Made by a program: the position numbers and the translations under genes
Notes under the pieces: generated by a model
Databases searched by the model: none
Seen by the model: the letters and a program-made list of their open reading frames with translations, nothing else
Told to the model about the DNA's origin: nothing
Shown: in pieces, positions 1 to 64,000 of the stretch
How positions within the stretch are numbered: position 1 is the first letter of the stretch
Layout of the letters: each line of letters begins with the position of its first letter
Origin: Octopus vulgaris
Taxonomy: Eukaryota
Reading direction: 5' to 3'
Assembly (NCBI GenBank): GCA_951406725.2
Contig: OX597827.1
Coordinates: 23,622,001-23,686,000, forward strand
Length of the DNA stretch: 64,000 nt

Positions 1-123
1 AATGCATAGATACATACAGATACATACATATATATACATATATATATATACATATATATATACATATATATATACATACATATATATATACATATATATA
101 TACATACATATATATATGTAAAC

Positions 124-181
<58 letters not shown>

Positions 182-189
182 TTACATAC

Positions 190-220
<31 letters not shown>

Positions 221-378
221 CATACCTGTACATGCATACATATACATACATACATATGTTTGTGCATAATTTATATAGATATTATTATATATATATTATT
301 ATCATTATCATATTATGAATGATAACAACAATAATATAGGTAGCCAACGAGCAAAAGCTGATAAATGGCAAATCCAGA

Positions 379-542
379 ATTTTATAATTAATTTATACTT
401 ATAGAAGGGAACATGCGGTGTCAGCATTGTTGTGAAAGTCCTCCAAGTGATTGGTGGTTTTCTTACAGAATTTTTCGTCTCCGATCTTCACAACAATGCT
501 GGCACCGTGTGTGCCCTATTATAAATATATATTAATTATAAA

Positions 543-544
<2 letters not shown>
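379..544. repeat. Imperfect inverted repeat / small foldback element (~58-bp arms)
   Basis: 379-436 (attttataatta...cagcattgttgtgaa) is the reverse complement of 487-544 (ttcacaacaatgctg...attaattataaaat) with a few mismatches; ~50-nt spacer. Confidence 0.8.
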
Positions 545-578
<34 letters not shown>

Positions 579-582
<4 letters not shown>

Positions 583-721
583 GGTATGTAGAAAAATACA
601 ACATGGACAAGAACGTATAACTCTTAGAAGACGACACAATAAACACGGACAGGACATTCGAAACCCTCAGTCTTCAGTCAAGAACCGGATCATCGTAGTA
701 ATTTCGGCTGATTAATCTTGA
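579..721 (-). mobile_element. Dispersed ~140-bp repeat (second copy 25858-26001, opposite orientation), possibly Penelope-derived
   Basis: Near-identical reverse complement at 25858-26001; both abut (TA)n; family assignment is inference. Confidence 0.6.
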
Positions 722-750
722 ATATATATATATGCGTGTGTGTGTATATG

Positions 751-785
<35 letters not shown>

Positions 786-788
786 ATG

Positions 789-833
<45 letters not shown>

Positions 834-848
834 ATGTATATATATATA

Positions 849-889
<41 letters not shown>

Positions 890-1225
890 CCAAGAAAGAG
901 TGAGACTTATTACCAGGAAGAGACGGGAGGAGGGACTCAGGCATTGATGCCAGCGGCTTTGACAGTTATTTCTCATGTAAGTTGTGGGTTAATAAACTGG
1001 GAAAGAAAATATTATCTATAAATGTATGCTTCTATGCTGAAATGTATGCATGAATGCACATTTAATATATGTATATATAGATGCATAGATATACAGACAT
1101 ATAATTTATATTTTAGAGATAAATGTTCCGTATATAGAGAGGAGACACCGAGGCGCGCAAGACATTTGAGCGAAAGGAAGAATGAGGAAACGTAATGAGG
1201 AGAAGCAACAGACGGGTCACCAATA

Positions 1226-1294
<69 letters not shown>

Positions 1295-1322
1295 ATATAT
1301 ATAGATATAGATATAGATATAG

Positions 1323-1413
<91 letters not shown>

Positions 1414-1560
1414 TATTATATTATATTAAATTAGAGATAAAACCACTATTAGGCAAATCAAACAATGAAAAACATAACCCAATACATAAAATTAATTAAT
1501 TTATATTATTTTAAATATATATCAAAAGTATTAAAAGTTTAATAAAAGATAAAGAGTGAA

Positions 1561-1630
1561 ACACTACGATCGTTTCATGGCTGTACAATTCGTAATAATT
1601 CGAGTTATGGTTACAGTCAATCTTCAGGTT
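1561..1630 (-). ncRNA. Minimal type I hammerhead ribozyme motif (weak stem I)
   Basis: Minus strand AAC CUGAAGA UUGACUGUA...UACAGCCAU GAAA CGAUCG UA GUGU: intact core, stem II with one mismatch, palindromic stem III ACGAUCGU, GUA triplet, only 2-bp stem I. Confidence 0.6.
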
Positions 1631-1796
1631 AATTGAAATATCTAAAATATAATCAGAAATATTTAAACAATATTTTTAAGATATAAATAATATAATAATT
1701 TTACTTATAATAAACTCTATTATCAAACTAGAAACATAAAACTTAACAATTAAATCTGATTTTTCCCTGTAAGTTTGGATTTATTCCCTAATATTT

Positions 1797-1863
<67 letters not shown>

Positions 1864-1903
1864 TATAGATATATATATAGATATATATATATATGCGTGT
1901 TAA

Positions 1904-2108
1904 GGCGGCGAGCTGGGAGAAACGCTAGCATGTCTGTCGTTACGTTCCGAGTTCAAATTCCGCCGAGGTCGACTTTGCCTTTCATCTTTTCGGGTTCGGT
2001 AAATTAAGTACCAGTTACGCACTGGGGTCGATGTAATCGACTTAATCCGTTTGTCTGTCCTTGTTTGTCCTCTATGTGTTTAGCCCCCTTGTGGGTAGTA
2101 AAGAAATA
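1904..2108 (+). mobile_element. tRNA-derived SINE family A (ggcggcgagctggcagaa... head; Meta-domain-like core), internally deleted
   Basis: B-box-like gagttcaaattcc and core gtcgactttgcctttcatc..gggt..taaattaagtaccag shared with more than 10 copies in the window. Confidence 0.85.
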
Positions 2109-2448
2109 TATATATATATGCATGTGTGTGTGTGTGTCTGTGTGTGTGTGTGTGCGCGTGTGTGTATGTGTGTGTGTGCGTGTGTGTGCGTGCATGTGTG
2201 TATTTGTGTGTGTGTTTTCGTGTGTGCGTGCGTGTGTCAGTGTATGTGTGTGTATGTGCGTGTGTATGCGTATGCGCGCGCGTGAATGTATAAGAGTTGA
2301 CACGTAAACATTACTGGTACTATTTTCATTCCTTCCATTTGTTTTTCTTATTTTTATTTTCCCCCTGCATATTCAATGTCCGGAATAACGTAGCAACAAG
2401 ACCCCCGCCCCACAAAATATGCAAAACATATATATGTATGTATGTATG

Positions 2449-2521
<73 letters not shown>

Positions 2522-2805
2522 GAAACGCTGTTGCGTGGTGTATTATGAAAAACAATGGAAAACAAAATAATATAAATAAATATGAAATAAAAATATAATC
2601 GAAAATATATAATTTCAAAAAAAATTTCTTAGAATTGGGATTTTAAAGGTACGTATGTGTGTATGTGATTCACGTTGAGTTTGAACTTTTGAATCTAATT
2701 TAATTCTGTATAATACCAAAATAAAGTTTGCATGCATATATTTATATATGTATATATATATGTGTATATATATATATATGTATATATACATACATATATA
2801 TATAT

Positions 2806-2868
<63 letters not shown>

Positions 2869-3442
2869 ACCAAATGAAATCGTCTTCTGTGTCTAATTCT
2901 CTTATTTATGTTTTTCTTTATTTTTTGTTATTTAAATGAACTTTTCGATCGACTGCCTGTCGCATCCATTTATATACTTGCACCGCTACTATGTTGGCCT
3001 CTGCTTTCCACAGCTTTCCATGGCGGCCACCTTTTTATTATTTCTAAATAAACGAAACAAAGGCTGCAGTGGAACTTATTACCGAAATTGTTGGATGCCA
3101 TTTGACCTGCAAGAAATAGAAGCTAAATATCATTGAAATCGCAACTTAACTTTATAAAATATATAAAGTCTACCAAATCGAACTAAATCAGTAATACCAA
3201 CGACGCTTCTACTTCACCCAACACCATTACCATTCACCCTTCCTACAAGTGATGTCATCATTAGATCCATCACCAGAATCTGCAGTTTCCCAAAGATGTG
3301 GAACATAAACATCCGTGCTTTCACTCATTTCAGCTTCTTCTCTCACATGTGAATATTTTCACAAGACATCCACCACTGCTGTTATTAACAACACCAGAGA
3401 CAGCCAATTACGGTCGATCCTCAAACGCTACGAACACATCAG

Positions 3443-3478
<36 letters not shown>

Positions 3479-3677
3479 GAGAATAGCACAAGTGTATAAC
3501 ATTCAAAACATACATAGAGGACACAGTGGAACAAAGAAGACAGAGTAAAGAAAGCGAAACTAGCAACAACCATATTGAGAGAAGCCATTTAGTCAAATGA
3601 CAGCATTTAGTCAAACATATACAAGAGGGAGTCAACGAGGAAGCATCTATATGTTCGGTCGACTTGCTAGAAAATTG

Positions 3678-4105
3678 GGATCTTTTCGGTTTGAACGGCA
3701 GTTTTTAACAGTTTTTAGGTAACTAAAAAATTTTAAACTTCGTATACTGGTAGAATGTGTTTATAAAACATCTTTTTCTCTTGGATTTATTGAGAAAATT
3801 CTATAGTTTGTAAGATATTCGTTGTTTTGGTTTTTTTTTCAATTTCTGCAATTTCAACCAATCACTGACGTCTATTGAGGTACAAAACATTCTGTGCTGT
3901 ATGAATATGTTCCTCGTTTAAGAAACAGATTGGGTTTATTTACATTTGTGAAGAAAAAAAGATACCCTTCCCCCACCCCTAACCCTAACTAACCCTAACC
4001 CTAAAACAGATTGAAATGCAATAGATCGATACTAGGGTCATAATTATGGGTGACAATTTCATATGACACCGCTAGAAAAAACTGTCGTTCAAACCGAAAA
4101 GATCC
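3678..4105. mobile_element. MITE family M1 (GG..CC termini, 8-bp TSD; Merlin-like) with internal (CCCTAA)n
   Basis: TIRs ggatcttttcggtttgaacggcagttt / aaactgtcgttcaaaccgaaaagatcc; TSD gaaaattg at 3670-3677 and 4106-4113. Confidence 0.9.
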
Positions 4106-4858
4106 GAAAATTGTTGCCAAATCTCACGCAAATTCCACCCAGCAGCAATAAAACAGAAAGAACACATCGGCCAATGTAATCTCTAATACATAAAAGAACC
4201 GGTAATTTTTGGTTATCGACAAGAGATTGGATTAAAAGAGATCCTTTTGATTCAATACTCCAACACAGTGTTGACTTTTGGCCTCCTCAATAGCCATGAA
4301 ATGATTTGTTATAAAAATATTATCAGATTCAATAAGTTGTTTTATCTTTTCACTTTTTTAGGGGGGGGGAAACAAATTTTTAAGATAAGGGAGATAACCA
4401 AAAGTATCGATGTTTCTCATAAAACTTGGGGAGTTAACCCAATTTTTTAATGAGGGTTAGATAACCAAAATGTACCAAAAACATACGATATGGGCACGGC
4501 TGGAACACCGTTGATAAAACGTATGGGTCTAAAGAACAACAAGAGGAGTGTTAAATCTAACATAGATGCATGGTTTTCACTCAAAAGATGTAGATTTGCG
4601 AAATAAAATGCATGCTTTCGGATCTGGAATAATCTTTGTGATGAGGTTGTAGAGAAAATGATTGGTAATTCCACCAAATACAACAAGGAAAGGAAAAGAA
4701 TTGTTCATTTTTATTTATTTATTTAAGATTAAGAAAATATTTTATATTCTGGGCCCGGCGTGACGAGTTACGTCTGCTGGTATAAGAAGTGCCGATAACA
4801 AGAAATTTATGAACCAGACAAGGAAGGAAAGAGCAAACGAACAAACGAACGAACGAAA

Positions 4859-4907
<49 letters not shown>

Positions 4908-4972
4908 AAGAGAGAGAGAAAGAGAGGAGAGAGAGGAAAAAGGGAAAGAAATACAGGAGTACAGAAATTGTG

Positions 4973-5014
<42 letters not shown>

Positions 5015-5015
5015 C

Positions 5016-5041
5016 CATTTGTCTCCATTTTCCATTTCTCT

Positions 5042-5095
<54 letters not shown>

Positions 5096-5121
5096 AGAGA
5101 AATGGAAAATGGAGACAAATG
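5016..5121. repeat. Perfect 29-bp inverted repeat flanking a (GT)n tract
   Basis: catttgtctccattttccatttctcttat (5016-5044) vs ataagagaaatggaaaatggagacaaatg (5093-5121). Confidence 0.9.
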
Positions 5122-5145
5122 CACAAGATGTTATTTAAATCATAT

Positions 5146-5229
5146 CGCCGACATGTGTTTCGATGGGTACATTAAAATTAATCTGGAAGGAAAACTATTG
5201 TGGAATAATGTATCTATCTTATCAGGGAG
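5146..5229 (-). ncRNA. Degenerate type I hammerhead ribozyme downstream of a Penelope-like ORF
   Basis: Minus strand CUCC CUGAUAA GAUAGAUACAUUA...UAAUGUACCCAUC GAAA CACAUG UC GGCG; G8A core change, 13-bp stem II with 2 mismatches, near-palindromic stem III, GUC triplet. Confidence 0.65.
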
Positions 5230-5515
5230 GAGATTATAAATAACAGTGTTCAATAATAAGCCATCTTTACAGATGTAAGAGATTATAATACATAATATAT
5301 GAAAAACAAAAGGTGGATAGAGAACGTTAGTTATTTTTAAAATACCGCTAATTAACTTGACATCATAGGACAAGAGAAGAAGAGAAGGAAGAGAGAACGA
5401 AAATTAAAGGAGTAATGGAGGAGTAAACAAATAGAAGGTGAATGACAAATGGATAGAAATAATAAAGAATGGGATGTATGAAATGAAAAGAATAAAGTGA
5501 CAGTTACGGAGATTA

Positions 5516-5851
5516 TTAGGCAAAGGGGGCAGATATTATTTGAAATGACTGGAAGTGTTTTTTCCAATGTAAACACCTGTAAACACGTTCTTTATAAGTG
5601 TTGACAAGTGTGAGTTTGGAAAAAGGGATAAATAGTTGTTCGTCCGTACAAAGAGGGCAAAAAGATTTGCCTTTATCATAAGGGAACGATCTTGACAAAA
5701 TTTTCCAGTCCACAGAAAATTGTTTATTACAGACTTTGAGATGCTAAATTAGTTCACTAAGACCTGTAGTATTACGTTTATTGATATATTTAAATGTAGA
5801 AAAATGGTTGGCCACACGGTTTTTAAATTCTGCGGAGGTAAGTCCAACATG
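5516..5851 (-). pseudogene. Penelope-like retroelement GIY-YIG endonuclease C-terminal fragment
   Basis: Reads HVGLTSAEFKNRVANHFSTF...TTGLSELI*HLK...VDWKILSRSFPYDKGKSFCPLCTDEQLFI...RCLHWKKH, matching the PLE pattern YIG..FK.R..NH / WKIL...C.LC..E / C.H. Confidence 0.8.
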
Positions 5852-6120
5852 AAAAAAAATCTTTAGTTTCTGAAAAAACTTTGCATTCATAAACAACATT
5901 TTTTAATTTGGCAATTTTATTCGGACCTCAATTACAAATAGTATTACCATTGATATTATCAATTAAGGAGTGATTATCATTATTAATGTTATTGTTATTA
6001 TAGTTATTGAGCGAAACCTTTTTGCCGTTAAGAATATAATTGTTGTGAACAGATAATTTGTAGGAGATTATTAGTGTTGGAGAAAGCAATTCTCCAGTAG
6101 AGTATGTATGTTCAGTGATA

Positions 6121-6935
6121 TGAGGTGGTATCTAAAAGGTCCCGGACTAGTTCTGTAGCGCGCCAAGAGATGACAGCACACGGTTGCGTGCGCAGCGAGA
6201 GCTAGCAGTGGTCTTCATGAGGCAGTGTGTCGAGTGACGTCGCTGTGTTTACTTCGTAAGTTGTGAAATTTGTGTTCATGAGATCGCGTGTGTTTGCTGT
6301 AGTCTGCGATTTTTGTCTTGAACAGGAATAAAGAACCAACGGGAAATTTTGCGTTTAAGCTTGGAAGTCTTCTACGGGGATATTGAGTTTATGGCGACGA
6401 GGCAATGGGTCGGTCGTACCCAATGTTTCGAATGGCACAGGCACTCCAAAAACGGAAGAACGTCCCTGAAAGAGATGAGCGTCACCCCAGGAAATGTGGT
6501 GGGGCCAATCAAGAGTCGTACAGCAACGTTTTGAAACGTCTGAGGGATGACATTTGGCGAAAGCGACGGGATCTGTGGATTGTATTCTTCACTGAGCTCT
6601 CGTGAGTTCTTTGCCAAAAACATGTTATTGCTTCCGCACTCGCCTTATTCACCAGTTTAAGCACCTGCAGGCTTCCATCTCTTCTCCAAGATGAAAAGAC
6701 AGCTCAAAGATCGCCGTTTTAACACCGCTGCCGAGATCCAGAGCGAATCACAGAAGGTCCTCGGCTCGCTGATGGAAAACGATTTCTAAGCCGGATTCCA
6801 AAACTGGCAGGGAGGCTAGGTCCGGTGTATTGCTGAGAAAGGTGACTATTTCGAAAGAAATGATGTTGAGACTTCGGTGAATGAGTTATTCTTTATTAAA
6901 CATAACTAATCCGGGAATCTTTTGATACCACCTCG
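6121..6935 (+). mobile_element. Internally deleted, degraded mariner element
   Basis: TA-flanked imperfect TIRs tgaggtggtatctaaaaggtcccggactag / ctaatccgggaatcttttgataccacctcg; remnant HSPYSPV*APAGFHLFSKMKRQLKDRRF (YSPDLAP.DF motif). Confidence 0.85.
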
Positions 6936-7334
6936 TACATTCATTGAGTTCGTGTTTTATTGACTCAGGCGTAGATAGGTACCATCCAGCAGGTTCAGTA
7001 CTAAGTGAAATGTTACGGTCTACCTTGTCGAAAACAAGTTGCAAGCAGGGGCACAGTCCACCCAGTTGTAAATAGGTTTGACGTAGAGGCACAGCTCTGA
7101 ACAATTGTTGTATAGATGACGACTACAGAGCCAGAAACATGTCTTCGCAACCATCCTTTTACCTCCAGAGAGTGAATTTGTCCTATTCTTTGACGGTTGC
7201 CAATTTTGGGGAATTCTTGACCGATGAGATCGTCTGACCTTCTCAAGAGCAGCTGGTCTTAATGGCTATTTAGTAATTATGATACATCATCCAGAAGCAG
7301 ATAGAGTTTCAATAAATCATCAATTTATTTGGCA

Positions 7335-7482
7335 GGTATGGTAAGAAGCTTGCTTCCCAACTACATGTTTCCGGGTTCAGTCCCACTGCGTGGCACCTTG
7401 GGCAAGTGTCTTCTACTATAGCCTCAGGCCGACAAACCCTTGTGGGTGGATATGGTAGACGGAAACTGAAAGAAGCCTGTCG

Positions 7483-7484
<2 letters not shown>
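7335..7484 (+). mobile_element. SINE family B (tRNA head + CORE-like ggcaccttgggcaagtgtctt), 5' part
   Basis: Matches copies at 10848, 29430, 43923 and 61050. Confidence 0.8.
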
Positions 7485-7551
<67 letters not shown>

Positions 7552-7552
<1 letters not shown>

Positions 7553-7946
7553 TTAACCATCTTACAAACAATAACTCTGAGCACCTTTTCAAACTCCATC
7601 TGTCTAACACCCGTGGACATGTTTACAAAGTCAGAAAACAGCACAGCTCCCATGACTTTCGGAAACATTTTTTCACGCTAAGAGTTGCTGAGGCATGGAA
7701 CAAACTGCCGGCATCAGTTGTTAGTTATCGGGGCACTGCATCCTTTAAAACTTCCATGCTTCCTGAGATTCGCCAACACTACACCTGATTTTCTCCCCTC
7801 CATACACACGCAAGCATGTATATGACTCATGCATTGTTCACTTTGCAGACATTTGTACATTACTGCATATGCTTTATATGCACTTTTGACAAGTTGTTGT
7901 GCACCTGAGCACTGTATACAATAATTTCATTATTATTATTATTATT
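7552..7946 (+). mobile_element. CR1-clade LINE 3' fragment (ORF2 end, 3' UTR, (ATT)n tail)
   Basis: INHLTNNNSEHLFKLHLSNTRGHVYKVRKQHSSHDFRKHFFTLRVAEAWNKLPASVV...* (stop 7786-7788); TRGH and FF..RV...WN.LP..VV are CR1 C-terminal motifs. Confidence 0.85.
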
Positions 7947-8969
7947 ATATATATATATATTGTTTATCAGTGTGTAGATACACGAAGAGAAGACCATCGA
8001 TAGGACTTCTTATATGCTAGAAAGGGCAGTCACAACACAAATCACGAAAAAAATTCCTAAGGCACGTTGCATGAGAGCACTAGAATGAATAAAAATTCAG
8101 TAAGCCTTATACTCATGATTAATGACTTAATAAAACAATTAATCAATCCGCCATTTGTAGCTCGTCAGTAAGTAATTTTTAATTTTATTCTTAAATATTT
8201 CTCGTGCAATAAAAGGACAGACTATGCACTTTAATTCAAAGTTAAGTGTTTAATTTTATCCAACAAACCGCTGGATTACAGAGATTACTCCTATCCTTAA
8301 GTTAATCTACCATCAAATAAAACAAAATAAAACAACCGGATTATCAGGTTTGATAAATATGAGAGTTATTTCCCGTTTGTACGTTTATTAGAAAAGGTAG
8401 TTACCTCCCTTACTAAATGCTCCAGATTTCATTTTGAAATAAAAATGTCATCTCTTGTCCAGCTTCCAAAAATATGGAATTTTCAAAATTTCATTAATAC
8501 CATGGAATACCGTGTAATATATTCTGCCGTCTATTAAGTAAGCAAACCCTGTCTTTTTTTTAATTATTAGGTTGTCAAGAAAGTTCTTGCGGTTTTTAAC
8601 CTTTAAATTCAGATGCACACATCTCTGCTCAAACAAAACTTTATTAATCGAAATAAACGCCATCAGAATCAACATACTTTTGCCAACGTGAAACAAGTTT
8701 ATTTATTCCAGTAGCGTAAAAATCCTGCGTTCTGGTGGCGATGATGGTACCTACTTTCAGTTACTGGACTCCCTAATCAACTGAGCTCATTAAGCCCTCC
8801 CTCCACTTTTTACTTCAGAGTTCAGTGATTAGTGACAATAATGACATTTATTAATTTCCTGGTTGAGTGATTTAGTGTAATAGGGACAGTCTGCTATTAA
8901 AGTAATTGCATAAATAATTTAAAATATCTAACTCTATTTTCCATCTCTTGCCATCCATCATCACCATCC

Positions 8970-9205
8970 TCATCATTTAACATCCATTTTCCATACCGGT
9001 ATGGGTTGGATGGCTAGAGAGGAACTGGCAACACCAGGAGCTGCATCTGGTTCCACCGTCCGTCTTGGCTTGGTTTCTATGGCTCGATGCCCTTTCAAAT
9101 GTCTACCATTTTACAGAGTGGTCAAGATGATTTCTACATGGTACCATCACCAGTGCCTTTTATGTGGCACCACCACCAGTGCTTCTTATGTGGCACCAGC
9201 ACTGA
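8970..9205 (-). mobile_element. Retroposon family C (RTE-related, (GAT)n tail), degraded
   Basis: catcatttaacatccattttcc..ggtatgggttgg..gatgccctt pattern shared with 11805, 14040, 26210, 38090 and 61412. Confidence 0.65.
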
Positions 9206-10847
9206 CAAGGTCCCCAACTACCTGTATTAAGAATAAAAACAATTTGATACAAACAAAACTAGCAATTTCTTGTCTTTTAACTTTCTACTTTTCAGGGTGT
9301 CTGTGTAGATTCTCTTAACCAAAGTATGGCAGCATTATTTATGGTTCTTGTCTCTCAGGATGTGTCAAAACTTCAAATTGGACAACTCGCTCCATACATG
9401 TAATGATGGAAATTATTATTCTTTTTTTTTTTTTAAAATCTATTATTCCATTTTCTAATTGCTACAAAAACAATATCTCCACTCATAGACATTCTAAAAT
9501 CTGTAAGTACATTTTAGTCTAGACTTTGCTAACAAGGCCTAATAATACAGGAACATGTAATAAGTTATTACCATAGCTACCAAAAATCGAACCCATTCTA
9601 GATTTCATCTCTATTTAAATTTTTAATTTAAATTTCTGAGTTGTCTTTCTTGGTTTACTAAGTAACTATTGTCATTAACACTAAATATGATTTCTTGTCA
9701 TTAACCCTGTTATGTCAGTTGATAACAAAATTATCTTTGCTCCAACTACATTAAGCATGTTAATCCGTTTTGTGACATATTCTTTAACTAGTTTCACATT
9801 CACTGGATCCCAACCATATTCTCACAATACTGTCAGCTGTTTATAGACCCCCATTATTTATTGTTGAATACAACAGAAACAGATTTTGATGAAACACTGC
9901 TTCTGTTGCATTTATCATGGTCGATATCCCTGCTCTTTGCTGGCAAGGGTTGGATGGTTTGTCAAGGATCCAATGAATCCCAAGATTGCATTGTGTTCCA
10001 GTGTCTGCTTTGGCATGGTTTCTGTGGCTGGATGCCCTTCCTAATGCCAACCACTTTACAGAATGTACTGGGTGCTGCTTTTTTATTTCATGCCTCCAGC
10101 CCTTGTAATGTTGCCATGCAGTTTGCAAGACAACAAAACCCAAGCAGGGTGGGATGATTTTGTGTTGGGTGGCCATTTGCAACACCTGTAATTGTCCGTT
10201 CTCTTTCCTCCACAAAATATATATCAGTGATAACAGATTTTGCCTAAGCTTGCAGTAGACTGTGACTACATGCTACTACCAAAGCCCAACAATTCAAAAA
10301 TGCTACAACTAACATTCCCATTGTGTTTGTTGGACAACTTTCATCTGCCTTTGTTTGCAGGCAATATTTTTGCGTTTTAATTCTACGGAAATTAACTTTG
10401 AGTGAGTCATTTTGATAGTGTTGACATTTCATGCCTGCCATAATATTTCTTTAGAGTTCAACTTGATGAAATCTCCAAACAGTTTAAATGCACAATTCTC
10501 TGATATCCAAGTGGTTTAAAAATTATCAGCAGAAGGGAATCAGGAATCTTGACTTGGGTGCAGCCCAGATCCCTCTTGCAGTGTAAGAAGTTTCGGGCCA
10601 AAACACTAGCCTGAAGACCTTCTGCTGTTCAGCCTTCTTGAGAATTTCTTATCACTGTTTCTAAACAACACATCACATCCAGAAGAGATGTTATCTCCAG
10701 TTGAATACTGCTGTGAATTTGCCTTTTTGTGACGTATTTACTTTTAGTATGATACACGTGTTCTTTCTGAAGTGTATGTTTATCAAGTTCTAACACAAAA
10801 TTATTAGTATCGATATGCTTAAGTGCAATATTAAAATATATATATAT

Positions 10848-11250
10848 GCGGAGGAGTAGCTGTGTGGTAAGTAGCTTGCTTACCAACTACATGGTTTCCG
10901 GTTCAGTCCCACTGCATGGCACCTTGGACAAGTGTCTTCTACAACAGCTTCAAGCCAACCAAAGCCTTGTGAGTAGATTTGATAGATGGAAACTGAAAGA
11001 AGCCCATTGTATATATATATATATATATATATATGTTTGTCTGTGTGTGTGTGTGTGTGTGTCCCCTCCCACCATGACTTGACAACCGATGTTGGTGTGT
11101 TTACGTCCCCTTAACTTAGTAATTTGGCAAAAGAGACCGATAGAATAAGTCCTAGGCTTACAAAGAATGAGTCATGGTGACGATTTGTTCGACTAAAATG
11201 CGGTGCTCCAGCATGGCTGCAGTCAAATAACTGAAACAAATAAAAGAATA
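10848..11250 (+). mobile_element. SINE family B, full length with internal (TA)n/(TG)n
   Basis: tRNA-like head, CORE-like segment, 3' part ending ccagcatggctgcagtcaaataactgaaacaaataaaag. Confidence 0.85.
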
Positions 11251-11804
11251 AACATCCCCATTGTTTTAGCATCCACTTTTTCATGTTTTCAAGGGTTGGC
11301 CAGCATTTTTAATCAAAGTAATACTTCCCCATGGCCAGACATTTTCTTGCAGAATATTTGAAATAAATGACACTGCTTGTATGACAGGTATACTCATTTA
11401 CAACTACCACACAATATTAAGACAGGAGACACGAGTGTATTCATTGACATTCACGTATGACAGGCTTCTTTCAGTTTCCATCTATCTCTTCCACTTTGAT
11501 CAGACTGAACTATGAGAGAAGACATCCAAAGTGCTATTGCATGGCACCTTGGCTAACTTAGTACTGAATACATGGTGCTCCAACATGGCTATAGTCTGTT
11601 GACTGAAACAAAAATATTTCAACGTTTTTTCTTTTTATTTTTTCTCAAGGATTGGAGTGATTTCAGAGATTTCTTCAAAGTCTTGTTTAAAGAAGAACAC
11701 AGTTTTGTTAACGAAGAATTAAAGACAGGTGACAAAAGACTCTTATTAACCTGTGTTGGAGTCACTTATACAAATGTTAGCAAACCTGTTTTGTAGAAAG
11801 TATC

Positions 11805-12412
11805 AACATCATCAACACGGTTTAACGTCCATTTTTCATGCTGGCATGGGTTGGACACTTCGACTGGGGTCTGGGAAGCTAGGAGGCTGCACCAGGCTCC
11901 AATCTGATCTGGCAGTGTTTTACAGCTGGATGCCCTTCCTAACGCCAACCACTCCAAGAGTGTAATGGATGCTTTTTACATGCCACCGGCACAGGGGCCA
12001 GAAGAGTCTGGCAACAGCTACGATTGGTTGGTGCTTTTTACATGCCACCAGCACGTTAGCCAGTCAAGGCGGTGCTGGCATCGGCCACGTTCGGATGGTG
12101 CTTTTTACATGCCACTGGTACAGGTGTCACAACTACAATTTCCATTTGATTTTCATTTTGATGTTGATGTACTTAATTCAATAGGTCTCTTCAAGCACAG
12201 CAGGTCACCCTACGATCCAAGGTACTTTTGAATGGGCCGGGGCTGGTTATGCGAAACTGGTGTAGGATACAGCCATGAACTCACTATATTTGCCAGGTCT
12301 TGGCAGTCACAGCATATCACCAGATGTCTCAGTCTTTTGTCATTGCCTCTGTGAGGCCCAACGTTCGAAGTTCATGCTTCACCACCTCATCCCATGTCTT
12401 CCTGGGTCTACC
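11805..12412 (-). mobile_element. RTE LINE 3' end contiguous with the family C module
   Basis: 12412->12285 reads GRPRKTWDEVVKHELRTLGLTEAMTKD*DIW*YAVTAKT (RTE ORF terminus), followed by the family C module and a gat-rich tail. Confidence 0.85.
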
Positions 12413-13544
12413 ATGAAAAAAACTATCCACAGTGTGTGTTTGGTTATTATTTTAGGAGAGCAGGATTAGATCAAGGCACTCGGGTAGAAGACACTTGGAT
12501 GGCTTGAAGGTGGCAGGGTTGGTTCAGAGCACCTTGGTGATTTGTCATTGAGAGTGGCACAGTCAGTTGAGGGTATCAGATGGTTGTCACTTGAGGGTGG
12601 TGGGCTGGTTCAGTAGAGATTGTCTGAGTTGTTAGTACTTGAGGGTGACACAATCAGTAGAGGACATTTGGGTGGTTGGTACTCGATGGTCACTGAATTG
12701 GTTGAGGGCATCTGAGTAGTTTGTACTGGAGAATAGACGGCTTCTTTTGTATTTCATCTTGCTAAAACCACTAGCATAGCCAGAGTGTGTGCCACCCGGG
12801 GCAGCCCTTCCATTTTCTGCTCCCAGACCCCACAAAAAACACCTGAGGCAAACACCCTGCCAAACACACACACACACACACTGCTACACCCATACCTCTA
12901 TAACAATGGAATCAATATTTCTTTAAAAATAAGAAGAAGTTTTAATTCAAATAATTTCCATTTATTTTCTGAAACGTTCCATCATCATCATCATCATCAT
13001 GGTCACTGTTGTAACAGTCATCAGGAAATAATGGTGGGGGCTGTTTTTCTTTATTATTTTACAAAATTTTATTGGTATGGGTGGATGTTTTTGAATTTAA
13101 ATAAAAATCCTGGAAATTTAATTCAAAGGTTTCGTGAGTGGAGTGAATCAAAGCTAATAATTTAAGGTTTTAATTTTGTGGTTTGGTAATTTAGTGAGAG
13201 TCTCCTTAAACTCGTCAATATTTGTAATTTTAATACATTTAGCTTCTGTTGGGAATGGTGCACAGTTGCAGGTCGACATGGCATAGGCAGACTGAATGCT
13301 TTGCACCAATGTTTGTCACTTGATGCTTCAGGGTTCGTTTCCGCACTTGACGATGCATCATTCTTTTTGTTGCTCTTCTTAATTGATTTCTTGCCAATAA
13401 CCTGAATCGTCTTTTTAATTGCAGTAACCAGCAAGGAGGTGGTGGTTGTGGGATGGAGTTGAACCTTAGGACTCAGAACTGGTTTCTCAGTTTCCATGGT
13501 GTACAAGGGACTGAGATTTTGACCTTCTCTGCTGGACAGAGTGT

Positions 13545-13682
13545 CATACAGCTGAGTGGACTGGAGTAATGTGAAATGAAATGTTTTGCTCAAGAAAAAA
13601 AATATACTACCTAGTTCAGGAATTGAAACCATGATTTTGCAATCGTGAGTGCAACACCCAAACCACTGGGCTACGCGCCTTC
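13545..13682 (-). mobile_element. SINE family D 5' fragment (tRNA-like head)
   Basis: aggcgcgtagcccagtggtttgggtg...ggtttcaattcc head, then ttgagcaaaacatttcatttcac...ctccagtccactcagctg as in 27337-27942. Confidence 0.7.
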
Positions 13683-13866
13683 ATAATGGTTAAATAATGG
13701 AAATGAGAATTTACTGGTCAAGTGAAGAGATACACCAAGAGGTTGCTTGTTTGGCGATGGCCTGCAGTAACCAATGGTAACAGGTCAGCAGTCGGGTGTA
13801 GAGAGCTGCAGTAACCAATGGCAACGGTTGGGTGGAGTAGAAGAGGGGAATGAGAGATTAACTTAC

Positions 13867-13956
13867 CTGCAGACTGACCACTCTGCATTCATTGAATAAA
13901 CCTTTCTTGACATAATTGATAAAGTCGGTGCAGGTGATACGATGGAAGGCTTCAAC
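13867..13956 (-). CDS. Candidate internal coding exon of an unidentified host gene (90 nt, VEAFHRITCTDFINYVKKGLFNECRVVSLQ in phase 0)
   Basis: Acceptor ttgtatttatatctacttcag|G, consensus donor CAG|gtaagt, length a multiple of 3, open frame, non-repetitive sequence. Confidence 0.55.
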
Positions 13957-14039
13957 CTGAAGTAGATATAAATACAATGAGAAGGGTATAGAATTTCTTG
14001 AATAGGGATTAATGGTGTGTATGGGAGACCCATACTGGG

Positions 14040-14220
14040 GCACCACATAAAAACCACCCAGTACACCCTGTAAAGTGGTTGGCATTAGGAAGGGCATCCA
14101 GCTGTGGAAACCATGCCAAAACAAACAGTTGGAGCTTGGTGCAGCTCCTGTCAAACCGTCCAACCCATACCAGCATGGAAAACGGACGTTAAGTGATGAT
14201 GATGATGATGATGATGATGA
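14040..14220 (+). mobile_element. Family C retroposon with (GAT)n tail
   Basis: gtggttggcattaggaagggcatccagctg...ccagcatggaaaacggacgttaagt(gat)n. Confidence 0.8.
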
Positions 14221-15424
14221 CTGATAGATTGAAAAATTATTTTGTCAAGTGTCAAAAGAGAAATTTAACATTTCAGACGGCACACTTTGAGAGAGATGAA
14301 ATATTGAAAGAACTCTAGAAAGGCTACAAACTATGCCAACGCTACAATGTAGGCAGAAACCGGAATTGTGAGATTTGGTGATATTTCCTCAAAGTTCAAA
14401 CGCAGGTGGGTAGGTGGGTGGGGAGAGCTGATTCATTGTCCAGTTTAATGCCACCAACTGATCTTTCATGGCTTTTAGAGGAATCCATTCTGGGACAGGT
14501 TTCCAGGTTTCAGGACACCCTCCCCCTCCAACTCAAAAGCCCTATAAAGAAAGCACCAGTAATTGCCCTTCCCTCCCCAGCTGAGCAATGATAACTCGAT
14601 GCCCATCAAAAGGTGCAACTACATTGAACTAACAGGAGAATCAGTATTTGGTGTCAGGAATCTGCTAAAAATAAACCCTACTTAACCTGAGCAACAAAAG
14701 AGGAGAAAGTTTGTTAGCCTGAAGCATCCAATTCTGTCTTCACCCCTTCCACATCAACCTCCCCCCCACACACACACACACACCTCCCGTCCCAACATCA
14801 CACCTGGTTCCAGGATGCAAATCCCCCATTTTAAGGGATCTAAAGGAAAACCTTCCGTCAAAGTTTCCCCTGAATTCGTTCTTCCAAATCCCAGTTTAAT
14901 AATGTCAGGGTATTTTACTAATTTCTTAGGCTGTGTTTTTCAACAGGAATATGGTAACAAGGCTTAAAGAGGAGATGGTCATGGCTGGAACACATTTCCA
15001 ACTAAACTATAAAAAGATAGTGGAGAGAGTACATACAAGAAACTCTCTACAAAACAAGCGGAGGGCAGGAGAAATCTTCAGTTAGATTTGAACTCTTACT
15101 GCAGTGAACTGGAATGCGTTCTGTTGATTTTACAGAGATTAATCCTAAACAACGGGAAACATACCACACACACTTATGTATACACACACATACATAGACG
15201 CACGCACACACACACACATACACACACACACACACGCACGCACATGCATAGACATACATTACTGTATTCTTACATGCAGAGATATATCATTCCAGACTCA
15301 GGTACACACACCTACATCATTACAGGCTGTTGACTTACTGAGATGTATCATTACACACGATGGTGCCTACATACAGTTGTGTGTCATTCGAGACTGTGGT
15401 ACCTATTTACAAAAACCTTCACTA

Positions 15425-15465
<41 letters not shown>

Positions 15466-15670
15466 ACATCAACATTAACATCAACATTCACATCCTGTTG
15501 GGCAATTTTCTCGTAGCAGTAAGTCATATCAGCCTTTCGCTAACTGAAATATCTCATCTGTGCTCGCCACGATGACAGATGATAGTAATTCACTGACTGA
15601 ACGAGTTGATCTTGGCCATTGTCTGTTTCTTGTCCGTTCATCTGCCCTGCATCTAATGATATTCGTCATA

Positions 15671-16091
15671 GGCGCCGAGCTGGCAGAATCGTTAGCACGC
15701 CAGGCGAAATGCTTAGCGGTATTTCGTCTGCCGTAACATTCTGAGTTCAAATTCTGCCGAGATCGACTTTGCCTTTCATCCTTTCGGGGTCGATAAATTA
15801 AGTACCAGTTGCACACTGGGTTCGATGTAATCGACTTAATCCGTTTGTCTGTCCTTGTTTGTACCCTCTGTGTTTAGCCCCTTGTGGGTAATAAAGAAAT
15901 AGATATTTCGTCTGCGTTACGTTCTGAGTTCAAATTCCGCCGAGGTCGACTTTGCCTTTCATCTTTTCGGGGTCGATAAATTAAGTACCAGTTGCACACT
16001 GGGGTCGATGTAATCGACTTAATCCGTTTGTCTGTCCTTGTTTGTCCTCTCTGTGTTTAGCCCCTTATGGGTAGTAAAAGAAATAGGTATT
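15671..16091 (+). mobile_element. SINE family A with tandemly duplicated 3' body
   Basis: Head at 15671; body repeated from ~15903. Confidence 0.9.
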
Positions 16092-16544
16092 CGCCATTGA
16101 CTCACATCGATATTGTTCACATCCACCATGCTGCAGCCCATCATTTCAACGTAACCCTGGCTCGAGTGGTTAATGAGACCTTAGGCCATGCCAAGGGGCC
16201 ACCCTTGATTTGGCCCAGGGTTGCTGATTCCAATATTCACAACAGGCTTCTGTTTACATGATAATTAAGCCATGTTGTTATTGTTGTTAAGCAACAAGAT
16301 GGGTAAGGGTGATTAGATGATGGTCTAGGGCTTAGGGGCGGGAGACCCCAGACCTTGGAAAAAAAATCTTTGGTTGTCTTGTTGTAGTCGAGGGCTCTTC
16401 GTTGACGCCTGACACCACTGGGAGGTGGCCCTCGAAGTCGCTGGAAATGGAGATCTCCAGGTCCAAATTCTTGAACGGTCGATAATTAAGCTACAGCTCG
16501 GACACTGACCAGTGTTGCTGCTCTGGGTCAGAGAAGCTCTGTTT

Positions 16545-16740
16545 CTAATTTTGGCACAATGCCAGAAATTTTTTGGTGGGGTGGGGTGGGGTGGTCGATT
16601 CCATCACTTGACAATTTATTAATCAACCTCCAAAGGAAGAAAAAGTTGACCTCTGCAGGATTTGAACTCGGGACATAAAGGACCGGAACAAACAGTGCAG
16701 GGCATGTTGTCCGATGCTCTAACGAATCTTCCAGCTCACA
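16545..16740 (-). mobile_element. SINE family A relative, degraded
   Basis: aaagttgacctctgcaggatttgaactc and ctaacgaatcttccagctc remnants. Confidence 0.6.
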
Positions 16741-16939
16741 ATCCCTTTATTTAAATATTCAATAAAATGTAAAATATTTATATATGCCCCAGCATGGCCA
16801 CAGCCTTAGAGCTGAAACATATACAATGAAAGAATAAAGAAGGTTATTTAAAGAAGCACACGGGCATACGAGCCACAACACAACACGAGCAGTAAAACCG
16901 TATAAAAAATGTTAAGTGCGTCGAACAAGAAGGCATTAG

Positions 16940-17292
16940 AGGCGTGGGCGTGGTTGTATGGTCAAGAGGTTTACTTCTCAACCAGATGAGCGTAGGAACA
17001 GTGCCATTGTGCAGCATCATGCACAAGGGTCATCCACTACAGCCTCGGGCTGACCAAAGCCTTGTCAGTGTTCCTTGTGGACGGAAACTAAGAGAAATTT
17101 ATCGTATAAATGTGGGGGGGGGGGACACCGCTTGACAGCCGGTGCTGGTGTGTTTACGTCCCCGTAACTTAGTGGCACGGCAAAAGAACATTATAGAATA
17201 AATACTAAGCTTAGAAATAAGTACTGGAATCGATTCCATCGACTAACTTCCAGGCGATGCCCCAGCATGGCCTCAGTCCTAATACTGTAAAA
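16940..17292 (+). mobile_element. SINE family B, degraded full-length copy
   Basis: Head, gaccaaagccttg, ggtgtgtttacgtccccgtaacttag and ccccagcatggcc modules in order. Confidence 0.7.
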
Positions 17293-17297
17293 GATAA

Positions 17298-17438
<141 letters not shown>

Positions 17439-18092
17439 GGCCACAGATTTTCTCCGGAGTCGCTTTTTTGGTAGAAAGTCAAATTTCAGCTTCATTCGAA
17501 TTAAACCAAAGATGCAGTTCGGAGTTATCTCCCTTACATCAATAATTTCTCTCTGTACTCCATGTCTCTTGTTATTGGGCATCAAAGCGTATCTTCTTTA
17601 ATGATGTTTTTTTGCTGAAGCAAAAAACGAGTTAATTGATTCGATCCCCGTGAAATATGGATTTAAATTTGATTGCGTAAAAGACAATTGTCATCTTTGG
17701 ATAGAATATTGTCTCAAACACGATAACAAATCGTTTCTGTATGCGAGTGCGTGTGTGCAAATAGTAAATATCGTGCGTTTTTTTAACATTAGTCCCATAG
17801 AAAGGCAAAATAAGTAAAGAATGACAATTGGGATTCGAACCATTTATCTATTGATTGTTGGTGAATATCACCATCGATCTTTGGGCGACGAAGGGTAAAG
17901 CTGACATCAGCAGGGTTTGAACTCTAAACGTAACGAGATGCTGTTAAATACAATAATGGGTCACCCAAGCGATTCGGCTAATCCAGTACTAATCCTCTCA
18001 TGGTTATTACTGCAGTGTACAACCCTGTCGTGTATTACGGCCGCGGTGTACAGTCTCCCTCGTGTGGTACTACGACCGCAGTAGTCTACCAC

Positions 18093-18512
18093 GGCGGCGA
18101 GCTGGCAGAAACGTTAGCACGCCGGGCGAAATGCGTAGCCGTATTTCGTCTGCCGTTACGTTCTGAGTTCAAATTCCGCCGCGGTCGACTTTGCCTTTCA
18201 TCCTTTCGGGGTCGATTAAATAAGTACCAGTTACGTACTGGGCTCGATGTAATCGACTTAATCCGTGTGTCTATCCTTGTTTGTCCCCTCTGTGCTTAGC
18301 CCCTTGTGGGTGGTAAAGAAATAGGTATTTCGTCTGCCGTTACGTTCTGAGTTCAAATTCCGCCGAGGTCGACTTTGCCTTTCATCCTTTCGGGGTCGAT
18401 TAAATAAGTACCAGTTACGCAGTGGGATCGATATAATCGACTTAATCTGTTTGTCTGTCCTTGTTTGTCCCCTCTGTGTTTGGCCCCTTGTGAGTAGTAA
18501 AGAAATAGGTAT
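18093..18512 (+). mobile_element. SINE family A with duplicated 3' body and 8-bp TSD
   Basis: TSD tctaccac at 18085-18092 and 18513-18520; inserted in a degenerate gtaccact-type minisatellite (18001-18580). Confidence 0.9.
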
Positions 18513-18683
18513 TCTACCACTGTGGCGGTATACCACTCTATGGTGTACCACTCCATTGGGTACTACCACTGAGATGGTGGAATTCGGTTTTGTTTTATTT
18601 TGGGTTCTTTCAAAAATTCGTCTTTTTGGTTGAATCGGTTTGTGTCTAAAAGGCTTCCCTACACGACTGTCCCTTCCCCGCCA

Positions 18684-19037
18684 TCTTTGTTTCTTCATAA
18701 CTTTTATAAAAGGAATATTTTTTAAATAAAATTTTCTACGAATACCTTTCAGGTGGCGTAGATCCCGATTATATTAGAATTCAATGAGAAAAAAATTGAT
18801 GGGCTCGCACACATACATACTAACACCCATTATATGAATTTTTCAAGATTCCGAGTTTCATTTTGTAGATATTATATATTGTGTGTGTCTATGAATGTGT
18901 GCGAACCCGTCATTCTTTTATTTTTCTTATTTTTCCCCTAAATTCCGATATAATTATAATCAACACCATATGAAAGGTATTTGTAAAAATTTCCATTAAA
19001 AATAGCCATTTCTAAAAAAGTTGCGAAGAAATAAAGT
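18684..19037. mobile_element. Degenerate foldback element / MITE
   Basis: Left arm ctttgtttcttcataactttt...aatacctttca...gggctcgcacacat is complementary to right arm atgtgtgcgaaccc...tgaaaggtatt...aaaagttgcgaagaaataaag. Confidence 0.7.
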
Positions 19038-19109
19038 CAACTCGAGTGAATTATCCAAAACTCCCCTCCCTCACATCGAAATTATTATACATTTTTTTTT
19101 TACATTAAA

Positions 19110-19430
19110 TTACAATATAATCGGAATTTTCACCATCTGGATCGTATTTGAAAAATATCCATTTTTCTGAAAGTAACACGGAAACAAAGTCGGTTGGGAG
19201 ATGCTCACTTGTATAGGCGTGCCTTCTTGGATGCGGTGTCTGGAATGTTTGAGCTCCATATTGTACCAGCTGGACACAAAACAGCCGATGAGATGGCATT
19301 TCCTTCGTTTTATAGTGTGAGAGTGGAGAGCATAAGTAAAGATTTCCGGATTAGAGATGCACTGAGTGCCGATACTTAACACTTTCTTCCGGATGCTTTC
19401 CAATTCGTGAATTATGAATAAAAGTTGTCT
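19110..19430 (-). pseudogene. Highly decayed LINE ORF2 C-terminal fragment (L2/Crack-like)
   Basis: HELESIRKKVLSI...YALHSHTIKRRKCHL resembles LESIQKRALRII...Y..AL...TL..RR..L. Confidence 0.4.
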
Positions 19431-20519
19431 GGTCTGGCATTGGTGACTCGGTTAATGAGGCCACAACTGTGAGACAGCGTTTACCTCTGATAAGCAAGAT
19501 GATATGATATTTGATGAGTTCCTTGGGTGGCGTTCATTCATACATACATCTAGGTTAGAAACCGGCTCTTTCTCTACTGGCAAGAAATCTTGAAATAAAA
19601 CTGAACAATGACATACATACATTCCTTCACATATACAAACACTCGAAACAAAATTAGATACTTCGTTAGGTTGGCAAATAGAGATAGCATAGGATATCAA
19701 GCTTAACTGGTCGACTTGACGGACACCGGGTGGGGGGGGAGCCGTTGAATAGGAGAATTTAAATATGAGTCGATAGCGTTTAACAAAGAGCTGATGACAG
19801 AGAGAAATAGCTTAGAGGGGAAACTAGTTAGCTAGCAAGACGAAGCGATTAGAAAAAAAAAATTTTGACTATTTCTTCAACACGAAACACGAAGGCTTCA
19901 TTGTCAGAGCAAGGGTTTGTGCACTAAAACAAGAGAGGACAAAAGCTGTTCGGTGTGCACAGGTGAGGGGGGCGCAACATGACAACAAGGCCATAATTTG
20001 GTCTTTGGCGGTTCAAGATGGGCTCATGCTAATCGGTTCCAAGCAAAAATGTTCGACTTTGCTCAACTGTTCGGAGTAAACGATAAGTCAGAGATGGTTC
20101 TGGACTTTAGTGCTTATCTCGATGGCCTGCCGCAGCTCTCGGTATGAGAAGCAAAAGCACTGCAAAGGCCAATAAATGCAAATGAGATACGATAGGTGTT
20201 GGTATTTAGTAGTTTGTGCAAGGGACAAATCAACCGATTTGGACCTGATTGCCCTACGAGTTTTATGGTTTGGGTCAGACTTGTTTGGCGTCCATCTTCC
20301 GCAACCGGCAAAAGAACGGGATAATTCCCATTTCTGTAAGCTAGGGCGTGTTTAATGCTATTGAGAAAGGACTCCAACAAAAAGGATATTACAGATAATT
20401 TTTTGTTTATAAACCTGCTAAACGAAGAATTTCAACATTTTTTCAAATATGTTATCTAAGAGGTTAGCGTTTGTCATCGGTGGAAGCACAAACGTGTACC
20501 TCCCCCAAATGATCCATTT

Positions 20520-21330
20520 ATGACAACCTCCATCTCATTCTATACAATATAGAGGGAGTGGGTAATAAGTCTGGCGTTAGTGGACCCTGGTCAATTTGGA
20601 TTAGTTGACCATCGCTAATTCGTAGCTGTCCTACGAAGGACTTTCGAGTTGGGAATTTGTATGGATAACTTCCAGAAATCCCTGGCCTAGCAGTGCTACT
20701 CTTCAGGCTCGGAAGTGTCACTGATGCGACTGTCCGGACGCGAAACAAAGAAACTGTACTGTACATGCCCGTGCAGTGTCCGGACATTGCTGACTTTGGA
20801 GTTAGGTCGAACAGCTGTGATCCTGTGTGGGACGAATCCAGCAACCGGGCGAGTTTATCGTGAGGATCGCTTCATCACCCATCTTTAACAAGACGGAGAA
20901 GGCGGCGTCCCTCTCTCTAGTGGCTGCAGTGAAAGAGGTTGTGTGCTGAACAAGGCTGAAAGGATTACGAAGACACTTCCCTCTTCGGTCAAACTCAACA
21001 ACGTTTTCAAGTTCTACATGGAAAAAAAAGTGAGGGTAGAGAGGGAAGTGCCGTCCTCCAGTGAGTTTTTCTAAAGGTGAGTGACTGCGATAAACATGGT
21101 TAGGGTGAATGGACCTGCTGTGAGCATGCACCCGTTGATTGGAGAACAAAAGATGGACAAAGATCTGAACAGTTTGTGATCAGGATTATCCTGGGTCCCA
21201 GGGATTCCTTGATTGATGCCAGTTACAGGCTATCCCTTATCAGGAGGACGGTATGGATATGTGTTCACACATTTTCTATTCTATCAATACTGCTTCCTTC
21301 TTTCTCTTTTTTTCCTCCTCATCTTTCTAT
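20520..21330 (+). mobile_element. Degraded L1/Tx1-like LINE 3' fragment
   Basis: KETVLYMPVQCPDIADF (ET..H....C zinc-knuckle remnant), LSLVAAVKEVVC*TRLKGL and FKFYMEKKVRVEREV; pyrimidine-rich 3' end. Confidence 0.55.
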
Positions 21331-21432
21331 TTAAACTCTTACACTAATTGGGAATGTCCTTGTAATGTATCCCTCATCGGATGCCCCGATGGCAAATGAA
21401 AGAAATTGTAATCATCATTATTACTGTTGCTG

Positions 21433-22096
21433 TTCTTCTTCTTCTTCTCCTTCTCCTCCTTCTTCTTTTTCTTCTTCTTCTTCTTCTTCTTCTCCTTCTC
21501 CTCCTTCTTCTTCTTCTTCTTCTTCTCCTTTTTCTTCTTCTTCTTCTTCTTCTTCTTCTCCTCCTCCTTCTTTTTCTTTTTCTTCTTCTTCTTCTCCTCC
21601 TCCTTCTTTTTCTTCTTCTTCTCCTCCTTCTTCTTCTTTTTCTTCTTCTTCTTCTTCTTCTCCTCCTTTTTCTTCTTTTTCTTCTTTTTTTCTTCTTATC
21701 CTCCATCTTCTTCTTTTTCTTCTTCTTTTTCTTCTTCTTCTCCTCCTTCTTCTCCTTCTTCTTCTTCTCCTCCTCCTCCTTCTTCTTCTTTTTCTTCTTC
21801 TTCTTCTTCTTCTTCTCCTCCTTCTTCTTTTTCTTCTTCTTCTTCTTCTTCTCCTCCTTCTTCTTCTTCTTTTTCTTCTTCTTCTTCTCCTTCTTCTTTT
21901 CTTTTTCTTCCTTCTTCTTCTTCTCCTCCTTCTTCTTCTTCTTCTTCTCCTCCTTCTTCTTCTTCTTCTTCTTCTTCTTCTTCTTCTTCTTCTTCTTCTT
22001 CTCCTCCTCCTTCTTCTTCTTCTTCTTCTTCTTCTTCTTCTTCTTCTTCTTCTTCTCCCCCTCCCCCTCCTCACCCTTCCCCTCCTTCTTCTTCTT
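21433..22096. repeat. ~660-bp (TTC/CTC/TTT)n polypyrimidine-polypurine tract
   Basis: Plus strand is almost purely C/T (only a few A); source of the spurious poly-S/L/F/R ORFs. Confidence 0.95.
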
Positions 22097-22577
22097 GACG
22101 TTTTAAGCTTAAATCCCTTCGAGGTCAAATTTCGCCATTCATCTTTCCACTATCAATAGAATCAAACACCAACACCAGCCAAATATTCAGCTCAATGATT
22201 ATTGACTGATCCCCTCCTTCCCTTAAATTTGCTGGCCCTGTGTCTTATTAAAAACGATTATCACCATTGTTGTTTCCTCTAAACCTTGACCCCCATAATT
22301 AGTGGCCTACAAAAACAGATGTTTTTTGCTGTTATTTTTTCCCCCTCTCCTAACTGTAACCCTAATGGCGGCCTGCTATAACAAACGCTAAAGTCGATGG
22401 ACAAGACAGAGAAATGCTGCACAGTTGATGCAATGTTAAACATGCATCGTTCATGTGCAGCCAGGGTAAGGTCCTGGCTGATTTTCGCACGTAACACGTA
22501 TTAATATAAGGGTTTCGAATCAGATAAAAAAAATTCAAAGCGTACTGCGATGATGATGATGATATGTGAGAGAGAGC

Positions 22578-22809
22578 GGCGTCGAGCTGGCAGAATCGTT
22601 AGCACACCGGGCGAAATACTTAGCGGTATTTCGCCTGCCGCTACATTCTGAGTTCAAATTCCGCCGAGGTCGACTTTGCCTTTCATCCTTTCGGGGTCGA
22701 TAAATTAAGTACCAGTAACGCACTGAGGTCGATGTAATCGATGTAATCCGTTTGTCTGTCCTTGTTTGTCCCCTCTATGTTTAGCCCCTTGTGGATAGTA
22801 AAGAAATAG
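22578..22809 (+). mobile_element. SINE family A
   Basis: Full head-to-tail match to other copies. Confidence 0.9.
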
Positions 22810-23136
22810 ATGTGTGTGTGAGAGAGAGAGAGATATCATCATCGCCTTTACGTATACTGAGCGTGCTTGCCTGGATCAGAAAGAATTCGTTGTGGTAGAT
22901 TTTCTACAACTTGCTGCCGCTCCTGACACGAATTTTCACCTATTTCCAAACCGAAATATTAATTTCACCATGGTCAGATATGTTTACACAGGAGAGTGGA
23001 AGTGATTGACATTGCCTGAATGACGGTGACACTCGCTTACAATACATACACACAACTACACAGTATGTATGTATGTATGTATGTATGTATGTATGTATGT
23101 ATGTATGTATGTATGTATGTATGTATGTATGTATAC

Positions 23137-23169
<33 letters not shown>

Positions 23170-23488
23170 TGTATGTATGTATGTATGTATGTATGTATGA
23201 ACATACGTACTCCCTATTTTCTGTTTCTGTTTAAAGCCTGGCACTCTTGCTATCAATGTTCTTTTTCCGAACCACAGCTTATGAAGCGATGGGGGTGGGA
23301 TGACATAAGCACAAACACACACACACACACACATTACAGCAACATTCGTCCTAAACCAGGACTGCCATGTTATATTGGCAAACAATGTTTACTCCATTAG
23401 AGGTGTTTCCCAGCGCCCCCAAATTTTTAAGCTAAGGAAATACAATAGAAGTTGACTAAATTTCAAATCCATACATGGACTCACTGAG

Positions 23489-23528
<40 letters not shown>

Positions 23529-23573
23529 ATATCCAGTAACTATTGGCATTAATATACCCTGAAGTGAGTTATT

Positions 23574-23980
23574 GGATCTTTTCGGTTAGAACGGCAGTTT
23601 TTAACATAATTTCTAGGTAATTAAAAAATTTTAAACATCGTATACTGGTAGAATGTGTTTATAAAACATCTTTTTCTCTTGGCTTTATTGAGAAAATTCT
23701 ATAGTTTGTAAGATATTTGTTTTTTTTCTTCAATTTCTGCAATTTCAGCCAATCAGTGACGTCTATTGAGTTAAAAAGCATTCTGTGCCGTATGAATATT
23801 TCCCTCGTTTAAGAAACAGATTGGGTTTATTAGCATTCTGAAGAAAAAAATATACCCTTCCCCTCACCCCTAACCCTAAAACAGATTGAAATGCAATAGA
23901 TCGATTCTAGGGTCATAATTATGGGTGACAATTTCATATGACACCGCTAGAAAAAACTGTCGTTCAAACCGAAAAGATCC
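23574..23980. mobile_element. MITE family M1 copy 2
   Basis: Same TIRs; TSD gagttatt (23566-23573) / gagttatc (23981-23988). Confidence 0.9.
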
Positions 23981-24457
23981 GAGTTATCTCTTTAAAAATA
24001 GCCCAATAAAAATATCACTTCCACACAGAAAAAAAAAAAAAAAACTATCGCCAAAAACAAAATAAGAAAAGAAAATTCTTTTTATGAGTTTTCTCGTGTC
24101 GTATGAAGAATTGTTCCTTGTTTGTTTTACCATTACAACTTGAACTAGATTTTAGCAAAGATATTGTTTTCATTTATATGTATTATATTTTCTTTTCTTG
24201 TCACTTTTTTTTCTTGCTTATTTTCTTAAACTAGATTTTGATAAAAGGTTTTACTCGTTATCGTAAGCACACTTATTTTTCCTATTTCGCTTTTCAGCGT
24301 TTAATTCATTGTGTACAACTTTTTATCTTAATTTGTGTGTTTGTGCGCGCGCGCAATTTTGTCCACCACGTTTTCAATGTTTTTCAGCCTGTTGTGGCCC
24401 CTCATGTTGTCCCACTGTTCTTTTTGTCCCTACGTTCCATTTGTGCTACTTTACTTA

Positions 24458-25715
24458 CGAGGGACGTTCAATGAGTAATGCCCCTGACCCACTTGCAGTT
24501 GTTTGATCTATAGATTAAGTGACAAATTGCAGCTCTGAACTAATTGTGGTTTCTGATTTACAGGTGTTTGAACTGAGTCAAGTGTGAAATGGAGCCTGTT
24601 GAGTGTCGAGCAGTAATCCGGTTTTTGTATTTGAAAGGATGCACACCACAGGAGAGTTTTGATGAAATGAAAGTAACTTATGGTGATGATACCCCATCAT
24701 ATGACCTTGTAAAACGCTGGCATCGTGAATTCAAACATGGTCGGAACTCTGGGGAAACAGCTTCCAGATCTGGTCGCCCCTCTTCTGCCATTGTTGAGGC
24801 ATCTGTCCGTCAAGTTGAGGCTGCCATTTTGGAAGATCGACGCATAACAATTCGCCAAATAGCCCATCAGGTCAAGATTAGTACCGGGTTTGTGGAAACT
24901 ATCATTCATGACCATTTGCATATGCAAAAGGTGTCTGCTAGATGGATTCCCAGGTTGCTCACACCTTTCCAGAAGCAAGAACGCGTCGAGTGCTCGAGGA
25001 TGAATTTGGAGATGTGCCAAGAAGATGAGTCAAAATTTTTCAAATGACTGATTACACAGGATGAAACCTGGGTCCATCACTATGATCCAGAGACCAAAGC
25101 CCAGTCAATGCAGTGGAAGCACCGTGACTCACCTCCTCCAAAGAAGGCAAGGATGCAGCCCTTCGCTGGCAAGGTCATGCTCACAGTCTTCTGGGACCAG
25201 GACGGAGTAGTGATGACAGATTTCCTGGCAAAGGGTACCACAATTACAGGAGCCTATTATGCTTCAATTTTGAGGAAATTAAGAGAAGCTATCAAAATCA
25301 AGAGGCGGGGCAAGATCAGCAAAGGCATCCTCCTCCTGCAAGACAACGCTCCGGTCCACAACTCGCGTGTCATCAGATCAGAAGCAAAGGCGTGCGGCTA
25401 TGAACTCCTCCCCCATCCCCCCCTACTCTCCTGACCTTGCACCCTCTGATTTTCACCTCTTCCCAGCCATGAAGTTGTTTTTGAAAGGAAAGCGTTTCCC
25501 AGATGATGCAGCCTTGATTTCTGAAGTCACGTCGTGGTTGGAGGACCAAGCTGGGGTCTTCTACAAAAACGGTCTCCAGAGCTGCATCAAACGATGAGAG
25601 AAATGCATAACTCTGGGTGGTTCCTATGCAGAAAAAGACTAATAACTATGCCAAGTTTCGTTGCTCTACTGCTATGGGAAGTGGGTCAGGGGCATTACTT
25701 ATTGAACGCCCCTCG
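24458..25715 (+). mobile_element. Full-length mariner DNA transposon (1258 bp, irritans-like TIRs)
   Basis: 37-bp TIRs cgagggacgttcaatgagtaatgcccctgacccactt / aagtgggtcaggggcattacttattgaacgcccctcg (2 mismatches); TA TSD at 24456-24457 and 25716-25717. Confidence 0.95.
24589..25642 (+). pseudogene. Mariner D,D34D transposase pseudogene
   Basis: MEPVECRAVIRFL..GRP..WIPRLLT, TQDETW, LQDNAP and YSPDLAPSDFHLF motifs; stops at 25045-25047 and 25595-25597; frameshift in the C-run near 25410-25425. Confidence 0.95.
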
Positions 25716-25857
25716 TATATGGACACAAACACACACACACATTTATTTTTATTGGCGCATATGAGTATATATATATATGTATATCTACGCTCCCAGCTTA
25801 GTTTTTCTAATGCTCGTTGCTTAGTTTTTCTTGGAGGGCTGGCCGTGATCTAGTAAT

Positions 25858-25997
25858 CTCAAGATTAATCAGCCGAAATTACTACGATGATCCGGTTCTT
25901 GACTGAAGACTGAGGGTTTCGAATGTCCTGTCCGTGCTTATTGTATCGTCTTCTAAGAGTTATACGTTCTTGTCCATGTTGTATTTTTCTACATACC

Positions 25998-26001
<4 letters not shown>
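25858..26001 (+). mobile_element. Second copy of the 579-721 repeat
   Basis: Reverse-complement match to 579-721. Confidence 0.6.
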
Positions 26002-26036
<35 letters not shown>

Positions 26037-26209
26037 AAATTGTAAGGACATCTGGTAACTTGACTGACGAAAGAAGGCTACGAATGTCTCGTCCTTTTTT
26101 TCCCCTATCACTCTAATTGTTATTTTTCCTGTCCACCTTTATATTGTCTCTCTGTCCGGATGTTTTATTGTCCTCTATTGTGGTTTGTTCCATTATATAT
26201 ATATATATC

Positions 26210-26540
26210 ATCAACATCATCGTTTAAAGTCCGTTTTCCATGCTGGCATGGGTTGGACAGTTTGACTGAGGTCTGGAGAACCAACTGCTGCACTAGGTTC
26301 CAATCTGATCTGACAGTGTTTTTATAGCTAAATGCCCTTCCTATTGCCAACCGTTTCCAGGGTATAGTAGGTGCTTTTTACGTGCCTCCGGCACAGGAGC
26401 CAATCAGGCGGGCCTGACATCGATCACATTCGGATAGTGCTTTTTACGTGCCACCGGCACGAGGGCCAGTCAGTGGGTACTGGCATTGGTCACATTCGGA
26501 TGGTGCTTTTTACATGCCACTGGTACAGGAGCCAGCCAGG
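26210..26540 (-). mobile_element. Family C retroposon
   Basis: catcatcgtttaaagtccgttttccatgctggcatggg...gtgcttttacgtgcc repeats. Confidence 0.8.
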
Positions 26541-26919
26541 TTCTATATATAGACCAATCGAGTCAACCTCAGTAATGTACCCATAATGACCACTGGAAAC
26601 AGCTGTAATCCAGATTTGCTCCAATGGGGGTAAATTTTGAATCCTTGTCTATTGGTGCAAAGAACTACATGAGAGTTTAAGAAGATATAAATCTTGAGAA
26701 GGCTGTAATATAGTGGTTTCTCCATGGAAGATCTTGCAGTAGCTGCATCTGTCAAACTAATTTATATGGAAAAGACTTTAAGCAGTATCCGTTCTAGAGT
26801 TCTAGAGTTTTGAGGAGTGCAGAACTATCTCATAGCCATTATTGCCCCAGGTCTATTCTGACTCGGAATTGTAGCACTTATCAGGGTCCCGTATATGCGT
26901 TAATTAATATATTAGTGCT

Positions 26920-27313
26920 TGCAAGGCGGCGAGCTGGCAGAAACGTTAGCGCGCCGGGCGAAATGCTTAGCGGTCTGCCGCTACGTTCTGAATTCAAATT
27001 CCGCCGAGGTCTACTTTACCTTTCATCCTTTCGGGGTCGATAAATTAAGTACCAGTTACGCACTGGGGTCGATGTAATCGACTTAATCCGTTTGTCTGTC
27101 CTGGTTTGTCCTCTCTGTATTTAGCCCCTTCTGGGTAGTAAAGAAATAGGTATTTCGTCTGTCTTTATGTTCTGAGTTCAAATTTCGCCGAGGTAGACTT
27201 TGCCTTTCATCCTTTGGGAGTCGATAAATTAATTAGCCGTTGCGTACTGGGGTCGATCTAATCGATTGGCCTCCACCCAAAAAATTTCGGGCCTTGTGCC
27301 TAGAGTTGAAAGG
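26920..27313 (+). mobile_element. SINE family A, composite (two different 3' modules), 14-bp TSD
   Basis: TSD aatatattagtgct at 26906-26919 and 27314-27327. Confidence 0.9.
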
Positions 27314-27336
27314 AATATATTAGTGCTAACTTACCT

Positions 27337-27942
27337 ATGTACGTGAAGACGAGATTCGGTGGACCGTGCAAGAAGAAACTTTCATGGTTCAACGGAAAAG
27401 AAGACAGCTGCAGCAATGCATTGTGGAGTGCAGAGAGCAAAGTGAAGCAAGCAAGACGTCTTGATCATCCTCTGCATCTGTTTCCATCGCAGTCGTCTTG
27501 GCCTGGTCTTGCCACTGGATTGAAGACGCTCACGGGTGAGAGTAAGGTTGACGGTGCGCAACTCTGCTTCGCTTTAAGCAAAGTCACTACCCAAGCAATC
27601 AGTCATCCTTGGGGATGGCTAACTGGCACTCCATCTGTTACGGCGACGGGTGTTCCAGTTGATCTGATCAACGGAACAGCCTGCTCGAGAAATTAACGTA
27701 AAAGCGGCCGAGCACTCCACAGGCACGTGCACCCTTAACGTAGTTCTCGGAGAGATTCAGCGTGGCACGGAATGTGACAAGGCTGGCCCTTAAAAATGCT
27801 GGTGTAACTCATTTTTGCCAGTTGAGTGGCCTGGAGCAATGTGAAATAAAGTGTCTTGCTCAAGGGTACAACGCGCCGACTGGGATCGAACTCGCGGCGT
27901 TACGATCATGGGCCGAATACCCTAACCACTAAACCACACACT
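27337..27942 (-). mobile_element. SINE family D (tRNA head + CORE-like cttgagcaagacactt)
   Basis: Minus-strand head gtggtttagtggttagggtattcggcccatgatc...gagttcgatcccag; the 3' boundary is uncertain. Confidence 0.75.
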
Positions 27943-28130
27943 TTCACTGAAGGGGACGGCTAAATAGCCCTCACGCCCCGACGGACGAACATGTTGGTAA
28001 TATGGGTAACAAAACTGTTGAAGCTAATGACGAGTGTTCCTATTGATTTAGAAATCCTTATACATTGCATTATAACAGTATTCACAGTGAAACAGGCAGC
28101 TCAGCACCGAGGAAATTGGACAGAAAGTGG

Positions 28131-28622
28131 GGTTCAACTAAGAGAGGCTCAATAAAGAGAGGTTCAATTAAGAGAGGTTCAATAAAGAGAGGTTCAATTA
28201 AGAGAGGTTCAATTAAGAGAGGTTCAATAAAGAGAGGTTCAATAAAGAGAGGTTCAATTAAGAGAGGTTCAATAAAGAGAGATTCAATTAAGAGAGGTTC
28301 AACTAAGAGGAGTTCAACTAAGAGGGGTTCAACTAATAGAGGTTCAATTAAGAGAGGTTCAACTAAGAGGGGTTCAATTAAGAGAGGTTCAGCTAAGAGG
28401 GGTTCAGCTATGAGAGGTTCAACTAAGAGGGGTTCAACTAAGAGAGGTTCAACTAAGAGAGGTTCAATTAAGAAAGGTTCAACTAAGAGGGGTTCAATTC
28501 AGAGAGGTTCAACTAAGAGAGGATCAATAAAGAGGGGTTCAATTAAGAGAGGTTCAATTAAGAGAGGTTCAACAAAGAGAAGTTCAACAAAGAGAGGTTC
28601 AACTAAGAGAGGTTCAAGTAAG
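28131..28622. repeat. 15-bp minisatellite GGTTCAA(T/C)(T/A)AAGAG(A/G), ~33 copies
   Basis: Direct inspection; one frame is stop-free, giving the (RGSIK/RGSTK)n ORF 28065-28646. Confidence 0.95.
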
Positions 28623-28667
28623 CACGCATTTGAGAAAGTCTCTTAATTTCCTTTTTATATAATAATG

Positions 28668-28845
28668 GCTTCAAATTTTTCCACAAGGACAGCCACTTGG
28701 GGAGAATGGATGAGGCGATTACATTGACCCCAATGTTTCACTGGTACTTTATTCATCGACCCCGAAAGGTTGAAAGGCAAAGTCAACCTTTGCGGAATTT
28801 GAACTCAGAACGTTGCGATGGCCTAAATACCGATAAGGTATTTAC
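28668..28845 (-). mobile_element. SINE family A relative, degraded
   Basis: ctggtactttattcatcgaccccgaaaggttgaaaggcaaagtcaacc..gaatttgaactcagaacg. Confidence 0.75.
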
Positions 28846-28981
28846 GAAAAGGGCCCAATGCAGCACATTATAAATACAGACCAGCCCCATTCACACCACC
28901 ACCATCACCACCATCAATGCCACCACCAGGGCCACCACCATAATCTTCACAATCAAAACCACCAACCACAATAACAATATT

Positions 28982-29159
28982 CTTTTCTACTCTAGTCATA
29001 AGTCCCGAAATTGGGGGCGGGGGGGGGCAGTCGATTAGATCGACCCCAGTTCGCAGCTGGTACTTAATTTATCGATCCCGAAAAGGATGAAAGGCAAAAT
29101 CGACCTCGGCGGAATTTGAACCCGGCGTGCTAACGTTTCTGCCAGCTCTTCGCCGCCTT
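28982..29159 (-). mobile_element. SINE family A, internally deleted, 15-bp TSD
   Basis: TSD cacaataacaatatt at 28967-28981 and 29160-29174. Confidence 0.85.
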
Positions 29160-29429
29160 CACAATAACAATATTACCAATACAACATCGTCGGTCCTTAG
29201 GTTCTGAGTTCAAATTCCACTGAGGTCGACATTGCCTTTCATCATTTTGGGGTCAATAAAAATCAGTACCAGTCGAACATTGGGATCGAATGTAATCGAT
29301 TAGACGCTACCCCGAAATTGCTGGCCTTGTGCCAAAATTTGAAATCGATATTACCAATACAGCCATACCACCACCGCCGCCGCCGCCACCATCACCACAA
29401 CCAACAACAACAATATCCAATTATTTTTA

Positions 29430-29795
29430 TCTTTTATCTTTTACTTGTTTCAGCTATTAGACTACGGCCATGCTGGGGCATCACCCTGAAGAATTTCTAG
29501 TCGAATGAATCGACCCCAGTACTTTTTAGAGCCTGGTATTTATATCGATTTCTTACTGTCGAACCGCAACGTTACGGGGACATAAACACACCAACACCGG
29601 TTGTCAGGCGATGTTGGGAGACAAACACAGGCACACACAAATATGACGAGCTTCTTTCAGTTTCCGTCCACCAAATCCACTCACAAGGTTTGGCTGACCT
29701 GTGCCCATAGTAGATGATACTTGCCCAAGGTGCCACGCAGTGAGACTGAACTCGGAACTGTACGGTCGGGGAGAAAGCTTCTTACCACGCAGCCT
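29430..29795 (-). mobile_element. SINE family B
   Basis: Reverse-complement match to 10848-11250. Confidence 0.85.
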
Positions 29796-30199
29796 GCCAC
29801 TAACAAGAACACCATGACAACAACAAACGCTACCACCGACATCACCATCACCAACACTGACTCACATCAGTAATAACACAACGATAAGAACACGTGGAAG
29901 CCTCTGTGGTTGCGGGATCTGCTAGAAATAGCGGTTAAATGTCCTCTCGAATCCTTACCATGTTAGAAAAAAGATATTGGATATTGTAATCTTGAATGTA
30001 TTGTTCGAAATATAGGTTGGGAGTGGCATGGCTGGAATGCCTTTTCGTTCATCGCCGGCAACACCATCCCCCACCAGCTCCGCTACTGTCATCATTGTTG
30101 ACACAGTCGCCTCCATCTTCACCATCACCAGCAGACAGACATGGAATTATTGCCAGCAGTGGCAGCATCCATCCACACCCATCTCACGCGCCTTCCATC

Positions 30200-30640
30200 A
30201 ACCGTCCCAAACGTTGAGAACGCCACCACCATCACCACCACTACCGTCACCACCACCACCACCACAATCATTACAACCGTTATCGCAGTCGTTACCACCT
30301 CAACCCCCTCCCATTATCACAAACCATCACCGCCGTCACCGATATCACAGCTATCACTGTCACCGCCACCATCGTCACCACCATTTCTACCAACACCGCC
30401 TCCACCACTACTCTAGCACACTCATATAACTCATTATCACCACCACCACTTACTACGACCGTCACCACCACCGCCATCACCACCACCGCCATCACCACCT
30501 CCGCCGCCACCACTATTCTAGCATACTCTTATAGCAGTCATTACCACCACCACCACCACCACTATTTTATCATATAACGTTCACCGCCACGACCGCCGCC
30601 GCCACCACCACCACCACTGCTACCACTGCTGCCGTCAGCA
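30200..30640. repeat. Degenerate (CCA/CCG)n low-complexity tract
   Basis: Direct inspection; includes a duplicated ctccRccRccactactctagca unit. Confidence 0.85.
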
Positions 30641-31630
30641 GCACGGGAAGCTGCCATAGCAATACTGATGGCTGATGGAGTTGGAGCTATCAGTGTTTTT
30701 GCCTCTAGTCTCTCTACCATTCCACACTTGAGACCTGCTTTAAGTCTTTGACTCACAACACGCACAACTCACACACACTCACACAACACGCACAACACAC
30801 GCGCACACACGGATTCCTTCACACGTTGACCGCCTTTCCATTGTACTTCATTTACCAAGTACACACGCTTTATACTTATTAATAATAATAAATATATAAC
30901 TTTTTCTCATATTCTACGAAACATTTACGGATTTTATAAAGACACACACACGTGGATTCTATGACAAATATACACACAAACACATGTATACGCACACATA
31001 TACATATATATATATACACAAAGAGGTGGATCGTAGAAAACGGTAAGTTTTGAGTTTTTGTTGAACTTCTCAAGTTTTCTAAACTGGTTTCTTGCTGTTA
31101 TTGTTGTTGTTGTTATGGTGTTGTTGTGCAACTCTGTATATGTGTGTGTGTAAACTGCTTTATGTATGTATGTGTGTCTGTTGTAGCGTGTGTGTGTTTT
31201 TCAATGTTGTAATTTATAGAAATCTGGTGTGTTGTGTATAGAAGTGTTTCTTATTTTCTCACTGTTGAAGTGTGTGTGTGTGTTGTGTATGTGATGTGTG
31301 TGTTGTGTATGTGTGTGTATTTGTGTGTATGTATGTGTGTATATGTGTGTGTGTTTGTGTGTTTATGGTAATGTATTTTATGTATGAAGACGGAGGGAGG
31401 GGCTTGGTTTGGTGAAAGGCACCGATATGACCCTTTTAGGGTCTCCGAGTGGAAAAGAGAATGTCATTCGCAGACCATGGATCTGATCTGGTTATTTGCA
31501 ACAGTCTGGCCTCTGCTACAGGTACCCACGGGTAGCAGTCCTACTCTCCCAAATATGTGGGAGTGTGCCTTAATTAGGCGACCTGTGTAGCTGTAGTAGC
31601 ACTGAGCCAAATTTCAAAGTTTGGTCAACT

Positions 31631-31631
31631 G

Positions 31632-31672
<41 letters not shown>

Positions 31673-31673
31673 G

Positions 31674-31751
<78 letters not shown>

Positions 31752-31798
31752 TTATTTATTTATGTATCTAGCTATCTGTCTGTCTATGTATCAATTTG

Positions 31799-31855
<57 letters not shown>

Positions 31856-31900
31856 TTATTTATCTATCTAGCTATCTGTCTGTCTGTCTGTCTGTCTATA
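31631..31900. repeat. (TCTA)n tetranucleotide microsatellite
   Basis: Direct inspection. Confidence 0.95.
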
Positions 31901-32307
31901 CTATACTTATACTATACTACGTATCTTTCTGTTTATCTATCTTTGTGCTTATCAATCGACTTATCTATTTATCAATCTGTTTCTCAGCCTGTTCGTGCAT
32001 CTATCCGACTTTCTCCCTTACAAATCGCACATACACATATATACATGTGTGTGTATATGTGTGTATGTGTATAAAATCATCATAGTCATGTACGGAAGAG
32101 AGGGTGGTTAAGTTTTTGTCCTCTGTTAACGGTTTTGTTTTTGATCATCAATGCATGTGTGTGCGTGTGGATTTCCACCTCGGCATCCGAAACTCAGAGT
32201 TTTATCTTAGCTACCGAGTAATTGTCACATATTATATTTACAGATAAATTCCTCTATTTACATAATATTGAGGTCTCTTTCTTTCTTTTGTTATGTTACC
32301 GTTTTTA

Positions 32308-32357
<50 letters not shown>

Positions 32358-32875
32358 TGTGTGTGTGTGCGTGTGGACACAAACATACACCCGCACACAC
32401 ACAAAGACTATTATCCGTTACTTTTCGCAAAGTATTCCCCTAATACCAAACATCCAAACAGCCCACACTACTTTTCTGTTGTTGAAACCCAATTCTATAA
32501 AAATACTAACCTCAACTGCCTGCATACAACCACATTCGCACACGGACACCCACTCACATGTATAAACACACTGACACGCACATCCACACACACACACACA
32601 CAATACATACACATACGTATAAATGCACATTCATATAAGTACACACATAAACACACACACACACACACACACACAGATCGTAGACGCAGCGAAAAGTCAG
32701 TTCAGTCCAGGAACCAAAACTCTTTGAATTGATTCAAATATTCAACGGTTCTGAACCAAAGTTTCTGTTTGGAATAACGACGATTTGAGGAATACTGTGC
32801 ACATGCGCGCTCACACACACACGCGCGCACGCGCACACACACACGTACACACACGCACACATACACACACACACG

Positions 32876-32915
<40 letters not shown>

Positions 32916-32975
32916 TACACACACACACACATATATATTAAGGTTTGATTTTATATCGAGTTATAAATATTACTC

Positions 32976-33383
32976 GGATGTTTTCGGTTTGAACGGCAGT
33001 TTTTAACATAATTTCTGGGTAACTAAAAAATTTTAAACTTCGTATACTGGTAGAATGTGTTTATAAAACATCTTTTTCTCTTGGCTTTGTTGAGAAAATT
33101 CTATAGTTTGTAAGATATTTGTTGTTTTTTTTCTTCACTTTCTGCAATTTCAACCAATCAATGACGTCTATTGAGGTGAAAACATTCTGTGTCGTATGAA
33201 TATGCCCCTCGTTTAAGAAACAGATTGGGTTTATTTACATTTGTGAAGAAAAAAGATACCCTTCCCATAACCCTAACCCTAACCCTAAAATAGATTGAAA
33301 TGCAATAGATTAGGGTCATAATTATTTGTGACAATTTCATATGACACCGCTAGAAAAAAATGCCGTTCAAACCGAAAAGATCC
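32976..33383. mobile_element. MITE family M1 copy 3
   Basis: Same TIRs; perfect TSD tattactc at 32968-32975 and 33384-33391; internal aaccctaaccctaaccctaa. Confidence 0.9.
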
Positions 33384-33420
33384 TATTACTCAATATCTAT
33401 TGTTGGATATATATTTTTTA

Positions 33421-33669
33421 GGTACTATTTAAAAAGAGTGGTCCCAGTGCGCGCACTCGCGTACTCGCGCATCCGCGCTAGCTAGTCGTGACTAATCGAT
33501 CCTACAACGTAAATAAAACAAAATGAATAATTTTTTTACACAAATAATTTTTTTAAACAAAGTAAATAAAACAAAAACACAAAGTAAGGATCGACTAGTC
33601 ACGACTGGCTAGCGCGGATACGCGAGTACGTGAGTGCGCGCACCGGGACCACTCTTCTTAAATAGTCCC
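33421..33669. mobile_element. MITE family M2 (long GC-rich TIRs, GG..CC termini, 8-bp TSD)
   Basis: ~80-bp TIRs ggtactatttaaaaagagtggtccc..ctagtcgtgactaatcgatcct; TSD atttttta on both sides; half copy at ~34313-34398. Confidence 0.9.
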
Positions 33670-33703
33670 ATTTTTTATACATTTACTAGAAGAGTGTTTG
33701 AGA

Positions 33704-33767
33704 GTGACTTCGAAATTTCGGCCTGCACGTTCCGATGAAGGCTAGTTGGCCGAAACTTCGAAGTCAC
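33704..33767 (+). ncRNA. Degenerate hammerhead motif embedded in an inverted duplication
   Basis: CCGAUGA A GGCUA GU UGGCC GAAA CUUCGAAG UC (U4C core change), preceded by an inverted copy of its 3' half. Confidence 0.5.
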
Positions 33768-34409
33768 AGTCACTAGCCTTCTTTTAAAAGTATATTTGTG
33801 TGTATGTATATTATATGTATATGGAGGTGTTTATGTGTGCATATTGTGCGTGTGTGTGTGTACACATTGTCGTAATTATTTTCATACATTTTAATAGCAT
33901 AATCCATAGTTGTTCTTTTTTGAACAAGAAATGATCGATTGAGACCGATCACACTTCGCATTTGCAGTCTTTCACAAAACCCCCAAAACATTCTTTATTT
34001 TTATCTGATGAAGATTAGTGTTTTCCAACCGTGATCATCCTTCCATGATTTATTTTTCCGGTTAATATATAGATCCGCGCCCGGGTGGGACAAATGGAAA
34101 ATAATATGTGTAACATAGACCACTTCTTGAAGCGGTCTAGTTATAATATGAGAAAGACTTAGCATCTATTTCGACCCGCTCCACACTGCTAAATTATTTG
34201 ATCGAATCCTGTAAATATGGAAGGTTAGGTTGACCTCAGCAGGATTCGAACTCAGAACGTAAATGAAATGCAACTGTGATTGCTTATTTGCTGGCTGACA
34301 TCTAGGGGACGCTACTAGGCTCAAGAAGAGTGGTCCCGGTGCGCGCACTCACATACTCGCGTATCCGCGCTAGCCAGTCGTGACTAGTCGATCCTTACTC
34401 TCTCTCTCG

Positions 34410-34442
<33 letters not shown>

Positions 34443-34685
34443 TCACACACACACACACACACACACACATACGGCCGATTCTATGACCTAATGAAGGCAG
34501 CCTCTGTCTCATACCTACATGTAGTAGAAATAGCAGCCAAATCTCCCTCAAATCACACCCTGCTGCCTTACGTTTCTATTGTCCTCCATATAGTAACTCG
34601 ATCTGTTAGAAATAGCAGCAAAATTTTCCCCTCGTGTCTCAGTTTTAGGTATATAAGTATGTTCCAAGGACGTTGACTTAACATT

Positions 34686-34716
<31 letters not shown>

Positions 34717-35049
34717 CCATCGTAATTGTCGTTTTAACGTTCACTTTTTCATGCTTGCATGGGTCGGACGGAGTTCATTGAGACCGGTTTTCTTCGACCT
34801 GGTGTCCTTCCATGTGTGTGGACAAAACAACTGTAGCACTCAACACTTTTGATAATAGTTACATATGCGATTTAATAACAGTTTGACCCGACTCTGGGGC
34901 AATTTGAGTGTTTCGTAGGCTCGTACGACGGAACTTTATATCCATTTGTGTGTTTGTTTACATTTTGCGTGCGCGCGCGCGTGTATCTGTGGAAAATCGC
35001 TTCGTTTATAAGTTAAGTATGCTAAAGAGACATTGACTGAAAGACGCAA

Positions 35050-35436
35050 TCTCTCTCTCTATATAAAGCTGAAGCTGTCTGTGTATGGCAGGTTTGGAAG
35101 CCTTCAACTAACGCTATCTCCTCCGAGACCCTGTGGCGCAAGTTGACCGAAATTGAGAGTATGATAGAAGGCTTGCTGCATAGAAGAAAAAATTCAAATC
35201 GGACCATGTTAACACCAAAAATTATTTACATCAAAAAGGTGCTTTTTTTTTTAATGAAAATCCCTATTTTTTTACAATTTTTTGACTGATTTGTCGCCAT
35301 TTTTCGGTGTATTTCAACCAGAAAAATGTTCACTTAAAGAGAATAACAAGCTACATAATGCAAAAGTTTTACTTTTCAAAAATTCCAATTCTAAAGGGTC
35401 GAAACAAACCCGAGCAACGCCGGGCGATACTGCTAG
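35050..35436 (+). mobile_element. Non-autonomous Helitron
   Basis: A|TC...CTAG|T with subterminal hairpin cccgagcaacgccggg; no TSD. Confidence 0.8.
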
Positions 35437-35601
35437 TACTGGATATAGTATTTGTTGTCGATTGTGGATGTTTTGCTGTGACGTTTCAACGATATTGGAC
35501 TCTCGAGACAGTGTTTGGTAAAATGAAGTTTCGTGGTCCTTTTCTCGTTCAGAACTTTGTTTCATGACACAGTGATCAGGTGACAAATATATACAGAGGA
35601 A

Positions 35602-35835
35602 GGCGGCGAGCTGGCAGAAACGTTAGCACGCCGGAGCGAAATGCTTAGCGATATTTCGTTTGCCGTTACGTTCTGAGTTCAAATTCCGCCGAGGTCGACT
35701 TTGCCTTTCATCCTTTCGGGGTCGATAAATTAAGTACCAGTTACGCACTGGGGTCGATGTAATCGACTTAATCCGTTTGTCTGTCCTTGTTTGTCCTCTC
35801 TGTGTTTAGCCCCTTGTGGTTAGTAAAGAAATGGG
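35602..35835 (+). mobile_element. SINE family A with 13-bp TSD
   Basis: TSD tatatacagagga at 35588-35600 and 35836-35848. Confidence 0.92.
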
Positions 35836-35863
35836 TATATACAGAGGAGTACACACCTTGACA

Positions 35864-35893
35864 TCTACTACTACTACTACTACTACTACTACA

Positions 35894-35955
<62 letters not shown>

Positions 35956-35970
35956 CACTACTACTACTAC
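35864..35970. repeat. (CTA)n microsatellite
   Basis: Direct inspection. Confidence 0.95.
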
Positions 35971-36404
35971 ATAGGAACTGTTTTATCTATGTATTCATCC
36001 ATTTTAAAGGCAGTATGTTGAAATTTGAATATTTGGCTGCTGTTTCTAACACGTGACCACGTACCCAACCATACCCCTGTTATTAGTATCAACAACAATC
36101 ATAACACACCACAATGTCTTCTAATAACATACATACACTCTAAATTTAATTATAAGTCTTTCTTTATTTGCAAATTGACCGCGAAAAGTCACATAAAGGA
36201 GAGAAATGGACAAAAAGCAACAAGATTGATATTTTTCTACCTAGGGCACGGCATTGACCCCTTCCATCAGTTACACAGTGAAAATACTACAAAGATATCA
36301 TTATTCAAAACACCCGGAGTCTGACAACATTACGTGCATACCCGTAAAACACCTCCAGAAACTACCAACAGCACAGCATAAATACTCCTAAAATAACCCT
36401 GAGA

Positions 36405-36614
36405 CTTTATTTACATTATTTACATTTGACGGATATTTATCCTCATCTTGTTTGTTGTTAACACAACGTTTCGGCTGATATACCCTCCAGCCTTCATCAG
36501 GTGTCTTGGGGAAATTTTGAACCTGGATTCTCATTCCTAAGGTATTTTCCACTGTTATTATTATTATTACTACTAATCCCAAGATTCCGAGTTCGATTCC
36601 AGGCAGTGACCTGA

Positions 36615-36658
<44 letters not shown>

Positions 36659-36680
36659 ACCATCGAAAAATGCCTTAGAA
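36405..36680. mobile_element. Hammerhead-bearing tRNA-headed retroposon (family H), inverted partial duplication
   Basis: Minus-strand body with hammerhead (36405-36570) joined to plus-strand B-box head + (TAA)n + body start (36571-36680). Confidence 0.8.
36460..36505 (-). ncRNA. Minimal type I hammerhead ribozyme, intact core
   Basis: GACAC CUGAUGA A GGCUG GAGGGUAUAU CAGCC GAAA CG UU GUGUU: 5-bp stem I, 5-6-bp stem II, loopless palindromic stem III (ACGU), GUU site; predicted cut between 36465 and 36464. Confidence 0.8.
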
Positions 36681-37359
36681 CATCGCATTCAGATATGACA
36701 TTAGTCACCAGAGGGAGCTGGAGTCGATGAGGAATCCTCTATGCAATTGCTACCTTCACTTGTTAGAGATATGAATTGCCAAATTCCTTCATCTCTCACC
36801 TTACCATCTAAAATAAAAGGGCACTTTCGATAATGTGGTCCTAGGTTCTCTGGACATAGGGAAAAGTTAAGATGGAGTGCTTTTGATCATAGGTCTGTTT
36901 AAGTTAGGTTTGGGGCTAAACAATGACAGCAACACCCTTTACAACAATTGCATAAGGGCCCCATCAACTACAGCACATTCCTTACTAAATATGATTGACA
37001 TCAACAAAGGCCCGACTTCGTTTCCACTATCCAATATCCTGGACACCCCCTTAATAAACCTACACACTTTCATCTACCAAATTCACTCAAGGCTTTCGTA
37101 AAATCCCTCACACTTTCATAAAATGGAATAAATGTCTGCTCTGAGAGGAAGGGGTCTAAAACTTGGAGCAGAACATCACGGGGGAAGGTGTGAGACTTGT
37201 CTTCGTGGCACAATAATTTATTCCACTTTGGGAAATTTTATTATTTACTGAAGCAAACTGATGCTGCTTTGCTCAATGTCAACTGTTTCATAGTTTTTCA
37301 GTTTTTTTAGCCTTTTACAGTGTACAAAAATAACACAGACAAAATTTGTGATTTTCTGC

Positions 37360-38400
37360 CTTCTTACTTGCTCTTTATTTAGCCTGAACCTACACGATGT
37401 TCCCACATCAGCCCAAAACATACACGCAACCCTCGAATGCAGATGACATCACATTCACATTCCTTCCCCTCCTCCTCTCAACAGACACTCTGCAATTATC
37501 CAGCTGCAACACAGCTCCAAAGCTATACGACTGACCTAGAAACCTGGATCCGAAACGAACGACAAATTGAAAGTAGCATCTAAGCAGACCTCCTGTCTTC
37601 CATTCTACGAGAGAACATCAAATATAACCAACCACCACATTCAACAGCATAAACATACCACAGCATACACAGAAGATAAAAATACCAGAATTTGCACAAT
37701 ACACAGCAGACAGAGAGATGTTATAGACAACCATATTACCAAAGAAAAGACTTGTTCAGGACAATTATATCTGGCCAGAAGATAGAAATGGCAACAGCAG
37801 GGTACAGACATACAGGCCAGTTCGTCAGCCTTGTCTGAACTCTTTATATCTGCACGATAAACCAGATTTAAAACAAAATAATCTATTTTGCATCAACCGC
37901 AGGTTGTACACAGAGCTCATCCGCAAACCACCTCCACCACGAAAGCAAAATACCAAAACTGGAGACCACCCCCTGGGCATGTGAGGCGTGCACAGCTTGT
38001 TGCTGTAACAGATTTGCAACACATACACAATCATTAACAGACATACAGACAGATCCACGATTACAACGTACAAGAACACTAATACAACATATCATCATCA
38101 TCATCATCATTAAATGTTCGCTTTCCATGCTGGCATTGTTTGGACAGCTCGACAGGGAACCGGCGAGCTGCAGGACTGTGTCAGGTTCCAGTGTCGTCTT
38201 TCGCATGTTTTCTATGGCCGGATGCTCTTCTTAACGCCAACCACTTTACAAAGTGTACTAGGTGCTTTTTACATGGCACAGGCACTAGTGAGGCTGCCAG
38301 AGTTTAACACTGTTGCAATATTCCGTAACCCTAATACGCTAGAACATTAATACAACACACCATTTACATTTATATAACATGCCATAACACATCATTGACT
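37360..38400 (+). pseudogene. Degraded I/Jockey-like LINE reverse transcriptase fragment
   Basis: SLFSLNLHDVPTSAQNIHAT..ADDITFT (YADD), ATQLQSYTTDLETWIRN, LKVASKQT, TAGCTQSSSANHLHHESKIPKLE. Confidence 0.65.
38090..38340 (-). mobile_element. Family C retroposon inserted into the LINE relic, 17-bp TSD
   Basis: agaacactaatacaaca (38073-38089) / agaacattaatacaaca (38341-38357). Confidence 0.8.
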
Positions 38401-38730
38401 CTATACTTTAACTCAGACAATCATAGACACATGCGCTCAAACAACACACCCTTATCTATTTAGATATATAGATTAAATATCTACCGGCTCAAAGGGAAGC
38501 TACTTCTAGGAGCTTTCAAAAAGGCAGTCACACAATCATATGTTCAACTTCAGTTCAAACCGGAATTTTAGTGCCATACCAATTTGAGCACTCGGTGGAT
38601 GCCAATTAGTTTGAGTTACCCTGTTGAAAACTCCTCGCATCTTTTAGATATAGATGTATGTAGGTTTCATACTAGTGCACGAAACTCAAGGCCCTTGAGT
38701 ATTACGAAACACATACATATATATACATTT

Positions 38731-38937
<207 letters not shown>

Positions 38938-39278
38938 CACACATATGCATATACACATACGTATGCACACCCAGAAACACACACACATACACGTGTGTGT
39001 GTGTGTGTGTGTGTGTGATATATGATTTGCTGAAGAATGAAATAAATTTGCCCCCACGCAACTGTCTTAGATGTCTCCAAAAATGTTGGAGCGAGCGTGA
39101 TCATATTTTTATCTCTTGTCTGTATTCATATCTGAGTTATATCTCCCACTATTGCTAATCTTGCACCAGTGTTCATTCTTCAACCTCGACATGAAATTAT
39201 CGTGAATCTAACACCTCCCCACTCCTTCACCAACATAACACTTCTCCGACACCGGCTTATCATCATCTCTTATCTTCC

Positions 39279-39332
<54 letters not shown>

Positions 39333-39452
39333 ATATATATATATAGCTATCTCTCGATCTCTAAAAAGATTGTCTAACAATCTATCACAATTATATTTTA
39401 GCTACTCCTCTTTCTCCCCTTTCTTCAAATATATGTGTGTGTGTGTGTTTGT

Positions 39453-39680
39453 TGGTTTCAAATTTTGGCACAAGGCCAGCAATTTCGAGGAGGGGACAAG
39501 TCGACTACATTGACCCTAGTACTTAACTAGAACTTATTTTATCGACCCCACTACACAAATGGTACTTTGTTTTATCAACCCCTGACAGGATAAAAAGCAA
39601 ATTTGACCTCGGCGGAATTTGAACTCTGTACGTCCGAAGGAAACCTTGCTTAGCTAACGATTCTACCAGCTCACCATCTT
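39453..39680 (-). mobile_element. SINE family A relative, degraded
   Basis: ttttggcacaaggccagcaattt..gacctcggcggaatttgaactc..ctaacgattctaccagctcacc. Confidence 0.7.
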
Positions 39681-39709
39681 AAATATGTGTGTGTGGGGTG
39701 TGGGGTGTT

Positions 39710-39861
39710 GATCAAAACAGTTTGTTTCAAATTGGCTGGTACTCTCGAGTTTCAAGCGCGTGATGCCAGTCGTCAGCCATTTTGAATTTGAAATGGCTGA
39801 CGACTGGCATCACGCTTGAAACTCAAAAGTACCAACGAATTTGAATCAAACTCTTTTGATC
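39710..39861. repeat. Near-perfect spacerless palindrome (~75-bp arms)
   Basis: gagtttcaagcgcgtgatgccagtcgtcagccattt vs aaatggctgacgactggcatcacgcttgaaactc, extending to gatcaaaa / ttttgatc. Confidence 0.85.
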
Positions 39862-39900
39862 CATACATGTAACCCCCTTCTTTAGTTTGTTCACTGACTC

Positions 39901-39972
<72 letters not shown>

Positions 39973-40127
39973 CTTTCATTTGTTTCAGTCATTTAACTGC
40001 GGCCGTGCTGGACCACTTATTCCATCGGTTCTCTTTTGCAGAACCGCTAAGTTACGGGGACGTAACACACCAACATCGATTGTCAAGTGATGTGAGGGGA
40101 CACACGCACACAAACACGAATACATAC

Positions 40128-40168
<41 letters not shown>

Positions 40169-40805
40169 CTAGCAGTATCGCCCGGCGTTGCTCGGGTTTG
40201 TAAGGGAAATAACTATATAAGCATTTTTAGAGAGTTATAGCCAAAAAATAGCAAAAAATGCATTAAAAATGGAAAAAATATGATGGTAAATTTTTTGAAA
40301 AATCGTTGACTCATCGTAGACATTTTCAGAGAGTTACTTCCCTTATATAATAGCGAAAAAATACATTAAAATGGAAAAAAAACGATGGGAAATTTTTTTT
40401 TAAATCGTAGACTCATGTAGACGCTTTCTTAGCCATTTCTGTTTTGGTGTCTTCAAGTCATGAAGTCGTTGTTCTAAAAGAACGCTGGTCTCCTTGACAA
40501 CGCATTACGACGTTGATTTCCTTACACTCCCTTCCCCACAGGTGCAGGTGTGAGCGTGGACGCCAACTCTGCCACCATCGACACACGAAAAATTATGCAT
40601 TAAAATGGAATAAAAAATGATGTTAAATTATTTTTAAAATCGTAGACTCATCGTAGACGCGCGCTAATACTCAGACGGGCTCGATATGAATCACGACTAT
40701 AAGCTACCCGAATTTGGTTAAACTGCACCGCAAAATGTGGGAGTAGTTAGGAATGTAAATCGAAGGGGACAGACACTCACACAACTACAGTTTTATATAT
40801 ATAGA
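40169..40805 (-). mobile_element. Non-autonomous Helitron
   Basis: Minus strand A|TC..CTAG|T; same 3' hairpin end as 35050-35436; internal ~70-bp repeats. Confidence 0.8.
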
Positions 40806-40825
40806 TATACATAGCGCAGTAGTGG

Positions 40826-41260
40826 TGAGATGTGACAGCAAAGAAAAGCATACATTCACTCTCTGCATGCAATTAGACTCGGAAAGTTCGTGAGGAACCC
40901 ATTGACCCAATTTGCTGACTTTTCCGATAGCACACAGGTCTCAATGAATGGTTGAATGACCAAATCCAAGCTTCTCTGCTAGTTCCTCAACAGTTACGAT
41001 GAGATTTTGTTCCACCAGGGTTTTCAGGATGTCCTTGTCGAGTTCTACAGATCTTTCAGGATGAGGCTCGTCTTCTAGGCTGTTCCAATATAGCTTTGAA
41101 AAAAATAGCTGTTAAAATCGAAATGCACTCTTCAAAACTTGCACTATGAATAAGGACAAGATAAAATTACTACCTGCTTTTATAGCAAGTTAATATAAGT
41201 AGTTTATCCCATTCCCCTCTGACTTTTAGTTCAAGCTGTTGAAAAAACTGCATTATTATA
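40826..41260 (-). pseudogene. Mariner transposase N-terminal fragment
   Basis: SLEDEPHPERSVELDKDILKTLVEQNLIVTVEELAEKLGFGHSTIH*DLCAIGKVSKLGQWVPHELSE (WVPHEL motif). Confidence 0.85.
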
Positions 41261-41266
41261 TATACA

Positions 41267-41660
41267 CTAGCATTATCGCCCGGCGTTGCTCGGGTTTGTA
41301 AGGGAAATAACTATAAAGCATTTTTAGAGAGTTATAGCCAAAATATAGCAAAAAAATGCATTAAAAATTGAAAAAAAATTAAGGTAAATTTTTTTTAAAT
41401 CGTTGACACATCGTAGATATTTTTAGAGAGTTACTTCCCTTATATAAAAGCGAAAAAAATGCATTAAAATGGAAAAATATGATGGTAAATTTTTTTTAAA
41501 TCGGAGACTCATCGTAGACGCACGCTAATACCCAGAAGGGCTCGATATGAATCACGACTATAAGATACCCGCTTTTGGTTAAACTGCACCGCAAAATGTG
41601 GGAGTAGTTAGGAATCTAAATCGTAGGAGACAGACACACAACTTCACTCTTATATAAAGA
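41267..41660 (-). mobile_element. Non-autonomous Helitron, shorter relative of 40169-40805
   Basis: Same termini and body, lacking the ~200-bp central segment. Confidence 0.8.
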
Positions 41661-41669
41661 TGCTTTTTT

Positions 41670-41900
41670 TTTTCAGTCATAGAGTTAGATTTATGAAGGT
41701 CTTCAGTAGAAAATCCTTCGAATTCTGACTCGCTGCTTGATATAATGAAATTCGTATCCATTTTTTGTCAGAATTACAAATTTTGAAAACACAATAGGAA
41801 ATGAGTAAAATAAAAACCAACTTACCTTTTCTGTCCGTCCGTGTGTCTTTGCAAATGTATTGGAATGATAAGTGAGTTGTGATTTGGCGCCTGTTTTACT
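41670..41900 (-). mobile_element. Possible piggyBac-type transposase 5' remnant
   Basis: MDTNFIISSSESEFEGFSTEDL (S.SEFEGF-type acidic N-terminus) with an upstream AAG|gtaagt donor near 41825. Confidence 0.35.
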
Positions 41901-42259
41901 AATAACAAACACACACGTGTTTGTATGTAGTTGTATGTAGTTGTATATGTATGTGTATGCGTGTGTGTGAGGAATGACACACACACACTCACGCACGCAC
42001 ACATGTACATCAATGCTTTCGGAGTGATATGTTAAAATATTGAGTTTTCTCGAATTTTGTCTTAATTGGTGGTAAAATTGAAAGAAATTTTTTATGGCAT
42101 CACCCACTGAAGTACTCTGAAAAATCTTAGGTAAACTCTAATTGAAGAAATTGTGTATTTATTTGTTTCTGTTTGCTGTGTTTTTTTATTTTTTGAGTAG
42201 TGGTTTAAATACTTTCACTTTAGTCTTCCTCAAATCACTCTGTCGCTATTTACTTTCAT

Positions 42260-42524
42260 TTTATTCGTCGCACACTGTGTGTGTGCGTTTGCGTGTGGTG
42301 TAAACCAGACTAAGAAAAGCATTTGACACACACACCAGAATGTGAGTTTTCTGTAAATTTTGCTTAATTGGAGTTTAAATTTTAAAAACTGGACCTGGCA
42401 TGACGCGATGCATTGTACTCTTAAAAATGCTAGGTAAATTGTAATTGAAGAAATCCTATATTGTAGATTTGTATAACTCCCAAAGGGAGGCAGATAAAAT
42501 CTGCCTTTTATAATAAGAGATACA

Positions 42525-42556
<32 letters not shown>

Positions 42557-42774
42557 CACACACACTCTCTCTCTCACACATGCACACATTTATATTCTGT
42601 TATTCTTTTATATGTGTCAGCCTTGAGGTTGTGGCCATGCTGGATCATGTGTGTGTGTGTGTGTGTCTATCTGTCTGTCTGTCTGTATGTATATATGTAT
42701 ATGTATGTGTGTGAACAATAATATTTTCAACAGATGTGTTGCAAATGTATCTGATTGTTCTCAAGCTTCAATAC

Positions 42775-42809
<35 letters not shown>

Positions 42810-42870
42810 ATGTATGTACGTATATGTATGTATGTATGTATGTGTGTATGTATGTGTGTGTATGTATGTA

Positions 42871-42907
<37 letters not shown>

Positions 42908-43371
42908 ATGTATGTATGTATGAGTGTATGTTTACTTTATTACTAACACAAGCCACTACGGTTATTTATGTAAAGTCTTCCTCAAATCACTATCTCTGGC
43001 TATTTACTCTCTTCCAAGAACATTTTCACTCACACTTATGTGTTAGCTTCCCATACATTTTACTCATGTATCTATCAGCGTGATAGAGAGAAACAAATAT
43101 TACATCTAGTTTCACTTTATTCGTTGCCCACTGTGTGTGTGCGTTTGCGTGTGGTGTAAACCAGACTAAGAAAAGCATTTGACACACACACCAGAATGTG
43201 AGTTTTCTGTAAATTTTGCTAAATTGGAGTTTAAATTTTAAAAACTGGGCCTGGCATGACGCGATGCATTGTACTCTTAAAATTGCTAGGTAAATTGTAA
43301 TTGAAGAAATCCTATATTGTAGATTTGTATAACTCCCAAAGGGAGGCAGATAAAATCTGCCTTTTATAATA

Positions 43372-43373
<2 letters not shown>
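42260..43373 (-). mobile_element. Tandem duplicate (~260 bp at 42260-42520 and 43117-43373) with Helitron-like 5' ends
   Basis: Near-identical units, each starting TCttattataaaaggcagattttatctgcc on the minus strand; diverged third unit at ~42020-42160. Confidence 0.65.
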
Positions 43374-43421
<48 letters not shown>

Positions 43422-43481
43422 GGCGGGCTTCTTTCAGTTTCTGTCCATCAAATCCACTCGCAAGGCTGGGCCACCGACAAG

Positions 43482-43579
<98 letters not shown>

Positions 43580-43922
43580 ACCAAGATAAGCCTAATGATT
43601 GAAAATTCACACAAGATCTGAATTTTACGACATTCATAATTAAGAAATTTAAGTTTACAAGCTTTCATTTTGTTTTGTACCACAATCTGCCAACCCCACC
43701 CAAAAAAGAAAGAAATTCACTAGCCATGTATATATAACCTTTGACATTTTGCTCATCCAGCAGAATTGGAAGACTGACAGCTGCCTGCCAGGACCAACAG
43801 CTGACGTACTAAATACAGACCAGGAAGACAAAGATGAACATATGAAATTAATCAAACGTTCTGACAGTATGTGTGTTGGACAAATTGAAACGTTGATCTT
43901 GTAGGGAACTAGTGTACAATTT

Positions 43923-44085
43923 TAGTGGTGGCTGTGTGGTAAGAAGTTTGATTCCCAACCACGTAGTTCCGGGTTCAATCCCACCGTGTGGTACCTTGGG
44001 CAAGTGTTTTCTGCTGTAGCCCTGGGATGTTCAAAGCCTTGTGAGTGGATTTGGCAGTCGGAAACGCAAAGAAACCTATTTGTGT
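43923..44085 (+). mobile_element. SINE family B 5' part
   Basis: gtggctgtgtggtaagaagtttg...ggtaccttgggcaagtg. Confidence 0.8.
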
Positions 44086-44163
44086 GTGTGTGCAATGTAC
44101 CACATGGCATATTTCTGAGTCTCCAAAGATTCTACTAATTTACTGCCCGAACAACAATTTAAA

Positions 44164-44412
44164 GGTACGAGTACTACTTGAGAACAGTGGTCCCGGTGCG
44201 CGTATTCGCGCATCCGCGCTAGCTAGTCATGACTAGTCGATCCTTACTTTGTGTTTTTGTGTGTTATTTACTTTGTGTAACACAAAATTATTTATTTTGT
44301 GTTTTATTTACTTTGCTAGGTAGTCGTTGTAGTATCGATAGTCACTACTAGCTAGCGCGGATACGCGAGTGCCCGAGTGTGCGCACCGGGACCACTGTTC
44401 TCAAGTAGTACC
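44164..44412. mobile_element. MITE family M2 copy 2, 9-bp TSD
   Basis: TIR gtactacttgagaacagtggtcccggtgcgc; TSD caatttaaa at 44155-44163 and 44413-44421. Confidence 0.9.
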
Positions 44413-44468
44413 CAATTTAAACAGATTTTTCACCGTCTCGTGTTAGTACTTTCCCTCCAACATACACA

Positions 44469-44519
<51 letters not shown>

Positions 44520-44520
<1 letters not shown>

Positions 44521-44657
44521 CACAAACAAACATCAACAGTCGATCATCGTCTGCTCCTTCCAAACGTAATCTCTTCTGCCCCTTTCACCCACATCTACTC
44601 CCACCCTTACTCCTTCTTCAATCCCAACTACTTGACCCACTACTTCCTCTTCTCGCT

Positions 44658-44660
<3 letters not shown>
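44520..44660 (+). repeat. (CA)n-associated dispersed repeat, second copy at ~58515-58640
   Basis: atcaacagtcgatcatcgtctgct.cttcca.acgtaa.ctcttc...acatctactcccacc in both. Confidence 0.75.
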
Positions 44661-44699
<39 letters not shown>

Positions 44700-45185
44700 C
44701 TATGCTACACGTCGGTATATTTAGTGTGTGTTAAGTAACTAAACCTTGAAACCCATTCCAAGGTTTCCCGCTGGTATCCGGGTGGTTATTATTCCTCCAC
44801 GTGGAAATGAGAGTTATCTTTCGTTGACACACTCTCTCCCTCTCTCTCTCTCAGTTACATATCTCCAACAACCTACCACTTCTCTGTTAACCTTACTCCT
44901 CCTCCTCATTCTCTCTCTCCCCTCCTTCTCTCTCCCTCTTCCCCCTCTCTCGCTCCCTCTCTTCTACTTAACAGGTTTATTTCTTAGACGACATATGTTG
45001 GTCCCATTGATATATATATATTACAACTTGCTGCTGCAGATTTCAAAACTCGGTTCATATGTTTCATAACAAGCTTTACTAGTCTTCTCTCTTTCCCCAT
45101 TCCCCCTCTCTCCCCTATCCTTTCACTTTCTCATCTGCTCTCTCCCTCCGCTCCCCTTCTCTCTCCCCCTCGCTCTCTCTCCCTC

Positions 45186-45216
<31 letters not shown>

Positions 45217-45293
45217 TTCTCTCTCATGTGTGTCTCACTTTGTGTTTCACAAATTGTCCTACTTAATATCCACATCATTCTATCTATCTATCT

Positions 45294-45339
<46 letters not shown>

Positions 45340-45344
45340 CTCTA

Positions 45345-45397
<53 letters not shown>

Positions 45398-45406
45398 CTA
45401 TGTATG

Positions 45407-45471
<65 letters not shown>

Positions 45472-45846
45472 GTCTGTCTGTCTATATCTGCCTCATTCTG
45501 TATCTCATTGTTTCTTTATTCATCCACAATTTCTCTACTCCTCCTCTCTCAGACAGACAGATAGACAAATAGATGGATGGATGGATGATATATAGACAGA
45601 TAGATAGACAGATATATAGATACGTACATACATACATACATAGACAGACTGACAGATAGATAGATAGATGGATGGATGGATAGATATAAACAGAAAAGGC
45701 AAGCCAAAATCACAGTTGCGTTAGATTCATGTTCAGAGGAGTCTCTTAAACGTTTCGGACGTACACAGTTCATCTCTTTCTCACTCTGCTCCTCGTTTTC
45801 CCTTCTCTCTCCTCTCTTTTTCCTAACACACGCGCGCGCATACACA

Positions 45847-45881
<35 letters not shown>

Positions 45882-46513
45882 CCTCTCTTTATCTCTCTAT
45901 ATTTATGTATCATACACACGCGCACACTCTCAGATAAGTGGTATCGTTACGCACACATCATCAGTCGATTATAAAAGCCAATGAATAAATACCGCCATTT
46001 GGGTATTTGGCTATAAAATATATGGGAAACGATAACAGTTTGTTTCTGCATCTGTCACACACACCTCCATCATCATATCGCCAGCAAAATAAACATCAGC
46101 ATCATCGTCTCCCCACCACCAACACATTATTCCCCATCATCATCACAATGAGACAGATTCTGCAGACATCGCTTGTCCGGCTAGAAAGAGTAATGAAATC
46201 CTTCTCAGGAAAGAACATGCTGGGAAGATGGTCCTGAGTTCCCTGAACATATTTAGGTTCCCGTAACCTAGCGGTTCGGCAAAAAGATCGATAGAATAAG
46301 TACTGGGCTTTAAAAAAATCCTGGGATCGATTTATTCGAGTAAAAACCCTTTAAGGCGGTACTCCAGCATGGCCGCAGTTAAATGACTGAAACAAGTAAA
46401 ACAATGGCTCGGAAAAGACCTTTGATCTTTTTCAGACTGTGGAGAAAATGGCTAAAATTTGCCCTGTTTATAATTATACCATATGTTATATATATATACA
46501 TGTATGTATGTAT

Positions 46514-46610
<97 letters not shown>

Positions 46611-46731
46611 AATAAGAAAATGGAGGGATCAATAGGTGGTATTCATCAACTTCTAGACATTATATTATGTCAATTTATTTATTTATGTACTGAAAGAATA
46701 ATTAACACACAGGAATAGAAATTGGGATAAT

Positions 46732-46855
46732 ATCTTACAGCTGTTTCAGCCAAGAGGCAAAAATACCTCATTCTACCTTTATTCCTCCAGTAGACTGAAG
46801 TAATTAGTAGATGAAATTGAAGTACTTGGGTGTTTCTCTAGGCTTCGTCAGAGAT
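46732..46855 (-). ncRNA. Type I hammerhead ribozyme, intact core, long helix II insert
   Basis: AUCU CUGACGA AGCCUAGAG-(~80 nt)-CUCUUGGCU GAAA CAGCUG UA AGAU: 4-bp stem I (extendable), 8/9-bp stem II, palindromic stem III ACAGCUGU, GUA site; predicted cut between 46736 and 46735. Confidence 0.8.
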
Positions 46856-46988
46856 TTTAGAAAGTACATAAGGTTAAGTTATAAATATAAATACACACAC
46901 ATATGCATACTTATACATATACATAAATACATATACCTACACTTAAATGTACATGCATATTTGCATATATATGCATACAAAAGAATCA

Positions 46989-47021
<33 letters not shown>

Positions 47022-47038
47022 TATTATTATTATTATTA

Positions 47039-47105
<67 letters not shown>

Positions 47106-47268
47106 GATGCATTATATTGTTCATATTAGATAAAATATAAACACAGAGGTATGAGAAAGTTATAAGATGAATAATATTGTAATTTATAAAAGCAATATAT
47201 CTTAAAGTTATTTCAGTTGTGCAAGAATGAAACTGCATATACTTGAGGAACATACATATATATTTCAG

Positions 47269-47334
<66 letters not shown>

Positions 47335-47383
47335 ATACTCCGTTATGCCAGACACTTGATGAACCGGACGAAATCTGATTTAA

Positions 47384-47610
47384 TCCATTAAGTCCTAGAG
47401 TACTTAAATTTCTTAATATTACTTTTAAAATTTTTACAGATGATTGAAAATGGGTTAAAAAGAAAAAAAAAATAACTATTAAAACTCCTTTACTTCAAGT
47501 AGAAATGGAAATACTCGGTGCCCTATAAATAGGACACTGGGACAATGTGATATAGCTTATTTTATGTTCTCATTTAGCGTCCTATTTATAGGACAGTGGA
47601 ACTTAATGGC
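47384..47610. mobile_element. Possible piggyBac-type MITE remnant
   Basis: TTAA on both flanks, short TIR ccattaagt / acttaatgg, internal IR cctataaataggac / gtcctatttatagg. Confidence 0.45.
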
Positions 47611-49429
47611 TTAAAAGACCGATTATCAATGTTTATCAGTGTTGTGTCGTTCTACAATATTTCAGCGATTAAGCATCGTGCAGCTTTATATTTTATATCA
47701 TAGCTTCAATAGAGGATAATAATCTAAAGAAAAATGGATGTGAACTCGTCTTTGAACCAGAAACTGGAACATGGTCATCAGTTGCATATGAATATGGTCG
47801 AAACATCTACGCCTAAGAGGCCCCTGTTCATAGTGCAAGCCTGGAAAATGGTTGTTTTTCCCCCCTCTTTTCAATGGAAAGCTTGCAGTTGCCCACGCAT
47901 GCAAGTCTACCCTCTCCTCGTGCCACAAGTGTTGTCCCAGAGAGATGCGAAACCGATACAGTTTGGCTCCAGTGTCGTCGCAGGAGTTGCCTTCACAACA
48001 TGAGCCATGCCAGGCGATGCAAGGCATTCACCAACTCACATCTCTGGACTGGTACTTTATTTATCGATCCCCCCAAAAGAAGGAAACAAATGTTGAAGTT
48101 GGTCTGATTCGAACTCTTGACTATCGGAACAAATACTACGAAGATTTGCATCCAACAATTTAACCACTTCCCTAGTTCGCCGTCCTATCAAGATGATCTT
48201 TACAAGCAGTTTCTGAGCACAAATACACTGCATTTTCCGTGAAATATAATGTTTGTACAAATGATAAATCTTCATACGTTAATGTCGGAAAGCATGAGAG
48301 AGTTACTGAAGATACAAAGCATTAACAGAAGTGGGTTTTCTTCATCAACACTCATGTGATGATAACATCCGTGGAGTAGAAATTCATAATTTTACTGAGT
48401 CAGAATGACAAGTTCTCACCTCCACTTGTATGGCTGCTATCGCCCGCGCTCTAACTTCGTCTGGCATCCACAACAGTTAAATGGAATTAATAATTTAATG
48501 TTGCATTGGTAGAGTCGTTAGAGCGTCGTTCCTGTATTTATTTCAGCTTCCTGTGCTCTGAGTTCAAATCCTGCCGAAATCAACTTTGCCTTTCATCCTC
48601 TCGGGAAGGATAAATAAGGTTCCAGTCTTGTACTGAGGCGAAGTTTTCTTCTTCTTCTTCTTCTTCTTCTTCTTCTTCTTCTTCTTCTTCTTCTTCTTCT
48701 TTTCTTGGACCTGAACAGGAAGGGGCTAGATTTATATGTCCAAATTACACCGTTGCAGCTGTTTTGTCCCTGGTCAAGCCTGCTTAAGTAGACACAGCAA
48801 AATATATTCCAACTGCAACCACCCTTTTTTTTTCTTGTGTTGTTTTTATCTAAGATGTAGGGTAGCTTTTAAGGAAGACTTGGCTGCTATTTCTAACAAA
48901 CCGAATTGCCATGTAAAGGAGGCCTGCTCAGAGGAATACATCTGATGGCGTTGTTGGTAGTGTGTGTGTGTGTGTGTGTGTGTGTAGATGGAATAGATGG
49001 TGGTGGTGGTGTGTGCGTTAGTCCTAGTGGAGTGACTGTACATGATGTGTAGTAATGTAGATGCGCACAGTGTATACTATTCGTGTGTGTATGTGTTTGA
49101 GTGTTGAGAGAGAGAGATAGAGACCACCATCGTTTGAAATTTATCAGTGATATTTTTTTGATCGCAGGCAATGATTAAACTTTGATAAGAATATGTGTGT
49201 GTGTGTGTGTGTGTAATTTATTAAATGCACTTTAATCTCTGTTAAAACTCCTTTACACCAAATGAGAACCAAGTAAATATTATTCTAATACAATATGATT
49301 AACTCTAGATTTTTTTTATCTAAAAATTACTGTTGTGTGTTTATCTTGTGTATCCCCCACCAACTGATATATATATATATTAATTTTTAACCAAATTTTC
49401 CTGTCACCATTTCAAACACATCCCATATT

Positions 49430-50011
49430 TATCTTTTACTTGTTTCAGTCGTTGTATTGCGGCCATGCTGGGGCACCGCCTTGAAGGTTTTAGTCTCAAC
49501 CATTTTTTTTAAATCTAAGCACCCCTTTGATTACTGTTCTACTCTGGTGGCCCTCCATAGCTATTCCATGTTTAAAAATTAAATTTATGAATATTTCTTC
49601 CAAAATTCCTATTTTGTTTTAAAGAAATTTAGCTGTTTTTTGCAATAAATGCATCAAAAACACAATTTTTTCAAAGACCCTTAAAATAATAGTTTGAACC
49701 CCCGATTTACTATTTTGCTTATGTAGAATACCACTACCCACCTCAAAAAAAATCTTATATGGATTTCGGTTGAGAACTACTGGTTTAGTCGAGCCACTAA
49801 GTTACGGGGGCGTAAACTAACCAACAGCGGTGGAGCGGAGACAAACATAAAGACATACACACACGGTGGGCTTCGTTCAGTTTCCGTCTACTAGATCCAC
49901 TCAGAAGGAATTTGGTCGGCCCAAGGTTATAGTAGGTGCCGCACAATTGAACTGAACCCAGGACCACATGGTTGGAAAGCACATTTCTCAACAACACAGT
50001 TGCGCCTGCGT
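49430..50011 (-). mobile_element. SINE family B, split by an AT-rich insertion (~49500-49785)
   Basis: 3' module at 49430-49495; remainder at 49786-50011. Confidence 0.7.
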
Positions 50012-50796
50012 CTAATATCCTACCAAATTTGTTTCGATATTATTTCTGATGAATTTTAAAGAAGAAACTGCACTAAAATACCATTCCTAAAAATGTTCAC
50101 CGTTTGCTTTCTTCCTCTGCAACTTCAGTTTCGAGTAATTTGGAACTCTTATGAATTCATAGTTACAGCCTTTGCAGAAAATGCATTTCTTCCGATTTTT
50201 TAAATTCTATTTATTCATTTATTTTGTGTGTGTCTGTTCTAAGTTCCAAATCCTGTGGGGCAGTTTGCCTTTCAATCATTTCTGACAGAAGGTTTCACCG
50301 GAATTGATGATGATGAAACTGCATAATTTCATCCATCCAGGCTCCTAGTTATATATCTCCTAGTGATAGCATGGATATTTCTAAAATTGCAGTTGAGGTA
50401 CACTACTACAACGAAGTAGAACCCAACAATATCAAATGAAAAACCACAGGGACGCGTTTGATATCCGACGGGTGGGCTTCCTGGGTACAGGACATTACCA
50501 ACTGTGTAAACAACATGAAAGTACAAAAACAATAAATTTTGGAATTTATAGGAGCAACTGTCTTCGAAGACTCATATTATCGTTGATTCCTCGAAATAAG
50601 GAGTAGATAGACAGCCGACAACTGATGAAGGGTCGTTCTTTGTGTCACATGCTTTGTTTTCCATTTTTCTCTCATTGTTGGCGTATTTAACTCGTTTTTG
50701 TACTTCATGTTGTTTACAGTTTGTGAGTCCTGTACCCATTTATGCATATATATTTATATATATATATACACACACGCGCATATTATTATTGTTATT

Positions 50797-50859
<63 letters not shown>

Positions 50860-50862
<3 letters not shown>

Positions 50863-51030
50863 CCCCGCCCCATCGCTTGACAACCGATGCTGGTGCGTTT
50901 ACGTCCCCGTAAGCAAGCGGTTCGGCAAAAGAGACCGATAGAATAAATCCTGGGGTCGATTTGTTCGACTAAATGCAGTGCTCCAGCATGGCCACAGTCA
51001 AATGACTGAAACAAATAAAAGAAAAGAATA
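50860..51030 (+). mobile_element. SINE family B 3' module
   Basis: catcgcttgacaaccgatgctggtgcgtttacgtcccc...ccagcatggccacagtcaaatgactgaaac; similar modules at 39968-40115 (-) and 46260-46400 (+). Confidence 0.8.
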
Positions 51031-51042
51031 TATATATATATA

Positions 51043-51112
<70 letters not shown>

Positions 51113-53139
51113 GAGACAGAGACAGACAGACAGACAGATAGAGAAGGGGGTGCTTTTGGTCTCTAGCTATTTAAATTGTAAATGCGTTCTAATTACCAAT
51201 ACACAAAGACATCAAAAGATGATATTTCGATTTAGTCATGCCGCTATCCTATAACAGCATCATCACTGTTTATTACATTGATAAGGTGACACACGAATGT
51301 TCAAAAGGTCGATGGTTCGTATCTTGTCATCGTCATATTACGTTTAAATTATGGGAGGCTTTAGCATTTCGTGGCTCTGTTCAAATAATTGTAAATAGGT
51401 GTTATGACGATGTATATCTCACCGCTGCCTGTAGTGTGGGTACTTGGTATCTGGGGAGAATTTCGTTAGTTTACACTGATGTGTTATACGCCTACATATT
51501 AACCTTACTTTGATGTTCAAGTCCTATCACAGACTTATTCTAACCAAATCTATATCAACTAAACGTTAAAACAGTTTCGACAAAGTGTTTCCCTTTTTTT
51601 TTTTAAATGACGAGAGTAGCCATAAACCTTCTCAAGGCCTCCATAATCAGTTGGTGAAAGGTATAACTACCAGTTGGTGGCATTAGAGGGAACAACAAAT
51701 TGAGAGAGAGAGAGCTATCGAGAAACAGGGACTGCCACCACCATCCATCCCTCCACACACGCACAACCGATGAGTTTCCGAAAAGTTTCTATCCACCAAT
51801 TTGATCGACTCGTTGGATTTATAGAAAACATTTGTCCAAGATGCTGTGCAATAGAATGGGACGAGAGGTTAGGTAGTTGCGAAGCGAAATTCTTAAGCTC
51901 CACAGTGACCTGTAAGTTCATATTTGTAGCGGGGGAGCTGTCAGAACTGTGTACGATAAGTATTATTGACATTAAATGTACACACACGAAGTGTCACTCA
52001 GTGGCACAGCTGAACAAATTGAAGAAAAAGGTCACAGGACATCGAATTGTTTAAGAAAACCTATAAGGAAATATGAGAAATAAAGATCGTAAGAAATGTG
52101 GAGCAAAGTCCTGGTTATTATATGACACAGTGAGAGCGGGAGGGCTGTGTGAGCACAGTTCTAATATAAGAAGGGTGAGAGGGCTGTGTGTTTTTAATAT
52201 GCAAATGGTGAGAGTATTGCGTGTGCAGTTTTAATAGATGGAGAGTGAGAGGGTTGTATGTGCACAATTTTTCAACTCGTTGGCGCCCACTCTGGGTCGG
52301 ATATTAAAAGAAGATAATTTACGTTTTACTGCGTGTCTATGTGTGAATGTGTGTACACAGCTGTATAATTGAGTCGGGATGTGCAATGGGGCTGGTGGTT
52401 TATTCATGGTGATGATGACGGTTTATTCGTTGTGGTGTTGATGATGGTGATGGAAGTGGTGATGTTTGCTGCATTTAGTTTGTGAAAGAGTGGTGGTGGT
52501 GGTGGGAGGGGTTGTAAGAGTTATGTTATTAATAGTGGTGATGAGGATGGTGTTGATATGTTTTTATCGGCCTATTTACAACATAGGAAAAAAAAAGTAT
52601 CCACGTTTGAGAAGTTGTTCTATTTTAGGTTATCTTAATGCTGAAAGAGCACAGATGGCGTTAGAGGAGGGCTCAGGACTAACATTCTGTTTGTACAACT
52701 TTCTATCCACATCTTGGTTGGAAAATAACATCTACAACATGTCAGATAACAAGCGAGTCAACATGGGAGTCTCGATGCGGTCGCTCGACCGTCTAGAAAT
52801 AACAACCAAACCTCCCCTCAAATTGCACATTATTGTTTTTCAAAGGGAAAGGCATATTTAATAATGTAGTCCATGGTATACTATAGTTGAAGAAGAAAAA
52901 AGGGAGATATATAATTACGATTGAAACAGGTTTAACCATCATTTTATTTGATCAGGGGTAAACCCGGAAGTGGAATAAACAACAATGGTAGCAGCTCTGA
53001 ACATGCAAAGTACAACTAACAATTTTTGTGGGGCGCTACTGCTTCTCCATACACAAACATTGTGCACTGCTCCATCATCCTCAAAGGCTATCCTATTGAT
53101 TAGAAAACCTTCGATCGACCAACACATTGCTACAGTCAT

Positions 53140-54240
53140 TGGCTACTGACTCACTGTGTCTTCTCTTTATTTGCTCTACCGCTTCTAAAACAGTTACTGC
53201 TCACCTAAATTAAGAACACTGTACCTCTCTGCCGATGTCCATCAAATGTAGTTACATCTTTCGGCGTTCCTTCTGCCTCTGCACTCTCCCCTACTCACCA
53301 AACCCCGAATCAGCAAATGCTGTACCTCCCGGATCAACCCCTTCCAATATAGCCGCCTCTCTAACACCATCTCTCTATACTAAACACTCACTGATTCTGG
53401 CTACCAACAACTGAAACCATCCAGAACTCCCCCCCTTGTTCACCTTGCAATATATCAACCATAACAGGTTCATTGTCATATACCTCACCAACCCGGCAGT
53501 TCTGCGCCCTTTCCGTCAACTAAATAAACTTTAGAAAATAAACACCACATTACAAACAGCAATAAGCTCCGTGTGTTTGATCTGCATGGAGAATGAACGA
53601 CATTGCTACATTCGATCCACCTCCTTTCTCACATGGTAATGTTGTTGTGGAGCTCCGGTAAGTCCGACCTAACACACCATAGTTATCTCTTTGTATAAGA
53701 ACTTGGTGTAACCAGAGATCTATGTTCCATAATAAACCATATCCTTCACACGACACTTGTCCTTGATGTGTCTTTCATACAGTGCGCCCCAAAGGTGGCT
53801 CCAACCCTGACCAAACTTTTCAATCTCTCCCTATGGGATTCTATATCAATATTTGGAAAAACACAAAAATGTGCTCCTCCCCTCAAACTTTGAAAACTAC
53901 CAATGTGTTTAAGTTCACTTCCAACAATCTAGTGATCACCTCTTTCATCATCACCTTCAGTCTCGATCTCTTCTCACTGACCACTTGTATGGCACCTTGA
54001 CTTCCTTAAAGTCAGATCTGCCGGAGACCTTCTCTCCATATCATTCACTAGTGGGTCCCCTTACCCTTCAGATCTGAAAGCTTTCCCGTAGTAATACTAC
54101 TTCACTTCACATCAACAAGGATTATAAGCATGTCTGGCCTATCCATGGTTTACATCTGTCTGTCATTTATTGCCGAAGATACCGATGGGACGCCTCCTTG
54201 TCAACACTCTTCCTTTTCTACATTGTTAGCCAACGAGGAA
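53140..54240 (+). pseudogene. Highly decayed LINE (Jockey/CR1-like) EN-RT relic
   Basis: QCAPKVAPTLTKLFNLSL, HHLQSRSLLTDHLYG, RSAGDLLS and INKDYKHVW (ISKAFDRVW-like) in RT order. Confidence 0.55.
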
Positions 54241-54909
54241 TCCTCTGCTTGATCGCTCACCCTGCTAGAAAAAGCAGGCAAATCTTCCTTAACTTACTTA
54301 CATCATACAGTCAGTAAAAACACATAAAAAGGAATGTATGTCTTTGACCATTGTTCTACCTAATTCATAGACGATATCATACCTTTACTGGTCGTTACAT
54401 AGCCTAAACACTTGACACATAATACAGGAGTCGAGCTTTGAGCATTTAGACACACAGCTAAACACTGAAATAGTTTGATGACCGTGTTTCCACCCAAGTA
54501 ATGGCTGACAGCATTAATGTTTGATGTTGAAAGTAATTAAAGAGATGTTGAAACAGTCTTCTTTGTTATAGAACACGACCGAAATTTCACTGACGGTTGT
54601 TCATTTTATGACTCATTGCTTTCTTTTAATTGCTCATGTGAGACTGACACAGAAGCTTTTAAGATGATATACTGGCTGATGCGATATTTTTAAGATAGAA
54701 ATCTTCGCTTTTAAAGAGTGATAGAGAGTGTGGGTAGGGATTTACGAAAGTTGATGTTTCGTCTAAATGTCAACCTCCGCGCCTCTTCCATTTTTTAAAT
54801 TTAATATTTTAATTAATTTCTTGAAAGTTCTTTGCTGTTGCAAGCTTAAATTTACTTAAACATACAACGACTCAATGATTTTACCTATCACATACATACA
54901 TAGCACCCT

Positions 54910-55930
54910 AGACTGCACTCAAACATGTCTCCCTCTGTACTTCTATACTTATCCCCTCATTTGATGTCCGTGAGCATAATTTCTCAAAATCTCTACTGTT
55001 TGATCTCTCGTCCTCAGACGTCTGCGAGCCCTTGACTATTATTGTAAACAACGCCTGCTTCTGTTTCTGCGGCTCCACTTATAAAGAGACATTACAACTA
55101 TCGATGGGGTCAAGTCCATTAAGTTCACTAGTCATATACGGACCAGCTTGAGTACAGTGTTATTAACACTGCTTGCTATTCCAGCGCTTTCTTCTCCACA
55201 ATATGGCATCAATGAAATCGACCACATAGGATCTTCACTCCCTTTCTCTCCTCGATTTCCGATTCAAAATCACAGAGAAGGCATCCATTAATACGAATTT
55301 TCACATAGAAGCCGCTTGAGTCTATTTATGCATTACAGGTCATCTCTACCAGCAAGCTAATATTAAGGCCGACTTCATACGGAATGAAATCTCCCGTTAA
55401 ATATACAGCGAAGAACAGCCAGTATCAATCACTTCTAAGGATATTAGTGAATAATAAATTTCGTGCACCCTTTACCAGATACTGATCCGGTATTGAATCC
55501 TCAAAGAAGGTTCACATCCCCAATAACAGCATTTACTTTCTAAAACTATCGCGCTTGGATTAAAGAACCACCGCTGCAATCCACCAGACGATTCTGAAGG
55601 AGGGACGGGACATACAACTGGCGAACTGTGTGTCTTCTTTGGGAAAATGCTTGTCTTAGAATCAGCCTTCATAAAGCAGTACTATAAGCTCACTGGCAAG
55701 CTAACCTATCAACGATGTAGCGTCTAATAATGTAGTGGATCTCACTCTGTAAGAACCGCTCATGAACTCCACATTCATATAAAGGACATATTCATACAAA
55801 AGTTTCTTCTGTTGGAAACATCTCCAGAAATGTCTCAAGCCAGAACGGAATATTGGGAGTTTTAAAAAAGGCCATTTGTTTTAATAAATTAAATCCCTCT
55901 ATCAACAACAGGCAAGAGGTAAACGACACC
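54910..55930 (+). pseudogene. Highly decayed Penelope-like RT + GIY-YIG relic
   Basis: VSLCTSI, VNNACFCFCGSTYKETLQLSMGSSPLS (F.F.G..Y.Q..G..MGSPLS), FMHYRS, YKLTGK and LKKAICFNKLNPSINNRQE in PLE order. Confidence 0.55.
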
Positions 55931-57035
55931 AGTTAATATAATATCAACAATCTGCAATATTCTTCCAATGAGTGAGCCTTTACAATCCAAAAAATAACAA
56001 CCAAATCTCTTCTGTAAATACCGCCTTAAAGAGGGACGGATAGATTAAGCTAAAGGGGTGCTAGATTCAACAATCTAGAAAGAAAAAAAACGATGAGATG
56101 ATCATAATTATGGCGTCCTTGATCATTAGTATGCGCAGAACAATTCAAAAATAGTTACACATTCGACCTTTTGATTTCACGATTATCTCTTTGATGTAGT
56201 AGTAGCAGCAGTAGCAGCAGTAGCAGTAGTAGTAGTAGTAGTAGTAGAACTTTGAGGGATCTGGACTCAACCATCTGCAATTTAAATGTAGTGGATTTAT
56301 TCTTATTTATTTAATTATTTTACTTACATCCCCCTTGTGTCCTTCCGTCGGTTCTAAATTACTCACATCCCGTCATTATACACAGCAACTTAAACTATGG
56401 CAATATATATATGTGTGTGTGTGTGTGTGGTTGTTAGTGATGGCGGAAATAATCAGTTTATGGACACCAGACAATTGTTTTCAGCAGACAGTGGGAGGGC
56501 TAAAATATTGAATTGAAAACAAAATGAATGGATAGAATAAATTGTAAAAATAAAGATGAAATAATTTCTAAAATCGTTGCCGTCGTAGAATAAAGATAAG
56601 CCAGCAACTAAGCTAGATTGGGATTTACTTTCGAATCTGGTTCTGAATGAATCCATTTTATAATTGCATTGCAAACTATTTGCCATTAGTGTTGTTGAAG
56701 GACAATGAATGGAATCAATGGCGATATTTAGTTATGGACCTTTGCCGCCTTAATTCAAATCCTGCCGTGATAAAATTTTGCTTTTCGTTCATCTGATATC
56801 GATGGAATAAAGTACTAAAGTCGATTTAATCGACTAACCCCTTCCTACGAGTATGTTATCGTGCTTGTGCCTATGTTAGAAATGGTTATTAAAAGACGGT
56901 GATTCGGGAGAGCAACATACAAAATGTTTTGCGGAATTTTGTTGCGTACCTTTGCATTCTGGTTTCTCCAGTTCCACTCCTATCTGTATATAACTTGGAG
57001 AGGAATTGACACCACTAAAATAACCTAACTCTAGA

Positions 57036-57179
57036 ACATTATTTACACTAGACGGATATTTGTCCTCATCTTGTTTGTTGTTAACACAACGTTTCGGCTG
57101 ATATGCCCTCCAGCCTTCATCGAGTGTCCTAGGAATTTTCGAACCTGGGTTCTCATTCCGAAGGTATTCTTCGATGTTG

Positions 57180-57213
<34 letters not shown>

Positions 57214-57290
57214 AGTCACTGCTTGGAAGCGAACTCGGAATCTTGGGGTTAGTGGCTCGCACTCTTAATTACTACGCCATAGAACTGTGT
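57036..57290 (-). mobile_element. Family H retroposon, complete: tRNA-like head + (TAA)n + hammerhead body, 10-bp TSD
   Basis: Minus strand A-box-like tggcgtagtaatt, B-box-like gagttcgcttcc, (taa)n, then body; TSD taactctaga at 57026-57035 and 57291-57300. Confidence 0.85.
57083..57128 (-). ncRNA. Family H hammerhead motif with mutated core (UCGAUGA)
   Basis: GACAC UCGAUGA A GGCUG GAGGGCAUAU CAGCC GAAA CG UU GUGUU. Confidence 0.65.
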
Positions 57291-58665
57291 TAACTCTAGA
57301 TATTATACACTACAAAAACATGGCGTCTTCCGTAATGCTCCAATGACCAAAAAGAATTGAGATTATGAGACAACACGTATACTAACAAGGTTATTAGGCA
57401 TGTCAGCTACCTGACGGAAATACGTGATGTCAGTAAAAAGACGACATTATTTTTTTTCATACGAATGAGAAGATGAAGGATAAGGAGAATGTCTATGATC
57501 TCCTCTGAAGATGATGGAAGGGAAAGACCTGCCCTGAATACTGTGACAAAGTGGACTCCACTAAAGGTGCCTGATGGCAAAGTGGTGTTAAATCAGATGA
57601 ACGTTTAAGTCTACCACCCCAAACCGGAACGGTTTATCCGACGGGCCTCTATAGTTTGTTTACCAAATTCCACGCACAATACTTTGGTAGACCCATGACT
57701 ATGGTGGAGAATACTACATCACCCAGAGTGCAATGTTGTGGGATTGAATCGAAATTAACATAATTGCAAAACGAACTTCTTAACCTCACGATCATACTTG
57801 CATCTTGTTCGCCTATCAATCCTCTTAACTGCTTAAAAATAGTTAATAAAATCAATACTGTAGTCACAGACAACACTAGGTAGAAATAGGTACCAGCTCA
57901 AGTGTGGTTCAATCTCAGATCACAGTCCTCTTAGCTGTCAGAAATGTGTATGAGCAGTCTAATAACAGCAGTGTATGTGTCATGGCCAGTGTGTTGAACA
58001 GTCTATTCCATGCTAATTATCATTTAGACAACATACTTTACCATGCCTAAAATTTTACTTTAAATATATGCTGAATATTGGTTCTATAATGCCTTAAGGC
58101 TACAACTGATTCCATTGCAGCCAAAATAAGTGATTCTTTACATTTTCTCCTGTTGAAACATTTTGGATTTTCTGTTCATATTGTAAGTTTTATTGTTATT
58201 TTATTTTTTTTAGTTTCCCTTCTCCTCTTCCCATCACTCACTCTCTGACTCATGCACTCTCATCGTTACCTTACCCTTACATCACATTCTCTCTTTTCCT
58301 TCGTCTCCTCACCCCTTTTCACTCCCACCTCTATTCCTGACCCTTCTTTACCCCTCCACCCCACCTCACCCGCGCCTGTATTACCACCACAACCCTCATC
58401 CTCCAACTCCTTTTCTTCTACCACCTTTCTCCTTCTCTTCCAACAAACACACACATGCGCGCACACACATACATATATAAGCACACACAAACACACATAT
58501 AAGCACACACACACACACATATCAACAGTCGATCATCGTCTGCTTCTTCCAGACGTAAACTCTTCCCCCTCCTTCCTCCACAACATCTACTCCCACCCAT
58601 ACTCCTTCTTCAATACCACTTACACCCTATTCCTCATGTACACGTGCACACACACGCACACACAC

Positions 58666-58703
<38 letters not shown>

Positions 58704-59292
58704 ACACTGATCGTCTGCTCCTTCCAAATGTAATGGCCTTTCCCTTTCCTGTTTTATTTTCCCGCTTTCCCCCATTTTCTTCCGACATGTCTCACCGAGT
58801 CTATCCAAGTTTGTCATACCAACACGATGACACTACTTGCCTTTCTCTGGAATGCAACATATGCGCATTCCGATCATTTCGTTGCACACAAATTGTTTTG
58901 CACGCAGCAGCAGACATGCGTCTGGAAGCGCGCGCGCGTGTGTATTTGTGTGTGCATGTATGTGTCTGTCTGTTTTATGTATTTGTGTGTGAGTATGTGT
59001 GTGTGTGTGTTTATATTGTGTGTGTGTGTGTATGTGAAATTATGTTCATGTGAATTATTTATGTATGCGTGCATGTGAGTGGAAATGCATTGATGTATAT
59101 TTGAGAGTCTGTATTTATGTGTGTGTATAAGTTTGGTCGTACAAATAGGATAAAAAGAACTCGTGAATATTTATAGATATATATTAATCGGCCGAAATTC
59201 CGTCAGTGTCAAAGACCATGAACGAAGCTGTCGATCCATGAGTCACTTTGTAACTCCTGCCAATTAAAAATTATATATATATGTGTGTGTGT

Positions 59293-59336
<44 letters not shown>

Positions 59337-59508
59337 ATGCATGCATACATGGATGTATGTATATATGTATGCATGTGTGTTTTAATGTTTGTTTTTCTAA
59401 GTCGAGTTATAATAAAAATAATTTTACATTAAACTGAAGTGTTACTCAATACTTCATAGAGTAGCTTTTTTATTTAGCTTCTTTTTTTTTTACAAGCATA
59501 GTGGTTGA

Positions 59509-59553
59509 CTGTGACTTCGAAGTTTCGGCCTGCTTAGCCTTCATCTTGCACAA
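59509..59553 (-). ncRNA. Degenerate hammerhead motif, same family as 33704-33767
   Basis: AAGAUGA A GGCU AAGCA GGCC GAAA CUUCGAAG UC ACAG; C3/U4 lost. Confidence 0.45.
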
Positions 59554-59566
59554 ATACACATACATA

Positions 59567-59616
<50 letters not shown>

Positions 59617-60010
59617 TGTATATATATATATATGTATGTATGTATATGTGTGTGTGTGTATACAGCGAGAGAGGCAGAGTGAGACATAGTCAGGGAGATG
59701 TGTGGAAGTTTACGAATGTTAAAATGTTTTTGTGCGTCATTGTTATAAGTTGGTTTAGTGTACCATTCAAACTTTTATGCGTGTATAATATTTATACATG
59801 GGAGTATTGATCAGTATGTGTGTGTGCGTGTTAAAGAGAGAGATTGTGTGCCCCAGCATGGCCACAGCCTCTGGCTGAAAAATGACAATGGAGTAATAGA
59901 ATGTGTGGAAAGGAGAGAATCTGTGGCATACGTGTGTGAAAATGTACGATACGAAATATGAGTGACAGAATGTGTGTTTGAGCGCTTGTGTATGTACTTC
60001 TTACATTATA

Positions 60011-60245
60011 ATACCTATTTCTTTATTGCCCACAAGGGGCTAAACACAGAGAGGACAAACAAGGACAGACAAACGGATTAAGTCGATTATATCGACCCCA
60101 GTGCGTAACTGGTACTTATTTAATCGAGACCGAAAGGATGAAAGGCAAAGTCGACCTCGGTGGAATTTGAACTCAGAACGTAGCGGCAGACGAAATACCT
60201 CTAAGCATTTCACCCGGCGTTCTGTCGATTCTGCCAACTCACCGC
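60011..60245 (-). mobile_element. SINE family A
   Basis: Full reverse-complement match. Confidence 0.9.
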
Positions 60246-60257
60246 AACGTTATATGA

Positions 60258-60297
<40 letters not shown>

Positions 60298-61049
60298 GTC
60301 TGATTTTATCATTTCCTCCATCCATTCTTTATTTGTCTCATTAATGTGTGTGTGCAGGCCATGCGTGTGTGTGTGTGTGTATGTATGTTTGCATGCGTGT
60401 GTGTATACGTATGGCTTTGTGTGAGTCATTTCCGCCCACCAACACTTCACATTCTTGCTAATTCAGTGCATGTATGTAATGTGTGTGTGTATGTGTATAT
60501 GTGTGTGTGTGTGCATGCGCGCGTGTGCGTGTGCGTGTTTATGTGTTGCATGTATATACGTTTGTATGCATGTATGATATGTATGTTTGTATCCAGGCAT
60601 GCATTGTATTGTTCCTGTGTATGCATGCCTGCATGCATGCTTTAATTTTCCTTGAGTTTATATCATGACTGACCACCTGCCTAGTAACCAGCTTGTAAAG
60701 AAAGGATCTTCTATTTGTCATTCTTTTGTGCAAATCACCCACCCATCCATTCATCCATCCATCCACCTACCCATCCACCAATCCATCCACCCACTCATCC
60801 ATCCATTCACCCATCCATCCATCCATCCATTCCTTCATTCATTCATTCATTCATTCAGCCTTTAAAGTTTTAAAACCTTGTAGAATATTATTTCTTTATT
60901 AAAACCTTGTAGAATATGATTGTTCCAAGCCATCGTGATTGCTTGCAGAATACCAATTCTGTCAGTACTTCGGTACAGGCATAATGAAGGAATGTGGCCT
61001 TGTCCAGGCATGGACATCCATTATCAGGAAGCAGGTCACATAAGATATC

Positions 61050-61408
61050 TTTTTATTTTTTATATTTTGTTTCAGCCGTTTGTCTGTGGCCATGCTGGGG
61101 CACCGCCTTGAAGAATTTTTAATTAAATCAACCCTAGGACTTTAAAAAAAAAAAAATTGTACTAATTCTATCATTTTCTTCTGCCGAACCACTAAGTTAT
61201 GGGGATGTAAACAAACCAACACCAGTTGTCAACTGGTGTTGGGGATAAACACAGATACAAAGACACACACACACATATATACAATGGGCCTTGTGAGTGG
61301 ATTTGGTAGTTTCCGTCTACCAGATCCACTTACAAATCTTTAATTGGCTCGAAGCTGTAGTGGAAGACACTTGCCCAAGGTGCTACACAGTGGGACTGAA
61401 CCCAGAAC
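61050..61408 (-). mobile_element. SINE family B, interrupted by a family C insertion
   Basis: Match to 29430-29795; head continues at ~61765-61795. Confidence 0.8.
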
Positions 61409-61411
61409 CGT

Positions 61412-61745
61412 CATCATCATCATCATCGTTTAACGCCCGCTTTTCATGCTAGCACGGGTTGGACGATTTGACTGAGGTCTGGCAAACCAGATGGCTGCAC
61501 CAGACTCCAATCTGATCTGGCAGTGTTTCTACAGCTGGATGCCCTTCCTAACGCCAACCACTCCATGAGTGTAGTGGGTGCTTTTACGTGCCACCAGCAC
61601 GAGGGCCAGTCAGGCGGTACTGGCAACGGCCATGCTCAAATGGTGCTTTTTATGTGCTACCTGCACAGGAGCCAGTCCAGCGGCACTGGTAACGACCCCG
61701 CTCGAATGTTTTTTCTTCACGTGCCACCAACACAAGTGCTAGTAA
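61412..61745 (-). mobile_element. Family C retroposon
   Basis: (cat)n cgtttaacgcccgcttttcatgctagcacggg...ggatgcccttcctaacgccaacc. Confidence 0.85.
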
Positions 61746-61889
61746 GGCGACCTTGTGTTTCAGAAACAAGCTTCTTACCACACAGCTATACCTGCTCCTC
61801 ATCATCAGGCCGGTCACACTACAAAAATAATTGAAGCTGATTTTTCATTGATGAACCATTTAGAAAAATACTGCAAGCCTGGCCCAGTT

Positions 61890-62140
61890 GGTGAGTGTGT
61901 TATGCTCATTATTGTAATGTTGTGGGTTCAATTCCTGGCCTAACCAATGTGTTGTAGCTTTGAGCAAAACACTTCATTTCGCATTTCACAGTCTACTCAA
62001 CTGTAATGACTATCAACCCAGTGCCAGTGCAGCCTTCTCTCTCCCCTTAGCTGTCACACTCTGGATGCTTTGTGAGTCGAAGGGTGGGAAAACCAAGAGG
62101 GTGTTTGTGTTTACTTGAGACTCCACAGACACCTGAAAGA
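61890..62140 (+). mobile_element. SINE family D relative, degraded
   Basis: gtgggttcaattcctg...ttgagcaaaacacttcatttc...cagtctactcaactg. Confidence 0.55.
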
Positions 62141-62342
62141 ATTAGTGAAAGTACAGTACATGTTATTAAGCCATTATGTCCTCACAGGAGATTGATAACT
62201 ATACTGAGCTTAGGTAATTGGAGGCTTTCAATCAGTTACATTGCATAACTTAAAGTGCCGGTAAAAAAAATGCCTGATTCTTAATATGAATTCATGTGTT
62301 GAAACAAACCTTGTGTTTTGGTGGGGTCATTATGCCAATAAT

Positions 62343-62382
<40 letters not shown>

Positions 62383-62649
62383 GTTCAATATCACTTCTTT
62401 ATTGTTTGTCAATTGGTTAAATATCTAACCGACAAATTGATCGTTTGTTGAATGTGCCGGTTAAATGGTTATTACTGTTGTATTTCCTCGTCATATAGAT
62501 GTCAGACGAGCGGCTAACTTCGCATTATAGCTTGTTACAATTTTGTACTTCCAGACAACAATATTATACTGGGTGTATTCTAATTTCTATATTTTAGAGA
62601 TGAGGAATTCTGTACATTGGATGGATATGTCCTCATCTAGTTTGTTGTA

Positions 62650-62695
62650 ACCACAACGTTTCGGCTGATTTACTCTCCAGCCTTCATCAGGTGTC
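62650..62695 (-). ncRNA. Family H hammerhead, intact core
   Basis: GACAC CUGAUGA A GGCUG GAGAGUAAAU CAGCC GAAA CG UU GUGGU (one stem I mismatch). Confidence 0.75.
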
Positions 62696-62781
62696 CTGAG
62701 GAAATTTTGAGCCCAACCCTGGGTTCTCATTCCCAAAGTAATTTTTTTTTTGCTGGTGTTATTATTATTATTATTATTATT

Positions 62782-63347
62782 GAGTGAGAGAGCAGTGCAT
62801 ACCATCAAAATGACATTGGGGTAAAATATACGAAGCCCAGTATACCCATCATGACTACCCGTCTGATAAGGGTACACCAGGCACATGCATCACAACTAAA
62901 TGTGTGCGACATGGTGATCTCATATCAAGATAAACAGCGCATGACCTTGCAGATGGGGCCCAGTTAGAATTTTCTTCTGGTCGGGTAACCCATCCCACTC
63001 AAAAGGTCCCTGCTTAAGGGTTGTTTAAGGATGTTGAATGAAACACCCGTGTTTCCAAAGGTGAATTATTCAAACCCCAAAGAATTCCTCTCAACACATG
63101 GCTATGATGCTCCCCCACTACTTCTGCTCATGATCAGAGATGCACATATCGTCAGCCACTAAGGGACATGGTCAACTGGTTAAGGTCAAACAACTGACAA
63201 GCAAATCTGTGGTGTTGAGCAGAATATTTGCTGTAGCCCATCTTTTATACCAAGGCAAAACAATGTACATGATATCACTTCCAATCAAAGATTAGAAGCC
63301 ATGAGTAGAAGCCATGAGAGCCACTGTCTGGTACTGCATCAAAGCAT
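62782..63347. mobile_element. ~565-bp unclassified element inserted in a (TTA)n microsatellite
   Basis: Flanked by (tta)n on both sides; splits the family H linker. Confidence 0.6.
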
Positions 63348-63348
63348 A

Positions 63349-63399
<51 letters not shown>

Positions 63400-63610
63400 C
63401 ATTATTATTATCATTATTATTATTATTATCATTATTATTATTATTTTTTCAAGGCACTGCCTGGAATTGAACTCAGAATCCTGTGGTTCAATTCCGAGTT
63501 CAATTCCAGGCAGTGCCTTAAATAAATAAATAATAATAATAATAACAATAACACCAGCAAAAAAATACCTTAGGAATGAGAACCCAGGGCTGGGTTCAAA
63601 ATTCCGCCAT

Positions 63611-63657
63611 GACACCTGATGAAGGCTTGGAGAGTAAATCAGCCGAACCATTGTGAT
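63611..63657 (+). ncRNA. Family H hammerhead, degenerate (GAAC-CA-UU)
   Basis: GACAC CUGAUGA A GGCUUG GAGAGUAAAU CAGCC GAAC CA UU GUGAU. Confidence 0.55.
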
Positions 63658-64000
63658 AACAACAAACAAGATGAGAACACATGTCCATTCATTGTAAATA
63701 ATGTAAATAATGTGTTCTCATTTATTTCCTAATTTTATTCTTAGGCTCCACCGATAGTCCATTGATTGATCAATCTCGGTATTTCTATCTTTATTCATCT
63801 TTATTCATTGTCATCACTCATACATGTACACTACTGGCACAAGATATTACATGGCCATGTTGGTGGTAACTAAAGTGACATCCCCTGCCAGGTTAGTCGG
63901 GTAAGGAGAGGTGCTTTGCAATTACTTGGTTTCAGGACTACTGCTGCCACATGGCCATACTGGGGCACCACCTTGAAGGGTTTCAGTCGAACAAATCAAC

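Follow-up and report, generated by a model that had tools for sequence, protein, structure and literature searches.

A minimal hammerhead in a head-to-head, B-box-headed octopus repeat that probably moves as a non-autonomous Penelope-like element

What put a hammerhead ribozyme into an inverted, partly duplicated short repeat of the octopus genome? The locus at 36405-36680 raises this question within the window, the whole 64-kb stretch of Octopus vulgaris DNA that was analysed and to which all positions refer. Our answer, with a probability of roughly 0.7, is that the locus is the decayed copy of a short repeat in which a (TAA)n linker joins a B-box head to a body carrying a minimal hammerhead motif, and that it is a non-autonomous Penelope-like element (PLE) laid down in one double-primed insertion event. 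The family as a whole is likely a Pol III-headed, non-autonomous PLE that uses a PLE enzyme and not the LINE enzyme of ordinary SINEs. Four features are observed in the window itself: the motif, inversions, a tail on one side only and target duplications.

The first-pass annotation had claimed an intact hammerhead on the minus strand, and the claim holds. The motif at 36460-36505 (-) is a type I minimal hammerhead with a predicted cut between 36465 and 36464. Read 5′ to 3′ on the minus strand, the 5′ side of a 5-bp stem I (36505-36501) is followed by the CUGAUGA core (36500-36494), one extra A at 36493, stem II (36492-36487 with 36478-36473), G12-A15.1 (36472-36469), a palindromic C-G that forms a stem III without a loop (36468-36467), U16.1 (36466), U17 (36465) and the 3′ side of stem I (36464-36460). 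The core positions C3-A9, G12-A14, A15.1-U16.1 and H17 are all present. Stem II was found where it had been described, although it is 6 bp long counting one G-U pair, one more than claimed. A descriptor scan of both strands of the 64 kb gave two matches, this motif with its 5-bp stem I and another at 62690-62655 with a stem I of 3 bp, and a loose hammerhead descriptor matched 0/200 dinucleotide-shuffled windows. Core and 5-bp stem I are both intact in one of the four family bodies of the window, that at 36.4 kb. Rfam scans of the window and the locus matched no hammerhead model and returned only microsatellite-driven miRNA matches.

The motif also looks like those of PLEs. It has an extra nucleotide separating position 9 from 10.1, a G10.1-C11.1 pair, a palindromic 15.2-16.2 and a short stem I, which the accessible text of PMC4209133 gives as traits of PLE minimal hammerheads. 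These are all four of the traits in that text that lie outside the descriptor and can be read from a single sequence or family. The combination of a stem I of 4-5 bp with a long stem II is seen as well (5 bp and 6 bp), with stem I predicted to form only in short constructs. U17 is common among the PLE hammerheads in the available part of a supplement table of PMC8557442.

The locus is built as it had been described, a minus-strand body fused at its (TAA) linker to a plus-strand B-box head, (TAA)n and a truncated body. The long arm (36405-36554, -) is a tail-less family body that stops in a 9-nt repeat at its 3′ end, and it diverges by 11% from the copy at 57 kb and by 14-15% from the two arms at 62/63 kb. 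Its (TAA)5 linker (36555-36569) and the inversion junction occupy 36555-36572 (-), with possible microhomology to the inverted head over the 3 nt at 36570-36572. The short arm begins with a 5′-truncated Pol III-type head (36570-36613, +) that has a B box at 36590-36600 and no A box, and is 90% identical to the 57-kb head. Its remainder (36614-36680, +) consists of (TAA)n at 36614-36654 and about 20 nt of body start at 36661-36680 (E 1.3e-5), and ends tail-less. The arms overlap only in the linker and these roughly 20 nt, where 4 substitutions and 1 gap make 5/21 aligned positions differ. They share no certain private change, and the short arm is closer to the 57-kb copy than to its partner.

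Searches around the locus found no target-site duplication, near or far, no minus-strand head beyond 36680 and no plus-strand A-box part before 36405. The plus arm was not recovered beyond 36680, all 8 body alignments being at shuffle level. Two alignments with a tailed query that might have extended it were equalled by 5 and 7 of 200 shuffles; as borderline cases they were left aside. With neither tail nor target duplication, the 36.4-kb locus taken alone supports Penelope-type movement least of all. The end of its short arm lies within the body, a layout that fits LINE-type twin priming or a later rearrangement as well. We lean towards a single PLE-type event followed by loss of the outer arm. 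The copy is likely a dead, partial example: lacking an A box, and with a head directed away from the ribozyme, it is unable to produce a family transcript itself. One further observation concerns the flanks. An 11-mer with just two exact occurrences in the window, at 36388-36398 (-) and 57015-57025 (-), lies both times 7-10 nt beyond the 3′ end of a family copy. It was noticed post hoc (shuffle mean 0.08; 38/200000 random 25-nt pairs share an 11-mer), and either a target preference or chance is possible.

The window holds four bodies in three insertions, and no further tail pieces or family copies were found in its 64 kb. The insertion at 57036-57280 (-) is a complete head-(TAA)n-body copy, tail-less, with a hammerhead core broken by a swap of C3 and U4. 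A 10-bp target duplication without mismatch (57026-57035 and 57291-57300) marks its outer limits at 57026-57300, and among 3000 random flank pairs 0.4% reach that score. Between head and duplication lie an extra 10-12 nt (57279-57290, +) that are likely an inverted tail end. They overlap the 62-kb tail end by 4-6 nt and read R-T in the frame in which the tail of database copies ends as Y-R-T. Since these nucleotides, read inverted, continue the end of the 62-kb extension, the 57-kb copy likely has a minimal inverted arm.

The third insertion, 62587-63713, is a single head-to-head insertion with a tail on one arm only. The body of its left arm (62587-62780, -) has an intact core, a 3-bp stem I and a 26-nt tail at 62587-62612, the only tail among the four bodies. 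This tail is predicted to pair with the body in a 9-bp hairpin (z -2.8; 6/200 shuffles), and in the loop of the hairpin lies the position at which the other three bodies end. An unrelated 569-bp sequence (62781-63349, -) lies within the left-arm (TAA)n linker, between two (TAA)n runs. It is single-copy in the window, has no long frame and is likely a later insertion of another, microsatellite-targeting family. The rest of the left arm (63350-63489, -) consists of (TAA)n and a truncated head that reaches the inversion centre. The right arm (63490-63713, +) has a truncated head, (TAA)n and a tail-less body with a broken hammerhead core. The two heads meet at about 63489 and are identical at 36/39 nt, and arm-to-arm divergence is 13%. 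Alignment columns that group the two bodies together number 12-13, whereas the other pairings have 1 and 0; of the 13 listed, 9 are gap columns from two indels. A probable 13-bp target duplication (11/13) at 62574-62586 and 63711-63723 sets the outer limits of the insertion (62574-63723). Such a match occurs in 6% of unanchored random pairs, and in 10/4000 boundary-anchored pairs under an anchoring criterion that was set after the match had been seen. Target-site duplications are therefore read at two of the three insertions (10/10 at 57 kb, 11/13 at 62/63 kb, none at 36.4 kb).

Copies end 50-68 nt past the predicted cut position, and all three tail-less bodies stop in the 9-nt repeat, at 50-60 nt. 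At the other end, exact B boxes are present at 36590-36600, 63463-63473 and 63497-63507, and an A-box-like stretch, judged by eye against the consensus, only in the 57-kb copy. ARAGORN and Rfam found no tRNA match in the decayed head copies. In both clear inversions (36570 and about 63489) the head breaks off before the B box, at positions in the head that agree to within a few bases. This shared point could be a preferred stop for reverse transcription.

It had been proposed that inverted junctions should be commoner in this family than in LINE-dependent SINEs, and within the window they are. Of the hammerhead family's insertions 2/3 are fused inversions, while three other dispersed families gave 0/38 loci (Fisher p 0.004, or p 0.011 if one adjacent opposite-strand control pair is counted). 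The comparison covers the three hammerhead-family insertions of the window. The control families F, G and J (15, 15 and 8 loci) may not coincide with families A-D of the earlier annotation, and were scored for fused inversions, not for short inverted remnants. The opposite-strand SINE pair at 28977-29344 was rejected as a fused inversion, as each copy has its own 14-15-bp duplication. The homology of the SINE head there to the hammerhead-family body was not significant. The commonest SINE-like family of the window (15 loci, including 15670-16090, 18093-18512 and 26924-27265) often has a head followed by two tandem bodies, and no hammerhead was found in it.

Other repeats of the window were noted alongside. 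A broken mariner-type transposase lies at 24577-25434 (+; HTH_48 E 2.8e-8, Transposase_1 E 1.1e-25), with inverted ends of the element near 24456-24494 and 25679-25717. One MITE-like family with terminal inverted repeats is found at 3718-4107, 23574-23982 and 32976-33383, and a second at 33472-33674, 34323-34397 and 44173-44418. The second is the source of the spurious Rfam miRNA matches. A minisatellite array of about 500 bp occupies 28124-28622.

Database proteins extend the family beyond the window. A 42-codon open frame through the body served as a handle for protein searches and is not taken as a gene. The matches that carry a name are proteins of Octopus bimaculoides and Octopus sinensis with an N-terminus made of this repeat, and they place the family in Octopus. 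Two annotated Octopus proteins, P0002 and P0184, start with about 26-37 repeat-derived residues, through exonisation or as gene-model artefacts. Among the matches listed (120 of 287 for one search) were 207 repeat-reading ORFs, of which 204 were kept; the phmmer matches P0025, P0041 and P0079 were dropped before counting as unrelated repeats. The kept sets, which are biased toward open frames, comprise 21 ORFs of the same family and 183 of a sister family with a different upstream region. Among the same-family matches listed, a tail of 11-12 codons was present in 4/15 scorable ORFs and an antisense arm was found upstream in 1/3 that extend far enough on that side (P0028) and downstream in 0/5. 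Head-to-tail units were found in 0/21 of these ORFs and in 0/3 insertions of the window. Among the sister-family matches listed, the tail was present in 126/172, head-to-tail units in 31/183, and an antisense arm upstream in 38/148 against downstream in 2/116 (p 6e-9). The tandem joins of the sister family are fixed, with 14 residues in 26/28 joins among the matches listed. The polarity of the upstream arms in the database ORFs is head-to-head, as in the window. The suggestion that the inverted structure points to Penelope-type mobilisation thus stands for the family, by way of 62587-63713, 57036-57290 and the database relatives, but not for the 36.4-kb locus by itself, which has no tail and no duplication.

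Three other explanations have to be weighed. The best survivor among them, which we consider unlikely, grants that the family is Penelope-derived and makes the 36.4-kb arrangement a later DNA accident, in which insertion at the (TAA)n run and a deletion united two independent copies, or through a fold-back. The absent target duplication agrees with this, as do the 5/21 differences between the arms and the better match of the short arm to the 57-kb copy. (TAA)n linkers also attract insertions, as the 569-bp insert at 62781-63349 illustrates, and the anole PLE is reported to cut at ATT (PMC11167929). However, the divergence is within the range of the 13% at 62/63 kb for 21 nt, and neither 36.4-kb flank holds the leftover half of an interrupted copy. 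The locus also shares its polarity and a nearly identical head truncation point with the junction at 63.49 kb.

Less probable again is a LINE-dependent tRNA SINE that carries a piece of Penelope terminal repeat, its hammerhead a passenger and its 36.4-kb inversion a product of twin priming. In twin priming a single template is divided between two arms that for the most part do not overlap, and the outer end of the short arm is left internal. The short arm at 36.4 kb has this geometry, its outer end lying at body +20, and the junction has the possible 3-nt microhomology. The tail-less 3′ end lies in a short tandem repeat, and 3′ ends of this kind occur in many LINE-dependent SINEs. The length of the target duplications, 10-13 bp, is also compatible with LINE-type insertion. 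The 62/63-kb unit is harder to accommodate, as two full arms both start at the 3′ end and one is tailed. The other SINE-like families of the window show 0/38 fused inversions, and the sister family has tails, tandems and inverted arms that lie nearly exclusively upstream (38/148 against 2/116 among the matches listed).

Finally, a non-LTR retrozyme or SM-alpha-like cycle, in which the ribozyme trims transcripts to single units that circularise and reinsert, with monomer debris as the dispersed copies, is improbable: it could draw on a type I hammerhead in a short non-coding unit, on the Pol III promoter joined to a hammerhead that is known from Schistosoma (PMC6765202), on the fixed sister-family joins (26/28 with 14 residues among the matches listed) and on the proposal that retrozymes are pLTR derivatives (bioRxiv 10.64898/2026.07.22.740005), but copies end 50-68 nt past the cut position and not at the cut, the hammerhead family has no tandem (0/3 insertions; 0/21 ORFs among the matches listed), complete copies have the Pol III head as their start and are flanked by target duplications, and cleavage is reported as dispensable for anole PLE insertion in vitro (PMC11167929).

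The reading as a non-autonomous PLE with a Pol III-type head builds on the insertion geometry of the anole element and of PLEs generally, which the family reproduces at small scale. PLEs are described as having an inverted 5′-truncated copy adjoining the 5′ end and a 30-40-bp tail, often at one end only (accessible text of PMC8557442). According to PMC11167929, as far as its text was available, the anole Poseidon protein cuts and extends both DNA strands with a preference for ATT. Reverse transcription there starts at two sites, one of them in a stem-loop, with the tail between them. The Poseidon hammerhead needs protein and is dispensable for insertion in vitro (PMC11167929).

[quoted passage not shown] The body may be a captured pLTR of a Penelope-like element, with the hammerhead, a 3′ stem-loop and a tail of roughly 30 nt. 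A partner RT-GIY-YIG protein, if it acts as described in the available text of PMC11167929, would bind the RNA and cut both strands of AT-rich DNA. By the same comparison (PMC11167929), reverse transcription would start either in the loop, giving the tail-less bodies (3/4), or past the 3′ side of the stem, giving the tailed one (1/4). Two cDNAs would then grow inward and join at their truncated 5′ ends. The tail-out, head-to-head inversions with a tail on one arm are seen in the window; their cause, double priming, is what we infer, together with Pol III transcription and the partner enzyme. The outer part of the 36.4-kb plus arm, tail and target duplication included, may have been lost or may never have been finished.

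A more specific version of the PLE reading is tentative, and we put it a little below even odds. The repeat would be a "Penelope SINE", a high-copy octopus family that has its own Pol III promoter and a captured pLTR, is inserted by PLE double-end priming, and uses a hairpin over the cut site as a switch between template and ribozyme. Such a 5-bp hairpin, competing with the ribozyme fold, is predicted at 36454-36467 (-) in both the MFE and the centroid structure, and the same hairpin is predicted in the 62-kb arm. In a 91-nt transcript of 36440-36530 the competing hairpin is predicted over the cut site and stem I has a pair probability of 0.01. This rises to 0.70-0.99 in constructs of 46-56 nt and is about 0.3 in a whole-body transcript. 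The predicted MFE of a two-copy cofold is not the double-hammerhead fold, and the stem III duplex alone is predicted at -1.7 kcal/mol. Minimal motifs of this type are reported to need a dimer and to be inactive singly (accessible text of PMC4209133), and the inverted short arm at 36.4 kb carries no second hammerhead for one. On the PLE model, cleavage would occur only in a dimer or with the help of protein, and the competing hairpin would keep single transcripts mostly uncut.

The predictions bear on the advice that this copy is the best one for biochemistry. The sequence of the motif bears the advice out, but the transcript proposed for the assay (36440-36530) is predicted to misfold and has no second hammerhead. 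Given that single minimal motifs are also inactive, a negative result from that 91-nt monomer would mean little.

No autonomous parent that shares the terminal sequence of the family was found among the database protein matches listed. The element is under 300 bp and contains no RT or GIY-YIG ORF, unlike an autonomous PLE, and Pfam detected no RT or GIY-YIG domain in the 32 frames scanned out of the window's 68 long frames. Longer fused proteins, considered as parents, turned out to be Octopus host proteins with a spurious first exon made of the repeat, chance fusions to fragments of mariner or LTR elements, and one RT fragment. That fragment is in P0133, a single record in which a sister-family unit and tail are in frame with it (Pfam RVT_1 E 3e-7). 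It has only weak PDB matches (TERT, E 0.036). An Atlas search returned eukaryotic clusters and a lead to RVT_1, seen in 21% of members. A search for full-length relatives gave 45 candidates, none at E 1e-10. P0133 offers the best lead towards the autonomous partner but may also be a nested insertion. Octopus Hydra-1 was rejected as the parent because its hammerhead, as given in the accessible part of PMC8557442, differs; no RT motif strings were found in the part of that paper's supplement that was available. A search of the phage collection gave no match.

The separate ingredients of the proposal have all been described before, namely the minimal hammerheads, the inverted ends and the tails of PLEs, their non-autonomous derivatives, and schistosome repeats in which Pol III drives a hammerhead unit. 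In the open-licence literature we found no report of a dispersed B-box-headed repeat with the full set of PLE insertion signatures, and none of this octopus family as hammerhead-bearing or PLE-dependent. If the proposal is right, a SINE-type element can rely on the enzymes of Penelope elements, and a sizeable octopus repeat has probably been misfiled as an ordinary SINE. With copies that are short and numerous, it would allow tests of how inversions and tails arise in PLEs and of whether the hammerhead plays a part in transposition. Should the "Penelope SINE" version also hold, PLEs would join LINEs and LTR elements as a third type of partner for SINEs, and the family would offer a natural minimal substrate of 280 nt, and very many genomic junctions from which the chemistry of PLE inversions and tails could be read.

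Octopus tRNA-derived SINEs go back to Ohshima and Okada 1994, as cited in the accessible text of PMC10886601 and PMC4758252. They share with the present family the host genus, a Pol III-type head and a likely high copy number. The family may already be catalogued under an Ohshima and Okada name or in Repbase or Dfam. Those SINE families are reportedly named OK and OR1, and a "Twinkle" label is also said to be in use.

There are several known systems that the family resembles in part. Retrozymes as pLTR derivatives, non-autonomous Chlamys and the Pol III hammerhead repeats of Schistosoma come nearest as precedents. As in the metazoan PLE minimal hammerheads (Cervera and de la Pena 2014, PMC4209133, as far as its text is accessible), the motif is of type I, has no stem III loop and occurs mostly in single dispersed copies. 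That text also notes opposite-strand hammerhead pairs 100-700 bp apart in Schistosoma (PMC4209133). Unlike those hammerheads, the octopus motif lies behind a B-box head and (TAA)n, and its stem II is 6 bp against 7-8 bp in Schistosoma. With non-LTR retrozymes (PMC7229834; bioRxiv 10.64898/2026.07.22.740005) and non-autonomous Chlamys such as MRC1 (PMC8557442), the family shares a short, non-coding, pLTR-like unit, and the available texts of the same sources propose that both are served in trans by the PLE machinery. A retrozyme, by definition, consists of tandem units with a hammerhead in each, whereas the octopus family is dispersed, head-to-head and B-box-headed.

The SINE-like SM-alpha and Sj-alpha elements of Schistosoma (PMC6765202, accessible text) likewise join a Pol III promoter to a hammerhead in a short repeat. 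Those elements are tandem, with canonical hammerheads that release units, whereas the octopus motif is of the minimal PLE type and copies do not end at the cut. The ends of octopus copies, unlike theirs, carry PLE insertion signatures. In insertion geometry the family resembles the EN+ PLEs, namely Penelope of D. virilis, Anolis Poseidon, Hydra and Naiad (available text of PMC2377424, PMC11167929 and PMC8557442). These also have a fused inverted 5′-truncated copy, a tail at one end (30-40 nt there), a hammerhead near the 3′ end and two end points tied to a stem-loop. The octopus element differs from them in having about 250-280 bp, no RT/GIY-YIG ORF, a Pol III-type head of its own, a hammerhead unlike that of Octopus Hydra-1, and no partial tandem seen in the family.

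Follow-up and report, generated by a model that had tools for sequence, protein, structure and literature searches.

A probable Penelope-like pseudo-LTR carrying a tRNA-Arg-like segment and a minimal hammerhead motif in Octopus vulgaris

Background

Penelope-like elements (PLEs) of the EN+ kind, such as those of the Penelope/Poseidon type and the anole element PAc, carry a single ORF in which a reverse transcriptase (RT) domain is followed by a GIY-YIG domain, and a pseudo-LTR (pLTR) with a minimal hammerhead that overlaps the ORF start (Frangieh et al. 2024, PMC11167929; Arkhipova et al. 2013, PMC3846280). They also show an optional tail, inverted and solo pLTRs, a 5' palindrome and target-site duplications (TSDs) of 8 to 10 bp (PMC11167929, PMC3846280, PMC8557442). 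In PAc, the hammerhead contains the ORF start, and there are two sites within the ORF at which reverse transcription begins; insertion proceeds without need for cleavage, and no reads end at the cut site (PMC11167929). The hammerheads of metazoan PLEs have a helix I of 5 bp, G10.1-C11.1, a palindromic 15.2-16.2, an extra base between positions 9 and 10.1, and no loop 3; most occur singly, and a link to truncated PLEs is drawn by the authors (Cervera & de la Pena 2014, PMC4209133).

The octopus family described here is like EN+ PLEs in domain order, in the hammerhead that overlaps the ORF start and in its insertion features, although its likeness to the Penelope/Poseidon type rests on domain order and resemblance and not on a tree with named elements. 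It is unlike them in that the 5' part of its pLTR is a tRNA-Arg-derived segment with A and B boxes, followed by a (TAA)n run. The promoters described for EN+ PLEs are TATA/Inr-like or TATA-less and LINE-like, with no tRNA segment described in the accessible parts of the sources (PMC11167929, PMC3846280); the one Penelope promoter that has been mapped, that of D. virilis, is TATA-less and LINE-like (PMC2377424).

The pairing of a tRNA-like head with a hammerhead is already known. The schistosome elements Sm-alpha and Sj-alpha (PMC6765202, PMC2770079) are likewise short, high-copy elements with a tRNA-related, Pol III-type head; however, their hammerheads are canonical, often tandem, and cleave multimers, and an autonomous parent with the same head is not described in the parts of these papers available to us. 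Small-RNA-derived Pol III promoters also lie in the terminal repeats of the TRIMp3 elements Cassandra, Helenus and Ajax, that of Helenus being a tRNA (Kojima 2024, PMC10886601). These are non-autonomous LTR elements, for whose autonomous partners PMC10886601 argues that Pol II must be used, whereas in octopus the tRNA segment sits in the terminal repeat of the protein-coding PLE itself. Non-LTR retrozymes (PMC7229834; bioRxiv 10.64898/2026.07.22.740005) and non-autonomous Chlamys such as MRC1 (PMC8557442) are short, non-coding and share pLTR sequence, as the octopus copies do, but they form tandem units and no tRNA head is mentioned for them in the accessible text, whereas the octopus copies are single or inverted and inseparable from an autonomous parent. 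Finally, the octopus SINEs OK, OR1 and OR2 (Ohshima & Okada 1994) have tRNA-derived heads too and probably come from the same animal group. OR2 is a CORE-SINE (PMC4758252), and the present family may have been named earlier as a SINE, such as OK or OR1. An octopus repeat annotation (PMC13282606) makes no mention of hammerheads in its text and one supplement.

What appears to be new is the tRNA-derived segment inside the pLTR of an autonomous PLE. It was not found in the full-text literature searched, outside which lie most subscription papers, Repbase, Dfam and SINEBase, and this is no proof of novelty. Mapped promoters exist for very few PLEs, and the family offers a test of Pol III use by a PLE, with a candidate tRNA-derived promoter, a hammerhead, an ORF start and both priming sites within about 300 nt, and tens of thousands of natural ends to count. 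It also allows one to test by what route an autonomous element can give a SINE-like family with no new fusion. For annotation, automatic tools would take such PLE ends for SINEs.

Results and discussion

Anatomy of the focal repeat

The window analysed here is the whole stretch of 64,000 nt, and the focal repeat occupies 255 bases of it, read from 57290 to 57036 on the minus strand (Table 1). The original prediction had described a minus-strand tRNA-like head with A- and B-box-like motifs, a (TAA)n run and a hammerhead, flanked by a 10-bp direct repeat; all of these lie at the positions claimed, and the two copies of the repeat are identical. Within the duplication, the element ends on one side at the short 3' end of the family, and on the other side carries a 10-nt inverted piece of the long 3' end, so that the focal copy also has a 3' end on both sides. 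Directly before the short 3' end (body positions ~130-150; 57036-57050 in the window), a 9-nt unit is present in one to several copies; it preserves the ORF frame and may be a mark of slippage at the priming site.

The focal hammerhead has a helix I of 5 bp, a 6-bp helix II, GAAA-CG-UU and one extra A ahead of helix II. Its core reads UCGAUGA, not CUGAUGA (a C3/U4 change), and with a U at position 3 this damaged core is likely to be inactive. Four copies in the window carry the motif, as had been noted, and the cores at 36.46 kb and 62.65 kb are intact, while the 63.6-kb copy has GAAC in place of GAAA. One detail needed correction: the B box quoted for the 36.6-kb copy belongs to its inverted arm, on the strand opposite to that copy's hammerhead.

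Table 1. Coordinates of the focal repeat and of the other family loci in the 64-kb window
Feature	Position	Strand	Remarks
TSD, 3' side of the element	57026..57035	.	10-mer TAACTCTAGA, identical to 57291-57300
Body, 3' part of the pLTR, overlapping the PLE ORF start	57036..57175	-	Runs up to the short 3' end
Minimal type I hammerhead motif	57083..57128	-	Predicted cut between 57088 and 57087
ATG of the PLE ORF, in the body	57156-57154	-	Frame shifted in the focal copy
(TAA)n/(CAA)n run joining head and body	57176..57210	-	Length highly variable; frequent insertions by other elements
tRNA-Arg-like pLTR segment	57211..57281	-	Collinear with genomic tRNA-Arg; cloverleaf decayed; first ~6 nt gone in the focal copy
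B-box-like motif	57225..57236	-	One change from the family's commonest letters
A-box-like motif	57269..57279	-	Two changes from the family's commonest letters
Minimal second arm: inverted 10-nt piece of the long 3' end (PLE 'tail') of the family	57279..57288	+	Opposite-strand match to the end of the body profile
TSD, 5' side of the element	57291..57300	.	10-mer TAACTCTAGA, same as 57026-57035
Second family locus: body with intact core	36400-36549	-	Plus an inverted head arm from 36570 on, strand + (locus 36400..36648)
Third family locus: body with intact core and tail	62585..62745	-	A different repeat upstream of the (TAA)n run
Fourth family locus: head-to-head pair	63348..63723	+	Truncated head on minus, head and body on plus; core damaged

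The hammerhead motif

An exact 29-mer of the hammerhead occurs 2,811 times in the genome, against 0 occurrences of the reversed control. A descriptor of minimal hammerheads (core boxes, helices I and II) matches the family's commonest form and two window copies, not the focal copy. The assignment to the minimal PLE type stands, in that every feature listed for such hammerheads in the accessible part of PMC4209133 is present; the octopus motif shows no difference from them.

The fold by itself is no evidence: folding of the hammerhead monomer gave a non-significant z of -1.3, and Rfam returned 0 hammerhead or tRNA matches at E<=1 across the window and at E<=10 in one well-kept copy. Covariation could not be demonstrated, the family copies being too similar to inform. 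An intact core is present in only 22 of 68 unanchored arms. The sole common non-CpG change within the core falls at the free position 7, which may hint slightly at constraint on the RNA motif; in the protein it is a conservative replacement. Coding sequence overlaps the core and is another possible cause of its conservation. No RNA read ends were found at the predicted cut site in three RNA-seq runs (fragmented cDNA, about 6% read).

The tRNA-Arg-like head

The head is collinear with the tRNA-Arg(TCG/TCT) of the genome (z of 8.4 and 9.3), and these were the two top scores among 10 tRNAs compared, drawn from 30 found in the genome; Ala-TGC scored close behind. The commonest letters of the family spell good A and B boxes spaced as in a tRNA, with decayed stems, and ARAGORN reported no tRNA in the window nor in any of 16 family loci. 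Linkage of head and body was confirmed in 28 of 30 and 22 of 30 matches picked by the head, while only 52 of 90 arms picked by the hammerhead have the head directly upstream (hand count).

LINE-type ORFs, which we take to be of the R4/Dong kind, and another short repeat often land in the (TAA)n run and split head from body (L027:1240-1500, L323, L288, L263 and L304, with insertions upstream of the run or within it); the run is a landing site.

As for a donor SINE with the same head, only this PLE family came up at E<0.001 in the window and 800 kb of evenly spaced stretches, other tRNA-headed repeats of that sample having E>0.02 against the head. Elsewhere in the genome, locus L176 (G000:C12:25267077-25270148) holds seven tRNA-Cys-like genes or pseudogenes clustered in 3 kb.

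An autonomous parent

Coding sequence was present upstream in one (L011) of 30 loci picked by the body. A search with this coding sequence gave 30 loci, of which 26 have the tRNA-like head right behind the stop codon (BLAST), and over all ORF-picked loci the head continues past the ORF end in 67 of 73 distinct arms. L011 itself is without spacer and head, probably through a deletion. One natural copy holds an open frame of 568 aa with an RT (Pfam E 2.7e-6, just under the cut-off, with relatives above it). The C-terminus of this frame aligns with the Pfam GIY-YIG domains of the relatives P0069, P0073 and P0096; Pfam gave no GIY-YIG or other match for the C-terminal fragment of the query itself, and a search of solved structures with the ORF yielded weak RT matches only.

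In the near-full copies L227 and L214, body and tail read in frame into the ORF. Translated, the body aligns with the N-terminus of P0003, a relative of 847 aa (37% over 119 aa, E 3e-20), and the alignment takes in residues that overlap the hammerhead. The body therefore derives from a PLE and not from a LINE, as had been proposed, since it codes for the ORF N-terminus. A LINE-tailed SINE was also considered, and was discarded on the same ground.

In the full element, the ORF and its stop are followed by a 23-nt spacer, the tRNA-like segment, (TAA)n, the ATG, the hammerhead motif, the short 3' end, the tail and finally the long 3' end; in L227 the arrangement is body-ORF-head-body. As in EN+ PLEs, the RT is followed by a C-terminal GIY-YIG, and the pLTR repeats the 3' end and overlaps the ORF start. 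Four copies extend to the ORF start. Three set in downstream of the predicted cut site, one is a body without head, and none has a complete head-bearing 5' pLTR directly ahead of a full ORF. When an outside relative was used to look for a sister PLE family lacking the head, all 30 loci returned belonged to the same family.

Since the head follows the ORF stop and the body is the ORF start, the 'SINE' is the pseudo-LTR of a PLE. The Penelope RT and GIY-YIG had been proposed as the mover, and this is upheld. The idea of a separate non-autonomous SINE with a borrowed PLE end has to be given up: the head is part of the autonomous pLTR in the same 67 of 73 ORF-bearing arms, and the body is the ORF N-terminus. 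We consider that the focal repeat is probably a solo pseudo-LTR of an autonomous PLE with RT and GIY-YIG, in which a tRNA-Arg-derived segment of the pLTR is the likely internal Pol III start.

Signature of insertion

Insertions were sampled at 90 loci anchored on the hammerhead 29-mer and 30 anchored on a 22-mer of the head, all on the first contig; 12 of these 120 were removed as duplicates. Head-to-head inverted arms were found at 69 of the remaining 108 loci. The 3' ends cluster at body positions ~140-155 and ~170-175, about 25 nt apart, and a long 3' end is paired with a short one in 49 of 60 inverted pairs. Direct repeats of 8 to 15 nt flank 32 of 95 scorable loci, nearly all of them inverted, against 2.5% of mismatched flank pairs. 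Inverted pLTRs, an optional tail and short, variable TSDs are thus all present; together, the inverted arms, the two 3' ends and the short repeats indicate insertion in the PLE way, with the features in print for PLEs.

A non-LTR retrozyme, that is, a tandem hammerhead repeat spread via self-cleaved and circularised RNA, would share with the family a type I hammerhead with a palindromic helix III, and retrozymes are themselves proposed to be PLE derivatives (bioRxiv 10.64898/2026.07.22.740005). However, over the 120 anchored loci the copies are single or head-to-head, with no tandem arrays, they end at the PLE tail sites, about 50 and 85 nt past the cut site and not at it, and no read ends at the cut site in the fragmented-cDNA RNA-seq. 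We hold this origin to be extremely improbable.

Abundance and the excess of short copies

The family was found in 8 of 80 evenly spaced 10-kb stretches, which corresponds to about 28,000 loci in the 2.8-Gb genome (Poisson range 12,000 to 55,000). The hammerhead 29-mer is retained by 4 of 56 arms picked without it, which leads to about 39,000 arms, with a wide error. Exact 22-mers are more numerous in the head (2,747) than at the stop/spacer 75 nt upstream (922); roughly corrected for decay, the ratio of short to ORF-linked copies is about 14:1, and overall the excess is about 6- to 14-fold.

The 5' ends were placed for 116 distinct head-bearing arms: 32 end inside the head, 66 at -17 to +5 of the first tRNA base, one at -42, and 17 reach the ORF. 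The ends are thus fixed at the head start, as in SINEs, in 66 of the 84 arms that reach it, and 6 of the other 18 end within the next ~330 nt. Ten arms lie at -14 to -17; by eye, most of these are fold-backs whose inverted head resembles the spacer, and the true limit is thus about -8. Twelve arms begin at +1, the first tRNA base.

Such copies could belong to an independent tRNA-derived SINE with its own master copies, which would use the Penelope proteins in trans and whose ORF-linked heads would be secondary. The 6- to 14-fold excess of short copies speaks for it, as does their slightly lower divergence (confounded by the way in which they were picked), and recopying of any solo pLTR that has an internal promoter is conceivable in principle. 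The variants argue otherwise. In a comparison of 114 short with 60 ORF-linked arms (12 ambiguous arms excluded), three non-CpG variants have frequencies of 14/57, 10/60 and 21/56 in ORF-linked arms against 27/113, 18/113 and 47/112 in short ones, and no variant is diagnostic of the short copies. CpG sites alone differ, the ORF-linked arms being more decayed. Equal variant frequencies imply that short and ORF-bearing copies come from the same sources, with no independent SINE lineage. Moreover, the head is fixed in the autonomous family (67/73), and the body is an ORF start. Taken together, this makes a SINE with its own masters very unlikely. Judged from their sequences, the short copies are not a lineage distinct from an autonomous partner, the whole element lying within the PLE; they are SINE-like in structure and PLE-like in insertion, and by membership they are a PLE pseudo-LTR.

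A probable Pol III start at the head

How could a pLTR give rise to so many copies that stop at the head? If the tRNA segment is a Pol III start, the RNA would begin between about -8 and +5 of the tRNA. The PLE protein would nick AT-rich DNA and prime reverse transcription at one of two sites within the ORF start, as in the anole element. With priming in the upstream pLTR, the cDNA would run out at the 5' end of the RNA after about 260 to 300 nt, giving a copy of SINE size. The inverted arm would come from fold-back of the cDNA at the 5' palindrome, or from a second priming event on the other strand, and in either case both ends of the insertion would be 3' ends, one short and one long. Since the copies span the hammerhead, the template was likely uncut; the ribozyme would act only as a dimer or with the help of protein.

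Transcription starting at the tRNA segment would explain the pile-up of 5' ends, and so would self-priming at the palindrome that spans the spacer and the head start: the pile-up coincides with this palindrome, and 5' palindromes are a known pLTR feature that gives fold-back without Pol III. The tRNA segment would then be a passenger that goes back to a single capture of a tRNA or SINE head behind the ORF, with transcription by Pol II or read-through, and with fold-back at the palindrome stopping the cDNA at the head start; the family would be an ordinary PLE with a captured head. Many junctions are indeed exact fold-backs at the palindrome. Rotifer pLTRs have 5' palindromes of 18 to 38 bp and occur as solo pLTRs, with no tRNA reported in the accessible parts of PMC3846280 and PMC8557442, and the promoter in D. 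virilis is LINE-like (PMC2377424). The three runs of fragmented-cDNA RNA-seq showed no discrete RNA. Against this, starts at -7 to +5 are also seen in about 12 arms that lack an inverted head and whose upstream flank is unrelated, 12 arms cluster at +1, the hairpin is weak (z of -1.2 for the copy folded), and the family's commonest letters keep both boxes whole although the stems are decayed. A passenger segment is a possible reading, though clearly the less probable one. Because uninverted copies start at the same place, and because the boxes were kept and the stems were not, we favour a Pol III start over self-priming at the palindrome, and infer it to be roughly twice as likely.

The RNA data come from three runs of one study (fragmented cDNA, about 6% of each read), in which no peaks of starts or ends mark a discrete transcript. 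Depth is equal in both directions, and 76 to 82% of reads continue into unrelated flanks, a profile that fits passive transcription of many copies.

Runs of four T would be expected to act as terminators on a Pol III transcript. On the sense strand, 23 such runs were counted in 60.8 kb (37 copies), against 73 in approximate dinucleotide shuffles, and none is present in more than three copies; in majority columns there are 0, with 2.4 to 2.9 expected (P 0.03-0.08). By frame, PLE open frames have 25 T runs against 47 expected, and other frames 172 against 164, although the test is weak, as copies are not independent and A-rich LINE frames in the control are also somewhat low. The lack of T4 terminators on the sense strand is at most suggestive. 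The ORF of about 2.3 kb has no shared four-T run on this strand, and one might go further and suppose that the autonomous PLE is itself a Pol III unit through that ORF, with the hammerhead/pLTR structure aiding cap-independent translation. We consider this unlikely; if true, a protein-coding retrotransposon would be its own SINE, and SINEs of the Sm-alpha type, with tRNA plus hammerhead, might be orphaned pLTRs of such elements.

Other observations on copies and window

Head-to-head pairs such as that at L052:1450-2140 are transcribed passively both ways, and would make double-stranded RNA. In the reads of this locus, A>G and T>C are the commonest differences, and copy variants and editing are indistinguishable there.

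Besides the PLE family, the window contains a separate high-copy family with a unit of about 180 to 240 bp, present as single units and partial tandems at 1932-2116, 15670-16092, 18090-18516, 22577-22811, 26922-27265, 35600-35841 and 60007-60245. At 33452-33638 lies a long inverted repeat, nearly perfect, whose arms are GC-rich and whose middle is AT-rich; its Rfam miRNA matches are weak and below the cut-off, and it looks like a MITE or a foldback element.
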